The notes beneath the pieces were generated by a model. It had not been told where the DNA came from and made no database searches. It worked only from the letters and a program-made list of their open reading frames with translations. The position numbers and the translations under genes were made by a program. Of a stretch of DNA of 64,000 bases, positions 1-64,000 are shown one piece after another. Within the stretch, counting starts at the first letter, position 1; every line of letters starts with the position of its first letter. The DNA is taken from sequence record OR413581.1; one strand, 5' to 3'.

Positions 1-21
1 GATATATATTACCTAGGTGAG
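1..21 (+). promoter_or_regulatory. Early-type phage promoter motif (copy 1)
   Basis: GATATATATTACCTAGGTGAG contains TATATTAC (5-12), the described phiKZ early promoter core; matches 58036-58056 at 20 of 21 positions. Truncated by the window edge. Confidence 0.75.
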
Positions 22-42
22 AGTTAAGAGATTAACTCAACT

Positions 43-70
43 GGCTACCCTCGGGTAGCCTATTCTTTTT
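43..70 (+). terminator. Intrinsic terminator
   Basis: GGCTACC-CTCG-GGTAGCC followed by TATTCTTTTT. Confidence 0.8.
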
Positions 71-96
71 TAAACCAATCGACTATAGAGTAAAAC

Positions 97-498
97 ATGA
101 CTATCAAGAAGTTCTTACAAGCAGTAGTAGTTCTGGCCGCATGTGGTATTGCAGCAACTTATGCTTTCGATAAGCCAGACGTGACTGAATACACATCAGC
201 TGATTCGGATTATGGCATTGCACCGAATGAAAAACCGGAACTGATGCGTGAGGTCGAACAGTTACAAATCTACAGACTGACGGACGGTAAGAACTGCACA
301 GGGCTGGTTATCGCTGATAAGAAATTGAAAATGTATCAGCGGTTAATCGACATATCGTGCAATCAACCAAAAGTCACCTCGGTCAGTGTATCGCCACTGG
401 AATTACCGAATTTGGTTGCTGTGAGCTTTTATCACAACGATGTGCTCGTCGGTCGCATCACCCTCAATCGTGGAGATATCAAAAATGAAATGCAATAA
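97..498 (+). CDS. Secreted/periplasmic hypothetical protein
   Basis: 133 aa; basic N-terminus, hydrophobic core and ATYA signal-peptidase-like site; two Cys. Confidence 0.75.
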   Translation: MTIKKFLQAVVVLAACGIAATYAFDKPDVTEYTSADSDYGIAPNEKPELMREVEQLQIYRLTDGKNCTGLVIADKKLKMYQRLIDISCNQPKVTSVSVSPLELPNLVAVSFYHNDVLVGRITLNRGDIKNEMQ

Positions 499-976
499 CG
501 TTAATCGCCACTTGGCCAAAGTGGTGCTTTTTACTGTGCTGTTGATGGCAGTTGTTGTTGGGCTACGGATTTCTAAGGCACGCGCTGACGAATTCAGCGG
601 GTTCCAGGGCAGCATTAACGGCAGCATTCCAGCATATACCCGCACCATCAATCTTAATGATAAGCCGTTCTGGTGCAATGCGCGTAAGCTGCTTAAGAAA
701 CAGTGTCGTGTAGTTGACATATCCTTCAACGGTCGTGTCGCTATCGTACACCGTCCGGGCGATAAAGATTGCCCAGGTGGTTGGTGGGGTGCAGTCGACC
801 GTCACAATGGTGACGCGTTATGGCTTATCCCTAATCGTGATGAACTATCAGTGGAGAAAATTTGCAGCAAAGATTTCAGAGCCGGTTTTGTACAGCGACC
901 GGATACCAAAACTCTGGCCTCCATCGCTATGTACTACGGTATGGAAACCATCAAAACAATCGACTATTCAGAATAA
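485..976 (+). CDS. Secreted 4-Cys protein, paralog A
   Basis: ATG at 485 overlaps the upstream gene end; signal peptide ending ARA; PFWC..C..C..C pattern shared with the next two genes. Confidence 0.75.
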   Translation: MKCNNVNRHLAKVVLFTVLLMAVVVGLRISKARADEFSGFQGSINGSIPAYTRTINLNDKPFWCNARKLLKKQCRVVDISFNGRVAIVHRPGDKDCPGGWWGAVDRHNGDALWLIPNRDELSVEKICSKDFRAGFVQRPDTKTLASIAMYYGMETIKTIDYSE

Positions 977-998
977 CTCAAAAAATTGAGGTGCTATT

Positions 999-1409
999 AT
1001 GAAACATTTTTTATTACCAGTTTTACTTGCTACTCTGGCCATTAGCTTCTTCGCTCGCGCTGGGAGTATCGAGTTACCAAAAGTTGTTAACGATCACGAA
1101 TACGGCGGGCCGTTCTGGTGCCAGAACTCTGACGTACAAGGCGGTAGCTGCCAGATCGTTGCGATGTCCGATAACAACCGTTACCTGTTAGTGAAAACGA
1201 TGGGCGGTGTCGCATGTGGCGACCCTGAATACGGGGTTATTAACATGGCAACCGGGCAAGCCGAATCCATGAACTATAATGATAACCAAGCCTGCAGTGG
1301 TGAAGCCGTTGCTGAGTTTACACGCGACCCAGGCGACAATGCCCTGACGGTTATCATGTACGACCCTACGATTAAGAAAAACGTAGGCATCAATAAACTC
1401 GACTTTTAA
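999..1409 (+). CDS. Secreted 4-Cys protein, paralog B
   Basis: SD GAGGT; signal peptide ending ARA; PFWC..C..C..C. Confidence 0.8.
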   Translation: MKHFLLPVLLATLAISFFARAGSIELPKVVNDHEYGGPFWCQNSDVQGGSCQIVAMSDNNRYLLVKTMGGVACGDPEYGVINMATGQAESMNYNDNQACSGEAVAEFTRDPGDNALTVIMYDPTIKKNVGINKLDF

Positions 1410-1422
1410 GTAAGGAAACAAC

Positions 1423-1806
1423 ATGCGTGGATTTATGGGTATTATCGCGGCGGTGTTCTTGACCGCTTCTGCTTCAGCTACAACCAGCGTAGAAGATTTA
1501 CTGCCAGGCACACCGTATCAGTACAACCCGCCTTCATTCGAAGTCTGTACTGGCGACGATGGCAGATGTGAAGAAGTCAGCCGTCACGACGAGTATATCC
1601 TGGTCCACGCAAAGGGCGAGGAAACTTGTCCGGCTGGTTACTACTTCTTGTTGAACTCAAAGGCACAAGAGATTGTGCCAGTAGAGACAATAACGTGCGA
1701 CCCGACGCTTCGCGCGTCGCTCGCTTACAATACGAAAACCAAACAACGCCTCCTGGTTATTGAACAGCAAGGGGTGGTGCGTGGTTCAGTAGCGCTCGAC
1801 CAGTAA
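1423..1806 (+). CDS. Secreted 4-Cys protein, paralog C
   Basis: SD AAGGA; signal peptide ending ASA; same Cys spacing. Confidence 0.8.
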   Translation: MRGFMGIIAAVFLTASASATTSVEDLLPGTPYQYNPPSFEVCTGDDGRCEEVSRHDEYILVHAKGEETCPAGYYFLLNSKAQEIVPVETITCDPTLRASLAYNTKTKQRLLVIEQQGVVRGSVALDQ

Positions 1807-1808
1807 CC

Positions 1809-1840
1809 GAAAAGTTTTCAGACAGATGTTATAACGTGAG
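1809..1840 (+). promoter_or_regulatory. Early-type promoter motif (copy 2)
   Basis: GAAAAGTTTTCAGACAGATGTTATAACGTGAG aligns with CAAAAAGAACTCAGACAGATATTATC at 25401 and ends in GTGAG like copies 1 and 7. Confidence 0.6.
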
Positions 1841-1860
1841 ATGACGACCCATCTCACTTT

Positions 1861-1905
1861 GGCCCTGCGGTGATTTCCCCAACACTTAGCCGCAGGGTCC
1901 TTTTT
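1861..1905 (+). terminator. Terminator-like hairpin in 5' leader
   Basis: GGCCCTGCGGT / GCCGCAGGGTC 11-bp stem (2 GU pairs) followed by CTTTTT. Confidence 0.55.
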
Positions 1906-1935
1906 AATCGACTATTACTCGTAAGGATTAAGCAA

Positions 1936-2436
1936 ATGAACATGAACATTCTCGACGATACCCGTTCTTCTTTCTTTACTCAGATGAACGTCAATCCCGA
2001 ACGTACCCGTGCCATTCTTTCCACTGGCTGGAAGTTAAAGCTGTTAGGCGAGTTAACCCTAAACCGCACCGACTGGCCAGAAGAAGCGACCGTATTGATT
2101 AACAGCATTCACAGCGAGTGGCTAGATGCTGCGTTGAATGCCCCACAACTACGTCCGTACTATCGGATGCTTCATGCGGGTTATGAAGTATACCGCAAAG
2201 GTTGGTACGCTGCAGCCACTTATTGCAAAACCCCTGAAGGTCGTGAAGACAACACTGTCGACCACGTATTAGTAAACAATTTCTGGGGCGACCAAATCGA
2301 AGTCTTACAACTTTCCACCGGTGACCGTATTCCGGCCTGTGAGTTATTCGAAACTAACGCACAAATGTACGAACCATATGCAATGATTCGTGGCCGTAAG
2401 GTCCCAATCATTTCCCTTATGCATATGGGGCTGTAA
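1936..2436 (+). CDS. Hypothetical protein
   Basis: Open frame; SD AAGGA supports ATG 1936 rather than GTG 1870. Confidence 0.75.
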   Translation: MNMNILDDTRSSFFTQMNVNPERTRAILSTGWKLKLLGELTLNRTDWPEEATVLINSIHSEWLDAALNAPQLRPYYRMLHAGYEVYRKGWYAAATYCKTPEGREDNTVDHVLVNNFWGDQIEVLQLSTGDRIPACELFETNAQMYEPYAMIRGRKVPIISLMHMGL

Positions 2437-2443
2437 ATACGAG

Positions 2444-2473
2444 AGGTAGCCTACGGGCTACCTTCTTTTTTTG
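2444..2473 (+). terminator. Intrinsic terminator
   Basis: AGGTAGCC-TACG-GGCTACCT then TCTTTTTTT; UNCG loop. Confidence 0.9.
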
Positions 2474-2490
2474 TTGAAGAAGGATTAAAC

Positions 2491-3117
2491 ATGAACGAGA
2501 TTACCCTGATTCGTTTCATCGACGACATGGTGACGTGTCAGAAAGCGAATCGTCAGGATACCAAACTGCGTATCAATCTGATGGAAGAAGAGGTAGAAGG
2601 GTTTCTGGAATACCCGCGATTGGTGAAGTGGTTTAAAGAAGCGCTGCCGCGTAGCTGGGAACAGCTAGAAGCGTGGTTTGCTCTACCTATTGCAGAACGT
2701 AATCCCAATAATACGATCTTCACCGGAACTACTGCATTAGATTTGGCTGGTTCGGTGGAGCAACCTAAACGTTTAGTTTTCTTCTACGTCAATGGCGATT
2801 CAATAATGGCTGATACAGTTAACTGGATTTCCGATGAGTTAACTGTAAACACCACTTTGGTCGGTAGCGCTGCTGATGCCTGGGTTGTTGGTCAGCACCA
2901 ATCGCAACCGTACGAAGAAATCAAAACCGGTTATTTAATCCCGATATATCTCGACGGCGTGGCACCGGGTCGTAGCGCAGAACTGTTCAAATTCCTGCTT
3001 ACTGAAACGTTAAAGGTTGTCGATTCTGATGCCGGACGTGCGTGGTACGAATTAACCAAAGAGCGCACCGATAGTTTTTGGGAATCACTCGGACACCGTA
3101 AGTTTATTCCGCAATAA
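2491..3117 (+). CDS. Hypothetical protein, possible degenerate GNAT at C-terminus
   Basis: SD AAGGA; C-terminal PGRSAELFKFLL...DSFWESLGH resembles GNAT motifs A/B. Confidence 0.65.
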   Translation: MNEITLIRFIDDMVTCQKANRQDTKLRINLMEEEVEGFLEYPRLVKWFKEALPRSWEQLEAWFALPIAERNPNNTIFTGTTALDLAGSVEQPKRLVFFYVNGDSIMADTVNWISDELTVNTTLVGSAADAWVVGQHQSQPYEEIKTGYLIPIYLDGVAPGRSAELFKFLLTETLKVVDSDAGRAWYELTKERTDSFWESLGHRKFIPQ

Positions 3118-3127
3118 CTCTCCTCTC

Positions 3128-3160
3128 TGGAACCCTTCGGGGTTCCATTTCTTCTTTTTT
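3128..3160 (+). terminator. Intrinsic terminator
   Basis: TGGAACCC-TTCG-GGGTTCCA followed by a T-rich tract. Confidence 0.9.
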
Positions 3161-3213
3161 ACGCATGACCTTTTGGATATGAACGACTAATACTTTCTCA
3201 TTAGAAGGCAAAC

Positions 3214-5724
3214 ATGCTCAAGGTCGAACGTATCATTTTGAAAGGATTTACCGGCATGGGGTTACATGAAATCGAAACGTTTGATTTCACCCTTAAGTCA
3301 ACCGTTACCATCATCCTCGGTGGCAACGGCTGCGGTAAAACAAGCCTCCTATCTGTTTTTCTCCCCTTAGCTCCAGCAAAATCTGAATTCCGTGAAGGTG
3401 GTTCTTACACTAACTACGCGTTAGTCGGGGACGACCGTCTTAAGTTTGAAGTCCTGCGACGTGGGTCTTCTTTGTCTTGTAGTATTTTCAATATCACTAA
3501 AGGTGTCTCCATCGTAGACTCGGTAAACGCCAAAGTTTACAACTCCATGGTGGAGCAATTAACCGGAATCACCAAAGAAATCAAAGAGTTAATTAATGGT
3601 GAGACCTTATTAACTGACGCCACTACCGAAGTTCGTCGTAAATGGTTTACGTTAATGTCAGAATCTGATCTGACGTACGTTGTTGGTTGTTATCGTCGTC
3701 TGCGTAAACTCGCTTCCAGTTTAAGTGGGGCCATTGAGCACACCGGCCGTAAAATCGGTGAGGCAAAAATGCGCGTGGTGGACGATGAAGAAGATCGTGC
3801 ACGTTTGGAAGTTCGTTTGAAAGAACTGGACGTTGAGCTTCAGGAACTAAACCGCACCATTGAAGCGAGACCCGGTTTAGATAACGCCGTTTCGGTTGAT
3901 AGTATCCGGAAACGCATTGCTTCGTTGCAACCGGCTGTAAAACTCATTATGGAACGTTATGGCGTTCTGCCTTCTGACGAACTGATTAACGAGTTTCAAA
4001 GTCGTGTGGTTGCCTGGCGTGAGCAAGCTGCCTCTGCTGAAACTGAATGCAACATGTACAATAAAGAGTTGTCACAGTTACTGGATGAGGAGTCGCGTCA
4101 AGCGTATCTGATGCGCAACCATACCGGTCTAAAACAAACAATCGACAGCTTAAAACAGGAACTGGCAACGTTCCAACAGAACTGGATGTTCCCGGCTCTG
4201 TTTGAAGGTACCCGCATTGATGTGGATAGCATTCAGAACGCGTTAAACGATGCCTGTAACTGGAATTTACCGTTGTCCATGCATTTGGACCAGTTAAAGA
4301 CAACAGATCGCCTGGGAGCGTTAGAGAAGCGTTTACAGGGTATGGATTTAACCTCTGCGGGTCTATCTGAAAAGCTGCAACGTTGTGAGAATGTGCTACA
4401 CGGTTTATACCACGACCGTCAACACTTCTTAGAAACTGCAGAAGTTGATTGTCCACAGTGTAACCACCGTTTCCGTCCTGGGATTCGTAAGTCGTTACCT
4501 GAAATTGAAAAGGCCATCAACGATAATGAAGGTTGGAAGAAGCAGCTGAAAGACGAAATGGATAGTCTTTTGCGTGACCGCAAAGAGATTGAAGAGGACG
4601 TCCGTAGCTTACGTACGATTCGCGAAATTGTCATGTCGTATTCCAATCATCCCGTTGTCGGTTTGTTTTTCCGTAAACTGCAGGAGCTGGATATCTTCAC
4701 CACGTCGCGGGATCGTTATGGTGCCATTGCACGTGCCTTTACCGAAGAGCTAGATTCGGCCATGATGTATCTGCGTCAATCGGCGAAGCTTGCAACAGCG
4801 GAACGGGAATGGCAAGAGGCTGTTGCCGCAGTAGGTAATGTTGATGGTGCGCTGAGTCAGAAAATTGAACACATCCGTTCACAACTAGACGGGGCTAACC
4901 GTCGACTGATAGAATACCGCAGACAAGCCAATGAGCTGGAACGCGAAACCACCCAACTGCAACAAACCAAAGAAGCAATCGAACGTTTCCAAAAAGGCTA
5001 CGAACATCTGGTATCGGAAATGAACATCTCCGTTAACAACGTCGTGGTTCGCGAGTTGTTAAACCGACGCGAAGCGAAGCTCGATGCGTACACTTCCGCT
5101 CGTGAACGGTTTCGTCAAATGGAAGGGGCTATTGCACGTTTAGCGGAATTGGAAAAAGAGCAAGCTGAGTTGCTCAAAGAACACCATCATGCCAGATTGA
5201 TTATCAATGCCGTCTCACCCGAAAAAGGATTATTGCGTCGTTACTTTTATGCTGCGATTACCCGCATCATGGATTTAATGAATCGGTATATCGAAATGGT
5301 GTGGGCATATCCGATGCAGGTTATTCCATGCGATCTAACCGACGGGGATTTGGATTATACTTTCCCGGTGCGATTAAAAGACCATGAAGAACTGGTGCCG
5401 GATGTGAAGAAAGGTTCGAAGGCACAGCGTATTATCTTTAACATGATGTTTCGTTTAACGGCGTATAAAGCGCTTGGTTTACAAAACTATCCTTTGTTAT
5501 TGGATGAACCCTCTGAAGGCATGGATGAAGAACACAAAAATCGACTGGTCAACTTCATTAAATCGTTGGCGTTGTCGGGAGAGTTTTCTCAATTGCTGGT
5601 CGTTTCGCATGAAGCGGAAGTTCATTCTAAACTTAACGAAGCCACCTACTGTGTCGTAGAACCAGAAGGTGTAACGCTTCCACCGGTGTATAACGAAGGG
5701 GTAATAATCAAATATGCATCATAA
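3214..5724 (+). CDS. sbcC: SbcC/Rad50-like SMC ATPase
   Basis: Walker A GGNGCGKTS, long coiled coils, central CPQC zinc hook, Walker B LLLDEP, H-switch VVSH. Confidence 0.92.
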   Translation: MLKVERIILKGFTGMGLHEIETFDFTLKSTVTIILGGNGCGKTSLLSVFLPLAPAKSEFREGGSYTNYALVGDDRLKFEVLRRGSSLSCSIFNITKGVSIVDSVNAKVYNSMVEQLTGITKEIKELINGETLLTDATTEVRRKWFTLMSESDLTYVVGCYRRLRKLASSLSGAIEHTGRKIGEAKMRVVDDEEDRARLEVRLKELDVELQELNRTIEARPGLDNAVSVDSIRKRIASLQPAVKLIMERYGVLPSDELINEFQSRVVAWREQAASAETECNMYNKELSQLLDEESRQAYLMRNHTGLKQTIDSLKQELATFQQNWMFPALFEGTRIDVDSIQNALNDACNWNLPLSMHLDQLKTTDRLGALEKRLQGMDLTSAGLSEKLQRCENVLHGLYHDRQHFLETAEVDCPQCNHRFRPGIRKSLPEIEKAINDNEGWKKQLKDEMDSLLRDRKEIEEDVRSLRTIREIVMSYSNHPVVGLFFRKLQELDIFTTSRDRYGAIARAFTEELDSAMMYLRQSAKLATAEREWQEAVAAVGNVDGALSQKIEHIRSQLDGANRRLIEYRRQANELERETTQLQQTKEAIERFQKGYEHLVSEMNISVNNVVVRELLNRREAKLDAYTSARERFRQMEGAIARLAELEKEQAELLKEHHHARLIINAVSPEKGLLRRYFYAAITRIMDLMNRYIEMVWAYPMQVIPCDLTDGDLDYTFPVRLKDHEELVPDVKKGSKAQRIIFNMMFRLTAYKALGLQNYPLLLDEPSEGMDEEHKNRLVNFIKSLALSGEFSQLLVVSHEAEVHSKLNEATYCVVEPEGVTLPPVYNEGVIIKYAS

Positions 5725-5905
5725 AGGTTGGCGCTTATGGGCTTGGTGGGGTTTTCAGTTCCTTCAGTTTGTTGTGATGGTACTGTACCTCTCCTTTTGT
5801 GCAGCCGTGGTGGTTATCGCTGCGGTTGTCTATTTAGCCTCTGCTCTTAAAGAACGCCTTTTTGACACGCGTTGTGAGTGGCGAGATATAGGAGAACGGA
5901 CATGA
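5714..5905 (+). CDS. Small membrane protein
   Basis: 63 aa, long hydrophobic segment; overlaps sbcC end. Confidence 0.6.
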   Translation: MHHKGWRLWAWWGFQFLQFVVMVLYLSFCAAVVVIAAVVYLASALKERLFDTRCEWRDIGERT

Positions 5906-6006
5906 TTGAAGGTATCGTATTAACCGGTATTGCACTGTGGTTGATTCGTGGTGCCTGGGGTTGGATTATCCGCACGAAAGGATGGGCATTCCATGGCAAG
6001 ACGTAA
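5902..6006 (+). CDS. Tiny membrane peptide (34 aa, not in ORF track)
   Basis: MIEGIVLTGIALWLIRGAWGWIIRTKGWAFHGKT; SD GGAGA; ATGA overlap with upstream stop. Confidence 0.6.
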   Translation: MIEGIVLTGIALWLIRGAWGWIIRTKGWAFHGKT

Positions 6007-6196
6007 ACCTGGTCGTTTAAAGTTTTGGGCAGTTGTGGTAATGCACACTGTGGTGCTACTCGGTATTTTCATGTCTCGCGCTACGCCTGCCTTTTGGGGC
6101 TTAGTTGTTTTGGTGTTCTTAGAAGGGGTTTACTTCGGTAATCTGTGGAGCAAGCCCCCGCGTTTAAGGGACCCGGCTTATGACAGTCGTGAATAG
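5993..6196 (+). CDS. Small two-TM membrane protein
   Basis: MARRKPGRLKFW... two hydrophobic helices; ATG 5993 preferred over GTG 5948. Confidence 0.65.
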   Translation: MARRKPGRLKFWAVVVMHTVVLLGIFMSRATPAFWGLVVLVFLEGVYFGNLWSKPPRLRDPAYDSRE

Positions 6197-6311
6197 TGTC
6201 AACGCAGCCATGATTGCAACAGGTGCGTATGATGGTGCCACCTGGACAGACCTTGGCATTACGATTATCATCTGTGCAATCGGAGCATTTCTGGCATCAT
6301 GGTTATTTTAG
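6189..6311 (+). CDS. Tiny membrane peptide (40 aa, not in ORF track)
   Basis: GTG start overlapping upstream gene end; C-terminal LGITIIICAIGAFLASWLF helix; start uncertain (alternative ATG 6210). Confidence 0.5.
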   Translation: MNSVNAAMIATGAYDGATWTDLGITIIICAIGAFLASWLF

Positions 6312-6406
6312 TGAAGTGGGTTGGGTGTATCATCTGTAGCCTGGTACTAGGAGCAGGCGCATACGCCCTAGGCGCAATCCTTGCATTGACGCAAGGTTGG
6401 TTTTAA
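6311..6406 (+). CDS. Tiny membrane peptide (31 aa, not in ORF track)
   Basis: MKWVGCIICSLVLGAGAYALGAILALTQGWF; TAGTG stop/start overlap. Confidence 0.5.
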   Translation: MKWVGCIICSLVLGAGAYALGAILALTQGWF

Positions 6407-6424
6407 CAGGAGGGTAATTACGAA

Positions 6425-6703
6425 GTGGGAGAAGTATCATGTGACAGTGAAACAGTCTCTGATCCCGTGGTCGTGGGTTCAGGGGCGGCCGAGCCAACCC
6501 GGCGTATCGTTCTTTCGAGCGTGGGGATGGCTATAGGGTCTTCAAAGAACCTTCTAGCAGACATCGCGGAAGTCTGCGGGCCGGATGATTTTGCAGTTTC
6601 ACGCACAGTCGGGGAAGACTGGCGTGGTAATCAGAAGCGCCATGAGCGAATGTGGCGACGGAAGGTTACCTCAGCATCGCGACGTTTTCAACGACGTTGC
6701 TGA
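6425..6703 (+). CDS. Hypothetical protein, basic C-terminus
   Basis: Only sizeable forward frame in the interval; GGAGGG upstream but distant. Confidence 0.4.
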   Translation: MGEVSCDSETVSDPVVVGSGAAEPTRRIVLSSVGMAIGSSKNLLADIAEVCGPDDFAVSRTVGEDWRGNQKRHERMWRRKVTSASRRFQRRC

Positions 6704-6849
6704 TTAAAGACACGGTTCCGATAGAGAACTGGTCTTTACCTGCAGCGGTATACACCGCTAAGCTTTACCGGTAAACTTAAGAAAACACAAACGCAATTCT
6801 TCGTTACTCGCTTTCATCGCAGGTGAAAGCTCACTTAGGAATTCAGCTC

Positions 6850-7338
6850 ATGGCCGAAATTGTCATTCTTTCCTCATCCTCAGATTTAACGGAAGCACAA
6901 AATAAACAGCTGTTGGGGCTGCATTATAAATTTCTGAACCACCAACGTACCATACTCCATATCGAAAAAGGTGAGATTCCGAACCTCACTCTGGAGAAAC
7001 TGTTGGCGGGGAACCGTGCTTGTGTTGCTCTGGAAGGGGGTACCCCTGTTGGTTACTGTTTGTATCGCGTAATCGCTGGGGTTCTGAAGATTCGTACGAT
7101 GTTCGTGTCTGAAATGGCACGCCGTCGTAAAACGATGACGCAGATTTTTGATGCGCTTGATGTGAATGAACAGTTCACCAGTGCGCATGGGGGAATATAC
7201 GCTTGCCAGGAAGCTGGTATTGCGTTCTTTACCGCTCGCGGTTTTGACAAGACCGTCTCTACCGACGGACAATGGCTTGAATTTAAGAAGCAGGTTCTTG
7301 CGGAAGCAGATGAACCTTTAAGGACTGCGGTAGCATAG
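6850..7338 (+). CDS. GNAT-family acetyltransferase
   Basis: PVGYCLY...LKIRTMFVSEMARRRK...AGIAFFTARGF matches GNAT beta4/motif A/motif B; SD AGGA supports ATG 6850. Confidence 0.7.
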   Translation: MAEIVILSSSSDLTEAQNKQLLGLHYKFLNHQRTILHIEKGEIPNLTLEKLLAGNRACVALEGGTPVGYCLYRVIAGVLKIRTMFVSEMARRRKTMTQIFDALDVNEQFTSAHGGIYACQEAGIAFFTARGFDKTVSTDGQWLEFKKQVLAEADEPLRTAVA

Positions 7339-7408
7339 TCCTGTTTTAGCACTCCTTACGATTATGCCTCACTATGAGTGGGGTATTTTTACGCGAGGAG
7401 TGCTATTT

Positions 7409-7627
7409 ATGTTTCACCGTCCTGGGTTTTCAGCTTTAAACACCGATGTCTGTTGGGCTGAGTACGAGCGGGTGAATGAGTTCTTACCCGTAAATCCTAA
7501 ACACATCAACGTGGGTACTATCGGGCGTGTTGCGTTCGATGATACTCCGCTGAGTACGTGTATTAAAGCAGCGCTTGGTACGCTGCCTGAGCCTCACCAC
7601 CACGACTGGGAGGCAACTTTACCCTAA
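7409..7627 (+). CDS. Small protein with EF-Tu G1-like motif
   Basis: SD GAGGAG; contains PKHINVGTIGRV. Confidence 0.7.
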   Translation: MFHRPGFSALNTDVCWAEYERVNEFLPVNPKHINVGTIGRVAFDDTPLSTCIKAALGTLPEPHHHDWEATLP

Positions 7628-7638
7628 GGAGCATTAAA

Positions 7639-8061
7639 ATGGTTACCGCTATTCGCGAAACAAAATCACTATACGATCATTTATCAGAAGAAGAAACAGC
7701 CTTATTCTACGACCTGTTACCTGAAACCAAAGCAAATGTTCAGTGGTGGTTACGTTTAGCGCTACGTGATAAAGTTGGGGAAACGCCGGTTAGTATTCTC
7801 GCGCACACGTTGGACATGACGCCCATGATTGAAATCGCGATTACCCGCCCTAAATTCTGGCGGCCTGGTATGGTGCGTGAGGCGTATCTACTCCAACGCT
7901 TAGGTGTTGACCCGGAGAAGTGTTGGCGTAAGATGGACGACCATCGCTACCGTGAAGAAATTACGAATAGCCTCAACACTATGTTGGCAATGAAACGGCT
8001 CGGTATCGAACACGAAGGTTTCGAGTCAGCGGTAAAAGCCTGGGTGAAAAGGAATAGCTAA
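7639..8061 (+). CDS. Hypothetical protein
   Basis: SD AAGGAG; 140-aa open frame. Confidence 0.8.
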   Translation: MVTAIRETKSLYDHLSEEETALFYDLLPETKANVQWWLRLALRDKVGETPVSILAHTLDMTPMIEIAITRPKFWRPGMVREAYLLQRLGVDPEKCWRKMDDHRYREEITNSLNTMLAMKRLGIEHEGFESAVKAWVKRNS

Positions 8062-8310
8062 ATGCAAAAAACAATCATCGGAATAACGGTTGGTTCTTTC
8101 TGTGGCTTCCCTACCCCACAAACAGAACCCCAATATTTGGGCGCAGGCAAACCTGACCCGGAAGTCCGTAAGTTGCGCGAAGAAGCAAAAGCCAGAGTTC
8201 TTACTGAGCTGGAATCGTTGCTTCAGTCTCCGGTTATTTCACAATGGGGTATGGCAATAGATGTCACTAGAACTGATCGACGAGGCTATTATCTCCCACG
8301 ACTTGTTTAA
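8062..8310 (+). CDS. Hypothetical protein
   Basis: Abuts upstream stop (TAAATG); SD AAGGA. Confidence 0.65.
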   Translation: MQKTIIGITVGSFCGFPTPQTEPQYLGAGKPDPEVRKLREEAKARVLTELESLLQSPVISQWGMAIDVTRTDRRGYYLPRLV

Positions 8311-8761
8311 CGCGCCTGAGCGCTTCAAGGTCGTTACAGTTAACTGTGTTGGTGCAATGGGAAGGGGCATTGCTTTGGCGTGCCGAGAACGCTTCCCATC
8401 GCTTTATAATGACTATCGCCAGAAATGTCGTAAAGAGCAAATCGTTATCGGTGAGGTCTATTGTTATCCTGAGGAAGGGGTAATACTCCTTCCTACTAAA
8501 ACCCATTTTCGCTATAAATCGCAGATTTACTATGTCACGTCCGGCATTGATGCGCTGGCGCGACTAGGGGAAGACTTAGAAGGAGGGATTGCGATACCGC
8601 CCCTAGGGATGGCTAACGGTTGGTTACGTTACCATGAGCGATTGGAAATCTTTATACACTTACAGAAACGACTACAGCACACGGAGCAGACTTATCGATT
8701 CTATTTACCGGACACCCTGCTGAGGGAAGCAGAGAAAATCATCCCAAATAGTTTCAAATAG
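8261..8761 (+). CDS. DarG/TARG1-type macrodomain (ADP-ribosyl hydrolase)
   Basis: TVNCVGAMGRGIA...RFP...LPTKTHF...IAIPPLGMANG closely follows DarG macrodomain motifs, including the catalytic Lys of (F/L)PTK. Confidence 0.88.
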   Translation: MSLELIDEAIISHDLFNAPERFKVVTVNCVGAMGRGIALACRERFPSLYNDYRQKCRKEQIVIGEVYCYPEEGVILLPTKTHFRYKSQIYYVTSGIDALARLGEDLEGGIAIPPLGMANGWLRYHERLEIFIHLQKRLQHTEQTYRFYLPDTLLREAEKIIPNSFK

Positions 8762-8777
8762 ATATTATCATCAGGGC
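8745..8777 (+). promoter_or_regulatory. Early-type promoter motif (copy 3)
   Basis: CAAATAGTTTCAAATAGATATTATCATCAGGGC shares AGATATTATC with copies at 17846 and 25401. Confidence 0.55.
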
Positions 8778-8795
8778 ACATTACAAAGGAGCACA

Positions 8796-8840
8796 ATGCC
8801 GTCCGCGCCGTCTTCCCGGATTGGGAACGGAAAAGTATAA
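8796..8840 (+). CDS. Putative 14-aa leader peptide MPSAPSSRIGNGKV
   Basis: Strong SD AAAGGAG (8785-8791) 4 nt before ATG; stop TAA 8838-8840. Confidence 0.4.
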   Translation: MPSAPSSRIGNGKV

Positions 8841-8860
8841 ATCCGTTTGGAGATACATCC

Positions 8861-9583
8861 ATGTTTCGCACCATTTTATTTCTTCTGGTAGCAATGACTA
8901 CGTTCAACAGCAACGCTTCTTACCAGACCACCAGTAACAAACACCAAAAAGAATTCGTCCTTATCCAGGACCAGTTCAATGAGATTAAACCTCTCATCGT
9001 CACCGCATCTCGAAAACAAGGCGTACATGCCGGGATGCTCGCGACCACCATTTATCGTGAATCCCGTTTTAATAAAAACGTGGGTAAGAATAAATCGAGC
9101 AGTGCTAGTAGTGTTGTCCAAATGACGACAGGCACTAAACGCTCCATGATACGTCTGTATGGGAAACAACTTAACATCCCAAAGAATGCGGACCTTAATA
9201 AACCGAAGTATGCTGTACAGCTTGCTGCCGTTTACATGAAACACATCGAGGATCATCTGACAAAACAACTCAAACGCAAGCCGAGCACAGCCGAAATCGC
9301 TTTAGGCTACCGCTTCGGTGAGGGTGCTGCTGTTGCGATGATTAAAAAGAAATCACCGGTCGGGAAACGCTGGATGGCCAGCTACCGAAAAGACGCAGCA
9401 TTCTACGGTGCGAAAATGACACCACCGAAAGCTGAAACACGTCAGCTTGCTTTTGCGAAGGAAGACCACGACCAACGCGTCGCCGAACTTCAGAAAATCT
9501 GGGATACGCTGTACACCAAAATATCACCTGCGGCCGGTACATTACTGGCAAATAACACTATCATGAAAGGAGCATTGCTTTGA
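8861..9583 (+). CDS. Secreted soluble lytic transglycosylase (SLT/lysozyme-like fold)
   Basis: Signal peptide; IYRESRF catalytic Glu; SSVVQM and YRFG variants of GLMQ and YNAG motifs; SD GGAG. Confidence 0.82.
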   Translation: MFRTILFLLVAMTTFNSNASYQTTSNKHQKEFVLIQDQFNEIKPLIVTASRKQGVHAGMLATTIYRESRFNKNVGKNKSSSASSVVQMTTGTKRSMIRLYGKQLNIPKNADLNKPKYAVQLAAVYMKHIEDHLTKQLKRKPSTAEIALGYRFGEGAAVAMIKKKSPVGKRWMASYRKDAAFYGAKMTPPKAETRQLAFAKEDHDQRVAELQKIWDTLYTKISPAAGTLLANNTIMKGALL

Positions 9584-10173
9584 CACTCGTAACACGCCCC
9601 TGGTATCCAGGTCTTAAAACAGCCGCACAAATCACCGCCAAAGACGTTTACGAACTGATTCGCGCGGGTGCGGAACACGTTCAAACCAATCCGAACTACG
9701 TTGAGCGTCCTATCGGTGAAGTCGATGGGGAAGCTGTCGAAGCACCTGTCTACGTTGAGTACGGCGAATGGTTCGCAGAGAACCACGGTTTCTACGACGC
9801 GTTAAACGCGGCGTTTGGTGATGACGAAGACGAAGGTATCGAATTCGACTGGAACGTTAATCTGGCGCTGATGTGGATTTGTGGTTTACGTCCAGCAATT
9901 AACGAAACCGAAGCAGGCTTCGTGCTGACGTGGCGACAGTCGGCGGGTTACGATAAAGAACTCGACTTCAAACAGGCGTATATGGATGTGTCGATTGCAC
10001 TGCAGAAACTGTTCTTCGGCGATCGTGCTTTCTGCCAGCTCAGCTGGTTGACCATCCTGGAAAAACTGGCAACGTGCCACAAACTGTGGCGAGCAGAAGA
10101 TGCCCCAGAACATCTTTTCGTGCTCGAATATGCAGTGGTACCGAACCAGCCGTTCTTTGAGGCCGAAGCGTAA
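9580..10173 (+). CDS. Hypothetical protein
   Basis: TTGA overlap, SD AAAGGAG. Confidence 0.75.
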   Translation: MTLVTRPWYPGLKTAAQITAKDVYELIRAGAEHVQTNPNYVERPIGEVDGEAVEAPVYVEYGEWFAENHGFYDALNAAFGDDEDEGIEFDWNVNLALMWICGLRPAINETEAGFVLTWRQSAGYDKELDFKQAYMDVSIALQKLFFGDRAFCQLSWLTILEKLATCHKLWRAEDAPEHLFVLEYAVVPNQPFFEAEA

Positions 10174-10178
10174 TTAAC

Positions 10179-10211
10179 GGTCAGACCTTCGGGTCTGACC
10201 ACCTTTTATTT
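10179..10211 (+). terminator. Intrinsic terminator
   Basis: GGTCAGACC-TTCG-GGTCTGACC then ACCTTTTATTT. Confidence 0.85.
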
Positions 10212-10224
10212 AATTCTTGGGTGT

Positions 10225-10491
10225 GTGTTCGTGAAACGTTTAATAAATATTCTCTACTGGATGGAGAAACGCTATAGCCACAACATTCCGATGATGTATA
10301 GTTTGTTATTCTCTACGGTAATGCTGGTGATCGGTGCGATTGTCGCGCATCTGATGGAACTCACGTCTCCATGGGCGCAACTCTTTCTTACCATCTGGAT
10401 GTTGTTCTCAGGCTACCACATACGTGGTTTCATAACCCGATTCTTTCGCTGGCGGAGTACCTGGCACGTCTTTAATTCCGACCGTAACTAG
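10225..10491 (+). CDS. Two-TM membrane protein
   Basis: Two hydrophobic helices, basic C-terminus; start uncertain. Confidence 0.65.
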   Translation: MFVKRLINILYWMEKRYSHNIPMMYSLLFSTVMLVIGAIVAHLMELTSPWAQLFLTIWMLFSGYHIRGFITRFFRWRSTWHVFNSDRN

Positions 10492-10551
10492 TTTTTTACA
10501 GCAGTAACTAATCATCTGAAAATACCATTGACTTTTATAAGGACTATTAAC

Positions 10552-11685
10552 ATGCAATTTCCAATTTCCGTAATCGAAGATATGGCTCGTGTAGTACGTG
10601 ACCGTGCGTATGTGCTTAGCTACGAAGGTATTCGTGCATATTCAGAAGCTCTGATTGCACAACACGTCACTGGCACCGGTGTTATCAACCCGGATCTTTA
10701 CAATGCGCTGGTCGATAACAATGTGGAGGCTTATCTGCCGCTGCCGCACCTGCGTAATAAGTTGTGCCTTTCTTCTCAAACTCTTCAGTTTGATAACCTG
10801 CCGCCACTGAAATATTCGCCAGATGACCGTTGGGGAAGTATGCTGGGTGTAGCTTTCCAAAATTGCCACGCGCCTTATAACTGGTCTATTCTCGTTGAAG
10901 GTGTTGATGGTGTCTGGTATGCCATTGCACATTCTGACGGATTCTTCTTCGAACCAGGTGAGCTGATTAAACCAGTAAGTGCCCCACAAGGTCGTGCTAA
11001 GGTTGGGCATTGTTACATTGAATCGACTCATGTCCAGTGGACTATCGAAGACTGGCGTGCTGCCTCCGTTATCTTCGGTGACGGTAAACCACACTCAGTT
11101 ACTTTCGAGCGTTGTGAAGCAGAGCATGTTGAAGAGACTGACAATGACGAAGTGGGAGATCGTTACGCGCCGCTGGAAGAGTGTCGTAACATCGCGAACA
11201 TCGACTGGGTGAAAGTCTTTACGGCCAACCCCGGTTTCCGTGGTCAGACTATCAACCCCGGCGAAGTAACCTGGGAAGGTTTCGTACAACTCGCAGATAA
11301 ACTCGGTTATGACGTGTGGGATTACACCTACAAACGTCCATACCCGAATGCGTCGGAAGATGAAGACCACGATGAAATCATTCTGGAAAACCTGGCTGAT
11401 ATCGAAAACGTGTTCATCGATGATGAAATCTTCATCACCCTCGGCATTGAGCGTCCGAAATCAACCGCATATCCGGTATCGGTTGCCAGCGTTATTCAGG
11501 AACTGGGCAAGATGCAGGAGCAGACCGTCGAAGTGAAAATCGACGAAGAGCAAATGCATATCGTTGCACAGGTACAGAAAACTCTGAACCTGGATAAACT
11601 GTACGCGGAAATCCGCAAGCTGCCGAAAAAGAAACGTACTGCTGCCACAATCAAAGCAATGGTACGCGATATCATCGGTAAATAA
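10552..11685 (+). CDS. Hypothetical protein
   Basis: Long open frame with phage-like codon usage; SD AAGGA supports ATG 10552. Confidence 0.85.
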   Translation: MQFPISVIEDMARVVRDRAYVLSYEGIRAYSEALIAQHVTGTGVINPDLYNALVDNNVEAYLPLPHLRNKLCLSSQTLQFDNLPPLKYSPDDRWGSMLGVAFQNCHAPYNWSILVEGVDGVWYAIAHSDGFFFEPGELIKPVSAPQGRAKVGHCYIESTHVQWTIEDWRAASVIFGDGKPHSVTFERCEAEHVEETDNDEVGDRYAPLEECRNIANIDWVKVFTANPGFRGQTINPGEVTWEGFVQLADKLGYDVWDYTYKRPYPNASEDEDHDEIILENLADIENVFIDDEIFITLGIERPKSTAYPVSVASVIQELGKMQEQTVEVKIDEEQMHIVAQVQKTLNLDKLYAEIRKLPKKKRTAATIKAMVRDIIGK

Positions 11686-11691
11686 TGCGAT

Positions 11692-11741
11692 AAAAAATAA
11701 AAGCCTACCTACTCCCAAGGGAGTAGGTAGTTCTTTTTTTT
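11692..11741. terminator. Bidirectional terminator
   Basis: CTACCTACTCC-CAAG-GGAGTAGGTAG with an A-tract before and T-tract after, between convergent genes. Confidence 0.9.
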
Positions 11742-11743
11742 CT

Positions 11744-12367
11744 TTAATTTGTTAACCCGTTATCTTTCAGGATTTTCAACATCGCATCATTCAACGCCTG
11801 CAGTTCTTGATTCTGCTTAGTGAGTGTTGCAACTTGTTCTGTCAGAGGAACCTGCTCACGGATTTTGGCTTTACGCACCGCTTCCATTTGCAAGTGTTCT
11901 TCTTCCGTCACCGTCCCTTCGTAATCCATCGATGTGATGTCCACACGTGCATCGATTCCTAAACCGCGTTCTAAGATGCTTTTCAGGTCGTTCGTTAGCA
12001 GTGTGACATCGACGTATTCGGGTATTAATGCCAGGTCAATAACCACCACATTGCGTCTATAATTTAACCCGTTCAGTCCAGGATACGTCTCAATGTACGT
12101 ATCAGGCAACTCGTAGACTTGACCGTCCCTCGACTTTAATGTTACAATCGAGGCTTCGACATTAGCGTCGCTGATATAGTCGTCACGAGTTAGGCCGACA
12201 GGTTTATAATACTTGTTATAAACGTCAATATTATTACGTTGGAGTTTCGGAAAGTTCTGTACCGCGTCAACACGATAAATCACTTTATCCGGCAACGTAT
12301 AAGGTGCCTTAACCTTGAACAACCCCTCAAGGTTAACCTGAGGCGTGTTAGGCAACAGTTGTGCCAT
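11744..12367 (-). CDS. Putative virion structural protein
   Basis: 207-aa ORF with SD GGAGGG; co-oriented with the structural gene at 12378; synteny with SPN3US-like gp202 (recalled). Confidence 0.6.
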   Translation of the reverse strand: MAQLLPNTPQVNLEGLFKVKAPYTLPDKVIYRVDAVQNFPKLQRNNIDVYNKYYKPVGLTRDDYISDANVEASIVTLKSRDGQVYELPDTYIETYPGLNGLNYRRNVVVIDLALIPEYVDVTLLTNDLKSILERGLGIDARVDITSMDYEGTVTEEEHLQMEAVRKAKIREQVPLTEQVATLTKQNQELQALNDAMLKILKDNGLTN

Positions 12368-12377
12368 TTAACCCTCC

Positions 12378-13757
12378 TTAGGCTTCTGGCTCTGCCGCAG
12401 GGACATCCCAAACAGCTTTGCGGGCCAAGACACGATACTCCACGTTATCGAATTCGAAGACGTAGAAGTAAACGTTAGGATCGACGTCGTCTACGAGCTT
12501 CACGATATCCAGCGGGGTGGAATGTGGGTGATACTCTTCCGCTGCGATTAACGCCTGGAAGAACAAGTCCAGCCACTCGGTGGTTTTCTTCGACATTCTC
12601 GCAATATCTGCATTGTTAGTGCCGATTAATGCGTAGTCGGGAATCGTATCGTGCAGGGTCGTTTTGCGTGAATCGTTTTCAGGGCCTGCGATAACTACAG
12701 CGTTTAGTGATTTATAGATGGACGGTAAATCCGTTACATCGGTAGTTGGAGTTGAGATTGCTCCACTATTTTTTTCCGTAATGGTTTGAACAGTCCACTC
12801 CCCAAATCGGGAGATTGCTTTGACCCAGAAATCATATGGGAGAATCGGCGAGTATAATGCCGCAACGTCTTCCTCATTTGGAATCCCACGAATTGACCAA
12901 CCGGGAACAATTGTGAACTTGGTGGTCGTAAAGATTTCTGGGAACACCTTGACACCCAATGCCACAGTAAAACTGGAGTTTGCCAAAATGTAATCACGCA
13001 ACGCTTGTTTAATCCTGCTCGGGTTACGACCCGCGCGTCCGTAGATGATAGCCGACATCGGTATCGGTAAGGTGGAATCAAAGTCTTCCTGGTCGTGCCA
13101 AGTATAGATGTTAGTAATCAGGCTAGTGTACGGATAACCGTCAGCTAATTCGTTAATCTTATTATGGTGATCCGGAAGGTTGAACCCTTCCATTGCCTTT
13201 TCGACTACAGATTTCACAGCCAAGAAAGTATCAACCGGTAATATCGGCATTTGGACTTCAATTTCAAATCCGGTATAGTCCTGATTGAAATCTTCATCAG
13301 CAAACCAGAGAATAATCTGGTTATTCACATCAGATGGGTCTTCGACTTTATCTGCTGTGGTTTCAAGTTTCCAACTGACCCAACGTGGGAACCAGTTACT
13401 GTTAGTCTGAATCATCGCGCCAGACTGAACACCGCTGATGACGCTATTAAATTGCCCCAACAGCAAACGCTGGAATTCAACTTCGTCGTTTCTTAAGTTG
13501 CCCAGGATAGACTGTTGGTAGATCCATTGGGAAACAGTAAGAACGTGGTCGCTAAAGACGGCCGGGGTCTTAATAGGCAACTCGTCACGTTTAGAAGTAA
13601 AAGCAACCAGTTCCACCTGCAGATTTTCTTTAGTAAAATACTGCTTGCTTTTAGCGAACGAATATGACAGCTCAGACAACTCACCTACCGGAGCGGTGTT
13701 GCCAGGGCCATTATCAATCAGAGCCGCTATTTGAATAAAGCCTTGTAAATCATACAT
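12378..13757 (-). CDS. Virion structural protein (tail/baseplate)
   Basis: 459 aa; N-terminus MYDLQGFIQIAALIDNGPGNTAPVGELS resembles a conserved phiKZ-like structural family; synteny with gp203 (recalled). Confidence 0.65.
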   Translation of the reverse strand: MYDLQGFIQIAALIDNGPGNTAPVGELSELSYSFAKSKQYFTKENLQVELVAFTSKRDELPIKTPAVFSDHVLTVSQWIYQQSILGNLRNDEVEFQRLLLGQFNSVISGVQSGAMIQTNSNWFPRWVSWKLETTADKVEDPSDVNNQIILWFADEDFNQDYTGFEIEVQMPILPVDTFLAVKSVVEKAMEGFNLPDHHNKINELADGYPYTSLITNIYTWHDQEDFDSTLPIPMSAIIYGRAGRNPSRIKQALRDYILANSSFTVALGVKVFPEIFTTTKFTIVPGWSIRGIPNEEDVAALYSPILPYDFWVKAISRFGEWTVQTITEKNSGAISTPTTDVTDLPSIYKSLNAVVIAGPENDSRKTTLHDTIPDYALIGTNNADIARMSKKTTEWLDLFFQALIAAEEYHPHSTPLDIVKLVDDVDPNVYFYVFEFDNVEYRVLARKAVWDVPAAEPEA

Positions 13758-13781
13758 AATTAAAAACTCTCCGAGGTGAGC

Positions 13782-14291
13782 ATGATAGCATCAGTTTTCA
13801 AACTGCTTCCATTCTTACAGATGCTGTGGGAAGCATTTAAACCGGGCGAGGGGGAGAAAGTAACACGAGCCGGGAAAATAGTGACACTAGTGATAGTGGC
13901 ACTGATCGCGTTCTCTGCATTTGTCTCATATGCCTATATTGTTCAATACCACACACTGGTTAGCGTTCAATCGCGTACTCAGTATCTGGAGATATCCTAT
14001 AAGGAGCTAAAAGAGAAGTCCGATCATAGCGAAGTGGAGAACAATAAGTTGTACGATCGTCTCTTCACGTGCCTGGGTTCTCGACCGCCATATGATGGTA
14101 CCAAATCTCCAACAGGAACAGGCACTGGGGCCGCGGTTCCGCCTGTAGAACTCAAGCCGGTAACACCGCCGGCACCGTTAAATCCGTCTAGCCCACCTGC
14201 CAAGAAATACCAGGCCGCTTCTCGCCCGGTAGGGTCGCAGGAGGCAAATGATTTCCGACAGGAGATTATCAGTACGCTTAATAATCCATGA
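13782..14291 (+). CDS. Candidate inner-membrane spanin (Rz-like)
   Basis: N-terminal TM helix, coiled-coil segment, Pro-rich C-terminus; immediately upstream of a lipoprotein; SD GAGGTG supports ATG 13782. Confidence 0.5.
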   Translation: MIASVFKLLPFLQMLWEAFKPGEGEKVTRAGKIVTLVIVALIAFSAFVSYAYIVQYHTLVSVQSRTQYLEISYKELKEKSDHSEVENNKLYDRLFTCLGSRPPYDGTKSPTGTGTGAAVPPVELKPVTPPAPLNPSSPPAKKYQAASRPVGSQEANDFRQEIISTLNNP

Positions 14292-14300
14292 GGAGCATAC

Positions 14301-14780
14301 ATGAAGTTATTTTTGGTGGCGATACTGGTGCTATTGTTGACAGGATGTCCTGGGGTCATCCGTCACGTAGACCCAGATTACTCCTCAACCGGAGATTGGC
14401 CTTTTCGTCCTTTAGAACACCCACCAGTTTATGCTGGTGGGAACAGTCCTGAGGCGAAAAAGCTGGCAGGGAAAATGTTTGTTGCGGATGTGAACGCTTA
14501 TGCTTATTACGTTTATCTGTACGCTAAGTCGTTGAACAATTACGCAGAAGCTAAGGGGTGGCGCACCCCGATGGCCGCACCGCTTTGTGAAGAGTTTATT
14601 CGCCCCACTCTTCATGATATACCCTCCGGGATATATCTCGACCCTGGTTCTCGTAGCCCTCAGGACATTAGTCGTGATTTGTCACGACAGATTAAGTCTC
14701 TCATTCGCAGCTATCGCGAAGACAGAGAGTCTTTTAATCATGCCTACGAACGGCACAAAAGTAGTTGCCTTGTGCAATGA
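14301..14780 (+). CDS. Lipoprotein, candidate outer-membrane spanin (Rz1-like)
   Basis: MKLFLVAILVLLLTG-C lipobox; SD GAGGAG. Confidence 0.65.
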   Translation: MKLFLVAILVLLLTGCPGVIRHVDPDYSSTGDWPFRPLEHPPVYAGGNSPEAKKLAGKMFVADVNAYAYYVYLYAKSLNNYAEAKGWRTPMAAPLCEEFIRPTLHDIPSGIYLDPGSRSPQDISRDLSRQIKSLIRSYREDRESFNHAYERHKSSCLVQ

Positions 14781-14785
14781 AAACT

Positions 14786-14823
14786 CCCTCTTACCTTCGG
14801 GTAAGAGGGGATTTCCTTTTTTA
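14786..14823 (+). terminator. Intrinsic terminator
   Basis: CCCTCTTACC-TTCG-GGTAAGAGGG followed by a T-rich tract. Confidence 0.9.
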
Positions 14824-14830
14824 CGTTAAT

Positions 14831-14851
14831 AGTCAATAGTGTGATATATAA
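14831..14851 (+). promoter_or_regulatory. Early-type promoter motif (divergent copy 4)
   Basis: GTGATATATAATCTCGTGGAG just after a terminator and before the exonuclease gene. Confidence 0.4.
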
Positions 14852-14868
14852 TCTCGTGGAGAGTTGAA

Positions 14869-15588
14869 ATGACCTATCCTAAAATTCTGCCTGTTTTAAC
14901 GCCCACCGTTGTTGTTGGGACGGACTTAGAGACCCTGGCTTTACGTCCAGATGCCTACATCTTAACGTTGGCAAACGTGGCATTCGATGTTCCGACAATG
15001 AAAATGATCGGTTCATGTTACCACAAAATCGACCCCAATGATGCAAAAGCAAAAGAAATCTTCTACATCGATCCACAAACGGTCGGTTATTGGGAAGGTA
15101 AAGGCGACCCCGAATACGCACCGAGCGAGAAAGCACGTATTGAAGCGTTTTCTGGGACCACTCCACTGCCAGAAGCACTGTGGGCGGCCAAAAAATGGTT
15201 GGATGATCTGGGCAACGTGAAAATGGTTATCACCATGCGCGGTCCCGATTTCGATGCTCCAATTCTGATGAACGCATTCGCGCAGTGCGATATCCCGCCG
15301 GGCAAGTACCGCAAGTTTTCTATATTGGACTCTGACCGGACTGCAGAACGTATTGCATATGCGTTTGGCCTGGAACCGAACTGGCACGCAGAAGCGCACC
15401 ATTGGACCCGTGGCAAAGAAGCGTACGAGCATAACGCTAGCTTTGATGCTGCGAAGGAAGCGTATTCTACGGCACGCATCTATCATTTGGCCCTGGTCGC
15501 GCGTACGTACGGCTTCGAACGCATGTTAGAAGCCCACCGCGAAATGTGCACAGGTGAATACATTCCACCGCAGTTGCGAGGAGAATAA
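14869..15588 (+). CDS. DEDDh 3'-5' exonuclease (Rv2179c-like)
   Basis: Exo I DLETL, Exo II GPDFDAPIL, Exo III HNASFDA. Confidence 0.85.
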   Translation: MTYPKILPVLTPTVVVGTDLETLALRPDAYILTLANVAFDVPTMKMIGSCYHKIDPNDAKAKEIFYIDPQTVGYWEGKGDPEYAPSEKARIEAFSGTTPLPEALWAAKKWLDDLGNVKMVITMRGPDFDAPILMNAFAQCDIPPGKYRKFSILDSDRTAERIAYAFGLEPNWHAEAHHWTRGKEAYEHNASFDAAKEAYSTARIYHLALVARTYGFERMLEAHREMCTGEYIPPQLRGE

Positions 15589-17102
15589 TGAAAGACGTCG
15601 ACGTAGCGGTTATTTATACCGATGGTAGTCATACTGAGTCCCCGAAAGGTTCGGGGGCTGGTATTCATGGTTATTTATTCAACAACGGAGATTTGGAAGA
15701 CAGTCAGGCTTATAGCCATCCGGGTGTTTCAGAACGGATTACCACTGTTGGATACAAAAAAGTGCCGCAGGATGTGAAGTGTCCGGAGTTGCCGGACACC
15801 GTTCAATTTGTCGACGCCGTTATTCCCGTTCCGAAAGAGTTCTACTCAGATGTGGGCGAGTTAATCGCCTTCATCACGTTGTTTGAGAACGCGCCCTTCC
15901 GCGCGAAGAACTATATCATCTACGTGGATGCCAGTTACGTTGTAAACACTTTTAACGAGTGGATAGACGGCTGGCATAAACGTGGTTGGGTTCGTGCTGA
16001 CGGTACTCCGCTGGCGAACAAAGAACTTATTGTTCGTATCTGGGAAATCAAACAGCAGATGAAAAAAGAAGGACGGGGTGTTAAGGTTATCAAAATCAAA
16101 GGACACTCCGGCCACTACGGTAATGACCGGGCGGACGAATTGGCTAGAAAAGGTTCAGCCATCACAGCGACCAACGACGGCGTTCCATATCAGCCGTACT
16201 GGTCGAAGGATGAGTTGCCTGCATCCGCGGAACCCGAGCCCATCGCCGCTGGGATGAACCTTGCGGCATATCCGCCGATTTGTACGGTTAAATATTGCTA
16301 TCCGTTGGTGAACGAGGACCATCCTACTGTAAAAGTGAAAGATGAAACTTTCTATTACATGTTTGGTGGCAACCATGCAAAGAACAAGGACGACTTGGTG
16401 TTTATTGGGAAAATGATTCCTGATGCACACTTTTCCGTAATGTTCACTAAACAACCGTGGGATAACATCTACACGATTGTAAATACCCACGCCGCCCTGG
16501 CATGGAAAGATACACCGAAGATGCGGCAGTATGATCCAATCGGTGTTATTAACAATGAGTTCGTTAAACGTAAGAAGTTCGTTGATGTGGCAGGTGATGG
16601 ATTACCGGCAGACAAGATGCATTTCAGTGGAGAAGATTCCAATGTCTGGTTCTTTGAAGACCTGGCCATCTCCAGAATGCTTCGCCCGCCCTTATTGTCG
16701 TACCGTGCGCTGGATATTCGTGACGAACTCGCTACAACGTTGCGAGATGTTCTGCATCAGGAAAAGGGTTATGTCTTAAATGATATTACTGACTTGTTGT
16801 TCGATGACAAAGGTAAGCCTGTTAAGGAATACTACCGTAGCGTCGATAAGTCAATAACGTTAAAGATTGACTTTCCGATGGGTAAACGACCTGTCTCGGT
16901 TATTTTGACTCGCGGTATCGATATTCCATCGCGTACGGAAATCAACCGTATTAAAGAACCCGAAGGCCGTTATTACATCGCGGTGTGTCGTCCTGAAAAA
17001 TACTACATCCGTTACTTCTTAATCTATATCGGTAAAGAGTATCATGGGTTGTGGTGTGCGTATTACGCAAACCGTCGCATACTGCGAGAAGAAGAGGTGT
17101 AA
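15588..17102 (+). CDS. rnhA: Ribonuclease HI with C-terminal extension
   Basis: IYTDGS, GELIA, YVDASYV, GW..RGW..ADGTPLANKEL, KGHSGHYGNDRADELA. Confidence 0.93.
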   Translation: MKDVDVAVIYTDGSHTESPKGSGAGIHGYLFNNGDLEDSQAYSHPGVSERITTVGYKKVPQDVKCPELPDTVQFVDAVIPVPKEFYSDVGELIAFITLFENAPFRAKNYIIYVDASYVVNTFNEWIDGWHKRGWVRADGTPLANKELIVRIWEIKQQMKKEGRGVKVIKIKGHSGHYGNDRADELARKGSAITATNDGVPYQPYWSKDELPASAEPEPIAAGMNLAAYPPICTVKYCYPLVNEDHPTVKVKDETFYYMFGGNHAKNKDDLVFIGKMIPDAHFSVMFTKQPWDNIYTIVNTHAALAWKDTPKMRQYDPIGVINNEFVKRKKFVDVAGDGLPADKMHFSGEDSNVWFFEDLAISRMLRPPLLSYRALDIRDELATTLRDVLHQEKGYVLNDITDLLFDDKGKPVKEYYRSVDKSITLKIDFPMGKRPVSVILTRGIDIPSRTEINRIKEPEGRYYIAVCRPEKYYIRYFLIYIGKEYHGLWCAYYANRRILREEEV

Positions 17103-17103
17103 C

Positions 17104-17844
17104 ATGTTGCGAGTCGTGAGTGAATCGCTCACGCTCCACACACAAAGTCTGATTAACTGTGTGGAGCAATACGGATGGATGTCGTGGATGGCAACGAACC
17201 GTGAGTTCGGTGCTGCGCCCATGGAAGATTATGACGTGTTGTACAAGTGGGGATTTGAAGCGGCTTGTGATGTTGTGGCAGAGCTGGTTACCGAAACAAT
17301 TGCGCGTTACAACGCAAGATGTGATGAACCGATGCCTAAACAAGTCCCGCCGCAAATACCTCCGCTACCGACAATCGATCGTGAGCACTGTCGAATCTGG
17401 ACAATGGAAGAGTTGTACGACGAACACGTTAGAATGCTGAAACCGAACGAGCTAATAACCGGTGCGTTGAACTGGTTCTTACATCGTTTCTGGACAGAGT
17501 TGGTCGATGTGGCGGGTGACGAAGATAATTGTTCTCAGGTTATTTGGTACGATCGAGCGATGTTTCATCGCAGTCTTAAAGATCGTAGTCTCTGCAACCT
17601 GTATATTGTTGACCCGTGTGAAGACATTGTAAAGGTAGCAGAAGGTAACTCTTATTCCGACTTGGTGATGCCCGTGGTAGAAAAACCGATGGGTATTTTC
17701 CTGCAGGGAGACGCTTGGGTTTTAACGGATGATATCTCGGGCTACCTGCTGGACCCGGATGACATTCACTCGGACGAACCTGATACCATCGAGTATTTTC
17801 ACTTTACAGAACAGGCAGCACGCTTCTTGCATCTCTTAAAGTAA
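17104..17844 (+). CDS. Hypothetical protein
   Basis: SD GAGGTG supports ATG 17104. Confidence 0.75.
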   Translation: MLRVVSESLTLHTQSLINCVEQYGWMSWMATNREFGAAPMEDYDVLYKWGFEAACDVVAELVTETIARYNARCDEPMPKQVPPQIPPLPTIDREHCRIWTMEELYDEHVRMLKPNELITGALNWFLHRFWTELVDVAGDEDNCSQVIWYDRAMFHRSLKDRSLCNLYIVDPCEDIVKVAEGNSYSDLVMPVVEKPMGIFLQGDAWVLTDDISGYLLDPDDIHSDEPDTIEYFHFTEQAARFLHLLK

Positions 17845-17845
17845 T

Positions 17846-17870
17846 CTGAGATAGATATTATCTACAGGGA
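17846..17870 (+). promoter_or_regulatory. Early-type promoter motif (copy 5)
   Basis: CTGAGATAGATATTATCTACAGGGA, compare CTGAGATATATATTACTTA at 58032; core TAGATA-T-TATCTA is a dyad. Confidence 0.7.
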
Positions 17871-17897
17871 CGTAACCTTAAGGAGAATTTATTCACG

Positions 17898-18632
17898 ATG
17901 CTTAAAGTCGAAGTGCCAGTGCTTTTAAACCTCACGCCCCAGTTCTTTGAAGCGTTGTTCGAAAAGCATTGGCCCGCGTTCGCGAAGAACGAACTAAAGG
18001 ATAACCCACAGTGGTATCCACTGCGCGATGAATTCAAGTACACAGCCATCAACGTCTGTATAGAAGTCTTCACTGCGTGGTTACAAGAGATGTACGACTG
18101 CATCAACACCGAACGGTTGTTCACGCTAGAACATGTAGAGATTAATGTTGTTGACGTCTACGAAGGTTACACCTACGAAGAAGGCATTACTGCCACGGGG
18201 TTAAGCCAACAAGACGTTGAAGAACAAATCTTTGCGTGGATCGAGTGGTTCACGGAAAAGTTGATGCTGGCTGATTTTGTCACGCAGGTGGAAGATGTAT
18301 TCATCCCAATGTACGAGCGGTTAGCTGAGATACGTCGTAACCATCGTCTGCTCGGTTACTGGTATGACACTTATACCACCTCCTCAACATTGTGGTCTTC
18401 CGCTACTGCCGCATTTGGCATAACTGAAGGCGATTACGATGTCATTCATTCCGGTCCTTGGCAGTATGGTTTCGGCACCCTGTGGCACGAGCTGACCGAT
18501 GCCATGTGTCTGGACTTTTATCTGTGTGGAGGTAAGTTTTACACGGATAACTGCGTGAGCCAAATTCCGAATGGTGCGATGGTGGTGATGTGTCGCATCC
18601 GTAAAGAAGTCGCTGAGAAACTAAACTACTGA
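17898..18632 (+). CDS. Hypothetical protein
   Basis: SD AAGGAG; 244 aa. Confidence 0.85.
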   Translation: MLKVEVPVLLNLTPQFFEALFEKHWPAFAKNELKDNPQWYPLRDEFKYTAINVCIEVFTAWLQEMYDCINTERLFTLEHVEINVVDVYEGYTYEEGITATGLSQQDVEEQIFAWIEWFTEKLMLADFVTQVEDVFIPMYERLAEIRRNHRLLGYWYDTYTTSSTLWSSATAAFGITEGDYDVIHSGPWQYGFGTLWHELTDAMCLDFYLCGGKFYTDNCVSQIPNGAMVVMCRIRKEVAEKLNY

Positions 18633-18645
18633 AGGAGTATTTAAA

Positions 18646-19023
18646 ATGACGCAAGACGAATTTGAAACGATGGTAAAACAGTATTACAAAGAAGGTGTGA
18701 TTCTCTATATTGTCGAACCGGGACAAGAAGCCTGGTTAAATAAAGCAACGCTGAGTGTCGCTATTCGTGGAGAAGTGACAGTAGAGATGCGCAATATGGC
18801 ACGTCTTATTCGCGATACTGCGATTACTGGCGGTAAACTGGTGTCTCTTGCGCATTTCAGAACACAGGGTCGCGATCAGGTATCGCTGGATGCTGAAGTT
18901 GATGTCGTTGCTACTGTTGGTTTTGATTTAGATGGTCTTCCAGGCTCGAACCTTGTCGTGATTAAGAAATGGCGTGGATACGATGCAATCCCATCGCCAG
19001 GGGTGTGGCCGGCAACCAACTAG
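18646..19023 (+). CDS. Hypothetical protein
   Basis: SD AAGGAG. Confidence 0.8.
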   Translation: MTQDEFETMVKQYYKEGVILYIVEPGQEAWLNKATLSVAIRGEVTVEMRNMARLIRDTAITGGKLVSLAHFRTQGRDQVSLDAEVDVVATVGFDLDGLPGSNLVVIKKWRGYDAIPSPGVWPATN

Positions 19024-19034
19024 AGGTGGTCGCT

Positions 19035-19442
19035 ATGTTAAAGGTGTATAGCGAGTCATTGATGGACTTGCAAGAGTATCTAAAGCATGTGGAAATTAAC
19101 GGCAACCGTGGAATGATATACTCCATGGTTGTCGAGATTTTAATTAAAATCGTGCTTGTTTCATTCCACGTAGCAGAAAATGGCACTGCTGTACCAGGAG
19201 ATGTTTATAAAGGCGTTATTAAGCATCTTAGCGAGCGCTACAGTTGTTTACGTGAACCGGATATCTTTAATGAGGTGCAGCGTGTTGTGTTGCTTATCCT
19301 CGACAACCGTGAAGACTTGGCGTACAAGCTTGCGCATGAATTGGCAGACACGTCACAGCACGGTGGACAACTGAAATATAACGTTGTGGATCTCGTAGCG
19401 TGCAGATACTGGTATACGCAGCCCGAGGTAAGTAACTTTTAA
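19035..19442 (+). CDS. Hypothetical protein
   Basis: SD GAGGT supports ATG 19035 rather than 18969. Confidence 0.75.
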   Translation: MLKVYSESLMDLQEYLKHVEINGNRGMIYSMVVEILIKIVLVSFHVAENGTAVPGDVYKGVIKHLSERYSCLREPDIFNEVQRVVLLILDNREDLAYKLAHELADTSQHGGQLKYNVVDLVACRYWYTQPEVSNF

Positions 19443-19452
19443 GGAGCATTAG

Positions 19453-19992
19453 ATGCAAATCGTAATTGACTTCGCTCTGTCGGAGTCGAGACGTCAGCTA
19501 GATGAAATTCTGTTAGGATTAAAACGTGACGTGGAATTTGAACTTCACGATGCGTTGGCCGTCCACGAAAATCGTTTGTCTGACGAAATAGGTTCGGGTG
19601 TAGATGTGGCTATCTGTGACACTGGGGATATGGTAAATCAGCTTATTGAACGTATATTCACGCGGCTGCGTAACATTCTGAACTATCCCCATCGTTTTGA
19701 ACTGGTAGAAGGGACGGACCAAATCACCGACTTATTGAGTGAAGCCTTTGATAAGGTTGGTGAATCTCTGGCGGGGTTACATCAAGAGAACCTGGGCGAG
19801 ACATATGTTGCTGTGGTCATTAACGGGCAAACGTCGAACGTTACGGATACGGTAACATGGTCCGATATCGTTGACCAGCCAATCATTGACAAAATCACCA
19901 AGCTGTATCGTGAGGCGGAGATGAAGGTGCTGGCTATCTGTCGTCGCGAACTGCTCTATCTCGGCGAGAAATATGGGAAACCTGTTGAATGA
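19453..19992 (+). CDS. Hypothetical protein
   Basis: SD AAGGAG. Confidence 0.8.
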   Translation: MQIVIDFALSESRRQLDEILLGLKRDVEFELHDALAVHENRLSDEIGSGVDVAICDTGDMVNQLIERIFTRLRNILNYPHRFELVEGTDQITDLLSEAFDKVGESLAGLHQENLGETYVAVVINGQTSNVTDTVTWSDIVDQPIIDKITKLYREAEMKVLAICRRELLYLGEKYGKPVE

Positions 19993-20531
19993 AAATATTC
20001 ATTGATTTACTCGATGACGAATTTCGTGAAATATTTCCAGCGGCGTTGTTCGAGTTTAAGCGTAAGTGTGAAGACTATCTGATACCGAAGAATATCGATC
20101 GTCAACACCTCGCTGGACTTATCTCTGCGGCGTACGTCAATATCGCGGTAAATGAAGTTCATCAACTCGCGCAACGTATTGCGTGTTTCGAATACAACGA
20201 CGAAGACATTGAAGACGGCTTCCTGCAGTCTAAGATGGGTCGCTTCTCACTCGAACTCAAGACCGATGAGGTTATTGATAAGGTCGGTAAAGCCTTTGAT
20301 GAAATGAAGGACATCGAAATGATGATTAAGATGTCTGGACCGGAAGCAGGCCCATTGAAAGAAGCGTGGGAACATCTCAACCGCGACGAGTATAAAGAGA
20401 TGTACATGGGCGAGTTCACCACCATGCTACGTCACCTCGAAGCACAGGTCTGGGAGCATATCGTTTCACGTCTGAAAGAAATACTGATTGTGGTCGAGCC
20501 AATGCAGCCTCTTGCTATCAGTAAATTCTAA
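19989..20531 (+). CDS. Hypothetical protein
   Basis: ATGA overlap with upstream stop. Confidence 0.8.
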   Translation: MKIFIDLLDDEFREIFPAALFEFKRKCEDYLIPKNIDRQHLAGLISAAYVNIAVNEVHQLAQRIACFEYNDEDIEDGFLQSKMGRFSLELKTDEVIDKVGKAFDEMKDIEMMIKMSGPEAGPLKEAWEHLNRDEYKEMYMGEFTTMLRHLEAQVWEHIVSRLKEILIVVEPMQPLAISKF

Positions 20532-20540
20532 ATCGGTCCG

Positions 20541-20600
20541 AAATAAAATAAAGCCTACCCACTCCCGTAAGGGGAGTGGGTACTGCTTACTTTTTATTTT
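20541..20600. terminator. Bidirectional terminator
   Basis: TACCCACTCCC-GTAAG-GGGAGTGGGTA with flanking A and T tracts at a convergent junction. Confidence 0.88.
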
Positions 20601-21349
20601 TTGTTTGCTTTCAGGGTCTTGAGGCGATCACCGGTTACGTTCAGGCATTCTGTCAGTTCATTAATCTGTTTCATAAACAGTCCGAACAGCTCAACCCAGT
20701 CAGCACCCATGTCAGCCATTTTCACTAACTCTGCCGCCACATTAGGATGGACTTGTGAATTAGAGATAATGTCTACAGAGACGTTGATGCTTTCAACTGT
20801 ACGGTCAATACCTTTCTGGAGTTTCTTAGTCACTTCCAGGTTCAGCGCTTTGGCACGATTAAACGCAACGTCAATCTCACCTGCACTGTGGTAGGTCTTT
20901 TCAATCGCACGCTGGTCGATCACATTGTTGGTGTACGACTTCGCCAGTTTTTCAACCAGGTCTTTCGGATTGATGTTTTTCAGTGGATAGTTCAGGTCTT
21001 TGAACTTAAATCCGATAGGCAGTGTCAGCATACCCAGGTCGTGTGTCATCGCACCGAAACGTTTATCGATGGGTGTTAAAACCCCCTCCTGAATCTTCTG
21101 GAGCACAGCCCATACAGATTCCAACCGTTCTATGTGGTCCATCACATACGTGTTGAAGCCCGGAGGTACGGGTACAAGCATTCCGGTAAAGTTTAAAAAC
21201 TTCTCTTGCTGCATCCACTTGGACACATCAGACATGTCGTCATAGGTGGTCAGCGCGAGTTCCTGTTGAGAGCCGCTAAAGGCTTTAGGCAGAATCGTGG
21301 ATGCTTTGGCAACAAAGCCCGACAACGCTGCAAGTGGATTAACATTCAT
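20594..21349 (-). CDS. Putative virion (head) protein
   Basis: 251-aa ORF with SD GAGGT; size and position match SPN3US gp214 (recalled). Confidence 0.55.
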   Translation of the reverse strand: MNVNPLAALSGFVAKASTILPKAFSGSQQELALTTYDDMSDVSKWMQQEKFLNFTGMLVPVPPGFNTYVMDHIERLESVWAVLQKIQEGVLTPIDKRFGAMTHDLGMLTLPIGFKFKDLNYPLKNINPKDLVEKLAKSYTNNVIDQRAIEKTYHSAGEIDVAFNRAKALNLEVTKKLQKGIDRTVESINVSVDIISNSQVHPNVAAELVKMADMGADWVELFGLFMKQINELTECLNVTGDRLKTLKANKK

Positions 21350-21447
21350 TCTATCAACCTCGAATATATAAGGGATTGGGCTACATAGTAAGTCTTTTAC
21401 GTATCACCCAAACCTTATGTACGAGAACTGCATAAAGGTAACATCTG

Positions 21448-21747
21448 ATGAGAATCAAATTACTGACTCGCGCTTTAACCTCTCGTATCGAACCTGAGAT
21501 TTACACCACCCCGACGAAGAAGAATACCGATGGTAGTCCGATCGTGGTTGGTAAAATCCTGAACGTGACCACTCGTGCTGATGGTCAGCGCGTTCTGGAA
21601 ATCGAAATCGACGAACGTAACCGTAACCGCTTCAAGGGCATTTCTAATATCAACCCTAAAGATGACAGTCAAGTCACCGAGTGGGCAGAAATGCATTTCG
21701 AAGTTTGGCATAAACGTCGTCTGTTACTCCCACTGAAAAAACGCTAA
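21448..21747 (+). CDS. Hypothetical protein
   Basis: SD AAGGT; precedes uvsX. Confidence 0.75.
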   Translation: MRIKLLTRALTSRIEPEIYTTPTKKNTDGSPIVVGKILNVTTRADGQRVLEIEIDERNRNRFKGISNINPKDDSQVTEWAEMHFEVWHKRRLLLPLKKR

Positions 21748-21762
21748 TTGACGGAGCGCTAA

Positions 21763-23256
21763 ATGGCAGGTCCAGCTAAACAAGTCATGGGTGAAGTGAT
21801 TCGCCCTCGTTTTAACGTATATACCATCATGGACCACGCTCTCGGTAACTACGAGCGCGGGGAAGATGGTTTGTACTACCTCAACGGTGGTTTTGCCCAC
21901 ATCATGGGCTTCGCAGGTCGTGGGAATACCTTTAAGTCCACCTTATTGGACTTCTGTATTTTCATGATTCTGCAACGTTATAATGCAGCCTGGGGATCGA
22001 AATACGATACCGAAGTTACGGCAGCATTAAGTCGTCTGGAAACGGGGTACATTTCCGCAGCGAAAGCAAACGGATTAGAAGTATCACCAACAGGCGGCGT
22101 GCTGGACCTGATCCACGAAGGTCGTTACAACATGGTTGGCTCGGATATCATGGCGGGTGAGGAGTATTACTCTGCTTATATCCGTGACGAAGTCGAAAAA
22201 CGTTTCAAAGAGTACATGGCTGGTAAGGCACGCGAAACACCGTTCCCGGACCCAATCCGTCGCTCTGCGAAAAAGATTCTCGACCCGTGGTTGTACTCGA
22301 TTGACTCCCTGTCCGAATGGCACACTTCTTCCCTGGAAGAGAAACATGCCAAATCAGAAGTCGGTGATTCTGAACAGAACATCCTGAACGCCCACGATGC
22401 GTTGCAGAAATCGAACATGATGAGCCGTTGGCCGTCTGCGTTTGCGCGTGGTGGTTTCTATATGGGCTTCGTTGCTCAGTTGGCCGACGATGCGGGTAAA
22501 GCAATGGCGGCAGGTGGCCGTGGTGGACCGAAGGCGAACGGTAAACTGTTGGACGATGCAGGCGATGATCTGAAGTTTGCGGGTATCCCGCGCCGTCAGT
22601 TGTCGTTCTTAACTAACTCCCTGCTGGTTGCAACCAAGTCTGGTGAGTTGAAGCAGGATCAGACTTACAACGCGAAGACCGGTGTAAACGAAGAGAAATA
22701 CCCGACTGCGCGTTCGAAAGCAATGAATGCTTCGGTGAACGACCTGAAAGAAATTGTTTTCACGCAGTACCGTGCGAAGGGTGGTCACACAGGCGTTAAG
22801 TTCAAAATGGTCTTCTCGCAGGAGATGGGTCTGCTTTATCACCTCTCTCTGTGGCATTACCTGAGCGACACACTGAAAGATGAATGGGGCTACAAACGTA
22901 GTGGTGCTAACTATACCCTCGATTTGCTACCTGGTACATCTTTCATGCGTACCACGATTCGCGACATGTGTGACAGCAACCCGCGTTTGCGCCGTGCGTT
23001 GGAAATCACCGCCGCACTAGCGTACATGCAGAATAACTACCACCGACTGGAAATGAAGTACCATCTCTCACCGGCGGAGCTTTATAAAGTTATCGACGAA
23101 AAGTGGGACTGGAATGAAATTCTGGACAATACAGTGGAATACTGGATGTTCAAGGATCAGGAAGTCAAAGGTGGTAAGCGTTGCTTAACAGCAATGTCAT
23201 TACTGGCGATGGCCGTGGATGGTCTGGAACCTAAGTTCTTGACTAAGAAGAAATAA
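21763..23256 (+). CDS. uvsX: UvsX/RecA-like recombinase
   Basis: Walker A AGRGNTFKST preceded by NGG, Walker B YSIDSL; typical divergent phiKZ-like RecA. Confidence 0.82.
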   Translation: MAGPAKQVMGEVIRPRFNVYTIMDHALGNYERGEDGLYYLNGGFAHIMGFAGRGNTFKSTLLDFCIFMILQRYNAAWGSKYDTEVTAALSRLETGYISAAKANGLEVSPTGGVLDLIHEGRYNMVGSDIMAGEEYYSAYIRDEVEKRFKEYMAGKARETPFPDPIRRSAKKILDPWLYSIDSLSEWHTSSLEEKHAKSEVGDSEQNILNAHDALQKSNMMSRWPSAFARGGFYMGFVAQLADDAGKAMAAGGRGGPKANGKLLDDAGDDLKFAGIPRRQLSFLTNSLLVATKSGELKQDQTYNAKTGVNEEKYPTARSKAMNASVNDLKEIVFTQYRAKGGHTGVKFKMVFSQEMGLLYHLSLWHYLSDTLKDEWGYKRSGANYTLDLLPGTSFMRTTIRDMCDSNPRLRRALEITAALAYMQNNYHRLEMKYHLSPAELYKVIDEKWDWNEILDNTVEYWMFKDQEVKGGKRCLTAMSLLAMAVDGLEPKFLTKKK

Positions 23257-23260
23257 GCAT

Positions 23261-23284
23261 GGGCGGGGCAACCCGCCTGTTTTT
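23261..23284 (+). terminator. Intrinsic terminator
   Basis: GGGCGGG-GCAA-CCCGCCT then GTTTTT; GNRA loop. Confidence 0.8.
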
Positions 23285-23301
23285 CCCCCTGAGGATTAGC
23301 G

Positions 23302-23577
23302 ATGCGTTATCAGAAAGATATTGTAGAGCGTCTGTGTCTGGGTCTCGCTGGTATTAGCCAGGAACTTAGCACCGCGTTCCATAACGAGTTCTCAGCACCG
23401 CGACATGCACTGTCTGAATTTAGTCATCAGGTAAATGCCCATTACGGCAACCTGATTAATGATAAACCGAAGGTTGATGCGGTCGGTGTGCCTGAACACA
23501 ATGAAGATATCCCGTACTGGATTGAAGACCTGGAACGTGTGGTTCTTCCAGTGCTCCGTGAGAGGATGAAAAAATGA
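23302..23577 (+). CDS. Hypothetical protein
   Basis: SD GAGGA; ATGA overlap with the RNAP subunit gene. Confidence 0.75.
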   Translation: MRYQKDIVERLCLGLAGISQELSTAFHNEFSAPRHALSEFSHQVNAHYGNLINDKPKVDAVGVPEHNEDIPYWIEDLERVVLPVLRERMKK

Positions 23578-24242
23578 GATTAGACCCGGCACGGCGAAAA
23601 AAAGCAGAAGCTTATGCTTTACAGTTACTGAACTTAGTTGACCCGACCGGGATTAACGCGGAAGCTGCCAAGCGCGCTTTCTCACGAATGTCTGACGAAG
23701 AGTTCAATCGTCTGCGCGAAGGGTTGCCTGTTTACAACCCAACTGGCGGCAAGGTCAAAATTGACCATATGCGCAATATTAAAATTTGCGAAGCGATGGG
23801 ACTGAACTTGTGTCAGCGCCTGTGGCTCACGGAACCGAAAACCGGTATCCTACAGCGTACCCGTTACCCCCATTTAGTCTTCCGCCTGCCTGCACGTCGC
23901 CAGACGCAGATGCAAGAGAAGAAAATGGCGGTGGCGAAGAACGATAAAGTCCGCGATAAACTCTCAGGTCAGGTAGTAGGACCTTCCAAAGCTTCGGGTG
24001 TTTCGTTTCCAGAAGCGTACATCATGTACTCGGATGGACACGACTCAACGCTCCAGGAGTTCCTGTGGGCGCGTGGTGGTAACGATACGTTACAACGTGC
24101 GTTCTATCAATCGCTACGGCAAACCGGTAAAGGTCGCATCAACCTGGAAGGGGCTGAGCGTACCAGTTCAAAAGCGCCGCGTACATGGTCTTCGTACTTT
24201 AAAGCAATGCACATCGGTAACAACTTAGGACGCCCGGAATGA
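23574..24242 (+). CDS. rpoB: Virion RNA polymerase beta subunit, C-terminal fragment
   Basis: SGQVVGPSKASGVSFPEAYIMYSDGHDSTLQEFLWARGG corresponds to the beta C-terminal TQQP..[25 protein letters not shown] region; 222 aa like SPN3US gp218 (recalled). Confidence 0.75.
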   Translation: MRLDPARRKKAEAYALQLLNLVDPTGINAEAAKRAFSRMSDEEFNRLREGLPVYNPTGGKVKIDHMRNIKICEAMGLNLCQRLWLTEPKTGILQRTRYPHLVFRLPARRQTQMQEKKMAVAKNDKVRDKLSGQVVGPSKASGVSFPEAYIMYSDGHDSTLQEFLWARGGNDTLQRAFYQSLRQTGKGRINLEGAERTSSKAPRTWSSYFKAMHIGNNLGRPE

Positions 24243-24967
24243 GATTAGGACGCCGTTTCTTAGTCGATATCGACACAATCTTCGATACACGAATTGGTTG
24301 GGCGAAAGTGCTGCAGCCTGATGTATTAGAGAAGCTTGATTTAGAAGTGTATCGGATGCGGTTCACGGATGCGTGGGCCGAAGTGGTAGGAATTCAGGAC
24401 TGGAATAAAAAGTTCGCGGAGCGTGATAAACGCGCGTTGCAGAACGCGCAGCCAACAGAAATGTTGCTTACGCTAAAGAACGAAGTACAGGCAATGTTAA
24501 TGACGATACAGATGCACGCTCCTATCGAGCGACCAGTCTTAACGTTTAACCTGTGGCCATACGCTGATCTCGATGATGAAGAACGTCATGCGTTTTTGGA
24601 AGAGCTGCGTTACTATTATAACGAAGTGCAAGTAGACGTCGTTGTTATTCCTCACAGCGATCTTACACCAGGACGACTTGCTTCGGCGTGGGACGGTTGG
24701 ATAATGTACGACTGGTACCCGTGGATAGAACAACACGCGGGCCATTTCCAGAAACCGATTCCGGATTTCACCATTACCCGACCGAGTATGCTGACCAGCG
24801 AATTAACGGAAGAAGCCATCGCGCAAATAAAAAGAGATAAGGTGAACCCCTTTAAGGAGTCCACCCGTTTTCTTGCTCAATACGTCGGTACTGACGTAAA
24901 GGACACTGCGCTGTTTAGTCTTCGTCGTCATCAGCAGGACGACGACTCGCAAACGCAGACGCCATGA
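24239..24967 (+). CDS. Conserved phiKZ-like hypothetical protein
   Basis: ATGA overlap; 242-aa open frame. Confidence 0.75.
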   Translation: MRLGRRFLVDIDTIFDTRIGWAKVLQPDVLEKLDLEVYRMRFTDAWAEVVGIQDWNKKFAERDKRALQNAQPTEMLLTLKNEVQAMLMTIQMHAPIERPVLTFNLWPYADLDDEERHAFLEELRYYYNEVQVDVVVIPHSDLTPGRLASAWDGWIMYDWYPWIEQHAGHFQKPIPDFTITRPSMLTSELTEEAIAQIKRDKVNPFKESTRFLAQYVGTDVKDTALFSLRRHQQDDDSQTQTP

Positions 24968-25385
24968 TCTGGTCAACGTCAATCTTTTCGCCTACTGGTG
25001 CCAACTCACCTTCTTTCGGAGGCCGTACTGCGGCAATCTGTGGGACGGTGGGTTGGTATCCGTTATTTAAATCTTCTTCATCGTCGTGACGTTTGATACC
25101 AACGCCAGCACGGGTCATTAAGAAGCCGTTTAAACTGTTGGCCAAATCTTGAGTCGCCTCAGCGCCTTTCTCAGCAGCTTTAATTTTCCGCTTCGTCATG
25201 ACCTGTTTGTCGATGCCGTTGATTAGGCGTTCGATTCGGTCGACGGCTTTTAAGTCTTTGTGTACTTCACCGTCGTTCACCATATCCGTGACGAGCTTAA
25301 CGCGTAGCTGTTGTGTTTGGCGGAGAAGCGAATCTTCGTTGTCCACATCTCCGTCGAACGCTTGGTATTTCACTTCTTCGCTCAT
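24915..25385 (-). CDS. Hypothetical coiled-coil protein
   Basis: SD GAGGT on minus strand; 3' ends overlap with the convergent gene. Confidence 0.7.
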   Translation of the reverse strand: MSEEVKYQAFDGDVDNEDSLLRQTQQLRVKLVTDMVNDGEVHKDLKAVDRIERLINGIDKQVMTKRKIKAAEKGAEATQDLANSLNGFLMTRAGVGIKRHDDEEDLNNGYQPTVPQIAAVRPPKEGELAPVGEKIDVDQIMASAFASRRPADDDED

Positions 25386-25400
25386 GGGATAACCTCATCT

Positions 25401-25434
25401 CAAAAAGAACTCAGACAGATATTATCTATCCGAG
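25401..25434 (+). promoter_or_regulatory. Early-type promoter motif (copy 6)
   Basis: CAAAAAGAACTCAGACAGATATTATCTATCCGAG; shares CAAAAAGAACT-x-AGA-x-A-x-ATATTA with 58023. Confidence 0.72.
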
Positions 25435-25461
25435 ACAACATCTCATAATAGGATAACACCT

Positions 25462-25992
25462 ATGCTTTTTAAATGGCTTTCAACACTCCTGCGTCGTAAG
25501 GCTGTAGAAGCTCGCAGACGCTCTTTGGAGGCTGAGTTTCATAAGAATACCCATAACACCCTACACAGAGTGATGGTGGGCTTAGAACTCATTACAGAGC
25601 CTCTGGAATATAATGGGAAAGAATACCTTCCTTTTTCATTGCGTGGACAACTCGAATTACGTATTCGAGATTTTGACACGTTGGTGGAGCGATTGGAATT
25701 CTTCATTTCTGAGTATAACCGTGTATCCAGTAGCAACATTCCCAATCAACGTTGGTTAGAGTTGCCTGAGGCAATCGATAGAAAAGGAGAGAGTTCAGAA
25801 CCACGATGGCTTGATCATTATTTCGGTGCATCCGATCCTGAAGTCGCGCGCGATAAACTGCGCACAGTCTTCGCTATGTTAGAACTGTATCAGCGTGCAT
25901 TTGATAAACAAACACCCGAACAGGATACGCTGTTTAATCAAACCGCACATATCTTCCGCGAGTTAGAAGTGATAGTGGAACACTATCTCTAA
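25462..25992 (+). CDS. Hypothetical protein
   Basis: SD AGGA; 176 aa. Confidence 0.75.
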   Translation: MLFKWLSTLLRRKAVEARRRSLEAEFHKNTHNTLHRVMVGLELITEPLEYNGKEYLPFSLRGQLELRIRDFDTLVERLEFFISEYNRVSSSNIPNQRWLELPEAIDRKGESSEPRWLDHYFGASDPEVARDKLRTVFAMLELYQRAFDKQTPEQDTLFNQTAHIFRELEVIVEHYL

Positions 25993-26025
25993 CTTTTAAT
26001 CTATTCCCTTGTAACAAGGTGATGT

Positions 26026-26904
26026 ATGGATGATGAGAAAAAGCCGCCGCTGAATAGCACACGCGAGCAAATTTGGCACGGTACGCCACCGGCGTCAGAT
26101 TCCAGCTACCCGTTAAGGAAAGCTTATTGGAATCTGGTTAAGTTGATGGGTATTAGCGACGGGATATGGAAAAACCTTATCCGTCAACATGTCAACGACC
26201 CGGAGTATCTGAAACAGTTTCGTGACAGCAAACTGACCACGATGACCGACCGCGTTAACCGGCTGAACACCTCACTTACGGGTGGTTCGGTACGTAACCT
26301 GACAGTCGATTTTACGTGGAAACGTTTCATCGAGGGATTAGTTATCCTGGAGATGCAAACGCTAACAGTCACCCTGCTGACTAAGCGGGGAAGCTTTGAC
26401 ACGAAGTGTTTTGTATTCGACAGTACGTTTGTGCGTGAGGACTTCATTAAGAACTTACGTAATGAGAACAGGAAGAAACGTAAAGAGCGTTTCGAGCATC
26501 CTGCATCTCACGACGTTAACGAGTATGTCGCGAACATCGACCACACTATCGAACATGTGATGAAGCACATTCTCCTGCGTTTAATCTACAAAGTTATTCG
26601 TGGGTATAAAATCGATGGTGATAAACTGGAACGGTGGACGACGAACTACGTCAACAACCCTAAGTTGTGCCCAGGCACATCATCCAAACGTGGGGACAGA
26701 CGAAACAACATGAAACAGGCGATGCGTCACACCGAGGCAATCACCTGGCGTTGGTTTCTAATAATCTTACAAGCGCTGGACGTACGTGAGTTCGAAATCA
26801 CTTTCAAAGTTCGTCATCGTAGTGGTAGAGAATATGAGGTCAGCGACGACGTTCCGTTAGCGACGTATAGATTCTGGAGTTCCAATGAAACTGAACAACC
26901 TTGA
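26026..26904 (+). CDS. Protein with an internal tandem domain duplication
   Basis: Two halves align: ..VNDP..DRVN..FTWKRFIEGLVILE.. and ..VNNP..DRRN..ITWRWFLIILQALD.. Confidence 0.75.
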   Translation: MDDEKKPPLNSTREQIWHGTPPASDSSYPLRKAYWNLVKLMGISDGIWKNLIRQHVNDPEYLKQFRDSKLTTMTDRVNRLNTSLTGGSVRNLTVDFTWKRFIEGLVILEMQTLTVTLLTKRGSFDTKCFVFDSTFVREDFIKNLRNENRKKRKERFEHPASHDVNEYVANIDHTIEHVMKHILLRLIYKVIRGYKIDGDKLERWTTNYVNNPKLCPGTSSKRGDRRNNMKQAMRHTEAITWRWFLIILQALDVREFEITFKVRHRSGREYEVSDDVPLATYRFWSSNETEQP

Positions 26905-28159
26905 TGGGATTACCAACCAGATAAGCAACACAACGGGCGCAATAGAGAACAAAGTTAACGATGTTCAAAACCGTGTCCAGTCAACGATTGGTAATGCCGA
27001 GCGCGGTATTGAAAGTGCTCAAAATTTGTACAATAACGTAACCGCCAAAGCAGGGGAAACTTTCGACAAGATCTCCAACATTGGCAACACGATAAGTGAA
27101 AAATTTGGTAACGTGTTCGGGGGTGGCGACCAAGTCACGGTAGGTGGTAAAAAGGCAGCAGGTTCAGCGGCTTCCGGAGTATCGCCGCCACAACGTGTGC
27201 CTACTTTTGCTTCCAACACGAAAGAAGCGCTGCCAGTTATCGATCCACAGAAGCGCGATGTGTCCGAACCCTTTCAGAAGGTAAACCAGGAAGGGAAAAC
27301 TGCACTGAGCTATCTCTCACCGGGCGGCGCAGGTAGTCTGTTAAGTAAGGGATGGGATACACTGACTGATCTTCGCGATAGCGCTTTAAGCGCGGTCGGG
27401 ACAGATTATGCGTCAGTGAAAGCTCGCCTGGAGTCCACGATGAACATCGCGGGACAGCTTGCCAAACTGCCTGGTGAGGTACAGCGTGAAATCGGTAACT
27501 ACGTCGATATGGCCAATAGCGCCAAGTGGCAAGTCACCGCACTGATTGACGATGTTACGCACACGTTTGATAGCTTTAAGGACCTGGACGACTTCTTGTC
27601 TATCGACGGGATCATTGATAGCTTTACGGGCGGGAGTGGGAATTTCTCCTCGCTGGATATCAACACCTCGTCTGCGTTGATATACGGTATGTCCACAAAG
27701 CTCAATCAATACGGTCTGCCGAATCGCATCGATCCGATGATTCAGGCTATCACCGATCCTATTGCACAACAAGCGTTGTACGGCGAACTGATGATACAGG
27801 CTGCGGCTGCTGGCAATCTCAATTCTGTTGAGTATTACTTGCCTAAACTACAGCCAGGTCAAGGTGCTGAGATTGCAGATACTGTTATTCAGAATCTTCT
27901 GATGAACCTTAACGTTGAGCCGGGGGTGGGTTACAGCACCTACGGTCAGCGACTGCTGACGTTGTTTAATGCGCTTAATCCAAACTGGGATATCTCTAAA
28001 ACGAATCCTGGAATGGTTGAGCTTAAGCTTTACACGTACGCCAACAGTAATGCGATTCAAGCACTCCTGACCACCGAGAAACGTCCGTACGTTATCGCCG
28101 GTGGTAGTGTCCAATATCAGTCTGCCAGTACGCTGGTGCAGAGCTATTTCGCCTTGTAA
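26885..28159 (+). CDS. Putative virion structural protein
   Basis: 424 aa, low-complexity helical N-terminus; position matches SPN3US gp223 (recalled). Confidence 0.6.
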   Translation: MKLNNLDGITNQISNTTGAIENKVNDVQNRVQSTIGNAERGIESAQNLYNNVTAKAGETFDKISNIGNTISEKFGNVFGGGDQVTVGGKKAAGSAASGVSPPQRVPTFASNTKEALPVIDPQKRDVSEPFQKVNQEGKTALSYLSPGGAGSLLSKGWDTLTDLRDSALSAVGTDYASVKARLESTMNIAGQLAKLPGEVQREIGNYVDMANSAKWQVTALIDDVTHTFDSFKDLDDFLSIDGIIDSFTGGSGNFSSLDINTSSALIYGMSTKLNQYGLPNRIDPMIQAITDPIAQQALYGELMIQAAAAGNLNSVEYYLPKLQPGQGAEIADTVIQNLLMNLNVEPGVGYSTYGQRLLTLFNALNPNWDISKTNPGMVELKLYTYANSNAIQALLTTEKRPYVIAGGSVQYQSASTLVQSYFAL

Positions 28160-28168
28160 GGTACCTCT

Positions 28169-29020
28169 ATGTCGAAAGATGAAGGTAAGTTTTTGCGTAG
28201 TGCGTTGGAACGTCTACGTGTCGATGGTGCATCGGTGGATGCTTTGGCGGCTGCTTTTGGGTTTACGTTGCCCGCCTCGGTAGAAGCCACATATCCTGTT
28301 TTACGTCCCATCCTCCCGCCAGAAGAAAAGGAAGCCTTTGTACGCTATTTACTGCGTATGGGTTACCAGAGTACCTTGGTGGATATCACGCCGTCTACAG
28401 ACGGTCTGAATCACTTCAACATCTATTCGCAGGGGCGAACTGAGATAGGTCGGATGGCGAGTAACTTCTATGCTCGCCCTGGTGAGTATTTTGTTACCCC
28501 CCACGGACCTTTCCGGACGCTCGAAGGTTATTATCATTACCTGCGTATTCTGGATTACTTAATGCGTGAAATTGATAACCGCACTTTGGTGATGGAATTT
28601 GATATCATGCGACAGGCAGTGAACACCTGGCCTGATATTGAGAAGTTGCGTGCACTAGATGGCACCGACTGTATCCGGCTAGGTCGTAATCTGAAAGCGG
28701 AAATCTACGGAGGAACCAGTTATAAGCCCGGTTCATTTACCCCGGTTACAGAAAGCCGCTTTATCCATGCGCTGGTAAATAAACTCTTTATACTGTCGGT
28801 CGACGGGACATCGTTAGGTAATGTATTTGCAGAGATTCTGCGAGCACGTATCCCGCTTAAGCATTATTACATGATGCAAGGGCGTAAGATATTCCCAGCA
28901 CACTGGGACTGGCTACCAAATCTGATTGAGATGATAGCTGAATATATCGATCCTGAGGACAGTACGTTTGATCGAACCGAACTTTTGAAGAAACTAGGAA
29001 TCGATGATGGGACTATTTGA
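28169..29020 (+). CDS. NADAR-like protein (T4 gp30.3/YbiA-related)
   Basis: ASNFY..P..F..P.G.F.TLEGYY and L.G...I.LGR resemble NADAR LSNF..PF...G..F..LEG motifs. Confidence 0.55.
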   Translation: MSKDEGKFLRSALERLRVDGASVDALAAAFGFTLPASVEATYPVLRPILPPEEKEAFVRYLLRMGYQSTLVDITPSTDGLNHFNIYSQGRTEIGRMASNFYARPGEYFVTPHGPFRTLEGYYHYLRILDYLMREIDNRTLVMEFDIMRQAVNTWPDIEKLRALDGTDCIRLGRNLKAEIYGGTSYKPGSFTPVTESRFIHALVNKLFILSVDGTSLGNVFAEILRARIPLKHYYMMQGRKIFPAHWDWLPNLIEMIAEYIDPEDSTFDRTELLKKLGIDDGTI

Positions 29021-29666
29021 TATTCTCAAAAACTTAGACGAGCAGCAGGAAAAAGAAGTCATTACTGTTGCGCGTGAGTCCATCTCTACGGAGAAGGAAC
29101 GTGAGTATTGCATGTGGGTTAAACCCACTGAAGAAGGTTGGCAATGGCTGTTTGGTCAGACAGGTGAAACGTTCCTGGATGTCATCATGCCGGTCGTTAA
29201 CGGCAAACGTCGTGTGCGGTTGTCCACCGATAAAACCGCAGTCTTAACGTTAAAACGACAAGCATCTGATGGTCGTATCGAAGAGAACTCGGATATCGGG
29301 TTTGCCTCGGGTCTGACCTTCTACGAAGATGGCAATCTTGCACATCTCGTGCGTCGTATCAAACTCGAGCCAGGCGAGCTGGCAGAGCAAGGTGCGAAGC
29401 ATTGGGATATCGACTTGTTCTTTAAACTGGCAGGTCACCCAGTTATCGAATCGCAGGTAGGGTTTGAAGACCTTGTCAACGAACTGCGCGACTCCACGAC
29501 ATTCGGCGAGTGGGTAAAAGTCGAACTGGAAGTTGAGCGATTTGAGCTGACGTCTATCAAGGACGTATTGCCGTTTGCAGTAGAAGACGCTATTCCAGGC
29601 AACCCGTCGGATGCTGAAGCCCAGGAAGTCATTCGGAACTACTGGGATAATGAAACCCGCATCTAA
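29004..29666 (+). CDS. CYTH-like triphosphate tunnel metalloenzyme
   Basis: EKERE (ExExK-like), RRVRL, LTLKR, IEEN, RRIK, WDID, VELEVE. Confidence 0.68.
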   Translation: MMGLFDILKNLDEQQEKEVITVARESISTEKEREYCMWVKPTEEGWQWLFGQTGETFLDVIMPVVNGKRRVRLSTDKTAVLTLKRQASDGRIEENSDIGFASGLTFYEDGNLAHLVRRIKLEPGELAEQGAKHWDIDLFFKLAGHPVIESQVGFEDLVNELRDSTTFGEWVKVELEVERFELTSIKDVLPFAVEDAIPGNPSDAEAQEVIRNYWDNETRI

Positions 29667-29671
29667 GTCGT

Positions 29672-29706
29672 GCCCTCTCCTTCGGGAGAGGGTATCTTTA
29701 TTTTTT
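29672..29706 (+). terminator. Intrinsic terminator
   Basis: GCCCTCTCC-TTCG-GGAGAGGGT followed by a T-rich tract. Confidence 0.9.
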
Positions 29707-29724
29707 ATCTTAAGGAGTATGTAA

Positions 29725-30087
29725 ATGCAAATCGGCTTCTTCTTTAATCGTCACGGAATCGTGTTTGTTTGTGGTGTTCCGGATAGTGACGGGAGACGTG
29801 TACGCACGCTGGAACTAGACGAAGCGTCTAAAGTTGAATGGAAAGAGAAACTTGCTCCCTTCGCAGAAGGTAAGTTTCAACTGCTGCAGCTCTACACGCA
29901 AGCTGCGTCGCCACGCGTGGCTTTCTCTAGGCTTGGGGACAGTGAAGACACCACACACCTGGTTATCTTCAGTGGGCAGCCTGGTCGTGTATTGAGCGAA
30001 TTATTGATGGGATTCAACCCGCCTAGCAAGCCCAGGATGAATACGTACAATGTGCACGACAGTAGTCAAATTCTTATTCTTCGATAA
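29725..30087 (+). CDS. Hypothetical protein
   Basis: SD AAGGAG. Confidence 0.75.
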   Translation: MQIGFFFNRHGIVFVCGVPDSDGRRVRTLELDEASKVEWKEKLAPFAEGKFQLLQLYTQAASPRVAFSRLGDSEDTTHLVIFSGQPGRVLSELLMGFNPPSKPRMNTYNVHDSSQILILR

Positions 30088-30135
30088 TTTACGGCCACGG
30101 CTGTACGTATGTAAAAGACCTCAAGGAGAACTATA

Positions 30136-30558
30136 ATGAACAATATCGCGTTTGAAAAAGGCGTTGGCTTACTTCTGAACAACACCATCATCGCTGGCAC
30201 TAATAACGCTAACTGGGAAGCGTTAGCACAGCGTCTCAAAGACAAGCCTGTGAAGATTGTGGTAACGAGCGAGCTGCCGTTAAACGGCACGATGGCAGAC
30301 TGTGGTCCAATGTTTGCAGCGTTTAATGTCGACTATGATTGCGGCTCCGCTTTCTTACAAAACGCAGCGTTACGTAGCCGTCTGTACAGCTGGCGTTTGC
30401 TGGGTCCGGTAAGTAAAGCCGCTGGCCAGATGGTTAACCAAGGCACACCGATGTCGGGTGTAGAAGACCAGACTATCGCCGTTGTCGTTTCTCGCGCAAC
30501 CGGCCAGCTTAACTTTGCAATCTGCTACGCGTATCGGGAGGAAGAAGTCTGTGCCTAG
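30136..30558 (+). CDS. Hypothetical protein
   Basis: SD AAGGAG. Confidence 0.8.
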   Translation: MNNIAFEKGVGLLLNNTIIAGTNNANWEALAQRLKDKPVKIVVTSELPLNGTMADCGPMFAAFNVDYDCGSAFLQNAALRSRLYSWRLLGPVSKAAGQMVNQGTPMSGVEDQTIAVVVSRATGQLNFAICYAYREEEVCA

Positions 30559-31432
30559 CATCATTCAGCAAGTTCAGGCAGTCGAAGAGTGGTTTCGCAA
30601 GACAGATATTTACCAACAGAAAGCGACTGAACGTCAGTTGGTGAAGTATTACGTCACACTCGGCAGGATCTCAGCAGGTGTCGATGAACTGGATAACTTA
30701 AAGGTGGCTGCCGGTATCGGTGAATCGATTTGGACATTTGCCGCGCTGCTACACCTCGGTCCACATTCTAACCTCGGTGATATTGTCGTTCCGTTGAGTG
30801 ATGCGGTGTCTCTTCGTACTACAACTGGCACGAAAGAAGGACAACTGCAGCAGCTCATGTTAATTGCAGTCGAGACCGTTAGTGTTGTTTTGCGTGAACC
30901 AGAACCTGACCCTAAGAGTTATAGCGCGCTGCTTCGTAAGTTGATGAGACAGTATCAATTGTTGGCGTGTCGTTGCGGGCTGGAGTTTGACCGTGTTGTT
31001 TTTAATGGCCATCGTAAGCTCGTTAAGACGCCTGAAACGACAAGCACGCTCGGCGAACTGCTCAAAGCATCGTTGCCGTTATCCGACGATGATTTGGCGA
31101 AACAAACCTATCAGACGGTGTACAAAACCAACGAGTCAGTTCACGACATTATTGTAAATTGCCTTTTGGCCACATCGAATGATTTACAAACCGAACATAA
31201 CGGTGAAGTCGCCATGCCGCAGCTATTGCTGCGGATGGAGGACATTATGAACGAAAAGCTGCAAGAGCTTCTCAAGGCGCACTTTGAACCGTGGATAGTA
31301 AGAAAACAAATGTTGTTCAATCGTAACCCTCGTGTTGATGTTAAGTTCGACGGTAACGCTGTAAACATTTGTGCGAACGACGATTTAAGAGACATTTTGA
31401 ATTTATTGAAAGGAGAAACCAAACCGGTTTAA
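30551..31432 (+). CDS. Degenerate MazG-like protein
   Basis: W...I......QLVKYYVTLGRISAGV......AAGIGE aligns to the MazG-like protein at 35712 but lacks the acidic metal ligands; GTG 30551 with SD GGAGG. Confidence 0.55.
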   Translation: MPSIIQQVQAVEEWFRKTDIYQQKATERQLVKYYVTLGRISAGVDELDNLKVAAGIGESIWTFAALLHLGPHSNLGDIVVPLSDAVSLRTTTGTKEGQLQQLMLIAVETVSVVLREPEPDPKSYSALLRKLMRQYQLLACRCGLEFDRVVFNGHRKLVKTPETTSTLGELLKASLPLSDDDLAKQTYQTVYKTNESVHDIIVNCLLATSNDLQTEHNGEVAMPQLLLRMEDIMNEKLQELLKAHFEPWIVRKQMLFNRNPRVDVKFDGNAVNICANDDLRDILNLLKGETKPV

Positions 31433-31437
31433 CGATT

Positions 31438-32355
31438 ATGAAACGTGACGATAGAACATATCGCTCCTACGATCACATGAAACAGCGATGTCTTAATCCC
31501 AATAACCACGCATATCCTAGATACGGTGGCAGGGGAATTAAAATATGCGAACGATGGCTTGAGTCTTATGCCAATTTCCACGAGGATATGGGCACCAGGC
31601 CACCGAACACGAGTTTGGAAAGAAAAGATTCTAATAAAGATTATTCCCCAGATAACTGCGTCTGGGGGAATGATTTAGTTCAGAATAACAACAAGGACTC
31701 AACGAACTGGGCCACTCTTTACTACGACAATCAAAAAGGGTACAGCGACGACGAACTAAAAGATTACGAACAGATTGACGACCTGTGTGAGATACTGGAC
31801 GGACTTAAAAAGAAATACCCGCACTCGTCTATATCGGGTGGAATTAAACTGCTCGACAATCGAAACGGTATAGCGACATTCGCTATACTGAAAAAACTAG
31901 GGAAAATCCATATCAAACCAGGAGAAACATTTCATAAGCTAACCCCAATTGAACCGGTTAGCTTAGACAGTAAGAATCAAGTTAGATGGAAATGGTTGTG
32001 CAGTTGTGGGGGATACACGATTGCCAGACAGCATGATGTGTTTAGCGGTAATACGAAGTCGTGCGGATGTCTTCATCTTGAAAGAATCACGAAACACGGC
32101 CTTACTCGCGACGGAAAGAAGAAAACAAGAATTTATAAAGTCTGGGAATATACGCGTGCAAAATGTGAAAACCCTAACACGTCAACCTACAGTGGTTTTG
32201 GTGGGAAGGGTGTAACTGTCTGCGATCGGTGGAAAAAGCTAGAGCATTTTGTCGAAGACATGGGTATTCCCGAAGCCAAAAAATACACACTTGTGTTGAA
32301 AGACGGCGCAAAAGTATTTAACAAAGAAAACTGTTTCTGGAGAATAAAACAATGA
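31438..32355 (+). mobile_element. Free-standing HNH-type homing endonuclease gene with duplicated domain
   Basis: MKQRCLNP..YGGRGIKICERW..F..DMG.RP..SLERKD..DYSPDNCVW..Q.NNK; second copy KCENP..FGGKGVTVCDRW..F.EDMG..NCFW; CxC..SCGC motif; visibly A-rich codons; ATGA overlap with thyA. Confidence 0.82.
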
Positions 32356-33389
32356 AGCAATACCTTGAGATGATGCAGAATATTCTGGATGAAGGCCACG
32401 TTAAAGGTGACCGTACTGGAACAGGGACGCTTTCGGTCTTTGGTCGTCAGATGCGCTTTAATCTGCAGGAAGGCTTCCCATTAGTCACTACGAAAAAATG
32501 TCACATCCGTTCTATTATTCACGAACTGTTGTGGTTCCTTAGTGGTGACACCAATATCAAATATTTAAATGATAACGGGGTAACGATCTGGGATGAATGG
32601 GCTGACGAAAATGGTGCGCTTGGTGAACTCTATGGTGCACAATGGAGACGTTGGAAAGATGTGAAACTGGTGCCTAAGAAAAATGCAGCTTTACTCGAGA
32701 AACTGCAAGATGCAGGATACGTGGATTATGGCGACGCGGACGACGGTTCACAAATGTTCGATGCGCGTGTACTTCTGAAACTACACGACCAAATCTCTAA
32801 GGTGATTGACCAACTGCGTAACGATCCTGACAGTCGCCGTATTATTGTCAGCGCATGGAATGTGGGTGAGTTGGATCAAATGGCGTTAGCGCCGTGTCAT
32901 GCGTTCTTTCAGTTCTACACTCGTGAGCTGTCTATCGACGAGCGTCTTGATTGGTTTGAAAAGAACCTTCCAGATCAATTTAACGATTCCCGCTTTAGTA
33001 ATGAAGCTGTAGCAGATGACGCAGTGTTCCACGTTGAGATGGACGCACTTGAAATACCTCGCCGCATTCTTTCATGTCAGCTGTATGCACGTTCCCAAGA
33101 CTTCTTCCTGGGAACACCGTTCAACATCGCGTCTTACGCATTACTCGTACACATGGTAGCTCAGCAAGTTAACATGGTTCCAGGCGATTTCGTTTGGAGT
33201 GGTGGTGACGTACATCTGTACTCCAACCATCTGGAGCAGGCCAAGCTGCAGCTGACGCGTGAGCCGTTACCTTTACCGAAACTGATCATCAAGCGTAAAC
33301 CGGAATCTATCTTCGATTATAAATTCGAAGATTTTGAGATCGTTGGGTATCAGTCTCATGAAAAAATATCTGCGCCTGTCGCTATCTAA
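32352..33389 (+). CDS. thyA: Thymidylate synthase
   Basis: [41 protein letters not shown]; uninterrupted frame. Confidence 0.98.
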
Positions 33390-33401
33390 TTAGGAGCGTT
33401 T

Positions 33402-33938
33402 ATGGTTGACAACGTCGTTCCATTCAAACCTAAAGTGGTGGTTGCTACGGACGAACCGCCGTTTATTCCTGTCAATGGACAGAAGATCATCGAGTTTCCA
33501 GACGAGCATCGTGGGCAATTGCACGTTCCACAACCGGACGGGACGATGAAAGCTATCGGTTTCCCGATAGCTGAACAAGAATGGTGGACGCTTCTGGCCA
33601 TCCAGATGATGTCGCGTGGTCTGGGTGTGTCTACGGAACCTGTCGTTCGCATTAATACCGACCCGTATATCCACGAACAAGGCAGTTGGATGGAACGACG
33701 TCGGACAATGGAGATGCAGATTAGCAAAGAAACGCTTTTGCAAATCGCAGAATCCACACCTTTCATCCTGACCTCATCTTTTAACGGGGATATGGATGAA
33801 GACCTCTACATGCACCTTTCAGGCTTAGCAGCTGAGCACCGTATTGCAGAAGAAGAGCCTATCTATACCGAAGCGATGATTATCCATCCGACCGGCTTAG
33901 AAGGTAATACCTTTAAACTGATTTGGGTGGAGCTATGA
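33402..33938 (+). CDS. Hypothetical protein
   Basis: SD AGGAG. Confidence 0.8.
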   Translation: MVDNVVPFKPKVVVATDEPPFIPVNGQKIIEFPDEHRGQLHVPQPDGTMKAIGFPIAEQEWWTLLAIQMMSRGLGVSTEPVVRINTDPYIHEQGSWMERRRTMEMQISKETLLQIAESTPFILTSSFNGDMDEDLYMHLSGLAAEHRIAEEEPIYTEAMIIHPTGLEGNTFKLIWVEL

Positions 33939-34186
33939 CTGACCGACTCAGTAAAACAATTCGACTACCACAACAGCGTAATGTTCGCAAAGGCGATGTT
34001 TTCACGGCGGAAGAATGGGTTGCATTAAAGGCCCTGTTCCCGGACGAAACCGATTCGCATGTCGTCCAAATGGCATTGAAGGAGTTTGCAAAGAACGCTC
34101 CTGAAATGCTGCTGCGTAAGAAAGAAGAAGAACTGAATATGCTCCGTAACAGCGTAGACGTTCTCTTTAAAACAATGGAGAAATAA
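33935..34186 (+). CDS. Hypothetical protein, possible ribbon-helix-helix DNA binder
   Basis: ATGA overlap; KTIRLP..AEEWVALK..ETDSHVVQMALKEF followed by a coiled coil. Confidence 0.6.
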   Translation: MTDRLSKTIRLPQQRNVRKGDVFTAEEWVALKALFPDETDSHVVQMALKEFAKNAPEMLLRKKEEELNMLRNSVDVLFKTMEK

Positions 34187-34187
34187 G

Positions 34188-34955
34188 ATGATGAAACTCT
34201 TTGCGTTCTCCGATGAATTCTACACGGTGGAATTCGACGACTACGAATACGGGTTATTAGGGGCCGTCGACATGGAGGACGCTAAACGGCAGCTTCCTAC
34301 TAGCGAAATAGAAGTCATTGAGATTGGGGAAACTAATCTTAGTGGGATTTTGATGCTGGGGCGGCGACCACGACCTGCGGAACCTGAGCAGGAAAGAGAG
34401 CAAGCGCAAGCGATTTGTCTGGTTTATGAGCCGATAGACCCTGCAGCGATAGCGAAGGTGGTCGATACACTACGGCCACAGATTGGCGTCGCGATTGAAA
34501 ATTATCGCTGGGCTCGTTTCTCAGGCGATACGCCGATATTTTCGAATAAGCACTGGTTGCTGTGTATCAACAACGACACGATAATGGTACCGTTAACAGG
34601 GGAGAAGAATTTTGAAGATAACTTCGTCCCTGGCGAAGAGTCTGTTATCTTCGAGTATACCCATGTCATCGGAAAGCCGAGCTTCTACCAAGTTCTGATT
34701 GATGTCTTGACTCACGTCGGTCGAACCATCGAATACCACTACTGGGCACGCCAGGCGCGTTCTAAATGGTTCTCGTTGACGTACGTCGAAGGTTGGGAAC
34801 GTGTTGTTGAAAAGATTGACGGGCGCTATGAGCAGATTTGGTTCCTGAACCCGGCTTTCCGTGAAGAATTACCCGCATGGGTAAAAGAAGAGGCGAGCAA
34901 GCTGACGGTTGGCTTTACTAAGCAGGGCGCGCCGTATATGGTTAACTACAAATAA
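34188..34955 (+). CDS. Hypothetical protein
   Basis: SD GGAG; 255 aa. Confidence 0.8.
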   Translation: MMKLFAFSDEFYTVEFDDYEYGLLGAVDMEDAKRQLPTSEIEVIEIGETNLSGILMLGRRPRPAEPEQEREQAQAICLVYEPIDPAAIAKVVDTLRPQIGVAIENYRWARFSGDTPIFSNKHWLLCINNDTIMVPLTGEKNFEDNFVPGEESVIFEYTHVIGKPSFYQVLIDVLTHVGRTIEYHYWARQARSKWFSLTYVEGWERVVEKIDGRYEQIWFLNPAFREELPAWVKEEASKLTVGFTKQGAPYMVNYK

Positions 34956-34966
34956 GGTGAAAACAG

Positions 34967-35446
34967 ATGTCTATAACTCGGATCGATTATCGTGCCGTAG
35001 TAAAAGAACTGTCCAAAGGTCTTATTGAACTGGACTCCGATGAAGCCCGCAGCTGTGGCTTCCTGCCACACATTGCACTGAGTGAGTTCCGTACCATCCG
35101 TTACGGTGCCGGTCGTCAGAAGGGCGTTACAACACACGCCGTTGATATGTCAGCAAAGTTCCACGGCAGCGTTCTGTATCTGGTCCACAATGAATCGTTA
35201 CGAAACGAAGTAGTGGAGAAATTCCATGAAAAGGCTGCCGGGAACGGTTGGTTGACCGTGCACTGTAACTACTTGCCTGAGGGTTGGAAACACGCGACGG
35301 GTGCTGGTATATCCGGCTACGAGAAATTCGGCTTGGTTATTGTCGACGAAGCGGGTTTCTTCTTCAACAAGTTCAGTTACGATAAAATCTATCGCAGTCT
35401 GGTTGACGTAGTAACGCCAGACGTTGTGATACACCTGATTAATTAA
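34967..35446 (+). CDS. Stand-alone terminase/helicase-like P-loop domain
   Basis: GAGRQKGVTT Walker A-like and LVIVDEA Walker B. Confidence 0.55.
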   Translation: MSITRIDYRAVVKELSKGLIELDSDEARSCGFLPHIALSEFRTIRYGAGRQKGVTTHAVDMSAKFHGSVLYLVHNESLRNEVVEKFHEKAAGNGWLTVHCNYLPEGWKHATGAGISGYEKFGLVIVDEAGFFFNKFSYDKIYRSLVDVVTPDVVIHLIN

Positions 35447-35458
35447 GTAGAGGAAAAT

Positions 35459-35647
35459 ATGGCTGGAGAACTCGGTCGTGGGCAAGCCACAACGTTCATG
35501 TATCGTGATGGGTTAGGTGCGGATGTAAACATGTCTCCGGATGACGAGATGGTTATCCCTGGACTTGACCCGGACGCAGGTGTGGAAGGTGGCGTTGACC
35601 CGTCGAAAGACGACGACAACTGCACCGGTGGTGCGTGCAAGATTTAA
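35459..35647 (+). CDS. 62-aa protein resembling the NrdA C-terminal redox tail
   Basis: SD GAGGA; ends DDDNCTGGACKI, compare E. coli NrdA DDGCESGACKI. Confidence 0.75.
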   Translation: MAGELGRGQATTFMYRDGLGADVNMSPDDEMVIPGLDPDAGVEGGVDPSKDDDNCTGGACKI

Positions 35648-35656
35648 AATACGTAT

Positions 35657-35693
35657 TAGGGTGTCCATATGGACACCCTACTTATTTTTTTTT
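35657..35693 (+). terminator. Intrinsic terminator (perfect 24-bp palindrome)
   Basis: TAGGGTGTCC-ATAT-GGACACCCTA then CTTATTTTTTTTT. Confidence 0.88.
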
Positions 35694-35711
35694 GTTTAAG
35701 GAGCTATCAAA

Positions 35712-36668
35712 ATGGGCGAACGTTTCATTATCCAGATTCCGTATAACGTTATTGTTGAACCTAACCAGTACCTGGCACAGATTAATGAACTTCTGGCTGG
35801 ATTCTGCCAACGTCAGTTTGTTAAACCGTGGTCCTTTGAGAAACTGTACACCCTGTGCGTGAACAGTGAAACCGGTCACACTTACGTCGAAGGTAAAGTC
35901 TTCACAGGCGACCAGCGTTTGGAAATAAATGATTTCGAAATGCCTTGGACGTTGGAAGGTGTCGAGTATCGTGGTACGGTTGATCGCCCGCGTTACGTAC
36001 CTTTGTACACCATCCCACAATGTATTACTAACGTTATGGGTTGGTCTAAAGCGCGTGGTATTCTGGATAACGGCGTCTGGTATAGCCAAGCCACCAAACT
36101 CTACGAAGAAGACGGTGAAGCAGCAACCGGCATCAGCAAAACCAAAGAACGTCTTATCATGGACGGCCTAGGCGATGCAATGGTGGTACTGGTTAACGTC
36201 AACGCCTTGGTAGGTATGCCATCCAAGTTGGTTTCTGTCATGCTGTCCCGTGGGCGCGCACGTCTCGAAAAGAACGTTCCATTTGGCGATGCCCATCGCT
36301 TGTTCCACAAAATGCGATTGGCCTTCACGTTGATGCACGACATTGTCTATCAAGGGGCCGATCGTCGTAACCAGCACCAGGGCACTTATCGTTTTACCGA
36401 GAGTGACGACGATCTGATTATCGAATACGAAGAGCAGATGACCGTGGCACTCTATTACATGGAAGCACTGGCGCGAGCGTACAACATTACCCTGGAACAG
36501 TGCTTCTCACTGGCTTGGGATGAAATCAAAGACCGTAAGGGTTTCCTGAATGCGGACGGTATCTTCGTTAAAGAAGCAGACATGACCGCTGCTGAAATCG
36601 AAGTAAACGGTTCCCTTACTGTAAAAGATGAGGCGTTTACCGATGGCGAAGAAACTGTTCACGGTTGA
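35712..36668 (+). CDS. mazG: MazG-like nucleotide pyrophosphohydrolase with N-terminal extra domain
   Basis: QATKLYEEDGEA...DGLGDAMV...LEQCFSLAWDEIKDRKG..DGIFVKEAD. Confidence 0.85.
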   Translation: MGERFIIQIPYNVIVEPNQYLAQINELLAGFCQRQFVKPWSFEKLYTLCVNSETGHTYVEGKVFTGDQRLEINDFEMPWTLEGVEYRGTVDRPRYVPLYTIPQCITNVMGWSKARGILDNGVWYSQATKLYEEDGEAATGISKTKERLIMDGLGDAMVVLVNVNALVGMPSKLVSVMLSRGRARLEKNVPFGDAHRLFHKMRLAFTLMHDIVYQGADRRNQHQGTYRFTESDDDLIIEYEEQMTVALYYMEALARAYNITLEQCFSLAWDEIKDRKGFLNADGIFVKEADMTAAEIEVNGSLTVKDEAFTDGEETVHG

Positions 36669-37065
36669 TTACGACGAATACGTTGATCGTTTACTGGTCA
36701 ACAATATCGTCTGGGAAGACCACGGTCTAATGCCGTGGCATCTGAAACTCCTAGCGGAGCGTTCAGAACAATACGGTGGTTTGGAGTTCGTACTTACCGA
36801 CACACCTATTCCGGTACCTCACATTGCGCCGGTAGAAAATCTGTACTTCTTCGATGCTAATGTGAAGTTATTACAGCAGGTACTCTATACGCATGACTGG
36901 CGTGGTGGTTGTCAGTTCCCAGAGAACGTTCTAAAGCTCTCTGAGCGCTTCGGCACCGACATTGCATACTGTCAAACGTTCCCAAAAGACTTGGGACGAA
37001 ACAGCGTGGTACTGTGGTATTACCCTCCGGTAAAAGACATCGTGAAAGTGATTATCGAACGCTAA
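36643..37065 (+). CDS. Hypothetical protein
   Basis: SD GAGG supports ATG 36643. Confidence 0.7.
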   Translation: MAKKLFTVDYDEYVDRLLVNNIVWEDHGLMPWHLKLLAERSEQYGGLEFVLTDTPIPVPHIAPVENLYFFDANVKLLQQVLYTHDWRGGCQFPENVLKLSERFGTDIAYCQTFPKDLGRNSVVLWYYPPVKDIVKVIIER

Positions 37066-37118
37066 AAATAAAAGCAAACGAGTACCCCGTTAGGGGTACT
37101 CGCGTTACTTATTTTTTT
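37065..37118. terminator. Bidirectional terminator
   Basis: CGAGTACCCC-GTTA-GGGGTACTCG with AAAAATAAAA before and TTATTTTTTT after. Confidence 0.9.
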
Positions 37119-37119
37119 G

Positions 37120-37671
37120 TTACGCTTGAGTCATGTCGGAGATGTCATAAACCAGACCGTTCAACTCAGTAACGGTGATCAGTTTACTGATATCGACACC
37201 ATCGCTCGGAACTTCGGTCAAATAAACTTCAACCGTACCCGTCCACGCCAGTGACTTTCCATTGAAACGCAAATTGTGTTTCGTGGAAGACGTCATTGAC
37301 TCCGTCGCATAAATCTCGCTCGCATCAATCAACCAATTGTACTTGGCCTGTAACAACGGAACGAGGTCGGCGGCTGTATTGGCGCTACTACCGTCCACAG
37401 ACAGCACCACGTTTTCAAACAGGTGGGCTACGTCCAGTCGACGGTAAGTAAGACCCATCTTACCAAACGTACCTTTCTCAACGATACCAGAAACATCGAG
37501 ACTGGTGTTCAGTCTGGTGTACTGTTCTGGGTCAGGATCGGCTGCGGTGATGTGCGACGGGTTACCGAACGACAATTTATCGATGGTCACGCCCTTACCA
37601 GTCAGTCCGGGATTCTGGGACACGATAAGATCGTAAACCAACTCTTTTGCGGTCTTTCCAAATAAACTCAT
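37120..37671 (-). CDS. Virion tail-tip/baseplate-associated protein
   Basis: LNTSLDV..G....LTYRRLDVAHLF motif typical of phiKZ-like tail-tip/fibre domains. Confidence 0.6.
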   Translation of the reverse strand: MSLFGKTAKELVYDLIVSQNPGLTGKGVTIDKLSFGNPSHITAADPDPEQYTRLNTSLDVSGIVEKGTFGKMGLTYRRLDVAHLFENVVLSVDGSSANTAADLVPLLQAKYNWLIDASEIYATESMTSSTKHNLRFNGKSLAWTGTVEVYLTEVPSDGVDISKLITVTELNGLVYDISDMTQA

Positions 37672-37693
37672 AATGCGCTACCTCTGTGGTGTA

Positions 37694-39916
37694 CTATCGC
37701 GCTTGTGGTAGGAAAATGTTCGCGATTTGTCGTGCCGGTATGATATCTAACGCGGCGTTGACGATGCTGCCCTGTGACCAGGCACTTGCCCAGTTCTGCG
37801 CCCAGATAGACGCGTTGATTTTAGCCTGCGCGATACCGTTGGTACGCTCGTAAAGCGTGGCAGCACCCAACACAGACATAAATTCACTGAACTTGTTATC
37901 ATCATCAAACACACCAATATCAGTTACAATCGGCATGTACATAACGCGTGACAGGTCGCGAATGGTTACCTGAATATCACACGACAACGGCAGGCCGTCT
38001 GCACGCCACCCTAACCCACCTGTACCAAACTGGAGACTCAAGTTAGTTACCATGGCATTACGCATGGAATAACGACCACGAGAATAACACTCCAGATAGA
38101 ACGGGTGCGTAAACGATTGTTTACCGGTTGCTAACGGGCAAACTGCCGCTAACCAGAACGACAAAGGGACAATCAGATCCTGGAACACATCTAAGTCGTT
38201 ACCCGACCAACAGCGAAGGGGAATGCTTAGCGAGATATCGTCACCTGAGGTGTCTGAGGAGTCCCACACTTCCGGGAAGTCAATCACTGACGAGTTGTAC
38301 AGCGACATAATCCCTGATAAATGCAAGAAATCGAGTGCGCCTGTAAAGGCGGACTTCAACCCAGTAATGAGACCATCGACTGCGTCGAAACCAGTCTTAC
38401 CACCAGAGAGGTTTACTTCCAAAGAACGTGCTTTCTGTGTGGCGGAGTTAACCGTGCCAGAGATTTCAGGTTCTTTGGTGGTGTTGGAGAACGAACGCCC
38501 TACGGTATCACGTCCATCAACACGCCAAGTAATCCACTGCGAACCATTGCGTATCTCCGAAGCGATGTTCGAAGTTAACCCATCCATAGCGCCTTCTAAA
38601 ATATCGATATAGTCTTTGAAGACGCTACCGACAGATTCTTTCTGGCCTTGGTCCATCCAGTTTTCAATCTTCCCAATGTCGAGATTATTCTCATCCATTG
38701 AGTTTGCTTCGGTCTGACTTTTAGCAACCTGAGCCTGGTTCTTTTCAACCTGTGCCATACGCTCGGCAAGCTCTTTACGTTGCGCATCACCTTCGTTTTC
38801 GAAGTTTTCAGCTTTACCTCCTTGTGACTGAGCATCCTGAATGCTTCCGTTCATCCCTGCTACCAGTTCGTCTTCTTTGTTATCGACGTTTTCAAAACCG
38901 GCATCGTACCCTTTACCGGCTTTGGCTACGTATTCAAGGTTACGTAAAGAAACCTCGTACTGCGCAGCTTTCTCCAAATGGGTTGTTGAGTACGTCGCTT
39001 CCAGATAGAAGTTTCGCAAACGTCGAGCCATGTCCTCTTCGTTACTCGACTCTTTACGAATTTTATCGATGGTTTTCGCCTGGTAGTTGGCTAATGTTTG
39101 GTAGCGGTTAATCATTCGATAGATATCGAACTCACCATCAGCTGTCCAGATTTCTGGCAGCATGGAGTACCACTCTTTGCGGTCGCCGTTGTACTTATTA
39201 GCAGTACCGCCTTTCTCAGACCCATCTACAGCGTTAGCAAGCTGGAAAGTCCCTAACACACCCGTTGGTACCAATCGGCGATAAACTAACTGGGTGTTGA
39301 CCATATTCTGCACAGCGCGCAGATACAAGTGCATTGTCGGTTTCACGTAGTAGTAGCGAGAAGTCTGCTTATTCAGCACCATCTTCAACATACGTGGCGT
39401 AATCAGAATAACCGCAAAGGCAACCGTGCCTACTGCGGCCCATATTGCTGCGGCGGCAACATACGTCCCCATCGCACGTAACATACCTGGGTAGTCACCT
39501 GTGCGTGCCAGATACGCTAGGTTGGAATCGTACATATTCGCGAAGAATGCAGCTACCCCGATATATCGAGGTTTACCGAAACGACAATGAAGATAAAAAC
39601 TGTTTTGGTTAATAGCTTCGTAATAGAAAGTCCCTAAACGATAGGAACCACGTTGGTCTTGACCTTTAACGTACTTTGAGTACGAGCCACGACCTGCATC
39701 AGGTTGTGCAAAAGCACCTGTTGAACTCGGATCAGCAAACATCGTAAACTGCGGCGGCGCATTTAACGCTTGCGAACCACCCATCGTGGTATCTTCAAAC
39801 GAGAGCATCGCGTTAGAGTAACGACGCAAACCCAGGAAACGCTCATCGCGTTGTGCGGTTGTACCGCCAAACAGGCCGGTTACCCATCCTGAATCTTTTA
39901 GTTGTCTTGCTTCCAC
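37694..39916 (-). CDS. Virion tail/baseplate protein
   Basis: Long ORF immediately downstream of the tail lysin; GAGAGG SD supports GTG 39916 rather than 39955; matches gp238 position (recalled). Confidence 0.65.
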   Translation of the reverse strand: MEARQLKDSGWVTGLFGGTTAQRDERFLGLRRYSNAMLSFEDTTMGGSQALNAPPQFTMFADPSSTGAFAQPDAGRGSYSKYVKGQDQRGSYRLGTFYYEAINQNSFYLHCRFGKPRYIGVAAFFANMYDSNLAYLARTGDYPGMLRAMGTYVAAAAIWAAVGTVAFAVILITPRMLKMVLNKQTSRYYYVKPTMHLYLRAVQNMVNTQLVYRRLVPTGVLGTFQLANAVDGSEKGGTANKYNGDRKEWYSMLPEIWTADGEFDIYRMINRYQTLANYQAKTIDKIRKESSNEEDMARRLRNFYLEATYSTTHLEKAAQYEVSLRNLEYVAKAGKGYDAGFENVDNKEDELVAGMNGSIQDAQSQGGKAENFENEGDAQRKELAERMAQVEKNQAQVAKSQTEANSMDENNLDIGKIENWMDQGQKESVGSVFKDYIDILEGAMDGLTSNIASEIRNGSQWITWRVDGRDTVGRSFSNTTKEPEISGTVNSATQKARSLEVNLSGGKTGFDAVDGLITGLKSAFTGALDFLHLSGIMSLYNSSVIDFPEVWDSSDTSGDDISLSIPLRCWSGNDLDVFQDLIVPLSFWLAAVCPLATGKQSFTHPFYLECYSRGRYSMRNAMVTNLSLQFGTGGLGWRADGLPLSCDIQVTIRDLSRVMYMPIVTDIGVFDDDNKFSEFMSVLGAATLYERTNGIAQAKINASIWAQNWASAWSQGSIVNAALDIIPARQIANIFLPQAR

Positions 39917-39964
39917 GTAAAACCTCTCTGTAAGATGATTAGGGGGTGTTGCCACCCCCTACGA

Positions 39965-42900
39965 TTAGCTTGCTTTCCGACTTACGTTTAACGACGGTGT
40001 CGGTTGGGTTATTTCCTGCCTACGTGCAGCTGAGCCCGGAGGAGGCACATTTGCCGCTTGCTGGATACTACCACCCCGTATGTCGTTTGCCGCTCTTGGA
40101 TTTGATTTCAAAATATCACGAATCTCTTTCAAGTAATCGCGAGACTGAATCAGTACCTTGAGCTGCTGAACATCTATCGGGTCACCATTCAGCGTTGGCG
40201 TCGATGCTGTAGCATCAGAAGTTGGAGCGGCAACTGGACGAGCTGCTGCGTTAACCTGCGCTTCCGCGCCTGCTTTCACTTTAGCAACATCCGTCGCAGA
40301 CAATCCTTCTGCTGCAGCTTGCGACGCTACGGTTTCGGCCGTTGTTGAGGCATCGGATGTTCCGGTACCGCCTGTGGTTGGTGTAGGCGCTGCTGGTCCT
40401 ACATTACCTGCGGCGGTAGCCATTGCATCTTGTGCCGCCATGGCCCCTTTCTGCGTCAATGCGTCATCACGACGATTAGCATTATCTGCTGGCAGGTTAT
40501 CTGCTGGCGACAGACTCGGGTCATTAGCGGCCGGTGCACCCATTGCTGCTGCCGGGTTGGTTGGTGAATTAGGCGACAAGCCTGCAACCATATCCTTCGT
40601 CTTGCTCGGATCGGCAGCGACTTCGTTGGCGGAAATTGCGCCCATGCGGCGGTTCAGTTCCTGAATAACCCCGTCTACGCTACGTATACGACCGTTGCTG
40701 TAGAAGACGTTGGCATTCCCTCTCAGTATTGCGGATGTAATCCCAGGAGCACTCGATGCCGCCATATTCGGATTACGCTTCCATGCTTCCAGGAATTTCT
40801 TACCGCCGCCTGCACCCAGGAAGTGGTACAGATAAGCCACGGCTGGAGGTGGTGCTTTACCGCCCAGGTCACGTTGTGCTTGTTGGATGTTGTCACGAAT
40901 GAACTGTACACCCAATATAGCATTCGCCCACGGGTCCATTTGGTTAACACGCGGAATACCAAACTTCCGCGAATACCCCTTCATCATCCCGTCCCACGTG
41001 CCGTTAACAAACTGGAACAACCCAGATGCCGAAGCATACGGGTTTTTAGCGGTGTAGTTAAATCCGGACTCCGCCTTAGCCATTGCTAACGCCACTGCAG
41101 GTGGCACGCCCATCATGTTCGCTGCATCGGTAATCAATGCTTTGATATTCGGAACGTTCAACGCACCCTTTCTACCCAACATTTCTATCGGGTATTTTTC
41201 AGCCAGTGACTTATAATCACCGTCTTTCACATCACTCAGGTTAATCGAAGACGAACCAGTGGTCATTGCAGCGTAGTTCCGCACACCGCCAACCGCATCG
41301 ACGACTTGACCTAAGTTACCCGGCACACCGCCACTCGTGCCCGATGGAATGTAGCCTGAGGCGCGAGCACCGTCAGATGACAAAGAATCTCCCGAACTGA
41401 TGTTCGAGTCTTCTTCATCTTCACCGGTGACTTCCAGAGAACTGCGGTTCTTGTTACGATCCTTCCAGCGTGCACGCTTGCCATTGTTTTTAATGGCTTT
41501 AATCATGTTACGCACGGCAAGGTCAGCTTCTTTTGACAACAGCTTCAGCGTTTCCAGCTCGGCTTTGATAGACGATGGGTTCGTGTTAGCATCGCCCCCT
41601 AATGGGTTGATATTCACTTCCCACACCGACTGTCTTATACCACCTTTCAAGCTGTAGGCAGTTGACATCATCAGACTGATTTCGTACAGGTAGCCGCCGG
41701 TCAGTTTCAAGTTCAGCGGATCGGCTGTTGGCAGGTAACGCTTCACCCCAACCAAATACGTCATGAATACCGGTAAGAAACGGTCAAAGAACCACCGTTT
41801 CAAACGATCTTCTTTCGGTGTACCGATGGCGTCTGGAACCATCGAGGCGATTGCTTTCTTCCAGTCACCTTTATAGCTTGCGGTTTTCACGTCGATGTCT
41901 TTGATGACGTTCTTCTCGAATACCGTAATCAACGTGCGTGTGGCGTTGTCGATGGTGGTAAAACCATAAGTCTTCCAACGTACCGACTCCATCGCATTCA
42001 TGTCTTTCTGGTCGAGCACCGCATTCCAGTCTACCTGAATCTGAACCTGCTCTGTTCCGTCTTCCCAACCCTCTACCTTCGCCAGATTTTTGTTACGTTC
42101 GTTATCCAACTGTCCAAGTTTGTTGATAGCTTCATCAACGCCCGCGGACTTAATCCCCTCCACGGCCGGTGCCATTCCGTACTTACGTGCTTTCTTATCG
42201 TCCATTCTGAATTTGATTGCACGCTCGACTTCATTCTGCACTTCCATAACCTCTTCACCGCTCAAAAACTCCTTCGGTGTAAAGGTTACAACGTCCCAGG
42301 CTTTCGAGAAGAAGCCTTGGTTGACTTTGCGTGGGTCTGTTAACGAAGAGAACGCTTTTGCATCCTTAGTCATCTTCATTTTGTTGAAGAGTGTCTGCAT
42401 GTCCTCTTTCGATACTTTCTTAGCATCGCCGACGTCAGCCAACTGGATACTGTTCGGCATCGATTTCAGTGCCGTAATCCAGCGGAGATAAATCGGAATG
42501 AAGCGCTGAAGCATAAACGCTTGGAAGGCCAACATCTCGCCTTTTTCCTCAACGTTAATACCGAACCCTTCAGCTAACTTCTGAACGTCTTTTCCACCTA
42601 GCCCACGGAGACTGGCTTGGCCATCTTCCGCGTAAGACACATACTCACGCAATGCGTCTTCTAAGTAACGCGCCTTCGCCCCGTCGTCCGACGACCACTT
42701 ATCGTAATCACGGAAACCGTACTGAGCTAAACGCATCTTATCCAGGTACTGGGTATAGGTAGTCGTTGCGATCTTGTACGCGGCGTAACCTGCCGCAGCG
42801 ATCGCACCACCGATAAGAATTGCCGGCCAGCCCACTGCTGTCACGACGGCAGATGCCGCAGTTGCCACAGCGGACACCGCGGGTGCTGCTAAACGGGTTA

Positions 42901-45900
42901 CTGCGAACTTACCAACATTCCACGCAGCCTTACCTAAAAGACCTACTGGTTTTAACACGCCCCATTTCGTGATAGAACCGAGTATATTACCCACAGTTCC
43001 CAAGATACTGACGATGGGACCGATAATAGGTAAGCCCTTCACCATATCCCACAGACCGCCAGATTTCCCTTTGGAGCCCTGCGCTTTCTCTTTCTTCTCC
43101 TTACGTTTCTCACGCCAACGTTTGAAGAAGTTAAAGTAATCGCGTTTTTCATCACCTTCAGGCGGCTTGTTACGTTTACCGAACTTCGCAAACATGGTAC
43201 GAATAATGCCATCGTCACCACCTGCACGGGATACTGATTCACGCATGGTGTTAAACCACGACATCTCTTGCAAGCCAATCATTCGGTCCAAGCGTTCGAA
43301 TAACCTTGCGCCTGCAGACTTGGCGGCATTCTTCCCTTTGTTAATAACCCTCCCTGCTGCATCACGGGCGGTCTCAAGGTCTTCCTTCGCATCGCCGTAG
43401 ACTTTACGGCCAGAAAGGCCACCTTTCGCGTTCAGATGACTGCGATAAAACTCAGCAACATCATCATCGCGTCCAGCCAACCGACGTTCAACTTCGTAAC
43501 GTGTAGCAATGTCGTGCCGTGCTCCACGATACCCATCGAGCATATCCCCAGCCCGGCCTCGGAAACCACTGAACCAACCACGCAGACGGTCACGTCCACG
43601 ACCAAAGAACGCTTTTGTTCTTGACCAACGTCCACCAAAACGTTCAGACAACGACGATTTCGCACGATTATACGCCCCGCGAACTGCACGGCCGATCGTA
43701 CTACCACCGCCACCGACACCCTTCTCCATTTCTTCTGTCCAACTTTCGTCTTCCGGTTCGCCCGGTAAACGTTGGTTCAACAGTTTATAGATACGGATAA
43801 GGATGTGGTTGGTTTTCTTGCCGGTTGATGAGAAGATACTGAAACCACCACCCCCACCATCTTTACGGCCTTTCCACCAACGCGTCAGTGGGTTGTCGGT
43901 AATCATGTCTTTCAGACGGTCGACACCACGTTTCGCAAAACCGAGCACTTTACCCGGTAAGCTCGTTACGCGGTTGAACGCTTTCTGGAGACGTGTCTTT
44001 TCTTCGCCTTCCGGAATCTCGTTCAGCCAGTCCTTAATCTTACCAACGATGCTGCCCGCTTTCGGTGACAGGAAATCCAGGAACCGTTTCGGTAGCTTAG
44101 CCACCTTATTAAAGCCTAAGCCAATCTTACTGGCCAGACCTTGGGTCAGTGCTTGGATTTTCCCGCCTTTATAGTAGCGGAGTTTACCCGCAGCGGCTAA
44201 GTCAGCGGCTGCTAATACCAGATTACCTGCGGAGTCAACAATATCACTCCCCAGTTTGATGTCGTCCAGCGTTTTCAGCTGAACCATTTTACCATCAATG
44301 ACCTGATAGTATTCTCCAGCTTCCAGACGTGCACCTTGCAGAACAACATTACCGTGGTCATCGTAAACGTCGCGGATACCCAGCAATCCTTTACCGAAAG
44401 AGCTTACTGCTTCAAAGCCCCCACGGACACTACCGCTGATAAGGCCACGCATCCGGGTTAAGAAACCAGGACCTTCTCCGCCACCCATCCCTGCGATTTT
44501 ACCGCGTGCCCAGCCACCGAACTGATTCAGTTTATTCCAGGCACCCTTAACACCACGTTTCGCAAAGCCGCCGATTCCTGTTGCGGTGTCGAACAACACG
44601 CCACCCCAACGACGAATAAGCCCATCCTCACCGATGATAATACGACGGCGTTTACCGCCACCGCTACCACCGCCAGGACGAGGTGGACCCATTTCTTCGT
44701 CACCAGAACCAGCACCTCCTGCTAACGAAGCCAGGAGAACCCCTTCTTCGTCCATACTTCTGACGTGCTCCAGAATTTTCTGGAGGGTGTCACTGTTGTT
44801 GTTACCCCGAATCGCTTCGATGATGCCGTCAAAGTTATTCCGTGGTGCTTCTTCGCCACGGTTACGTTGGCTCAGCAATTCAACAAAGTTAGTCGAGGTT
44901 TCACCGTAGAGAACTGCGGCTAACTGCCGAGGCGACATTCCGCGGCCTTTACCACCGCCACGTAAAGCCGGCGGCAACGACGTGTCATCGGCACCACCAC
45001 TTGCCCCTTGGTTCATTCGGCGCAGATAGTCGCCTAACGCCGAACCGTTTTGCAGCTTACGTTGAATCTCCTGCTCACGAGTCAATGCACGACCGCTGCG
45101 TGTCTTACCCATTGCCAAGTCATTAAACAAGGTATAGGGATCGGACAGGTCTTTATCCGCGCCGAAAGTGTCACTCTTCGCGTCGTAGTTAAAGATACCC
45201 GCATCGCGCAATGCTCGCTCACCGTAAATATTCACCGCCTCGTCGATAATTGCCTGACGTTGGGTGATAGATGACTGCACTGTGGAGATTTTGCGGGCCA
45301 GCTCGTTACTTAATTCGTTGCTACCACCGACCAAGCTATCAGAATGCCCCTGTAACGCTTCCTTAATGCGTTCTGCGGCGTTTCCTGGCATATACCGATG
45401 AAGATGCATCGGGTCTTTCAGAATCGCTTCTACGTCGAATGCACGACCCTGCGAGGCACGTGACTCGATATAGTCGGCAAGATGCTGCCGATCCTTCTGC
45501 GAGAGCGTTTTGCCACGGTCAACAAAATCTACAGTGCTGTTAATGGAATTTTGGAGACGCAGCCGTTGCTCATCGTTTGCAACCGCTTTGCGTACGCGGT
45601 TACCGAGCACTTTGCGGTCTACGAAACCACGGCTGGTGATGTCGTATTCCAGGTCGGCATGTTCGCCATAACCCCGACGAACAGATTTGTTAATCTCTGC
45701 CAGCCAGGCGGGAATAACTTCAACCAGGCTAAGATATGCTTTACGGTCAAATTTCGCCGAACGGCTTAACGTTTCGCCATTACGTTCGTCAAGGAAGGCT
45801 TTCTCACGGTTTAACGGTTGGACAATACCGAGTTCATTCAGTACCCGGAACAAATCCGCCAATGGTCCTTGCGTTTCGCCTGCGATGGCTGAGTTCGAGA

Positions 45901-47086
45901 TGGAGGAAAGATTACCAAAGGTGAACGCGCCCTTCTGCAGGCGTTTCATGACCTCTGGATTTTTCTCCATCTCCTCGCGAGTCCATTTCTGGAGTTTCTC
46001 GATTTGTGGACCGAGTAGTTTCTTCGCAAGGAATCCGCTACCCCACGCAGTTGCTTTATCGCGAGCATTTGTTTTGCGACGTTCGGCAGTCAACGAAGAG
46101 CTGTCGCTCATGCCGAAATCATCTTCAACACCCATGCCGAGAACAGATTCTAACAAACCACGACCTTCGCCAAATATACCTGAAATTTTCTTCTTGGTAT
46201 TTTCGCGAATCATGTCCATAAACCCGTCGGCATAACGCAACGGGTTCATCCATTCTGCAGCCTGACGTTTAACGTTCGCCCAACGGACTTCTGAGAAATC
46301 TTCCTTCGCGTAATCCGGCAATGCCGTGTTCTTCACGATGGCTTCTAAAGCAGGCGTATTACGATCGAACTCCGACTGCTTCATCTTCACGATGTCTTGG
46401 ATGGCAAACAGGGTACGGTATTGCAGTTCGAGTTTCTTACGCTCGATGTTTAAGAATACCCCGCGGCTTAACCCGGTTAGCAGGTTAATGTCTTTCGCCA
46501 TCCCAATCATGGTTTGGTGCATTGCATCCGCACGCATCTCTTTGATGCTGTCGCGGAGCTTATCCTCTACCATGCTGTCCTGCAGCTGACGTTGTTCTTC
46601 GGCGTCCTTTGGCACACCTGAGAAAACGTCGCCCAGTTCACGATCCATCAACGCCTGATTAGGATCGTAATTTTGGTAATCCAACTGGTCAGATTTTGAC
46701 CACTTGTCGAAGCGCTTAGTAACTGCATCCGGCAAGTATTTCTTCATCGTCGGACCGAGTTGGCGTGCTTGCATCTTCAGCGTGCGCTCGGTCTTCTCAA
46801 GCTCCCCTTTCGTATGGGCGTAAATGTCCTTTGCTGCAGCTGCCGCTGACTGATAACCCTCGTATGCGTCAGCTGCCGGCTTAGGCATCCCCTTGAGGAT
46901 AACTTGGTCACGTTTCCCTTCTGGCCAGATAGTTGACAACGCCGACTTCCTGGCAACATTCAGGGTACTGAGTATCGGGCTTCGTTTTTTCTCGTCTTTG
47001 GGACGGGGTGGTTCACCGAAATCATCCCAGTCGTCGAGTCTATCTAAATCGATATCATCGAAACCGTCTTTGCCTCTTTTTGCCAT
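39965..47086 (-). CDS. Giant tail protein: tape measure with lytic transglycosylase domain (phiKZ gp181-like)
   Basis: 2373 aa; long helical, Gly/Lys/Arg-rich region; C-terminal AMAKAESGFN..ASGLFQF..TW..DPWANAILG..YLYHFLG SLT domain. Confidence 0.9.
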   Translation of the reverse strand: MAKRGKDGFDDIDLDRLDDWDDFGEPPRPKDEKKRSPILSTLNVARKSALSTIWPEGKRDQVILKGMPKPAADAYEGYQSAAAAAKDIYAHTKGELEKTERTLKMQARQLGPTMKKYLPDAVTKRFDKWSKSDQLDYQNYDPNQALMDRELGDVFSGVPKDAEEQRQLQDSMVEDKLRDSIKEMRADAMHQTMIGMAKDINLLTGLSRGVFLNIERKKLELQYRTLFAIQDIVKMKQSEFDRNTPALEAIVKNTALPDYAKEDFSEVRWANVKRQAAEWMNPLRYADGFMDMIRENTKKKISGIFGEGRGLLESVLGMGVEDDFGMSDSSSLTAERRKTNARDKATAWGSGFLAKKLLGPQIEKLQKWTREEMEKNPEVMKRLQKGAFTFGNLSSISNSAIAGETQGPLADLFRVLNELGIVQPLNREKAFLDERNGETLSRSAKFDRKAYLSLVEVIPAWLAEINKSVRRGYGEHADLEYDITSRGFVDRKVLGNRVRKAVANDEQRLRLQNSINSTVDFVDRGKTLSQKDRQHLADYIESRASQGRAFDVEAILKDPMHLHRYMPGNAAERIKEALQGHSDSLVGGSNELSNELARKISTVQSSITQRQAIIDEAVNIYGERALRDAGIFNYDAKSDTFGADKDLSDPYTLFNDLAMGKTRSGRALTREQEIQRKLQNGSALGDYLRRMNQGASGGADDTSLPPALRGGGKGRGMSPRQLAAVLYGETSTNFVELLSQRNRGEEAPRNNFDGIIEAIRGNNNSDTLQKILEHVRSMDEEGVLLASLAGGAGSGDEEMGPPRPGGGSGGGKRRRIIIGEDGLIRRWGGVLFDTATGIGGFAKRGVKGAWNKLNQFGGWARGKIAGMGGGEGPGFLTRMRGLISGSVRGGFEAVSSFGKGLLGIRDVYDDHGNVVLQGARLEAGEYYQVIDGKMVQLKTLDDIKLGSDIVDSAGNLVLAAADLAAAGKLRYYKGGKIQALTQGLASKIGLGFNKVAKLPKRFLDFLSPKAGSIVGKIKDWLNEIPEGEEKTRLQKAFNRVTSLPGKVLGFAKRGVDRLKDMITDNPLTRWWKGRKDGGGGGFSIFSSTGKKTNHILIRIYKLLNQRLPGEPEDESWTEEMEKGVGGGGSTIGRAVRGAYNRAKSSLSERFGGRWSRTKAFFGRGRDRLRGWFSGFRGRAGDMLDGYRGARHDIATRYEVERRLAGRDDDVAEFYRSHLNAKGGLSGRKVYGDAKEDLETARDAAGRVINKGKNAAKSAGARLFERLDRMIGLQEMSWFNTMRESVSRAGGDDGIIRTMFAKFGKRNKPPEGDEKRDYFNFFKRWREKRKEKKEKAQGSKGKSGGLWDMVKGLPIIGPIVSILGTVGNILGSITKWGVLKPVGLLGKAAWNVGKFAVTRLAAPAVSAVATAASAVVTAVGWPAILIGGAIAAAGYAAYKIATTTYTQYLDKMRLAQYGFRDYDKWSSDDGAKARYLEDALREYVSYAEDGQASLRGLGGKDVQKLAEGFGINVEEKGEMLAFQAFMLQRFIPIYLRWITALKSMPNSIQLADVGDAKKVSKEDMQTLFNKMKMTKDAKAFSSLTDPRKVNQGFFSKAWDVVTFTPKEFLSGEEVMEVQNEVERAIKFRMDDKKARKYGMAPAVEGIKSAGVDEAINKLGQLDNERNKNLAKVEGWEDGTEQVQIQVDWNAVLDQKDMNAMESVRWKTYGFTTIDNATRTLITVFEKNVIKDIDVKTASYKGDWKKAIASMVPDAIGTPKEDRLKRWFFDRFLPVFMTYLVGVKRYLPTADPLNLKLTGGYLYEISLMMSTAYSLKGGIRQSVWEVNINPLGGDANTNPSSIKAELETLKLLSKEADLAVRNMIKAIKNNGKRARWKDRNKNRSSLEVTGEDEEDSNISSGDSLSSDGARASGYIPSGTSGGVPGNLGQVVDAVGGVRNYAAMTTGSSSINLSDVKDGDYKSLAEKYPIEMLGRKGALNVPNIKALITDAANMMGVPPAVALAMAKAESGFNYTAKNPYASASGLFQFVNGTWDGMMKGYSRKFGIPRVNQMDPWANAILGVQFIRDNIQQAQRDLGGKAPPPAVAYLYHFLGAGGGKKFLEAWKRNPNMAASSAPGITSAILRGNANVFYSNGRIRSVDGVIQELNRRMGAISANEVAADPSKTKDMVAGLSPNSPTNPAAAMGAPAANDPSLSPADNLPADNANRRDDALTQKGAMAAQDAMATAAGNVGPAAPTPTTGGTGTSDASTTAETVASQAAAEGLSATDVAKVKAGAEAQVNAAARPVAAPTSDATASTPTLNGDPIDVQQLKVLIQSRDYLKEIRDILKSNPRAANDIRGGSIQQAANVPPPGSAARRQEITQPTPSLNVSRKAS

Positions 47087-47115
47087 AGTGTTTCTTCCAA
47101 TTCAGGAGCTTAAAA

Positions 47116-48729
47116 GTGAGAAAGCTAAACTGGGTTGACTTTTACTTGTTAAACGTCAACAAGTCCCTGGTGTCGCATTTAAAACCAGTTACAACAACAG
47201 ACACCTTTCAGGGACTGACGAAAAACTTTCACCCTGAAGGACTGTATTCAACCGAAATATTTGGCCTCACAGGGAGCGAGGCACGAGACTCAACGTTCTC
47301 GTACATTGATATCAAACTGGATATCATTTCGCCGACCGTTTGTTTGGCACTGTTCCAGCTGAAACAGCTGTACGAAGAAATCTGTTCCGGGAAGCGATTC
47401 GCTATCTGGAATGAGAAAGAAAAAGATTTCGAGCCGGCTCTGCCCAGTGATAAAGGTGCAGACACCGGCTTCAACTTCTTCCTACGCTACTACGAACAAC
47501 TGACTCCGGGACGCAACGAATCAATGCGTCGCGACGAGACAGTCGATTTCTTCAATAAGTTCCGTCCGGTCAGTCTCAGCCGCTATGTGCTGGTTCTGCC
47601 TGCGGGATTACGTGATTTGGTCATTCGTCAGGATGGCCGCGACCAAGAAGAAGAGATTGGCGGACTCTACCGCCGTCTGATTTCTCTGGCACGTGCAATC
47701 CCCGACCGCAGTACGCGAACGGAACTGACTGACCCGGTTCGCTGGAAGCTCCAACAAACCTTTAATGACATCTGGATGTACTTCTTCAACATCCAAGACG
47801 GTAAAGGTGGTTTTGCACGTCGTAAAGTGACGTCACGTAAGTTAATGAACGGTACGCGTAACGTACTGTCTTCATTCTCAACCGGTTCCAAGGTCATGGG
47901 TCGCGAAGATGCGATTCGTCCAACGGATACCCGTATCGGTTTGTACCAAACCCTGAAGGCATTACTGCCTGTGGCGCAATACCACATCCGTGAACGTTAC
48001 CTCAGTAACATCCGGGCAGGGGACGGAAACTTATACGGCGTTAACACCAAAACACTCAAGCGTGAGTTCCTGGAAGTCTCCGGGCGGGTGTATGACCTTT
48101 TCACTACCGACGATGGCATCGAAACACTCATCAACAGAATGGAAGCGCGCGAGCTTCGACATAAACCGCTGATGATTGATCCGGACCATTACGTGGCATT
48201 AATCTACCAGGACAAACGCAGCTTCAAAATCTTTTACGATATTGAAGACCTGCCGGAAGGACGTGACCGTAAGCTTGTCCGCGGACTGAGCTTAGCGGAA
48301 CTCCTCTATTTGTCAGGTTACGATATTTGGAATGACTACTTCTCATTCATCACGCGTTATCCGGTTACGGGACGCGGTTCGACTTACTCCTCGACCATAA
48401 GATTGGAGACCACCACCTCTTCCCTCTATTTGCATGAACTGGAAGACGATTGGGTCACGTTAAAAGAGAAGGGAGCAATTAGCTTCCCTGACCGTACCGT
48501 GAAAACCTTTGTGGAATCCATGGCACCACATCCATCCCGATTAGGGGGCTTGGGTGGTGACTACGATGGTGACACCGGCTCAGCAAACAGCCCGATGTCA
48601 ACCGAAGCGCTCGAGGAAAATCGGAAGTGGGTCAGTTCGAAAAACTACTGGTTTGCAACAGACGGCAGTTTCAAAATCAATCCGGTTAACAACGTGATTA
48701 AAAGAACGACTGCTGCGCTGTTGAAATGA
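47116..48729 (+). CDS. rpoC: Virion RNA polymerase beta' subunit, middle fragment (catalytic)
   Basis: GLYSTEIFG, LVLPAGLRD, RYP, LGGDYDGD (NADFDGD variant); SD AGGAG. Confidence 0.92.
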   Translation: MRKLNWVDFYLLNVNKSLVSHLKPVTTTDTFQGLTKNFHPEGLYSTEIFGLTGSEARDSTFSYIDIKLDIISPTVCLALFQLKQLYEEICSGKRFAIWNEKEKDFEPALPSDKGADTGFNFFLRYYEQLTPGRNESMRRDETVDFFNKFRPVSLSRYVLVLPAGLRDLVIRQDGRDQEEEIGGLYRRLISLARAIPDRSTRTELTDPVRWKLQQTFNDIWMYFFNIQDGKGGFARRKVTSRKLMNGTRNVLSSFSTGSKVMGREDAIRPTDTRIGLYQTLKALLPVAQYHIRERYLSNIRAGDGNLYGVNTKTLKREFLEVSGRVYDLFTTDDGIETLINRMEARELRHKPLMIDPDHYVALIYQDKRSFKIFYDIEDLPEGRDRKLVRGLSLAELLYLSGYDIWNDYFSFITRYPVTGRGSTYSSTIRLETTTSSLYLHELEDDWVTLKEKGAISFPDRTVKTFVESMAPHPSRLGGLGGDYDGDTGSANSPMSTEALEENRKWVSSKNYWFATDGSFKINPVNNVIKRTTAALLK

Positions 48730-48747
48730 TACCCATAAGGCACATGT

Positions 48748-51700
48748 ATGATTTTTCTGAAACAGTTTAACCAGCGCTTTACCGTGCGCAAGACCGATGA
48801 GTTCGGTCGTCCGCGTATTATCCCGCTGGAGAAGCTCCAGCTCCCACGTGGTTCTATCTACCACACCATCGATTTAGACCAGGTGGTTTTAGCACCACCG
48901 TCAACCACACCATGTTTTGGTCAGCTGGAAAAACCGGCGATGATTCGCCACCACTTCCAGCTGCCTGAAGACGGCATTATTGGCCATCCGCGTAAGAAAC
49001 CGGTTGTTGGCCAAGAACGTCAAATCTTCCAGTACCATCGTAACAATCGTCGTATTCGTCGCATGATTGAAGACGGCGTAGTACGTTCCGATCCAAAAGT
49101 GCTGCTCATCGAAAACTACACCCCGATGCTGCCGCATTATTTCTACCCAGATACTCTGATGTCCTGGTACGAACGTCTGCACAACATTCAGCTGCTGATA
49201 ACTAACCAGATGAAAACTGACTCACGTGAGTACATGCGTCAGAACTACTACATCATCGAACTGGGTAACGTACTGCCTTCTTTCGATCGTTTTAAAATGA
49301 CGTATAACGATCGTGTTAAAACCAAACTGGAGCGCTTTAAAGACTTTAACCTGCTGTGGTTACTGGAACTGTTCGGTTGGGCTTACGGCGATCAGCAAGC
49401 AACCCTGTTCGACGGTATGGACATGAACCAGCTGTCACGTGTGAACTTTATCTTCACACACAACGGTGGTTTTACATCCATGAACATGGGTGTAATTGAA
49501 AGAATGCGTAAGTCTGCCGGCGGTCGTTTGACTGACGTGCAGATGGGCAGAATGTTCTACCGTACACTGACTACGGTGATGACCACACCGCCGTCTACCG
49601 ACTACGAAGATGACGAGTTCGTTACACCGGAAGGGGACGAACGCGTACATCTGGGAGAGGACGACGATGCCGTTGAAACCGTTGCCAGTAAACCGGAAGA
49701 AAGCCTCGATATCGTCGACGATGAAGCAACACAAAGCGACAACGTTGACGATACATTGAACGATCATGAGTTCGATGAGAAAGAAGATCTGGTCATCGAA
49801 GCGCCGAAAGAAGATGTCAAACCAACCACCATCGTCGTAGAACGCACCATCCCACACGATGCTGTGATTAAACAGGAAGTTGAGCGCCTGGCAGAAGCGG
49901 GCCGCGTCACCGCCAAAGCGTATCAGTTCCTGAACGAATCTTCTAAACGTTTCGTAAACTTACCCAACCCGTACAATCCTAAAGAGACGTACGGCGAAGG
50001 TCTGACCATCGATCCGAAGAAACTCGAAGTTAAAGCCGAGCCTAAGAAGATTGAACGCTTAGTTACGGATGAAGCCTGGGCGGAAAATACCACCGACCAA
50101 ATCATTCGTCAGTACAACCAGGAAATCTTCCCGAAAGATATTCTGGGGGCAGTAGCGTCATCTCAGCGTCTCGGTTTGGCGATTCACAATCACACTGTTG
50201 AGAAAGAGATTTCCGTTACCGGGAATATCGAACACCACACGTTGCGTATTCAGCCGATTGGCGGAGAACCAACCACGGTACGTTTCTCAATTCCTGCATT
50301 AACCGAAGACGGTACTTGGGTTGCAAATGGTGTGGAATATACAATGCGTCGTCAGCGTGTTGATCTTCCTATCCGTAAAGTGTCCCACGATACTGTAGCG
50401 TTAACCACTGCCTACGGGAAGAACTTTGTCCGTCGCAGTGATAAAGTCGTCAATGATTACGGACGTTGGCTCACTAACGCGATTATTACTCGCGCGGTCG
50501 ATCCAAAGAACACCGAAATCACTGATGCAAAACTGGCGAATGTGTTCGATCCGCTGTCTAAACTGCCGCGTCAGTACACCGAGGTGGCACGTCGTGTAGC
50601 AGCGTTCAACGCAATTGGGTACCAATGGAACTTTGACATTAAACAGAAAGCGGCATTCTTTAACGAAGGGCAACTGGCAGACGCGGACCGTGTCGAGCTG
50701 GTACCTGTGGCGAAGAAACCGCGGAGTCATGTCATCGTCGGTATGGATAAAAACTCCCAGCTCTATCGAGTGGATAAGGATAAGACCGAACCACTGGGTA
50801 CGCTCGCCGAAGTCTTTGGCGTGGACACCTCTAAGGCTCCACGTGAAATGACCGAACTTTCACTGATGGGCAAATCAATCTCGCTGGGCTTTGTGTTTGC
50901 GTACTATCTCGGGTTAACCGGGATGTTGAAACACTTTGGTATCAGTTACGAGGTTCTCTCTGTCGGACAACGTATCGATAAAGGTCAGTTCGACTCCATT
51001 ATTCGTCTCCAGGATGCGAAAATTGCAATTGTCTGCGAGAACGATCAACAGAGGATGATTGTCAACGGCTTAGACCGTTACATTAAACATTTTACCACGT
51101 ATACCGAGTCGGAAGTTGACCGGGAAGACATTTACCTGAACCTGTTACGCGATGCAGATGGGCTAACACCACGCTACATCAAAGAGCTGAAACTGATGCG
51201 GACCGCATTTGTTGACGACATGCACGCGCGTATCCTCAGGAAAATGGGCGAGCCGGAAACCTTTATCGGCTTACTGGAGCGTTCTAACGAACTGCTGCAG
51301 ACGGACCACACGTTACCGGAAATTAACGGTGACGAAATGATGTTCATCGGGAACCAACGTATTTCGTATCACATCTACACCGCGATGGTGCGGGCGATGC
51401 GTAACTACAACAACGCGCCTAACTCGAATCGTAAGTTTGAGTTGACGCAGGACATGGTGTGGGGTGCAATTAACTCCGACCCGTCTGTTCTCCTGGCACC
51501 TGGCGCAAACCCGGTACAGAACATCAAAGAAAAGGATGTCGTTACCATGGGCGGTACAGGTGGTCGTAACCGCAAGACCATGGTCTACAGTACCCGTGAA
51601 TTCCAACCGAGCGACCTGGGGATTGTCTCCGGTAACACGGTCGATAACGGCGATGTAGGTATCACCGCCTTTGCAACAAACAATCCGCGTTACGACACCG

Positions 51701-52953
51701 TGGACGGCACGACCTTTAAAAAGGACCTCGATAAACTGAAGCCAGGTGAGGCACTGTCATTTATTGATGGCTTGGTGCCGGATACCCTGATGGACGATGC
51801 TAAGCGTCAGAACTTCGTTGGGATTCAATTCGGTTCTGCGACCAGTTGTGTTGGCGCAACCACCACACCGTATCGTACCGAGCAAGAAAAGTTCGTGGCA
51901 CACCGTACTTCTGTGAAGCACGCACGCGTAATCGATAAACCTGGCAAGATTGTGGAGGTTCTTAACGACCACGTTAAAATCAAATACGACGACGGAGAGG
52001 AAGAAGCTTTCCCACTGGGCCGTTGGTTCGGTCCGCACGAAGGGACTTACTACCCACACACTCTGGTAACGAAATGGAAGCGCGGAGATAAACTCCCTGC
52101 CGGTGCCGTTATCACGTACAACGAACAACACTTTGAACCAGACATCTACGATCCAACGCAGGTCAGTTTTAAAAACGGGATACTGGCAACTGTCGCTTTG
52201 ATTGAAGGGGAAGAAGTAATTGAGGACTCCAACGCCATTAGTGAGCGGTTCGCTGCTAAGGCTGAAGCCGATGTTACCAAACTCAAAGAAGTCACAATGA
52301 CGTTTACCCAGAACCTGTTGGAGATGGTAAAAGAAGGGGACCACGTAGACGTGGATTCAATTCTATGCACCTTCACCGACAACCTGACCGGCGATATGAG
52401 CGGGTTCAGTAAAGAAGCAGCGGAAACGCTGCGTGAGTTAAGCTCCTTTGCACCACGCTCTGGTGTTCGTGGGTTTATCGACAAAATCGAAGTGGTTTAC
52501 CACGGCGAGGTGGAAGATATGACCCCGTCTTTGGCGGAGATGGTTCGTAAATACGACCGTATACGTCGGAAGACTGCGCTGGCTCTCAAACGTGACGAGC
52601 CGAAGGATGGTCGAGTCAACGGTGATTTTCGTGTTGAGGGGGTGCCGTTAGCGTACAATAGCCTGTGTGTCCGATTCTACATCACACACCGGGTAGAGAT
52701 GGCAGCAGCGGATAAGATGGTTATTGCTAACCAGCTGAAAACGACGGTTCAGGAAGTGATGTATGGAACCAACAAAACGGAAGACGGGCAGGAACTCGAC
52801 ATTATCTTTGGTCGTGATTCCGTCGACGCACGTATCGTAGGTTCTATCATGCGCATCGGAACCACCAACGCTGTCGGGTATCGTGGTGGGGAGAATATCG
52901 GACGCATCTTAGATGGTGAAGACGTCCCAGCCTTGCCGGCTAAAATCAACTAA
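48748..52953 (+). CDS. rpoB: Virion RNA polymerase beta subunit, N-terminal/major fragment
   Basis: 1401 aa; NGVEY..RRQ, TMGGTGG, DDAKRQNF..Q, EDSNAISE, ADKM..NQLKTTV, LDIIFG motifs of beta. Confidence 0.92.
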   Translation: MIFLKQFNQRFTVRKTDEFGRPRIIPLEKLQLPRGSIYHTIDLDQVVLAPPSTTPCFGQLEKPAMIRHHFQLPEDGIIGHPRKKPVVGQERQIFQYHRNNRRIRRMIEDGVVRSDPKVLLIENYTPMLPHYFYPDTLMSWYERLHNIQLLITNQMKTDSREYMRQNYYIIELGNVLPSFDRFKMTYNDRVKTKLERFKDFNLLWLLELFGWAYGDQQATLFDGMDMNQLSRVNFIFTHNGGFTSMNMGVIERMRKSAGGRLTDVQMGRMFYRTLTTVMTTPPSTDYEDDEFVTPEGDERVHLGEDDDAVETVASKPEESLDIVDDEATQSDNVDDTLNDHEFDEKEDLVIEAPKEDVKPTTIVVERTIPHDAVIKQEVERLAEAGRVTAKAYQFLNESSKRFVNLPNPYNPKETYGEGLTIDPKKLEVKAEPKKIERLVTDEAWAENTTDQIIRQYNQEIFPKDILGAVASSQRLGLAIHNHTVEKEISVTGNIEHHTLRIQPIGGEPTTVRFSIPALTEDGTWVANGVEYTMRRQRVDLPIRKVSHDTVALTTAYGKNFVRRSDKVVNDYGRWLTNAIITRAVDPKNTEITDAKLANVFDPLSKLPRQYTEVARRVAAFNAIGYQWNFDIKQKAAFFNEGQLADADRVELVPVAKKPRSHVIVGMDKNSQLYRVDKDKTEPLGTLAEVFGVDTSKAPREMTELSLMGKSISLGFVFAYYLGLTGMLKHFGISYEVLSVGQRIDKGQFDSIIRLQDAKIAIVCENDQQRMIVNGLDRYIKHFTTYTESEVDREDIYLNLLRDADGLTPRYIKELKLMRTAFVDDMHARILRKMGEPETFIGLLERSNELLQTDHTLPEINGDEMMFIGNQRISYHIYTAMVRAMRNYNNAPNSNRKFELTQDMVWGAINSDPSVLLAPGANPVQNIKEKDVVTMGGTGGRNRKTMVYSTREFQPSDLGIVSGNTVDNGDVGITAFATNNPRYDTVDGTTFKKDLDKLKPGEALSFIDGLVPDTLMDDAKRQNFVGIQFGSATSCVGATTTPYRTEQEKFVAHRTSVKHARVIDKPGKIVEVLNDHVKIKYDDGEEEAFPLGRWFGPHEGTYYPHTLVTKWKRGDKLPAGAVITYNEQHFEPDIYDPTQVSFKNGILATVALIEGEEVIEDSNAISERFAAKAEADVTKLKEVTMTFTQNLLEMVKEGDHVDVDSILCTFTDNLTGDMSGFSKEAAETLRELSSFAPRSGVRGFIDKIEVVYHGEVEDMTPSLAEMVRKYDRIRRKTALALKRDEPKDGRVNGDFRVEGVPLAYNSLCVRFYITHRVEMAAADKMVIANQLKTTVQEVMYGTNKTEDGQELDIIFGRDSVDARIVGSIMRIGTTNAVGYRGGENIGRILDGEDVPALPAKIN

Positions 52954-52957
52954 TGTA

Positions 52958-52976
52958 GGGCGGGTCGCTCCCGCCC
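52958..52976 (+). other. Intercistronic GC stem-loop without U-tract
   Basis: GGGCGGG-TCGCT-CCCGCCC. Confidence 0.5.
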
Positions 52977-53000
52977 GGTAAATAAACTCCGGAGTTAATA

Positions 53001-53294
53001 ATGGGAATTTTAGATACGCTCAAGCAGCAGCATGGGATTCCGGTGGGCCGTAATAGCACGAATCCGGAAACGGAAGGTTATTCCCCACAGCAACGCATGA
53101 ACTTTGTTGTTCTGGGCAATGCGGTTGAATTGGCCACCGAAATTATTCACGGACTGCTGAAGGGCAGCAATGGCCTGTCTGACCGCATGGGCGATCAGCG
53201 TTTGCTGAAACGAGACATCGCTGATATGGTGGGTGCGCGTATTACTGGTCGCATCCAGGATTCCATCAGCACCAAAAACGGGGGTCAGGCATGA
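53001..53294 (+). CDS. Hypothetical (probable virion) protein
   Basis: SD GGAG; located in the late virion operon. Confidence 0.65.
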   Translation: MGILDTLKQQHGIPVGRNSTNPETEGYSPQQRMNFVVLGNAVELATEIIHGLLKGSNGLSDRMGDQRLLKRDIADMVGARITGRIQDSISTKNGGQA

Positions 53295-54766
53295 TCAACT
53301 TATATTCACTTAATGCTGTCACCAACGCAATGAAACTGGCGAAACAACACCAGGTTCGTTTGGAAGCTGACGTTGACAGTCCTGTTGGTCTACTGACAAA
53401 AGCGACTACGCAGCAGAGCGTTTTCGATACACAGATAACCGACGAAGAGTTCTTCCAGTCTCTGCCGGATATCACTGCACTGAAAACGCCGCAGGCCGGT
53501 ACAGGCGAAGCGTCTGTAATCGCGGACACGGCGGCGGGTCCAGAAACGCTGAACGTCGAAGACCACGAACCGACACTGTTCGAACTGAAACGTATGGCTA
53601 TCCAACGTTGTCAGGGTATGCTTGACTTTGCCCGTAACGTTATTCAGCCGTTTGTTCAACTGGTTATCCAAAACAACCAGGGTATTGAAAACCAGGCAGT
53701 TAGCGAAGAATGGGCACTTGTGCCTGCAGGTATGGACCCGGCGTTGAACTCCCCGGTGGTACAGGCATTAATTGATTCGGTAGAAAACCCGCTGGGCAAT
53801 GGTACTACGCACCCTGCAGTTAAAGCCAACGTCCCTGCCGATATCGAACTGCCAGAAACCGGCAGCAAAGCATACGACGATCTGGTTAAAGAACTGTTGA
53901 ATGCGCTGGGTTGGAATATCAACGAAGCCGTTCGCAACATGCTCGAAGGGAACATGCTCTCTCCGGTAAGCGACCAGGCACCGCACAACCTGAAACGCAA
54001 CATTCTGTTTATGCTGCTTTCTGGCTACTACCTGGAAATGCCGTGGAAAGACTCTGGTCTGAATAGCGGGCAGTGGAAAGCACAGATGCTGCCGTTGCAT
54101 TACAGCTATATCGGTTGGGTTTACGCCTACACCCAGAACATCGTTACCCGCATCAAGACCGGTAACATTGTCTTCGGATACGACAACGTTGAGAAGAAAG
54201 TGTATATCTGTCAGGAAGTGATGGACGACTATCTGGAAAAAGGCGGTAGCGTTGAAGCGTTGCTGGGCGCTATCTACCAGCTGGACGAAGGTGACACCAA
54301 TGTCTCCACGCGTGTAGCTTCACTGTTGGAAAAACAGAAAGACTACATCGCTGCCTGGGGACACCGTTCTGCGATTCAGCGTGCTAAGCTCGACAGCAGT
54401 TGGGTAACACGCAATCGCCAGTCACTGAAACAAGCGTTTAACGTGGCCATCGATGCAACCGATCCTGAACTGTTCTGGCGTGGACAGGACGGTCAGGTAG
54501 CAACGCCGGAGTTCGTTAAGAAATCAACGGCAAGCTTCATCGATTCGTTCTTCACAACCGACACCACAGACATCACTGAGTTCGTTATCAAAGTCTCCGC
54601 GACTGAGGTCTTCGGCGAATACGAACTGTCCAAGCTGATGCTGGATATTCATCGTGGTATGATTGCTAACCGTCAACCTGACGAGGTGGCAACCGACTGG
54701 ATGATTAACTACGTCCTGGATTGGATTTGTGGCGGTGTGGTTATTTCTGTACCGAGCAAAGTTTAA
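53291..54766 (+). CDS. Probable inner head protein
   Basis: 491 aa, ATGA overlap; position matches SPN3US gp243 (recalled). Confidence 0.6.
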   Translation: MINLYSLNAVTNAMKLAKQHQVRLEADVDSPVGLLTKATTQQSVFDTQITDEEFFQSLPDITALKTPQAGTGEASVIADTAAGPETLNVEDHEPTLFELKRMAIQRCQGMLDFARNVIQPFVQLVIQNNQGIENQAVSEEWALVPAGMDPALNSPVVQALIDSVENPLGNGTTHPAVKANVPADIELPETGSKAYDDLVKELLNALGWNINEAVRNMLEGNMLSPVSDQAPHNLKRNILFMLLSGYYLEMPWKDSGLNSGQWKAQMLPLHYSYIGWVYAYTQNIVTRIKTGNIVFGYDNVEKKVYICQEVMDDYLEKGGSVEALLGAIYQLDEGDTNVSTRVASLLEKQKDYIAAWGHRSAIQRAKLDSSWVTRNRQSLKQAFNVAIDATDPELFWRGQDGQVATPEFVKKSTASFIDSFFTTDTTDITEFVIKVSATEVFGEYELSKLMLDIHRGMIANRQPDEVATDWMINYVLDWICGGVVISVPSKV

Positions 54767-54781
54767 TAAAGAGGGGTGGTC

Positions 54782-55504
54782 GTGAGCGCCATTGAAACAG
54801 CACGTCGTGACGCGACGAAAATTCATGCAGATTTAGTGGACCAAGGCACGGCCACCATCACCAAAGGGGGATGTTACATTTACATCCCTGTTGGCTTCGT
54901 GGCTAAAGAGCTGGCGGTAATTTCTTCGCAAGTCGAAATCGTCGGCATTTTCGCTATCTCCACTGACCGCAAAACCTACGGGGTATCGAACGTCACGACG
55001 TTCATTGAAATTACCCCGTCGGCGTTTGAGGAAATTGACGTTCAGGGTGTGCCGTATTACGAGTTCCGTTTTGACCCCGGCACGGTGGTGTTCCCCAACC
55101 GAATGCTGCAAGTGCTATCCTCGCCAGTCTACAACATCGCTTCGTACATCTACGACTTCGGAAACCGGCCTTTCTGGTACACCGCAGTAGATGACGCTGA
55201 GCTATTGTCTGACACTAAGACGTGGAACGGCTTTACGGTCTTTAACGACCAGATCACCGCTGACTGTTATGCTGCCCACACACAGCGTAAGGTTGGCGAC
55301 CCGCGGACGTATTTCCGCTACACCCTGAAAAAAGACAGCGATTTGATGAATCGGGTGCAGTTTATTCCGCTGCGTTCAGGTTCATTGAACAAAACTTCCC
55401 GGTTGGCCAAGATTGCAGATGTGGAACTGAAACAGGGTATCCGTTCTGCACTCCAGGTCGATCCGGTACGTGCAGAGCCACTCGAGGATTTGTATATGAG
55501 GTAA
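54782..55504 (+). CDS. rpoC: Virion RNA polymerase beta' subunit, C-terminal fragment
   Basis: C-terminal SRLAKIADVELKQGIRSAL..EPLEDL resembles the beta' C-terminus; position matches gp244 (recalled); SD GAGGGG. Confidence 0.55.
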   Translation: MSAIETARRDATKIHADLVDQGTATITKGGCYIYIPVGFVAKELAVISSQVEIVGIFAISTDRKTYGVSNVTTFIEITPSAFEEIDVQGVPYYEFRFDPGTVVFPNRMLQVLSSPVYNIASYIYDFGNRPFWYTAVDDAELLSDTKTWNGFTVFNDQITADCYAAHTQRKVGDPRTYFRYTLKKDSDLMNRVQFIPLRSGSLNKTSRLAKIADVELKQGIRSALQVDPVRAEPLEDLYMR

Positions 55505-55512
55505 CTGAGGTA

Positions 55513-55538
55513 GGGTTATTGTACGTCCCCAATAACCC
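55513..55538 (+). other. Intercistronic stem-loop
   Basis: GGGTTATTG-TACGTCCC-CAATAACCC, no U-tract. Confidence 0.5.
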
Positions 55539-55566
55539 GCTTCGGTAATAACAACTGGGGAAACCA

Positions 55567-56370
55567 ATGGAAAACTTGTCACTACGTTATAACTGCGTGG
55601 CACTCGCTGGGGTCAATAAAGGGGCAACGCTAAAGAAAGATGCGGACGGATATTACTACGTCCTGTTAGGTGCACTGAATATTTTCAACTCTGAGAATAT
55701 TTACTACGCCTATAACGAGTCAAAACATGTCTTCGAGCGCTCTAACGTTTTCATGCGTAAAGTTTTGGCGGGGAATCTCTTCGGTGAAGAAGACCATCCG
55801 CAATACGAACAAGGCATGAGCGAAGCCCAGTGGATCGAACGTAACGAATGGATCGAAACGCGTAACGTGTGTATGCACATTCGCGAAGTAGAAGTGAAGC
55901 CGACCGACCAGATGTGTAACGGTCTGCCGGTGATGGAAATTTGGGGTTGGATTAAACCTAACCGTGAACGTGGTCCGCTTCTGGCGGAAGCACTAGAGAA
56001 CCCACATCAGAACGTGTGTTTCTCACTGCGTGCTATCGTTCGTGAAGGTCGTCTGGGTACGACAATCGTACGCCGCATCGATAAACTGGTCACCTTTGAC
56101 TGGGTTATTGAAGATGGCCTGCAAATCTGTAACAAATACTCTGCGATTCAACGCGGTAGTAAAGTGGCACAGGAATCTACTCGCACTTACGTCGACCGCC
56201 CTATCAGTCGTCAAGTGTTGGAAGACATTCTGTACAATCCGACAACGACCAGCGCTGTTGCCACTGAGTCCCGTCGTGGTGCTCTCCAGCAACTCGCGCA
56301 GGAATACCTGCAGCTGGCTCCGAAAGTGTCCAATCTGCGGGTAATGGGCATGGGTGTAAGGAGCTGGTAA
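55567..56370 (+). CDS. Prohead core maturation protease (phiKZ gp175 / T4 gp21 family)
   Basis: LFGEEDHP (His), CFSLRA (Ser), TFDWV (Asp); C-terminal AQE and ATE self-cleavage-type sites. Confidence 0.88.
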   Translation: MENLSLRYNCVALAGVNKGATLKKDADGYYYVLLGALNIFNSENIYYAYNESKHVFERSNVFMRKVLAGNLFGEEDHPQYEQGMSEAQWIERNEWIETRNVCMHIREVEVKPTDQMCNGLPVMEIWGWIKPNRERGPLLAEALENPHQNVCFSLRAIVREGRLGTTIVRRIDKLVTFDWVIEDGLQICNKYSAIQRGSKVAQESTRTYVDRPISRQVLEDILYNPTTTSAVATESRRGALQQLAQEYLQLAPKVSNLRVMGMGVRSW

Positions 56371-56373
56371 AAA

Positions 56374-57003
56374 ATGGCAGAACATATCGACCCGTCATTA
56401 GAGCGGTGGTGTGAACGCCAGATGCCGCACGTCGCCAAAAAGTTGACGTTGCGTAAACTGACTGAACAGCCGCTGCATTTAAGCAAGTGTAAGATACCGA
56501 CGTTTTCGCCGCGTATCCCACTTTCGTGCGCGCCGGATGAAGACAAGACCGTACCCAGGATTTGCTGCTCGGTAGATTTAGAGCGAGCGATTAAGGGTGC
56601 ACGTCACAACTTCTCTGCAATCGAAATACCCACACGATTGTATCTTTACGGTTTTGATGAACGTGATGTAGCGCAGCCTTCGGTCAACCTGACGCAGGAA
56701 CCGAATCGGGCGGGTGAAGTATGGATTGTACCACACCGCATGTCGAACTGGGATATCAAACCGATTTACCTGGGCGAGATGCGGTTGTCAGAACTTCGCA
56801 ACGGTGGCCATGTTTTTGTCTATCACTTAAGTTTCGGACAAGATGTGCGCCTGTCTACCAGTCAACTGTTGAAAGCCGGCGAATTTTATCGACTGATTAT
56901 CAGCGTCAACTGGGAGCGCGGTGAAGTTAAGGTCTCGGAGGCGGTCGCCACTGCGCGTACTGCTTTTGATAACGCACTGAACGAATACGTCGTTTCACCG
57001 TAG
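56374..57003 (+). CDS. Candidate ADP-ribosyltransferase-fold protein
   Basis: LHLS..F.PRIP..ED.TVPRICCSVD..GEVW: His strand, Ser strand and distal Glu-x-Trp arrangement. Confidence 0.4.
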   Translation: MAEHIDPSLERWCERQMPHVAKKLTLRKLTEQPLHLSKCKIPTFSPRIPLSCAPDEDKTVPRICCSVDLERAIKGARHNFSAIEIPTRLYLYGFDERDVAQPSVNLTQEPNRAGEVWIVPHRMSNWDIKPIYLGEMRLSELRNGGHVFVYHLSFGQDVRLSTSQLLKAGEFYRLIISVNWERGEVKVSEAVATARTAFDNALNEYVVSP

Positions 57004-57058
57004 TGCCTAGTTCGTGGTCTGCAAATCACAACTAAAAACCACTACAGTAGGGGGACGC

Positions 57059-57358
57059 ATGAAGGTCGTTAACATCGCAATACCTCCGACCCTTCGTTGT
57101 TTGACGCCGGAAGAACTGAAAGCGTTAGCGATCTACGCCATCCAAGGAAAGGCTGGTAAGGAAGTGCTTGCCGAAATCTTATCGGAACGTTTTGATACAA
57201 AACGCAAGGTTAATAACATTATCTCCGGAATCGCGTCGCTAGATATCATGGCGCTCTATTGCGACATTAAAGAGGCCGGAGTGACAATCGACTATCGCCG
57301 TACTTACTTTCTACTCACTGAGCCGTATCGTTCGAATATGGCAATAAAGCAGATGTAA
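57059..57358 (+). CDS. Possible LuxR-type HTH protein
   Basis: LTPEELKALAIYAIQGKAGKEVLAEIL..T..V.NI resembles the LuxR/sigma4 HTH consensus; SD GGGGA. Confidence 0.5.
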   Translation: MKVVNIAIPPTLRCLTPEELKALAIYAIQGKAGKEVLAEILSERFDTKRKVNNIISGIASLDIMALYCDIKEAGVTIDYRRTYFLLTEPYRSNMAIKQM

Positions 57359-57411
57359 TTTTTTACATGACGTTGGTTTCATGTGTTGGGGAACAAAATA
57401 AGGACAAGAAA

Positions 57412-57960
57412 ATGTTTTATCTGGATAGCGATGGCGTTTTTGCACGCTGGCGTAAATACGTTTTATCCACACATTTTCCCGGAATGACGATTAAAGAGTT
57501 TAACGCATTACCTGAACTCCGCCGTCGTAGTTTGGTTCGTTCGATGTATCAGAACGATCCTGACCTGTTTTACAAACTCGAACCAATTGAGGGTGTAGAG
57601 CGAATCCTGGAAACGGTAGATAGACTTTGCGACAGTTGGGCAATACTCACCTCTGGGTCAGAAGATCACTACGACCACCAATTGGTTGTGGATTCAAAAC
57701 AACGGTGGTTCATGAAGCACTTTGGGGTACCAGCTGACAAAGTCATCGTCACCGAAAGTTCAGGGCAGAAGAAAGCTTACGCCTCGCGAGGTAATTTGCT
57801 TGTCGACGATTATGGTCGTAACTGTCGAGAATGGATTTTGCAAGGTGGCGCGGCAATATGGTCGCGAACTGAAGAGCCGAACATTGATGGCATTTGCCTC
57901 CAGTGTGAAGCGTTCTACAATGACCCGATTACACACTCGGGGACACTACTGCAAGTCTAA
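57412..57960 (+). CDS. HAD-superfamily 5'(3')-deoxyribonucleotidase
   Basis: YLDSDGV motif I, ILTS motif II, K..W..KHF, LLVDD motif IV; SD AAGGA. Confidence 0.85.
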   Translation: MFYLDSDGVFARWRKYVLSTHFPGMTIKEFNALPELRRRSLVRSMYQNDPDLFYKLEPIEGVERILETVDRLCDSWAILTSGSEDHYDHQLVVDSKQRWFMKHFGVPADKVIVTESSGQKKAYASRGNLLVDDYGRNCREWILQGGAAIWSRTEEPNIDGICLQCEAFYNDPITHSGTLLQV

Positions 57961-57968
57961 GCTCCACT

Positions 57969-58012
57969 AGGCTCATCCTATCTTCGGATACGGGTGAGCC
58001 TTTTTATTTTAT
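57969..58012 (+). terminator. Intrinsic terminator
   Basis: AGGCTCATCCTATC-TTCG-GATACGGGTGAGCCT then TTTTATTTT. Confidence 0.85.
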
Positions 58013-58022
58013 TAATTGCATT

Positions 58023-58056
58023 CAAAAAGAACTGAGATATATATTACTTAGGTGAG
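58023..58056 (+). promoter_or_regulatory. Early-type promoter motif (copy 7)
   Basis: CAAAAAGAACTGAGATATATATTACTTAGGTGAG with TATATTAC at 58040-58047, followed by hairpin AGCGTTA-CACAT-TAACGCT. Confidence 0.8.
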
Positions 58057-58106
58057 CGTTACACATTAACGCTTTAATCGACGATTACCCAGAAGGAGTA
58101 TTTACA

Positions 58107-58505
58107 ATGACCAACCAACTACGCCAAGACCCCTTTGTTGCCATGATGCTTTGTGCTAAAGCCGAGAGCAACGAAGCCGATTTAATTCGTCTGTTGACTG
58201 ATGACGAATACCTTATCGCTGAGCGCGATAAACGTTTAAAAGAACTCTACAAGCCAGAAACCGGTGAATCGCTCGACAATCAAGACGCCTGGAAGTTTCT
58301 TATTCTCATTGCTGATGAAAAGTGGCGAGCAGAAAATCCCATCGTCTGTGATATTACAGACCTACCGTACAAATACGGCGGTCTCATCACCAGCGACCTG
58401 CATCTTAAAGCGTACTTTGATGGCGAAGCAATACAAGAGCTGCAAGATGTTCTTATTACAGCAACGAACACTTTGAGACGTTTGCGCGCTGAGCAGCTGA
58501 TCTGA
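58107..58505 (+). CDS. Hypothetical early protein
   Basis: SD AAGGAG; directly downstream of the promoter motif. Confidence 0.8.
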   Translation: MTNQLRQDPFVAMMLCAKAESNEADLIRLLTDDEYLIAERDKRLKELYKPETGESLDNQDAWKFLILIADEKWRAENPIVCDITDLPYKYGGLITSDLHLKAYFDGEAIQELQDVLITATNTLRRLRAEQLI

Positions 58506-58559
58506 TCTCTCAAAAATAACGAATCGTACAAATCCTTTGACTGTGTAGGAAGGAATAAA

Positions 58560-58949
58560 ATGAAAATCGCAGAGGGGTTAGTAGATGCGTGCAGAGATCC
58601 ATTTACGCTATGGGTTCTTTGTGGCTTGCGCCGAGACGATCGTTTCGGTGAGTTTGTTCGAAATCCAGATGCTTTACTAAGCTTCGTAGAAAGCGAGGAG
58701 AAGCGTTTAGAGGAGATTAAGGAGGAAAGTAGTACCCTTACACCAGATATGGTGGTTTATAGCCGTATGACGTCACACAGGTGGCGTACGACCCATCGGC
58801 TGAAGGGAACCTCAATGAAGGAATTGATTGAAGGGTTATCAAAGGCGCTTTCGTCTGATAACATTATCTGGCCGGTGATGTATACCAACGAAGACCACTC
58901 TGATAACGTGAAGGTTACACTGACACGTTGTTATCACACATTCTCGTAG
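58560..58949 (+). CDS. Hypothetical protein
   Basis: SD AGGAAGGA. Confidence 0.75.
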   Translation: MKIAEGLVDACRDPFTLWVLCGLRRDDRFGEFVRNPDALLSFVESEEKRLEEIKEESSTLTPDMVVYSRMTSHRWRTTHRLKGTSMKELIEGLSKALSSDNIIWPVMYTNEDHSDNVKVTLTRCYHTFS

Positions 58950-58983
58950 TAGTTAATCGACCATTATCGTAAGGAATATTTAC

Positions 58984-59655
58984 ATGCAGGGCACTGAACT
59001 CAACAAACTTTGGGAAAAACTGGTTCGTCAATTCCGCGACTTCTATCGTTATACCGATAGTGCGCATCGCATGGATCACATCAACTCAGTTAAATCAAAT
59101 GCGATTCGTATCGCGTATATGCTTGGGCAAACCGAACACCTGAAGCTGATACTGATTGCGGTGGCAGCTCATGATATCTTCTCTACCAAAGAAGACCGTG
59201 CGTCTCACCACATCAAAGGGTATAGCTGGATACTGGATAACAAACCAGTGCTCAAACGTAAGTATAAACTTACCGATGATGAATGTTTGACGATTGCCCA
59301 TGCAGTCTTAGAACACCGCAGTTCTCACAAAGGGAACTACAACGGGATTGTCTCTGAGATAGTTGCCGCAGCTGACCGTGGTATACCGTCTGTAGATGAC
59401 GTGAGCAATTACATGCACCGTTCTTATCTGTTTGCCCGTGAACAGGGTAAAAGTAAAGGCGATGCAAAATTCCATGCCGTTGGTCACGTCCAACAGAAGT
59501 TCGGACGCAACGGTGTTAGTAATATCCCTAGTTGGTACGGTACGCTCTTCGCAGAGCGCATTCTGGAACGCAGGGATTTCGTGGAGCAGCTAGATATTAG
59601 CTATTTCACAGATACCATTATCGACGACCTCGAAGCTCGTCTTTCACACGATTAA
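58984..59655 (+). CDS. HD-domain metal-dependent phosphohydrolase
   Basis: AH..DH..SV, AAHDI, VLEH, IVAAADR. Confidence 0.85.
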   Translation: MQGTELNKLWEKLVRQFRDFYRYTDSAHRMDHINSVKSNAIRIAYMLGQTEHLKLILIAVAAHDIFSTKEDRASHHIKGYSWILDNKPVLKRKYKLTDDECLTIAHAVLEHRSSHKGNYNGIVSEIVAAADRGIPSVDDVSNYMHRSYLFAREQGKSKGDAKFHAVGHVQQKFGRNGVSNIPSWYGTLFAERILERRDFVEQLDISYFTDTIIDDLEARLSHD

Positions 59656-59681
59656 TCACACTGACCTTAAGGAATATTAAG

Positions 59682-60170
59682 ATGGCTGAAGTAACTTCAA
59701 TGAAAGCACTGCACAAACTGATCGCTGAACTGGACACGCCGGCAGCAACCCTGTCCGAAGACCTGGCGCTGAATGCTGACCCACTGGTTAAGATTTACGA
59801 AGACACATTGCCGGTAACGAAAGTGGGCGATGTGGACTATCGCTTCACACTGGAAGACGCGGATGCGCTGCGTCAGCACGACGCAAACTTCACTGAACTG
59901 TTCGGTGGCGTTGCCGGTGGTCTGATTGCTGACCGTGCAAAAGCGGATAGCGATATCGGTGCACTGGACTTAACGCTGGATATCGGTAACGCAGCATTCT
60001 CTACCGTGTTCTCTCGCCCGGTTACTGAAAACCCAACTCAGAAAGAATGGGCAGCGTCCATCTCTTACGGTTTCGGTTCTCCGAAGTCTAAAGCGTTGGA
60101 AGGCAAGCTGCGTAAAGAGTTTGCCAAGTCCATGATGGCAACCGATGAAGAAGACGAAGACGACGAATAA
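59682..60170 (+). CDS. Hypothetical protein with acidic C-terminal tail
   Basis: SD AAGGA; ends DEEDEDDE; strongly biased codons suggest high expression. Confidence 0.8.
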   Translation: MAEVTSMKALHKLIAELDTPAATLSEDLALNADPLVKIYEDTLPVTKVGDVDYRFTLEDADALRQHDANFTELFGGVAGGLIADRAKADSDIGALDLTLDIGNAAFSTVFSRPVTENPTQKEWAASISYGFGSPKSKALEGKLRKEFAKSMMATDEEDEDDE

Positions 60171-60373
60171 TGATTCCGTCCAGCCCAAAGGAACTCGCTG
60201 AGCTACTCGGGGCTAAAGTGGAATGTCATCCTAATGTGAATCCTGCTACTGGGTTACGTTGGGATGGCACCATTGCGTCACACGAGGAAATCGGTCTCAC
60301 CGTCACCTTCCCTAAACCTATGCCGAAGCCGCTGCAGTTAGAAGGGCTTGCTTCGCTATACGGTCGGAAGTAG
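60170..60373 (+). CDS. Small hypothetical protein
   Basis: TAATG overlap. Confidence 0.65.
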   Translation: MIPSSPKELAELLGAKVECHPNVNPATGLRWDGTIASHEEIGLTVTFPKPMPKPLQLEGLASLYGRK

Positions 60374-60381
60374 TAAACAAT

Positions 60382-60412
60382 GGGGTGGTCTTATGACTGC
60401 CCTATTTTTTTT
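60382..60412 (+). terminator. Intrinsic terminator
   Basis: GGGGTGGTC-TTAT-GACTGCCCT then ATTTTTTTT. Confidence 0.75.
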
Positions 60413-60427
60413 GATTTTGGAGCTACA

Positions 60428-60970
60428 ATGAAGCAACTTAATACTCTCGGTCAGGATGATATCAAACCGATTCCATCTGATATGAAACGTGAAGACATTA
60501 TTCGCCACATCAATCAGATCGGTGACGTGTTTACGTTGTCCATGAAAGCTATACTGGAAGATGCTTTCGAAACCATTGCCGAATATCCGGTTGAGATTAT
60601 TCCGCACACCATCAACGGCTACCAACGTTTCCTCGACACCATTACCAAAGGTAGTAGCGGGCGTATTATCGCGGGCTTTATCATCCGCTTTAAGTGCCTG
60701 TTGCAAGTAGAGCTGGGTGACGAGGTACTCCGTCGGCTGGAACACGAACTCATTAGCATGACCACCAACGACATTCTCGCGGCAGAATCAGGACAAGGTT
60801 ATAAAGACGGGATGTCTCTCTGGAAGATTGCCCACCCTGACTTGGGCGATGTTCAACCACCGTCTGAGTTCGATGTGCTTGTAACCTATCTGTTACTGCT
60901 GCAAATTAAGAACCTATTAATTCGCGCTAATGCGCAGCGTGAAATTGATGCTAGCCAACCGAAAAAATAA
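60428..60970 (+). CDS. Hypothetical protein
   Basis: SD GGAG supports ATG 60428. Confidence 0.75.
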   Translation: MKQLNTLGQDDIKPIPSDMKREDIIRHINQIGDVFTLSMKAILEDAFETIAEYPVEIIPHTINGYQRFLDTITKGSSGRIIAGFIIRFKCLLQVELGDEVLRRLEHELISMTTNDILAAESGQGYKDGMSLWKIAHPDLGDVQPPSEFDVLVTYLLLLQIKNLLIRANAQREIDASQPKK

Positions 60971-61016
60971 AACGTACCTCTCTCCAGACGGAGAGAGGTA
61001 ACGCTTGTTTTTTTTG
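60962..61016. terminator. Bidirectional terminator
   Basis: TACCTCTCTCC-AGAC-GGAGAGAGGTA with flanking A and T tracts at a convergent junction. Confidence 0.9.
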
Positions 61017-61018
61017 TC

Positions 61019-61894
61019 TTAGCGCATCTGGTTGGCCATCTGCTCGTCGGAGACAGAGTTGTAGCCACCTGGGGTTGCGTTGACGTCCGGGTTGATACCA
61101 TCGGTCTGCTGAGACGGAGTGAGCCACAGTTTGCGTTCGTAAGGACGCAGACCGTACAGCTTCATACGGTCCAGCTCTTTCGCAGCGGCCTGCATCGGAC
61201 CCCAACCTGTCCATTGCTGGGAGGTAAAGGCGATTGACAGTTCGTTAATCTGCGGACCGGTGTTGGTTTCACGCTCACCGATATCCTGGCCAGCGGTTTC
61301 CGGAATCATGTTCGTTAACCACCACGCGTTCTGCGGTTTACGCTGATACGCATCTGGCTCGATGAACAGCACGGTCATGCTGTACATATCCGGCAGGTGG
61401 TCAGGAACGTTCGGGTTGATTGCGGCCAGGCCTGGGTGACCAGTCTGGGGATCGCAAACACCGTAAACCAGCCACGCCCACAGCATGTTCTGGTACACCT
61501 TCCCGAGTTTATCCGGGGTAGTGAAGGTAACAGAGGACAGTGCTTCCGTTACCAGACCAGCTTCATACTGGGTGCGGTTGTTACGACCCTGCTGAGTTTC
61601 AACAGCCGCATGGCTCAGGGTTTTATCCAGACCAGTAATCTCGGAGTGAACCTCGATAAAGGACTTGATAGCCTGACGCCACATCTGTGGGTTCGGCATG
61701 TAATCCACCCAACGAGGGAATTCCATGACGCGCGCAATGACGTTACGACGCAGACGAGAGGCGTTAGTAACGAACTTGCCAACCTGTCCAACCGGGCCGT
61801 TTTGGCCCGAGGAGAACGCGTTGACCATATCGTACTGGCCGCCGTCGACGTGCAGACCCTGATCAGGCAAAATGAGACGATCTTTGATTGCCAT
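61019..61894 (-). CDS. Tail tube protein
   Basis: 291 aa directly downstream of the sheath gene; size and order as phiKZ gp30 / SPN3US gp255; YSMTVLFIEPD..WWLTNM.P motif. Confidence 0.78.
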   Translation of the reverse strand: MAIKDRLILPDQGLHVDGGQYDMVNAFSSGQNGPVGQVGKFVTNASRLRRNVIARVMEFPRWVDYMPNPQMWRQAIKSFIEVHSEITGLDKTLSHAAVETQQGRNNRTQYEAGLVTEALSSVTFTTPDKLGKVYQNMLWAWLVYGVCDPQTGHPGLAAINPNVPDHLPDMYSMTVLFIEPDAYQRKPQNAWWLTNMIPETAGQDIGERETNTGPQINELSIAFTSQQWTGWGPMQAAAKELDRMKLYGLRPYERKLWLTPSQQTDGINPDVNATPGGYNSVSDEQMANQMR

Positions 61895-61897
61895 CTA

Positions 61898-63943
61898 TTA
61901 GCTCTCCCGACGGTAAACTTTGATAGTGGTGTTGAACTGGGTGAGCAGCACACCGCCTTCAGCGATCAGGTCCAGCGTCACAGAGTAACCATTGGATTTA
62001 TCGTCTGCAGTGAAGTACGCCTTCGGAGTGACGACAGCAACGTTATCGAGACGGCCTTCCAGACGTTCGATAATTTTGTTCTCAATCATCTTCGCACGTT
62101 CATCATCCGTCATGGCCGCTTCGCCAGACATGTCCGCCCATACACGGTCGGAAACACGATAGACGTAGGTCATCATGAAGTTGAACAGGGCGTTGTTCAG
62201 TACAGAACGATCTTCGCTGTAGATTGACTGAATCGCCGGAATGAACAAGCGATAGTAGTCGTAGGAACGGGCAGTGATCAGCGACACATCCCAGTCAGAC
62301 GCATACACTTCGTTGCCTTTCCACGGCATACTCAGGTCAGTCAGATCTTCGATAATCGTCAGTTCGCCACGGCTGAAACGATAAGCCGGTTTTGCACGAC
62401 CGTCGCCTGCACCCAGGTACTTCGAGAAGAAGTTCGCCAGGGAGTAGTTCATCGGAACAGGCTTCTTGTAGGAAGAGTTCTTGATGAACGCCGATTGGCC
62501 GGTGACCATACCACGTGCAGCCGGAGTGCCGTAATAGGCAGATTCCGGTACCGCTGTGATCAATTCGATCAGGGCGATTTTTGCACTTTCTTCTGTCTGC
62601 TCATCGTTACGACCTTGGCTGTAAACGTGAGTCGCCAGCGTCAAGAAGGTGTTACGTGAACGACCGATGAAGTTCACGAGCGCAGCTTTAGTATCGAAGC
62701 TAAAGCCAGAGTCCCAGAAACAACCCAGCGAGTATTTCAGCTCATTGTCGTAACGGACTTTACCGCCATCCGGGAACAGCAGCATTTCACGGCGAACGAG
62801 TTCGTCGTAAACGTCGTTGTTCATGGTACCATCGCTACCACCTTGCAGGTAGTGGATGTTGGATGCGGAGAACACAACTTTACCGGTTTCAGTAGCCGGG
62901 TTTACCTGAAGACCATCGTAAGGCTGGCCCAGTAAATCATAGCCGCCAAAGATGTCAACCATATACGGGTCAGCAGGCGCATCAGTTGTGATAGCGGCCT
63001 GAGCCAAGCCCAGTACAGTTTCCAGGTTCTCGCGATACAGATAGAACTGCTCGAAAGGACCATAATCTGGCAGCTCGCCAATGTCAGGCATCGTCTGACG
63101 ATATGCATCCGCAACAACAACTTCGAAGTCGAGTTGCGTTCTCATCGGCTGATAGTATGCATCGGGCTTAAAGCTAAAATTGATGCTACTCATGCCAGTG
63201 AGAGTTTTCCACACTACCGGAGAAGTCACGCCTGCCAGGGTTTCGAACCATTGCAGGGTGTAAACACGACCACCGACTTCATTTTGATAGGAGGAGGTCA
63301 GAGCCGGGCTGGATTTCTCGCTGAGTGGGATCAGTTTGAAACCGAAACCGTTGACGTCAGCACCCGCATACGGGCCTGCGATATCGAACAACGGATACAG
63401 CTTCGATTTCGTGCCGCCTTCGCCAGTCATCGTCCCCTCGATAACCACACCTGCGCCGATGGCCGGGGTAGTTTCGTCGATTACGACAGAACGGAAGACG
63501 ATTACCAAACCGTCAACTTGTTCTTTGATCTTGGGCTTGCCCGAGTTGTCGTACTGAACGATCCCGTTGCTGTCGCGTTCGTAGGACGGAACTTTCGTTT
63601 CGAGTACGTCGGCGAATACGCGAACACTTGCGGTTTTCGCATCTTCAGGGATCAAGCGCTGATACATACACTCGTTTGCGTTAGCGTTGAACATCGCCTG
63701 ATAGGGCGTGTTGAACGTCGCGTAGGGGCCTCGCAAGTCAAAGACATTGCGACCAAGCAGAGACAGTGCATTATCCCCGGTTAACGGGAACGCCTCGTTG
63801 TCTACCCCGCGCGCGGCAAAGGTGAAGATCAGCGGCTTATGAATTGCGTCACCCGTAGGGGTACGCACAAGCTCGGGGACAGAGTTATCCTGCCAACCTT
63901 GCTTGTTATTCAACGGCGCGCCGTTTCGTGGAATAAAAGTCAT
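61898..63943 (-). CDS. Contractile tail sheath protein
   Basis: 681 aa; N-terminal NGAP....GWQD, FWDSGF, PESAYYGTPA.R motifs typical of phiKZ gp29-like sheath. Confidence 0.85.
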   Translation of the reverse strand: MTFIPRNGAPLNNKQGWQDNSVPELVRTPTGDAIHKPLIFTFAARGVDNEAFPLTGDNALSLLGRNVFDLRGPYATFNTPYQAMFNANANECMYQRLIPEDAKTASVRVFADVLETKVPSYERDSNGIVQYDNSGKPKIKEQVDGLVIVFRSVVIDETTPAIGAGVVIEGTMTGEGGTKSKLYPLFDIAGPYAGADVNGFGFKLIPLSEKSSPALTSSYQNEVGGRVYTLQWFETLAGVTSPVVWKTLTGMSSINFSFKPDAYYQPMRTQLDFEVVVADAYRQTMPDIGELPDYGPFEQFYLYRENLETVLGLAQAAITTDAPADPYMVDIFGGYDLLGQPYDGLQVNPATETGKVVFSASNIHYLQGGSDGTMNNDVYDELVRREMLLFPDGGKVRYDNELKYSLGCFWDSGFSFDTKAALVNFIGRSRNTFLTLATHVYSQGRNDEQTEESAKIALIELITAVPESAYYGTPAARGMVTGQSAFIKNSSYKKPVPMNYSLANFFSKYLGAGDGRAKPAYRFSRGELTIIEDLTDLSMPWKGNEVYASDWDVSLITARSYDYYRLFIPAIQSIYSEDRSVLNNALFNFMMTYVYRVSDRVWADMSGEAAMTDDERAKMIENKIIERLEGRLDNVAVVTPKAYFTADDKSNGYSVTLDLIAEGGVLLTQFNTTIKVYRRES

Positions 63944-64000
63944 GGAACGTCTCCATATATTCGTCTTAAAGACCTGATGGTCATACTAAGGATCATACTC

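Follow-up and report, generated by a model that had tools for sequence, protein, structure and literature searches.

The gp179/gp180 junction

The window, i.e. the whole stretch of 64,000 nucleotides that was analysed, is the final 64 kb of the record of Salmonella phage SPLA3 (OR413581.1, from base 176594). Its bases 1–3000 are 100% identical to SPLA3 and share 96–99% identity with ~30 SPN3US-like phages (genus Seoulvirus). Genetic work on Salmonella jumbo phages uses SPN3US as its model. In the deposited annotation, with SPN3US numbering, bases 1–96 form the intergenic gap between the homologues of gp179 and gp180, and the stop codon of the gp179 homologue lies 10 bases upstream of window base 1. 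This gap is the control region between the gp175–179 operon and the gp180–183 small-protein cluster of an SPN3US-like jumbo phage. The gp175–179 operon starts at a variant promoter at SPLA3 base 172816 and ends at a terminator within the gap. On the other side, a weak ribosome site (AGAG) and the gp180 homologue (PHROG 9424), the first gene of the small-protein cluster, occupy 87–498 on the + strand, with the start codon at 97. No Pfam match was found for the proteins downstream of the gap, and their PHROG families carry no function annotation.

An early-promoter motif, a 5′ hairpin and an intrinsic terminator lie in this order in the gap, an arrangement referred to as unit 1. A first-pass annotation of this DNA had described a promoter core, two hairpins, a U-tract and a first start codon at 97, and all of them are where it had placed them. 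It had also reported that no gene lies between promoter and terminator, which we can confirm: the predicted transcription start at 19 and the T run at 66–71 both precede the start codon at 97, and the sole reading frame between the promoter and gp180 is a 13-codon GTG frame (18–59), with only 5 codons in other copies of the cassette. A leader peptide is ruled out, as this GTG frame is unconserved among the cassette copies.

The predicted early promoter and its family

The motif of unit 1, CAGATATATATTACCTAGGTGAG (23 bases, + strand), matches the consensus of its family with zero mismatches. Its in-window part spans positions 1–21; its first two bases, and the AT-rich stretch that precedes them, lie just upstream of the window. 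The core TATATTAC (5–12) is embedded in the 23-base motif CAGATATATATTACYTAGGTGAG. Taken alone, the 8-base core does not exceed chance significantly: the window has 3 matches where 1.2 are expected, and 14 of 100 shuffles also reach 3. The extended 17–23-base motif is far above chance, with 7 copies on the + strand of SPLA3 and 0 on the − strand. SPAsTU, pEa_SNUABM_29, Huxley and pEa_SNUABM_9 have 7, 7, 8 and 8 copies (30 in total), always on a single strand per genome, and reversed-pattern controls for the 23-base motif gave 0 matches in the same four genomes. The motif is thus found 7–8 times per genome, on one strand, in five phages of two genera. Elsewhere, units with this motif were found in IMG/VR contigs (48) and in metagenome contigs (56, non-redundant). 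A scoring matrix built from 52 motif copies gave 16 promoter-like sites in SPLA3, all on the + strand, and the unit-1 promoter has the top score among them (51.6 bits). A second, weaker promoter class (CAGATAGATATTATCT..GTGA) was also seen on the + strand only, at SPLA3 bases 85113, 26520, 85918, 124158, 172816, 8930, 40716, 18610 and 201997; most of these sites are outside the window.

The virion RNA polymerase of phage AR9 transcribes from an early promoter that was mapped by dRNA-seq and has the consensus AAATATATATTAT-(6N)-G (PMC5312081). The early motifs of jumbo-phage virion RNA polymerases have AT-rich cores of ~10–13 bases and, according to a review, are centred near −10. Unit 1 has the AR9 layout, with ATATATATTAC followed by CTAGGT as the 6-base spacer and then by G19. 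Because the layout matches the mapped early promoter of AR9, the G at position 19 (+ strand), 7 bases after TAC, is the predicted transcription start, by analogy with the AR9 dRNA-seq data (PMC5312081) and the review. phiKZ has an excess of TATATTAC on its forward strand (33 vs 9; controls, 10 and 12). The early promoters of AR9 and phiKZ resemble the unit-1 promoter in their AT-rich core, in being repeated, strand-biased and upstream of uncharacterised genes, and in the 6-base spacer followed by G. On the other hand, the SPN3US/Machinavirus promoter differs from both in an extra conserved stretch, CYTAGGTGAG, and in an obligatory hairpin at the start. Its layout, together with its over-representation and strand bias upstream of genes, is that of the early promoters of jumbo phages, and the assignment of the unit-1 motif as a putative early promoter of the virion-RNA-polymerase kind is well supported by comparison. 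A sigma-70 promoter scan of the unit-1 region found none, and the literature searched contained no transcriptome, transcript map or promoter paper for an SPN3US-type phage.

The 5′ leader hairpin

The 5′-terminal leader hairpin, hairpin 1 (GAGTTAA / GAGA / TTAACTC; 21–38, + strand), has 7 base pairs and an energy of −6.9 kcal/mol. The first-pass annotation had regarded it as a GNRA-capped part of a small-RNA unit, and this part of its reading did not survive comparison with the other members of the promoter family. All copies of the promoter motif have a hairpin directly 3′ of the motif, the stem sequences of which vary between copies while the pairing is kept. Of 91 distinct leaders, 87 have a hairpin that begins 0–2 bases from the predicted start, and the mean energy of the leader hairpins is −6.05 kcal/mol, as against −1.53 kcal/mol in a control stretch 60 bases downstream (91 leaders; Mann–Whitney p = 2e-23). 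Hairpin 1 is therefore not special to this locus: it is the 5′ hairpin that the promoter family carries throughout, and does not belong to a dedicated small-RNA fold. The GNRA loop is ruled out as a feature of hairpin 1, the loop being GAGA here and GCAA, GCCA or GCTAT in the orthologues.

The usual cassette consists of an upstream terminator, an AT-rich spacer, the promoter, the 5′ hairpin, an AATCGACYAT box, a ribosome site and the start codon, in this order. In bacteria, 5′-end-dependent decay of messages is classically hindered by a hairpin this near the 5′ end, and by analogy hairpin 1 most likely protects the early messages in the same way. It is similar to the Escherichia coli ompA-type 5′ stem-loop stabilisers in its distance of 0–2 bases from the 5′ end and in its variable sequence with conserved pairing. 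This likeness covers hairpin 1 only and is generic to the promoter family, and the stabilising effect belongs to the ompA type and is assumed here by analogy. Two phiKZ early leaders that we compared have no such 5′ hairpin, so that it is specific to the SPN3US-type clade.

The leader terminator and the leader box

The intrinsic terminator (43–71, + strand), recognised by a terminator scan and by folding, consists of a 7-base-pair hairpin, the spacer TATTC and six T (66–71). The hairpin, GGCTACC / CTCG / GGTAGCC (43–60), has five G-C pairs out of seven and an energy of −14.3 kcal/mol. Nine of the 11 bases 3′ of the stem (61–71) are T, including the run of six, as in the sequence definition of an intrinsic terminator, and the architecture is the same as that of the other 53 candidates in SPLA3. 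Many of the 54 candidate terminators on the + strand of SPLA3 have their T run after a T-rich spacer, 5–10 bases from the stem. Bases 1–100 fold with z = −3.4, and 0 of 200 shuffles fold as well. Two independent hairpins constitute both the minimum-energy and the centroid fold of the leader. A riboswitch-type attenuator is not supported, since there is no alternative antiterminator fold.

The position of this terminator is unusual. Of the 16 promoter-like sites of SPLA3, unit 1 alone has a terminator placed after the 5′ hairpin and before the start codon, and its terminator is the only one of the 54 + strand candidates that follows a promoter within 60 bases. Among the 56 metagenomic units, a terminator in the leader was found only in the SPN3US-type orthologue of unit 1. 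In the other cassette copies the terminator of the preceding operon is upstream of the promoter, whereas in unit 1 the terminator is 25 bases downstream of the start, where it sits like an insertion between hairpin 1 and the AATCGACTAT box (77–86). In the upstream context recovered from the SPLA3 record, there is no terminator between the gp179 stop codon and the promoter. Because gp179 has no other terminator, the unit-1 terminator must serve the upstream operon too; and since it is downstream of the promoter, it would also stop a fraction of the promoter's own transcripts. The first-pass annotation had named, as one refutation, a transcription start elsewhere together with a terminator that simply closes an upstream gene outside the window; half of this holds, as the unit-1 terminator is also the first one 3′ of gp179.

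The stems of the SPLA3 terminators fall into two groups, of 10–12 and 6–8 base pairs. Six other SPLA3 terminators located just 5′ of promoters have stems of 10–11 base pairs and energies between −17 and −19 kcal/mol. With 7 base pairs and about −13 to −14 kcal/mol, the unit-1 stem resembles instead the pre-gene terminators at 2443 and 3128, and is predicted to make a fairly weak terminator. The occurrence of strong terminators before promoters and of weaker ones inside operons or leaders suggests that expression is graded by terminator strength. If true, this would be useful for engineering SPN3US-like phages.

The leader box AATCGACTAT (77–86, + strand) is common to other early leaders. Its pattern, AATCGACYAT, has 12 copies on the SPLA3 + strand and none on the − strand; eight of the 12 copies are 13–23 bases before a start codon and four are inside or at the end of a coding sequence. 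Sites are found at 77–86 and 1907–1916 of the window and at SPLA3 bases 35587, 70400, 78092, 106594, 128303 and 235548. The genes that the box precedes include some that have the early promoter motif and some that lack it. The box may act as a signal for translation or for processing, or belong to a promoter of the non-virion RNA polymerase.

Conservation of unit 1

DNA similarity (~73%) to the diverged Seoulvirus phages STsAS, SPAsTU and pEa_SNUABM_29 starts exactly at the gp179 stop codon. The order of promoter, hairpin 1, G+C-rich hairpin and T tract is kept in SPN3US, SPAsTU and pEa_SNUABM_29, and inspection of the latter two sequences showed that the stop codon precedes this same order in both. 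The Huxley-type Machinavirus retains promoter and hairpin 1 at this junction but lacks the G+C-rich hairpin, so that hairpin 1 is followed by a T-rich tract alone. In PhiEaH2-like contigs, the terminator at the gp179/gp180 junction is replaced by a structured leader that is longer and has no T tract. The promoter is thus kept at this junction in at least three genera, although the adjoining gp179 has diverged beyond detection at the DNA level. Since Machinavirus and the PhiEaH2-like phages lack the full terminator, this comparison of the junctions indicates that the promoter is old and the full terminator specific to Seoulvirus. The absence of the terminator in the Huxley-type phages and its replacement in the PhiEaH2-like ones also indicate that it is dispensable for the function of the locus. 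In SPAsTU and pEa_SNUABM_29, an extra gene of 80 codons lies directly 3′ of the unit-1 terminator, before the gp180 homologue (L023 1604–1843; L024 1606–1845), and the AATCGAC box is missing at the locus of this extra gene.

These data bear on the possibility that the hairpin and T tract are only the end of the gp175–179 operon, that the promoter is silent or irrelevant or the start is elsewhere, and that gp180–183 are transcribed from an unrecognised promoter of the non-virion RNA polymerase, for example the AATCGACTAT box. The terminator is the first one 3′ of gp179, the AATCGACYAT box is also present before genes that lack the early motif, and the non-virion-polymerase promoters of such phages have, according to the review, a minimal consensus and are not predictable. 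Nevertheless, the motif is the zero-mismatch, top-scoring copy of the genome, and its retention at the exact junction in at least three genera, despite the divergence of gp179, is hard to explain if it is silent. We consider this explanation quite unlikely.

The pairing test of the terminator hairpin took in six distinct orthologous sequences that carry the G+C-rich hairpin. In the alignment, 90 of 90 pair cells are paired, and the stem changes are two one-sided, wobble-compatible substitutions. The first-pass annotation had proposed covariation of both stems across relatives: the pairing is kept, but the sequences are too similar for covariation to be seen, with only the two wobble changes and an uninformative shuffle control. 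Variable columns make up 2 of 28 in the stems and 14 of 26 in the loops, linker and tail (Fisher p = 2e-4, from few independent lineages).

Could the short RNA itself be the selected product? An RNA of 48–53 bases might serve as a decoy that sequesters Hfq or another RNA-binding protein of the host, or a nuclease, or it might regulate messages of the host or the phage. Transcribed from the strongest promoter, it would reach high levels in the first minutes; its stable 5′ hairpin, terminator hairpin and U tail form the minimal shape of an Hfq-binding small RNA; and both stems are kept while the loops and the linker drift. On the other hand, only about 2 bases at the 5′ end, 4 in the linker and 4 in each of the two loops are unpaired in the predicted RNA, and they are the most variable among the orthologues, leaving no conserved seed. 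An Rfam search gave nothing significant (best hit isrD, with E = 9.7 and 14.4 bits where the gathering score is 37), and the Machinavirus and PhiEaH2-like relatives do not have the second hairpin at this locus. Examined as a base-pairing (Hfq-type) small RNA, the unit-1 RNA has neither a conserved accessible seed nor a match to a curated family. It is therefore unlikely to be a base-pairing small RNA, because it has little single-stranded sequence and that part varies most, and a selected function of the RNA in general seems very unlikely to us.

A second unit downstream of gp183

A second unit (1806–1938, + strand) is found directly 3′ of the gp183 stop codon, 1.8 kb from unit 1. After the stop codon come a promoter of the variant kind, a hairpin of 8 base pairs and a terminator of 10 base pairs with five T; the AATCGACTAT box, a ribosome site and a start codon complete the unit, which has the order of unit 1. 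Units 1 and 2 thus bracket the gp180–183 cluster. In SPAsTU, each hairpin of the second unit shows one compensatory double change. The promoter of the second unit is of the variant type and has a 1-base deletion relative to SPAsTU and pEa_SNUABM_29, and its predicted RNA is ~68 bases long (1838 to 1905).

The two units raise the question of a regulated switch, in which the leader terminator would be efficient at first, so that only the short RNA is made, until a phage factor or the change from the virion to the non-virion polymerase permits read-through; gp180–183 would then be delayed-early genes. We know of no antiterminator in SPN3US-like phages. In favour of such a switch, the promoter with the best consensus is paired with a terminator, the design is present twice, flanking one gene cluster, and is conserved, and a study of phage 201phi2-1 raises possible antitermination in jumbo phages (PMC11512511). 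However, the RNA has no alternative fold, its minimum-energy and centroid structures being the same, sequence conservation in the leader is limited to the generic cassette, and the short stem of 7 base pairs suggests a constant leakiness. A switch of this kind is unlikely on this balance.

Expression data

Public runs matching the window are mostly wastewater libraries plus one transcriptomic run (X14), all in the form of assembled contigs. In the transcriptomic run, contig depth over 1–3200 is very high and uneven, although contig depth is a poor measure and the contigs show neither RNA ends nor an RNA of ~50 bases; RNAs as short as that are lost from standard libraries anyway. In 200-base bins, it is ~8.9k at 1–200, up to 104k at 1601–1800, 11.8k at 1801–2000, 24k at 2201–2400, 2.9k at 2401–2600 and ~3.9k at 3001–3200, and it is zero from 3201 to 5400. 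The drops coincide with the terminators near 1900, 2460 and 3150; the bin 1–200 mixes both sides of the unit-1 terminator. The genes downstream of unit 1 are clearly expressed, and the depth pattern fits terminators that work but leak. Over gp180–185 the depth is very high, and it is zero over most of the SbcC/SMC-like gene (3214–5724). A single-cell RNA run with the same species label had no phage reads. The contigs of another run (X11) end in a template-switch-oligo sequence of the SMART type at 1928, 2606, 3120 and 4932, in both orientations; these junctions may be fragment ends, not RNA 5′ ends.

A terminator probably shared by two transcription units

The first-pass annotation had read unit 1 as either a short early RNA or an attenuator. 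A short early RNA and/or attenuation is the expected outcome of its order, because the order of promoter, hairpin and terminator is real, unique among the promoter copies of the genome and conserved in diverged relatives. Gating in the manner of a riboswitch finds no support, with no antiterminator fold to carry it. The explanation that we favour, by a modest degree of confidence, is that one fairly weak terminator both ends the upstream operon and damps the unit-1 promoter, the short RNA being a likely by-product. The virion RNA polymerase would start at G19, so that the message opens with the standard 5′ hairpin of the family. The terminator at 43–71 would end the transcripts arriving from gp179, i.e. 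from the gp175–179 operon, and would also stop a part of those started at G19, without any regulation. The stopped transcripts would be RNAs of 48–53 bases, with two hairpins and a U tail, and the polymerases that read through would pass the AATCGACTAT box and the ribosome site into gp180–183. We infer that the terminator acts on the phage polymerase with partial read-through. An RNA of ~50 bases presumably exists, and it is probably a by-product, not a selected product.

Two observations speak against the by-product: the best promoter of the genome precedes a terminator, and the order recurs 1.8 kb away with compensatory changes. They hint that the arrangement, or the short RNA, is selected for. 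Units 1 and 2 might then produce functional early RNAs (~50 and ~68 bases), for example decoys for a host RNA-binding protein or nuclease, or form a factor-dependent antitermination switch, although to our knowledge a switch of this type has yet to be reported for the multisubunit RNA polymerases that phages encode. Selection of the two units in either form is possible but doubtful.

Relation to known systems

The arrangement itself is already known from phiKZ. More than 90% of the transcripts from its promoter P112 stop at the terminator T102 in the leader of PHIKZ221, producing an RNA of 71 bases, as demonstrated by ONT-cappable-seq and Northern blotting (PMC10914365). The same study reports 42 terminators in leaders across the phages studied and a short leader RNA of 141 bases from TU237 of phiKZ (PMC10914365). 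In 201phi2-1, eight of 11 short RNAs derive from 5′ UTRs by premature termination (PMC11512511). These phages are relatives with the same kind of nucleus and their own RNA polymerases, and in both a terminator in the 5′ leader lies tens of bases downstream of a promoter, so that the short RNA predominates and the full-length message is a minor product; the RNAs of phiKZ are measured ones, whereas the unit-1 RNA is predicted from sequence. With the predicted start, the distance from start to terminator in unit 1 is below the 250 bases that delimit a phiKZ-type leader RNA. By eye, the PHIKZ221 leader and unit 1 have no sequence similarity. Unit 1 also differs from phiKZ in that its promoter has the early consensus with the clade-specific 5′ hairpin and in that its terminator serves the upstream operon as well. 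Unit 1 is a predicted further case of the phiKZ-type short leader RNA.

At lambda PR′-tR′, 6S RNA is made, and read-through occurs under Q antitermination. Unit 1 shares with it a strong promoter, a terminator close downstream and a short RNA that would be constitutive unless the polymerase is modified. Unlike in lambda, no Q-like factor or binding site is visible, and the polymerase is the phage's own multisubunit enzyme. The PeSL cassettes of the T4 type are similar in that a terminator hairpin and an early promoter are repeated between small uncharacterised early genes, and also in the extra 80-codon gene directly after the cassette in SPAsTU and pEa_SNUABM_29, but the phage family, the polymerase and the motif all differ.

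Unit 1 makes a cheap test case, with a predicted start at G19, a predicted product of 48–53 bases and partial read-through. It bears on whether the 23-base motif is the early promoter of the clade, on whether the virion polymerase obeys ordinary intrinsic terminators, and on short leader RNAs in jumbo phages outside Pseudomonas. In phiKZ itself (NC_004629, 206349–206400; L169 11350–11400), we noticed, between PHIKZ197 and PHIKZ198, a TATATTAC core with a G+C-rich hairpin and a T tract immediately 3′ of it, which may be another case of a promoter before a terminator, or chance.

Follow-up and report, generated by a model that had tools for sequence, protein, structure and literature searches.

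The window analysed here is a 64,000-nucleotide stretch of the genome of Salmonella phage SPLA3 (OR413581.1, genus Seoulvirus, 240.6 kb), with position 1 corresponding to position 176,594 of the record. SPLA3 is an SPN3US-type jumbo phage in which split multisubunit RNA polymerase genes are present. At 35459-35647 lies a small open reading frame (ORF) which is the orthologue of SPN3US_0234 (gp234) and of SPLA3 WNT48039.1, and which is labelled 'hypothetical protein' in every record. The encoded 62-aa peptide contains 13 acidic residues, 4 basic residues, and exactly 2 Cys. The gene, its parts, and its neighbours are arranged as follows.

32352-33389, + strand: thymidylate synthase gene (thyA; PF00303, E = 2.7e-113).
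34967-35446, + strand: gene for a 159-aa protein (phrog_2586); its model shows one RecA-like P-loop domain.
35450-35454, + strand: Shine-Dalgarno-like GAGGA, 4 nt 5' of the ATG, by direct sequence reading.
35459-35647, + strand: peptide ORF, ATG start, 62 codons plus stop; the product ends DDDNCTGGACKI.
35459-35554, + strand: residues 1-32, the N-terminal part, variable in sequence and length and predicted to be disordered (alignments, AlphaFold2).
35555-35599, + strand: residues 33-47, a second conserved motif with no counterpart in any Nrd protein.
35600-35644, + strand: residues 48-62, the NrdA-tail-like module, consisting of an acidic run, two Cys four residues apart, and the C-terminal end.
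35621-35623, + strand: Cys55, first cysteine of the tail module.
35636-35638, + strand: Cys60, second cysteine of the tail module.
35657-35694, + strand: intrinsic terminator; hairpin at 35657-35680 with a 10-bp stem, 6 G-C pairs, and a 4-nt loop, then a T-run.
35712-36668, + strand: gene for a MazG-like nucleotide pyrophosphohydrolase (phrog_7855, E = 2.9e-127), which starts the next transcription unit.

A sequence-only reading of this DNA had described an acidic 62-aa ORF with its own Shine-Dalgarno sequence and its own terminator, within a nucleotide-metabolism block containing thyA and MazG. The ORF and the GAGGA element can both be read from the sequence, and thyA and the MazG-like gene do flank the block containing the peptide gene. 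The hairpin with its T-run is also real, but the terminator is apparently not private to this gene, as no promoter-like site of its own was found and it looks like the last gene of the thyA-side transcription unit. The peptide ORF starts in the frame in which the 159-aa gene stops (35444-35461), with one TAA and four codons between them. Stop-codon readthrough from the upstream gene was considered and rejected, since in Erwinia phage Caitlin the two frames differ and in Cronobacter phage CR5 another gene lies upstream. The shared frame is taken as a coincidence.

The neighbouring genes have features of their own. Phage ThyA has 345 aa against the 266 positions of the Pfam model and matches it in two stretches, which implies that ~80 residues are inserted midway along the enzyme. 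Caitlin and CR5 keep this insertion, with an alignment that covers all 345 residues at 62–64% identity. A 328-aa ORF at 31369-32355 (+ strand) ends where thyA starts and is annotated as a 'restriction endonuclease' in SPLA3. It has no significant Pfam match, its translation contains two similar Cys/His-rich segments, and it may be a homing-type nuclease beside thyA. The model of the 159-aa protein is a RecA-like/ASCE P-loop domain (pLDDT 70, TM 0.4–0.5), a generic result that is uninformative for the peptide; the protein also weakly matches the ATPase cores of helicases, terminases, and RecD and has an invariant Walker-B-like Asp-Glu. In the MazG-like protein (318 aa) the PHROG MazG matches begin only from about residue 100, the N-terminal ~100 residues form an uncharacterised extension, and no Pfam match was found at E ≤ 0.1. 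Further downstream, a perfect bidirectional terminator-like hairpin (37077-37103, 10–11 bp stem) lies between convergent genes at 36628-37065 (+ strand) and 37120-37671 (− strand). The 2373-aa protein at 39965-47086 (− strand), annotated as a 'tail fiber protein', has long low-complexity Gly/Ala-rich stretches and a C-terminal segment that is transglycosylase-like by eye only.

The end of the peptide closely resembles the C-terminal tail of the class Ia ribonucleotide reductase (RNR) protein NrdA. An ungapped BLASTP alignment with E. coli K-12 NrdA (from NC_000913.3) pairs peptide residues 48-62 with NrdA residues 747-761 at 10/15 identities (pairwise E = 5e-05). Both stretches reach the last residue of their protein, both redox Cys are in register, and the five terminal residues are identical. 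The near-identity to the NrdA terminus and its Cys pair seen by the sequence-only reading is hence well founded, but the second resemblance it proposed, an upstream TTFMYRDG echoing NrdA, is a chance match. Its best alignment has 3/8 identities, a level also reached by 987/1000 shuffles.

For the tail, the likeness is beyond chance on the evidence of an empirical null, a profile ranking against the PDB, and position-by-position agreement. The C-terminal 15-mers of 21,337 stop-delimited frames (at least 20 aa) from three carrier genomes were compared with the NrdA terminus, and the orthologues of the peptide scored 10, 10, and 9 identities. The best non-orthologue among these frames had 6 terminal identities, which a single frame achieved, with all others at 5 or fewer. 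When a profile of 27 family members was compared with all 177,635 distinct PDB sequences, the top 14 matches were C-termini of class Ia RNR alpha. The PDB matches aligned end to end at the C-terminus, with E = 0.017 for E. coli R1, and 1qfn_B, a free 25-residue R1 peptide, was among them. The likeness is detectable in a PDB search only with family profiles. In single-sequence phmmer queries, the 62-aa peptide alone gave only a chance ankyrin match and its last 20 residues gave none.

Comparison with 120 enterobacterial NrdA tails shows which positions are shared. Counting from the C-terminus, host tails are invariant at -8 Cys, -5 Gly, -4 Ala, -3 Cys, -2 Lys, and -1 Ile. Among the 27 intact members of the phage family, -8 Cys, -5 Gly, -3 Cys, and -2 Lys are each present in 27/27, -4 Ala is found in at least 90%, and -1 is Ile or Leu. 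Position -6 is restricted to the same two residues in both groups, being Ser in 106/120 and Gly in 14/120 of the host tails and Gly in 22 and Ser in 5 of the phage peptides. An acidic run precedes the first Cys, with Asp/Glu at -10 in 26/27 and at -11 in 25/27 members. The mimicry is not perfect, as position -7 is Glu in 117/120 host tails and free in the phage family. The redox Cys pair on a flexible acidic tail, a mark of class Ia RNR alpha, is therefore present in a 62-aa peptide which has no Pfam or NCBIfam match and lacks the PF02867, PF00317, and PF03477 domains, all three of which are carried by true NrdA. The peptide is very probably a mimic of the NrdA tail that acts in the RNR/redoxin pathway.

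The peptide belongs to a small and narrowly distributed family. It matches phrog_38753 (E = 3.8e-46), phrog_14561 (E = 6.2e-16), and phrog_24014 (E = 6.6e-14), the latter two through its C-terminal half, and none of the three PHROGs has an assigned function. It is 100% identical in 19 phage records, and a translated search (tblastn) found homologues in 72 of 50,697 phage records, all small and all in jumbo phages. These carriers infect Salmonella, Escherichia, Proteus, Cronobacter, and Erwinia, all of them Enterobacterales, and belong to the genera Seoulvirus, Machinavirus, Derbicusvirus, and Alexandravirus. The same search of 50,697 records found no full-length phage NrdA matching the peptide. 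An exhaustive profile search of 1.84 billion representative proteins returned only 28 matches (39–157 aa), in nearly all of which the module forms the extreme end of the protein. None of the 28 is a full-length RNR, and no RNR among the 1.84 billion proteins carries the extended 30-residue module. Family members are 39–120 aa long and never fused to an RNR body, and three members whose sequence continues beyond the motif or departs from it partway resemble frameshifted or error-containing gene calls. Separately, the records of SPFM1, 5-10, 12, 14, and 15 (LR5359xx) match the window in 27–30 short pieces and contain fragmented or frameshifted calls of the peptide ORF and its neighbour (e.g. P0002, P0005, P0007, P0008, P0019, P0050, P0052). 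These assemblies look like error-rich sequences rather than biological variants.

Conservation within the family is concentrated in its C-terminal part. Both Cys are retained in 27/27 intact members, and the second motif at residues 33-47 has an invariant G45 and D47 in at least 90% of members. The N-terminal part varies freely in sequence and length, and residues 1-47 show no similarity to NrdA, NrdB, NrdD, or NrdG. No secondary structure is present in the AlphaFold2 model built from the family alignment (pTM 0.17), and the proteins are predicted to be intrinsically disordered. Between SPLA3 and CR5, the last 30 codons differ by 18 synonymous and 2 non-synonymous changes, and the last 10 codons by 6 and 0, respectively. 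This excess of synonymous change indicates that the ORF is translated and constrained, with conservation acting at the protein level. At the DNA level, nothing similar to the ORF was found by blastn in 5,426 E. coli genomes, and recent capture of host DNA is accordingly not supported.

All DNA precursors are made by way of RNR, which most large phages encode themselves. In the complete genome of SPLA3, no gene is annotated as an RNR, thioredoxin, or glutaredoxin. Four genomes were checked in full, those of SPLA3, the Erwinia phages Caitlin and pEa_SNUABM_1, and CR5, and tblastn with E. coli NrdA, NrdB, NrdD, and NrdG found no RNR gene in any of them. The search covers classes I and III, with class II absence based on annotation and weak cross-detection only. 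The thyA control was detected in all four genomes, and a single weak NrdD match in CR5 is located inside a virion gene. The sequence-only reading had considered the ORF a stand-alone gene rather than a frameshifted or split nrdA, and this is upheld by the absence of an NrdA body upstream, in the window, in the whole SPLA3 genome, and in the four carrier genera. Its suggested correlation with missing phage nrdAB also holds in the four carrier genomes tested (class I, III). The finding that it had named as refuting, a phage nrdA elsewhere in the genome, was looked for by tblastn with negative results in the four genera. A split, intron-interrupted, or trans-spliced phage nrdA was thus rejected, as there is no body in the four genomes and no nrd gene within 10 kb of the peptide in 21 uncultivated viral contigs.

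These RNR-less carriers keep thyA, DHFR, and dTMP kinase. RNR beta belongs to the small set of genes that more than half of jumbo phages conserve (PMC13282480), which makes the possession of thyA and DHFR without RNR an unusual state. The related phage phiKZ carries its own RNR (PMC12571901), and a translated search found no homologue of the peptide in it. Loss of RNR in the lineage is consequently plausible, and the peptide gene could be read as a non-functional relic of the 3' end of a lost phage nrdA, for which its location in a nucleotide-metabolism block would also speak. Purifying selection across genera and a tail motif kept in 27/27 members weigh against a relic, as do the gene's own start and ribosome binding site, the lack of DNA similarity to host nrdA, and the restriction of the extended 30-residue module to proteins other than RNR among the 1.84 billion searched. 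With chance resemblance ruled out by the empirical null, an explanation by relic or accident is extremely unlikely. A search of IMG/VR with the tail pattern alone matched 224 stretches, only 21 of them related to the peptide. The remaining ~200 probably represent C-termini of phage-encoded NrdA genes, in which case the host-type tail would be common to many phage RNRs.

SPLA3 also carries two adjacent radical-SAM genes of 441 and 303 aa (PF04055 plus a 4Fe-4S domain) at record positions 150925-153160 (L006:3925-6157), outside the window, and the pair is conserved in Caitlin and CR5 beside small uncharacterised genes. A class III RNR hidden behind these genes was rejected; they are not NrdG-like. 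As the peptide is small and contains Cys, and two radical-SAM genes occur in SPLA3, Caitlin, and CR5, it might instead be a RiPP precursor matured by these enzymes. The genes nevertheless lie ~60 kb from the peptide, and the 441-aa enzyme is missing from pEa_SNUABM_1, which keeps the peptide, so neither the adjacency nor the co-distribution of a maturase is seen. The invariant C-terminus and variable N-terminus moreover match the pattern of the host enzyme tail, leaving the RiPP explanation scarcely credible.

The genes around the peptide vary in kind and order, but deoxynucleotide synthesis runs through them as a constant theme. Seoulvirus and Machinavirus have thyA first, then a few small genes, the 159-aa protein, the peptide, the terminator, and the MazG-like gene. 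CR5 has the same block genes in a different order, and in pEa_SNUABM_1 only thyA remains, ~3 kb from the peptide, making thyA the only neighbour common to all four cultured carrier genera. Among the 21 uncultivated viral contigs, thyA lies within ~3.3 kb of the peptide in 16 and MazG downstream of it in 14; in four, thyA does not lie within 10 kb. Divergent contigs without these neighbours show further genes of this kind. In L047 a dUTPase gene ends 24 nt before the start of the peptide gene, and in L049 a dNMP-kinase-like gene comes after the peptide gene and a dCMP-deaminase-like gene lies ~2 kb upstream. The 159-aa phrog_2586 protein is found in the block of three genera, not always adjoining the peptide. 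It was rejected as a constant partner, since alignment places the genes upstream of the peptide in CR5 and pEa_SNUABM_1 in different families; the true homologue in CR5 lies downstream of the peptide.

This context bears on whether the peptide could be a redox adaptor or scaffold, in which the tail brings host glutaredoxin or thioredoxin, or the entire peptide brings host RNR, to phage nucleotide enzymes in a complex for dNTP synthesis, with ThyA, the MazG-like protein, and the P-loop protein as candidates. The second conserved motif would then bind a phage partner, and it is this motif, at residues 33-47, that RNR mimicry does not explain. At least two conserved short motifs with variable linkers are typical of disordered adaptors, and the constant linkage to thyA and other dNTP genes is compatible with such a role. 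Against it, thyA is the only constant phage neighbour and is not within 10 kb in four contigs, and none of the neighbours is to our knowledge in need of a dithiol reductant. An adaptor is on balance quite improbable.

The proposed role of the peptide draws on the redox chemistry of the enzyme that it resembles. In class Ia RNR each turnover oxidises a Cys pair in the active site, which is re-reduced by the Cys pair of the flexible C-terminal tail, and the tail is in turn reduced by thioredoxin or glutaredoxin (PMC4078304). A second reductant working in parallel to the tethered tail gives up to ~3-fold higher RNR activity in vitro (PMC4078304). A free NrdA tail peptide binds E. coli Grx1 as a mixed disulfide (PDB 1QFN), in a complex stabilised by removal of the second Cys (PMC10897161). 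A one-way trap for redoxins needs one Cys, and the retention of both in 27/27 members argues for redox cycling.

The gene product would then be a small, acidic, disordered protein, the last ~15 residues of which copy the redox tail of host NrdA (Cys754/Cys759). During infection it would be reduced by host glutaredoxin 1 or thioredoxin 1 in the manner of the native tail, and would cycle between dithiol and disulfide forms by engaging the active-site disulfide of host NrdA in trans. The throughput of host RNR would be sustained or raised for a phage with 240 kb of DNA to replicate and no RNR gene. Taken whole, our best reading, that a diffusible extra tail is cycled by host redoxins, acts on host NrdA, and supports dNTP supply, is put forward tentatively, as falling just short of an even call. 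That the effect on host RNR is stimulatory may be the case, leaning slightly to the doubtful side. Its most specific form, in which spare diffusible copies of the redox 'swinging arm' of NrdA are recharged by host glutaredoxin or thioredoxin, relieve a bottleneck in re-reduction, and raise dNTP output, is rather doubtful. Among the three functions suggested by the sequence-only reading, a booster of RNR turnover, a redoxin sink or adaptor, and a decoy, the evidence does no more than tilt towards a redox-cycling role in dNTP supply. A free peptide has a far lower effective concentration than a tethered tail, so stimulation is not guaranteed, and the motif at residues 33-47 without an RNR counterpart and the unhostlike position -7 also count against the redox-tail reading. 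In addition, where a small disordered protein or a free C-terminal domain is known to act on R1, its effect is inhibition or toxicity (PMC4245953, PMC3618301).

The main rival is inhibition by competition, with the free tail occupying the NrdA active site or the redoxins as a decoy, and thereby throttling RNR or diverting redoxins. Such an inhibitor fits the same evidence of tail mimicry and the binding of a free tail peptide to Grx1 (PMC10897161). There are precedents in yeast Sml1, which binds and inhibits R1, and in the disordered proteins Hug1, Spd1, and Dif1, which regulate RNR (PMC4245953). In Neurospora, the C-terminal domain of UN-24 on its own is toxic and binds Rnr1 in a complex that cannot be reduced (PMC3618301). 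However, the carriers lack RNR and keep thyA, DHFR, and dTMP kinase, enzymes that depend on deoxynucleotides being supplied, and shutting down the only RNR looks self-defeating. Neither a blocker nor a one-way trap needs two invariant Cys, and the gene is placed among biosynthetic dNTP genes. Inhibition is disfavoured since these phages depend on the host enzyme, and is considered unlikely. A decoy of another kind would protect the redoxins or the tail of host NrdA against a host defence system or competing element aimed at this step. The mimicry itself is compatible with shielding, but the context is biosynthetic and not that of an anti-defence island, literature searches found no defence system acting on the RNR tail, and we know of none. 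Shielding is very unlikely.

Comparison with known systems clarifies what a redox-cycling tail mimic would share with each. With the class Ia NrdA tail of E. coli and Salmonella the peptide shares the Cys-Cys spacing, the acidic run before the first Cys, and the same invariant positions. It differs from NrdA in that it is only 62 aa long, lacks a catalytic body and any Pfam domain, and comes from a genome without an RNR gene; it also has a free position -7 and, upstream of the tail, an additional conserved motif. The Grx1-bound peptide of 1QFN, which is recovered by the family profile, is likewise a free NrdA tail engaging a host redoxin (PMC10897161), but it is a laboratory construct with one Cys removed, whereas the phage peptide is a natural gene product that keeps both. 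Sml1, Hug1, Dif1, and Spd1 are also small and disordered, and act directly on RNR subunits (PMC4245953). They are, in contrast, eukaryotic, inhibitory, unrelated in sequence, and without a copy of the redox tail; no Pfam match to a Sml or Hug domain was found in the peptide, and general disorder is the only shared property. In UN-24 a free C-terminal piece of the large subunit acts in trans on the full-length large subunit (PMC3618301), but this domain is fungal, has 135 aa, is naturally part of a full-length RNR allele, and is toxic via a non-reducible complex.

Two further groups are comparable as they are described in the papers that cite them. Phage T4 thioredoxin, NrdH, and the Grx-NrdB fusion of Facklamia ignava also rewire electron delivery to RNR (cited in PMC10897161, PMC4078304). 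These are thioredoxin-fold redoxins with a CxxC motif, whereas the phage peptide is a substrate-side tail: its Cys are four residues apart, its model lacks secondary structure (pTM 0.17), and it has no Pfam match. C-terminal peptides of the RNR small subunit are also free tail copies acting on the large subunit (cited in PMC4078304). As described there, they are laboratory peptides of the beta tail which block subunit association, and are inhibitory and without redox chemistry.

Full-text literature searches turned up no account of an RNR tail peptide encoded by a phage, and no mention of gp234 was found in the SPN3US papers searched. The finding touches two known kinds of protein, those that mimic host short linear motifs and the small disordered proteins that act on RNR. 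Short-linear-motif mimicry is well known in eukaryotic viruses, and the peptide, if it acts as proposed, would show that bacterial viruses also use it to imitate a host enzyme. We know of no precedent for a virus that supplies spare copies of a host enzyme's own redox arm in order to boost it, and if correct this would be the first virus found to encode an isolated enzyme tail in order to boost, and not replace or block, the host enzyme. The peptide would then also provide a natural probe of a poorly visualised step of RNR, the docking and re-reduction of the tail, and three PHROG families that had no assigned function gain a function-linked name. A lineage without RNR conserves a minimal peptide that copies the electron-entry part of the host enzyme, and these phages probably plug into the host DNA-precursor supply in a previously undescribed way. 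Should the peptide act on host RNR or its redoxins, this would be a new and very economical form of viral steering of host nucleotide metabolism.
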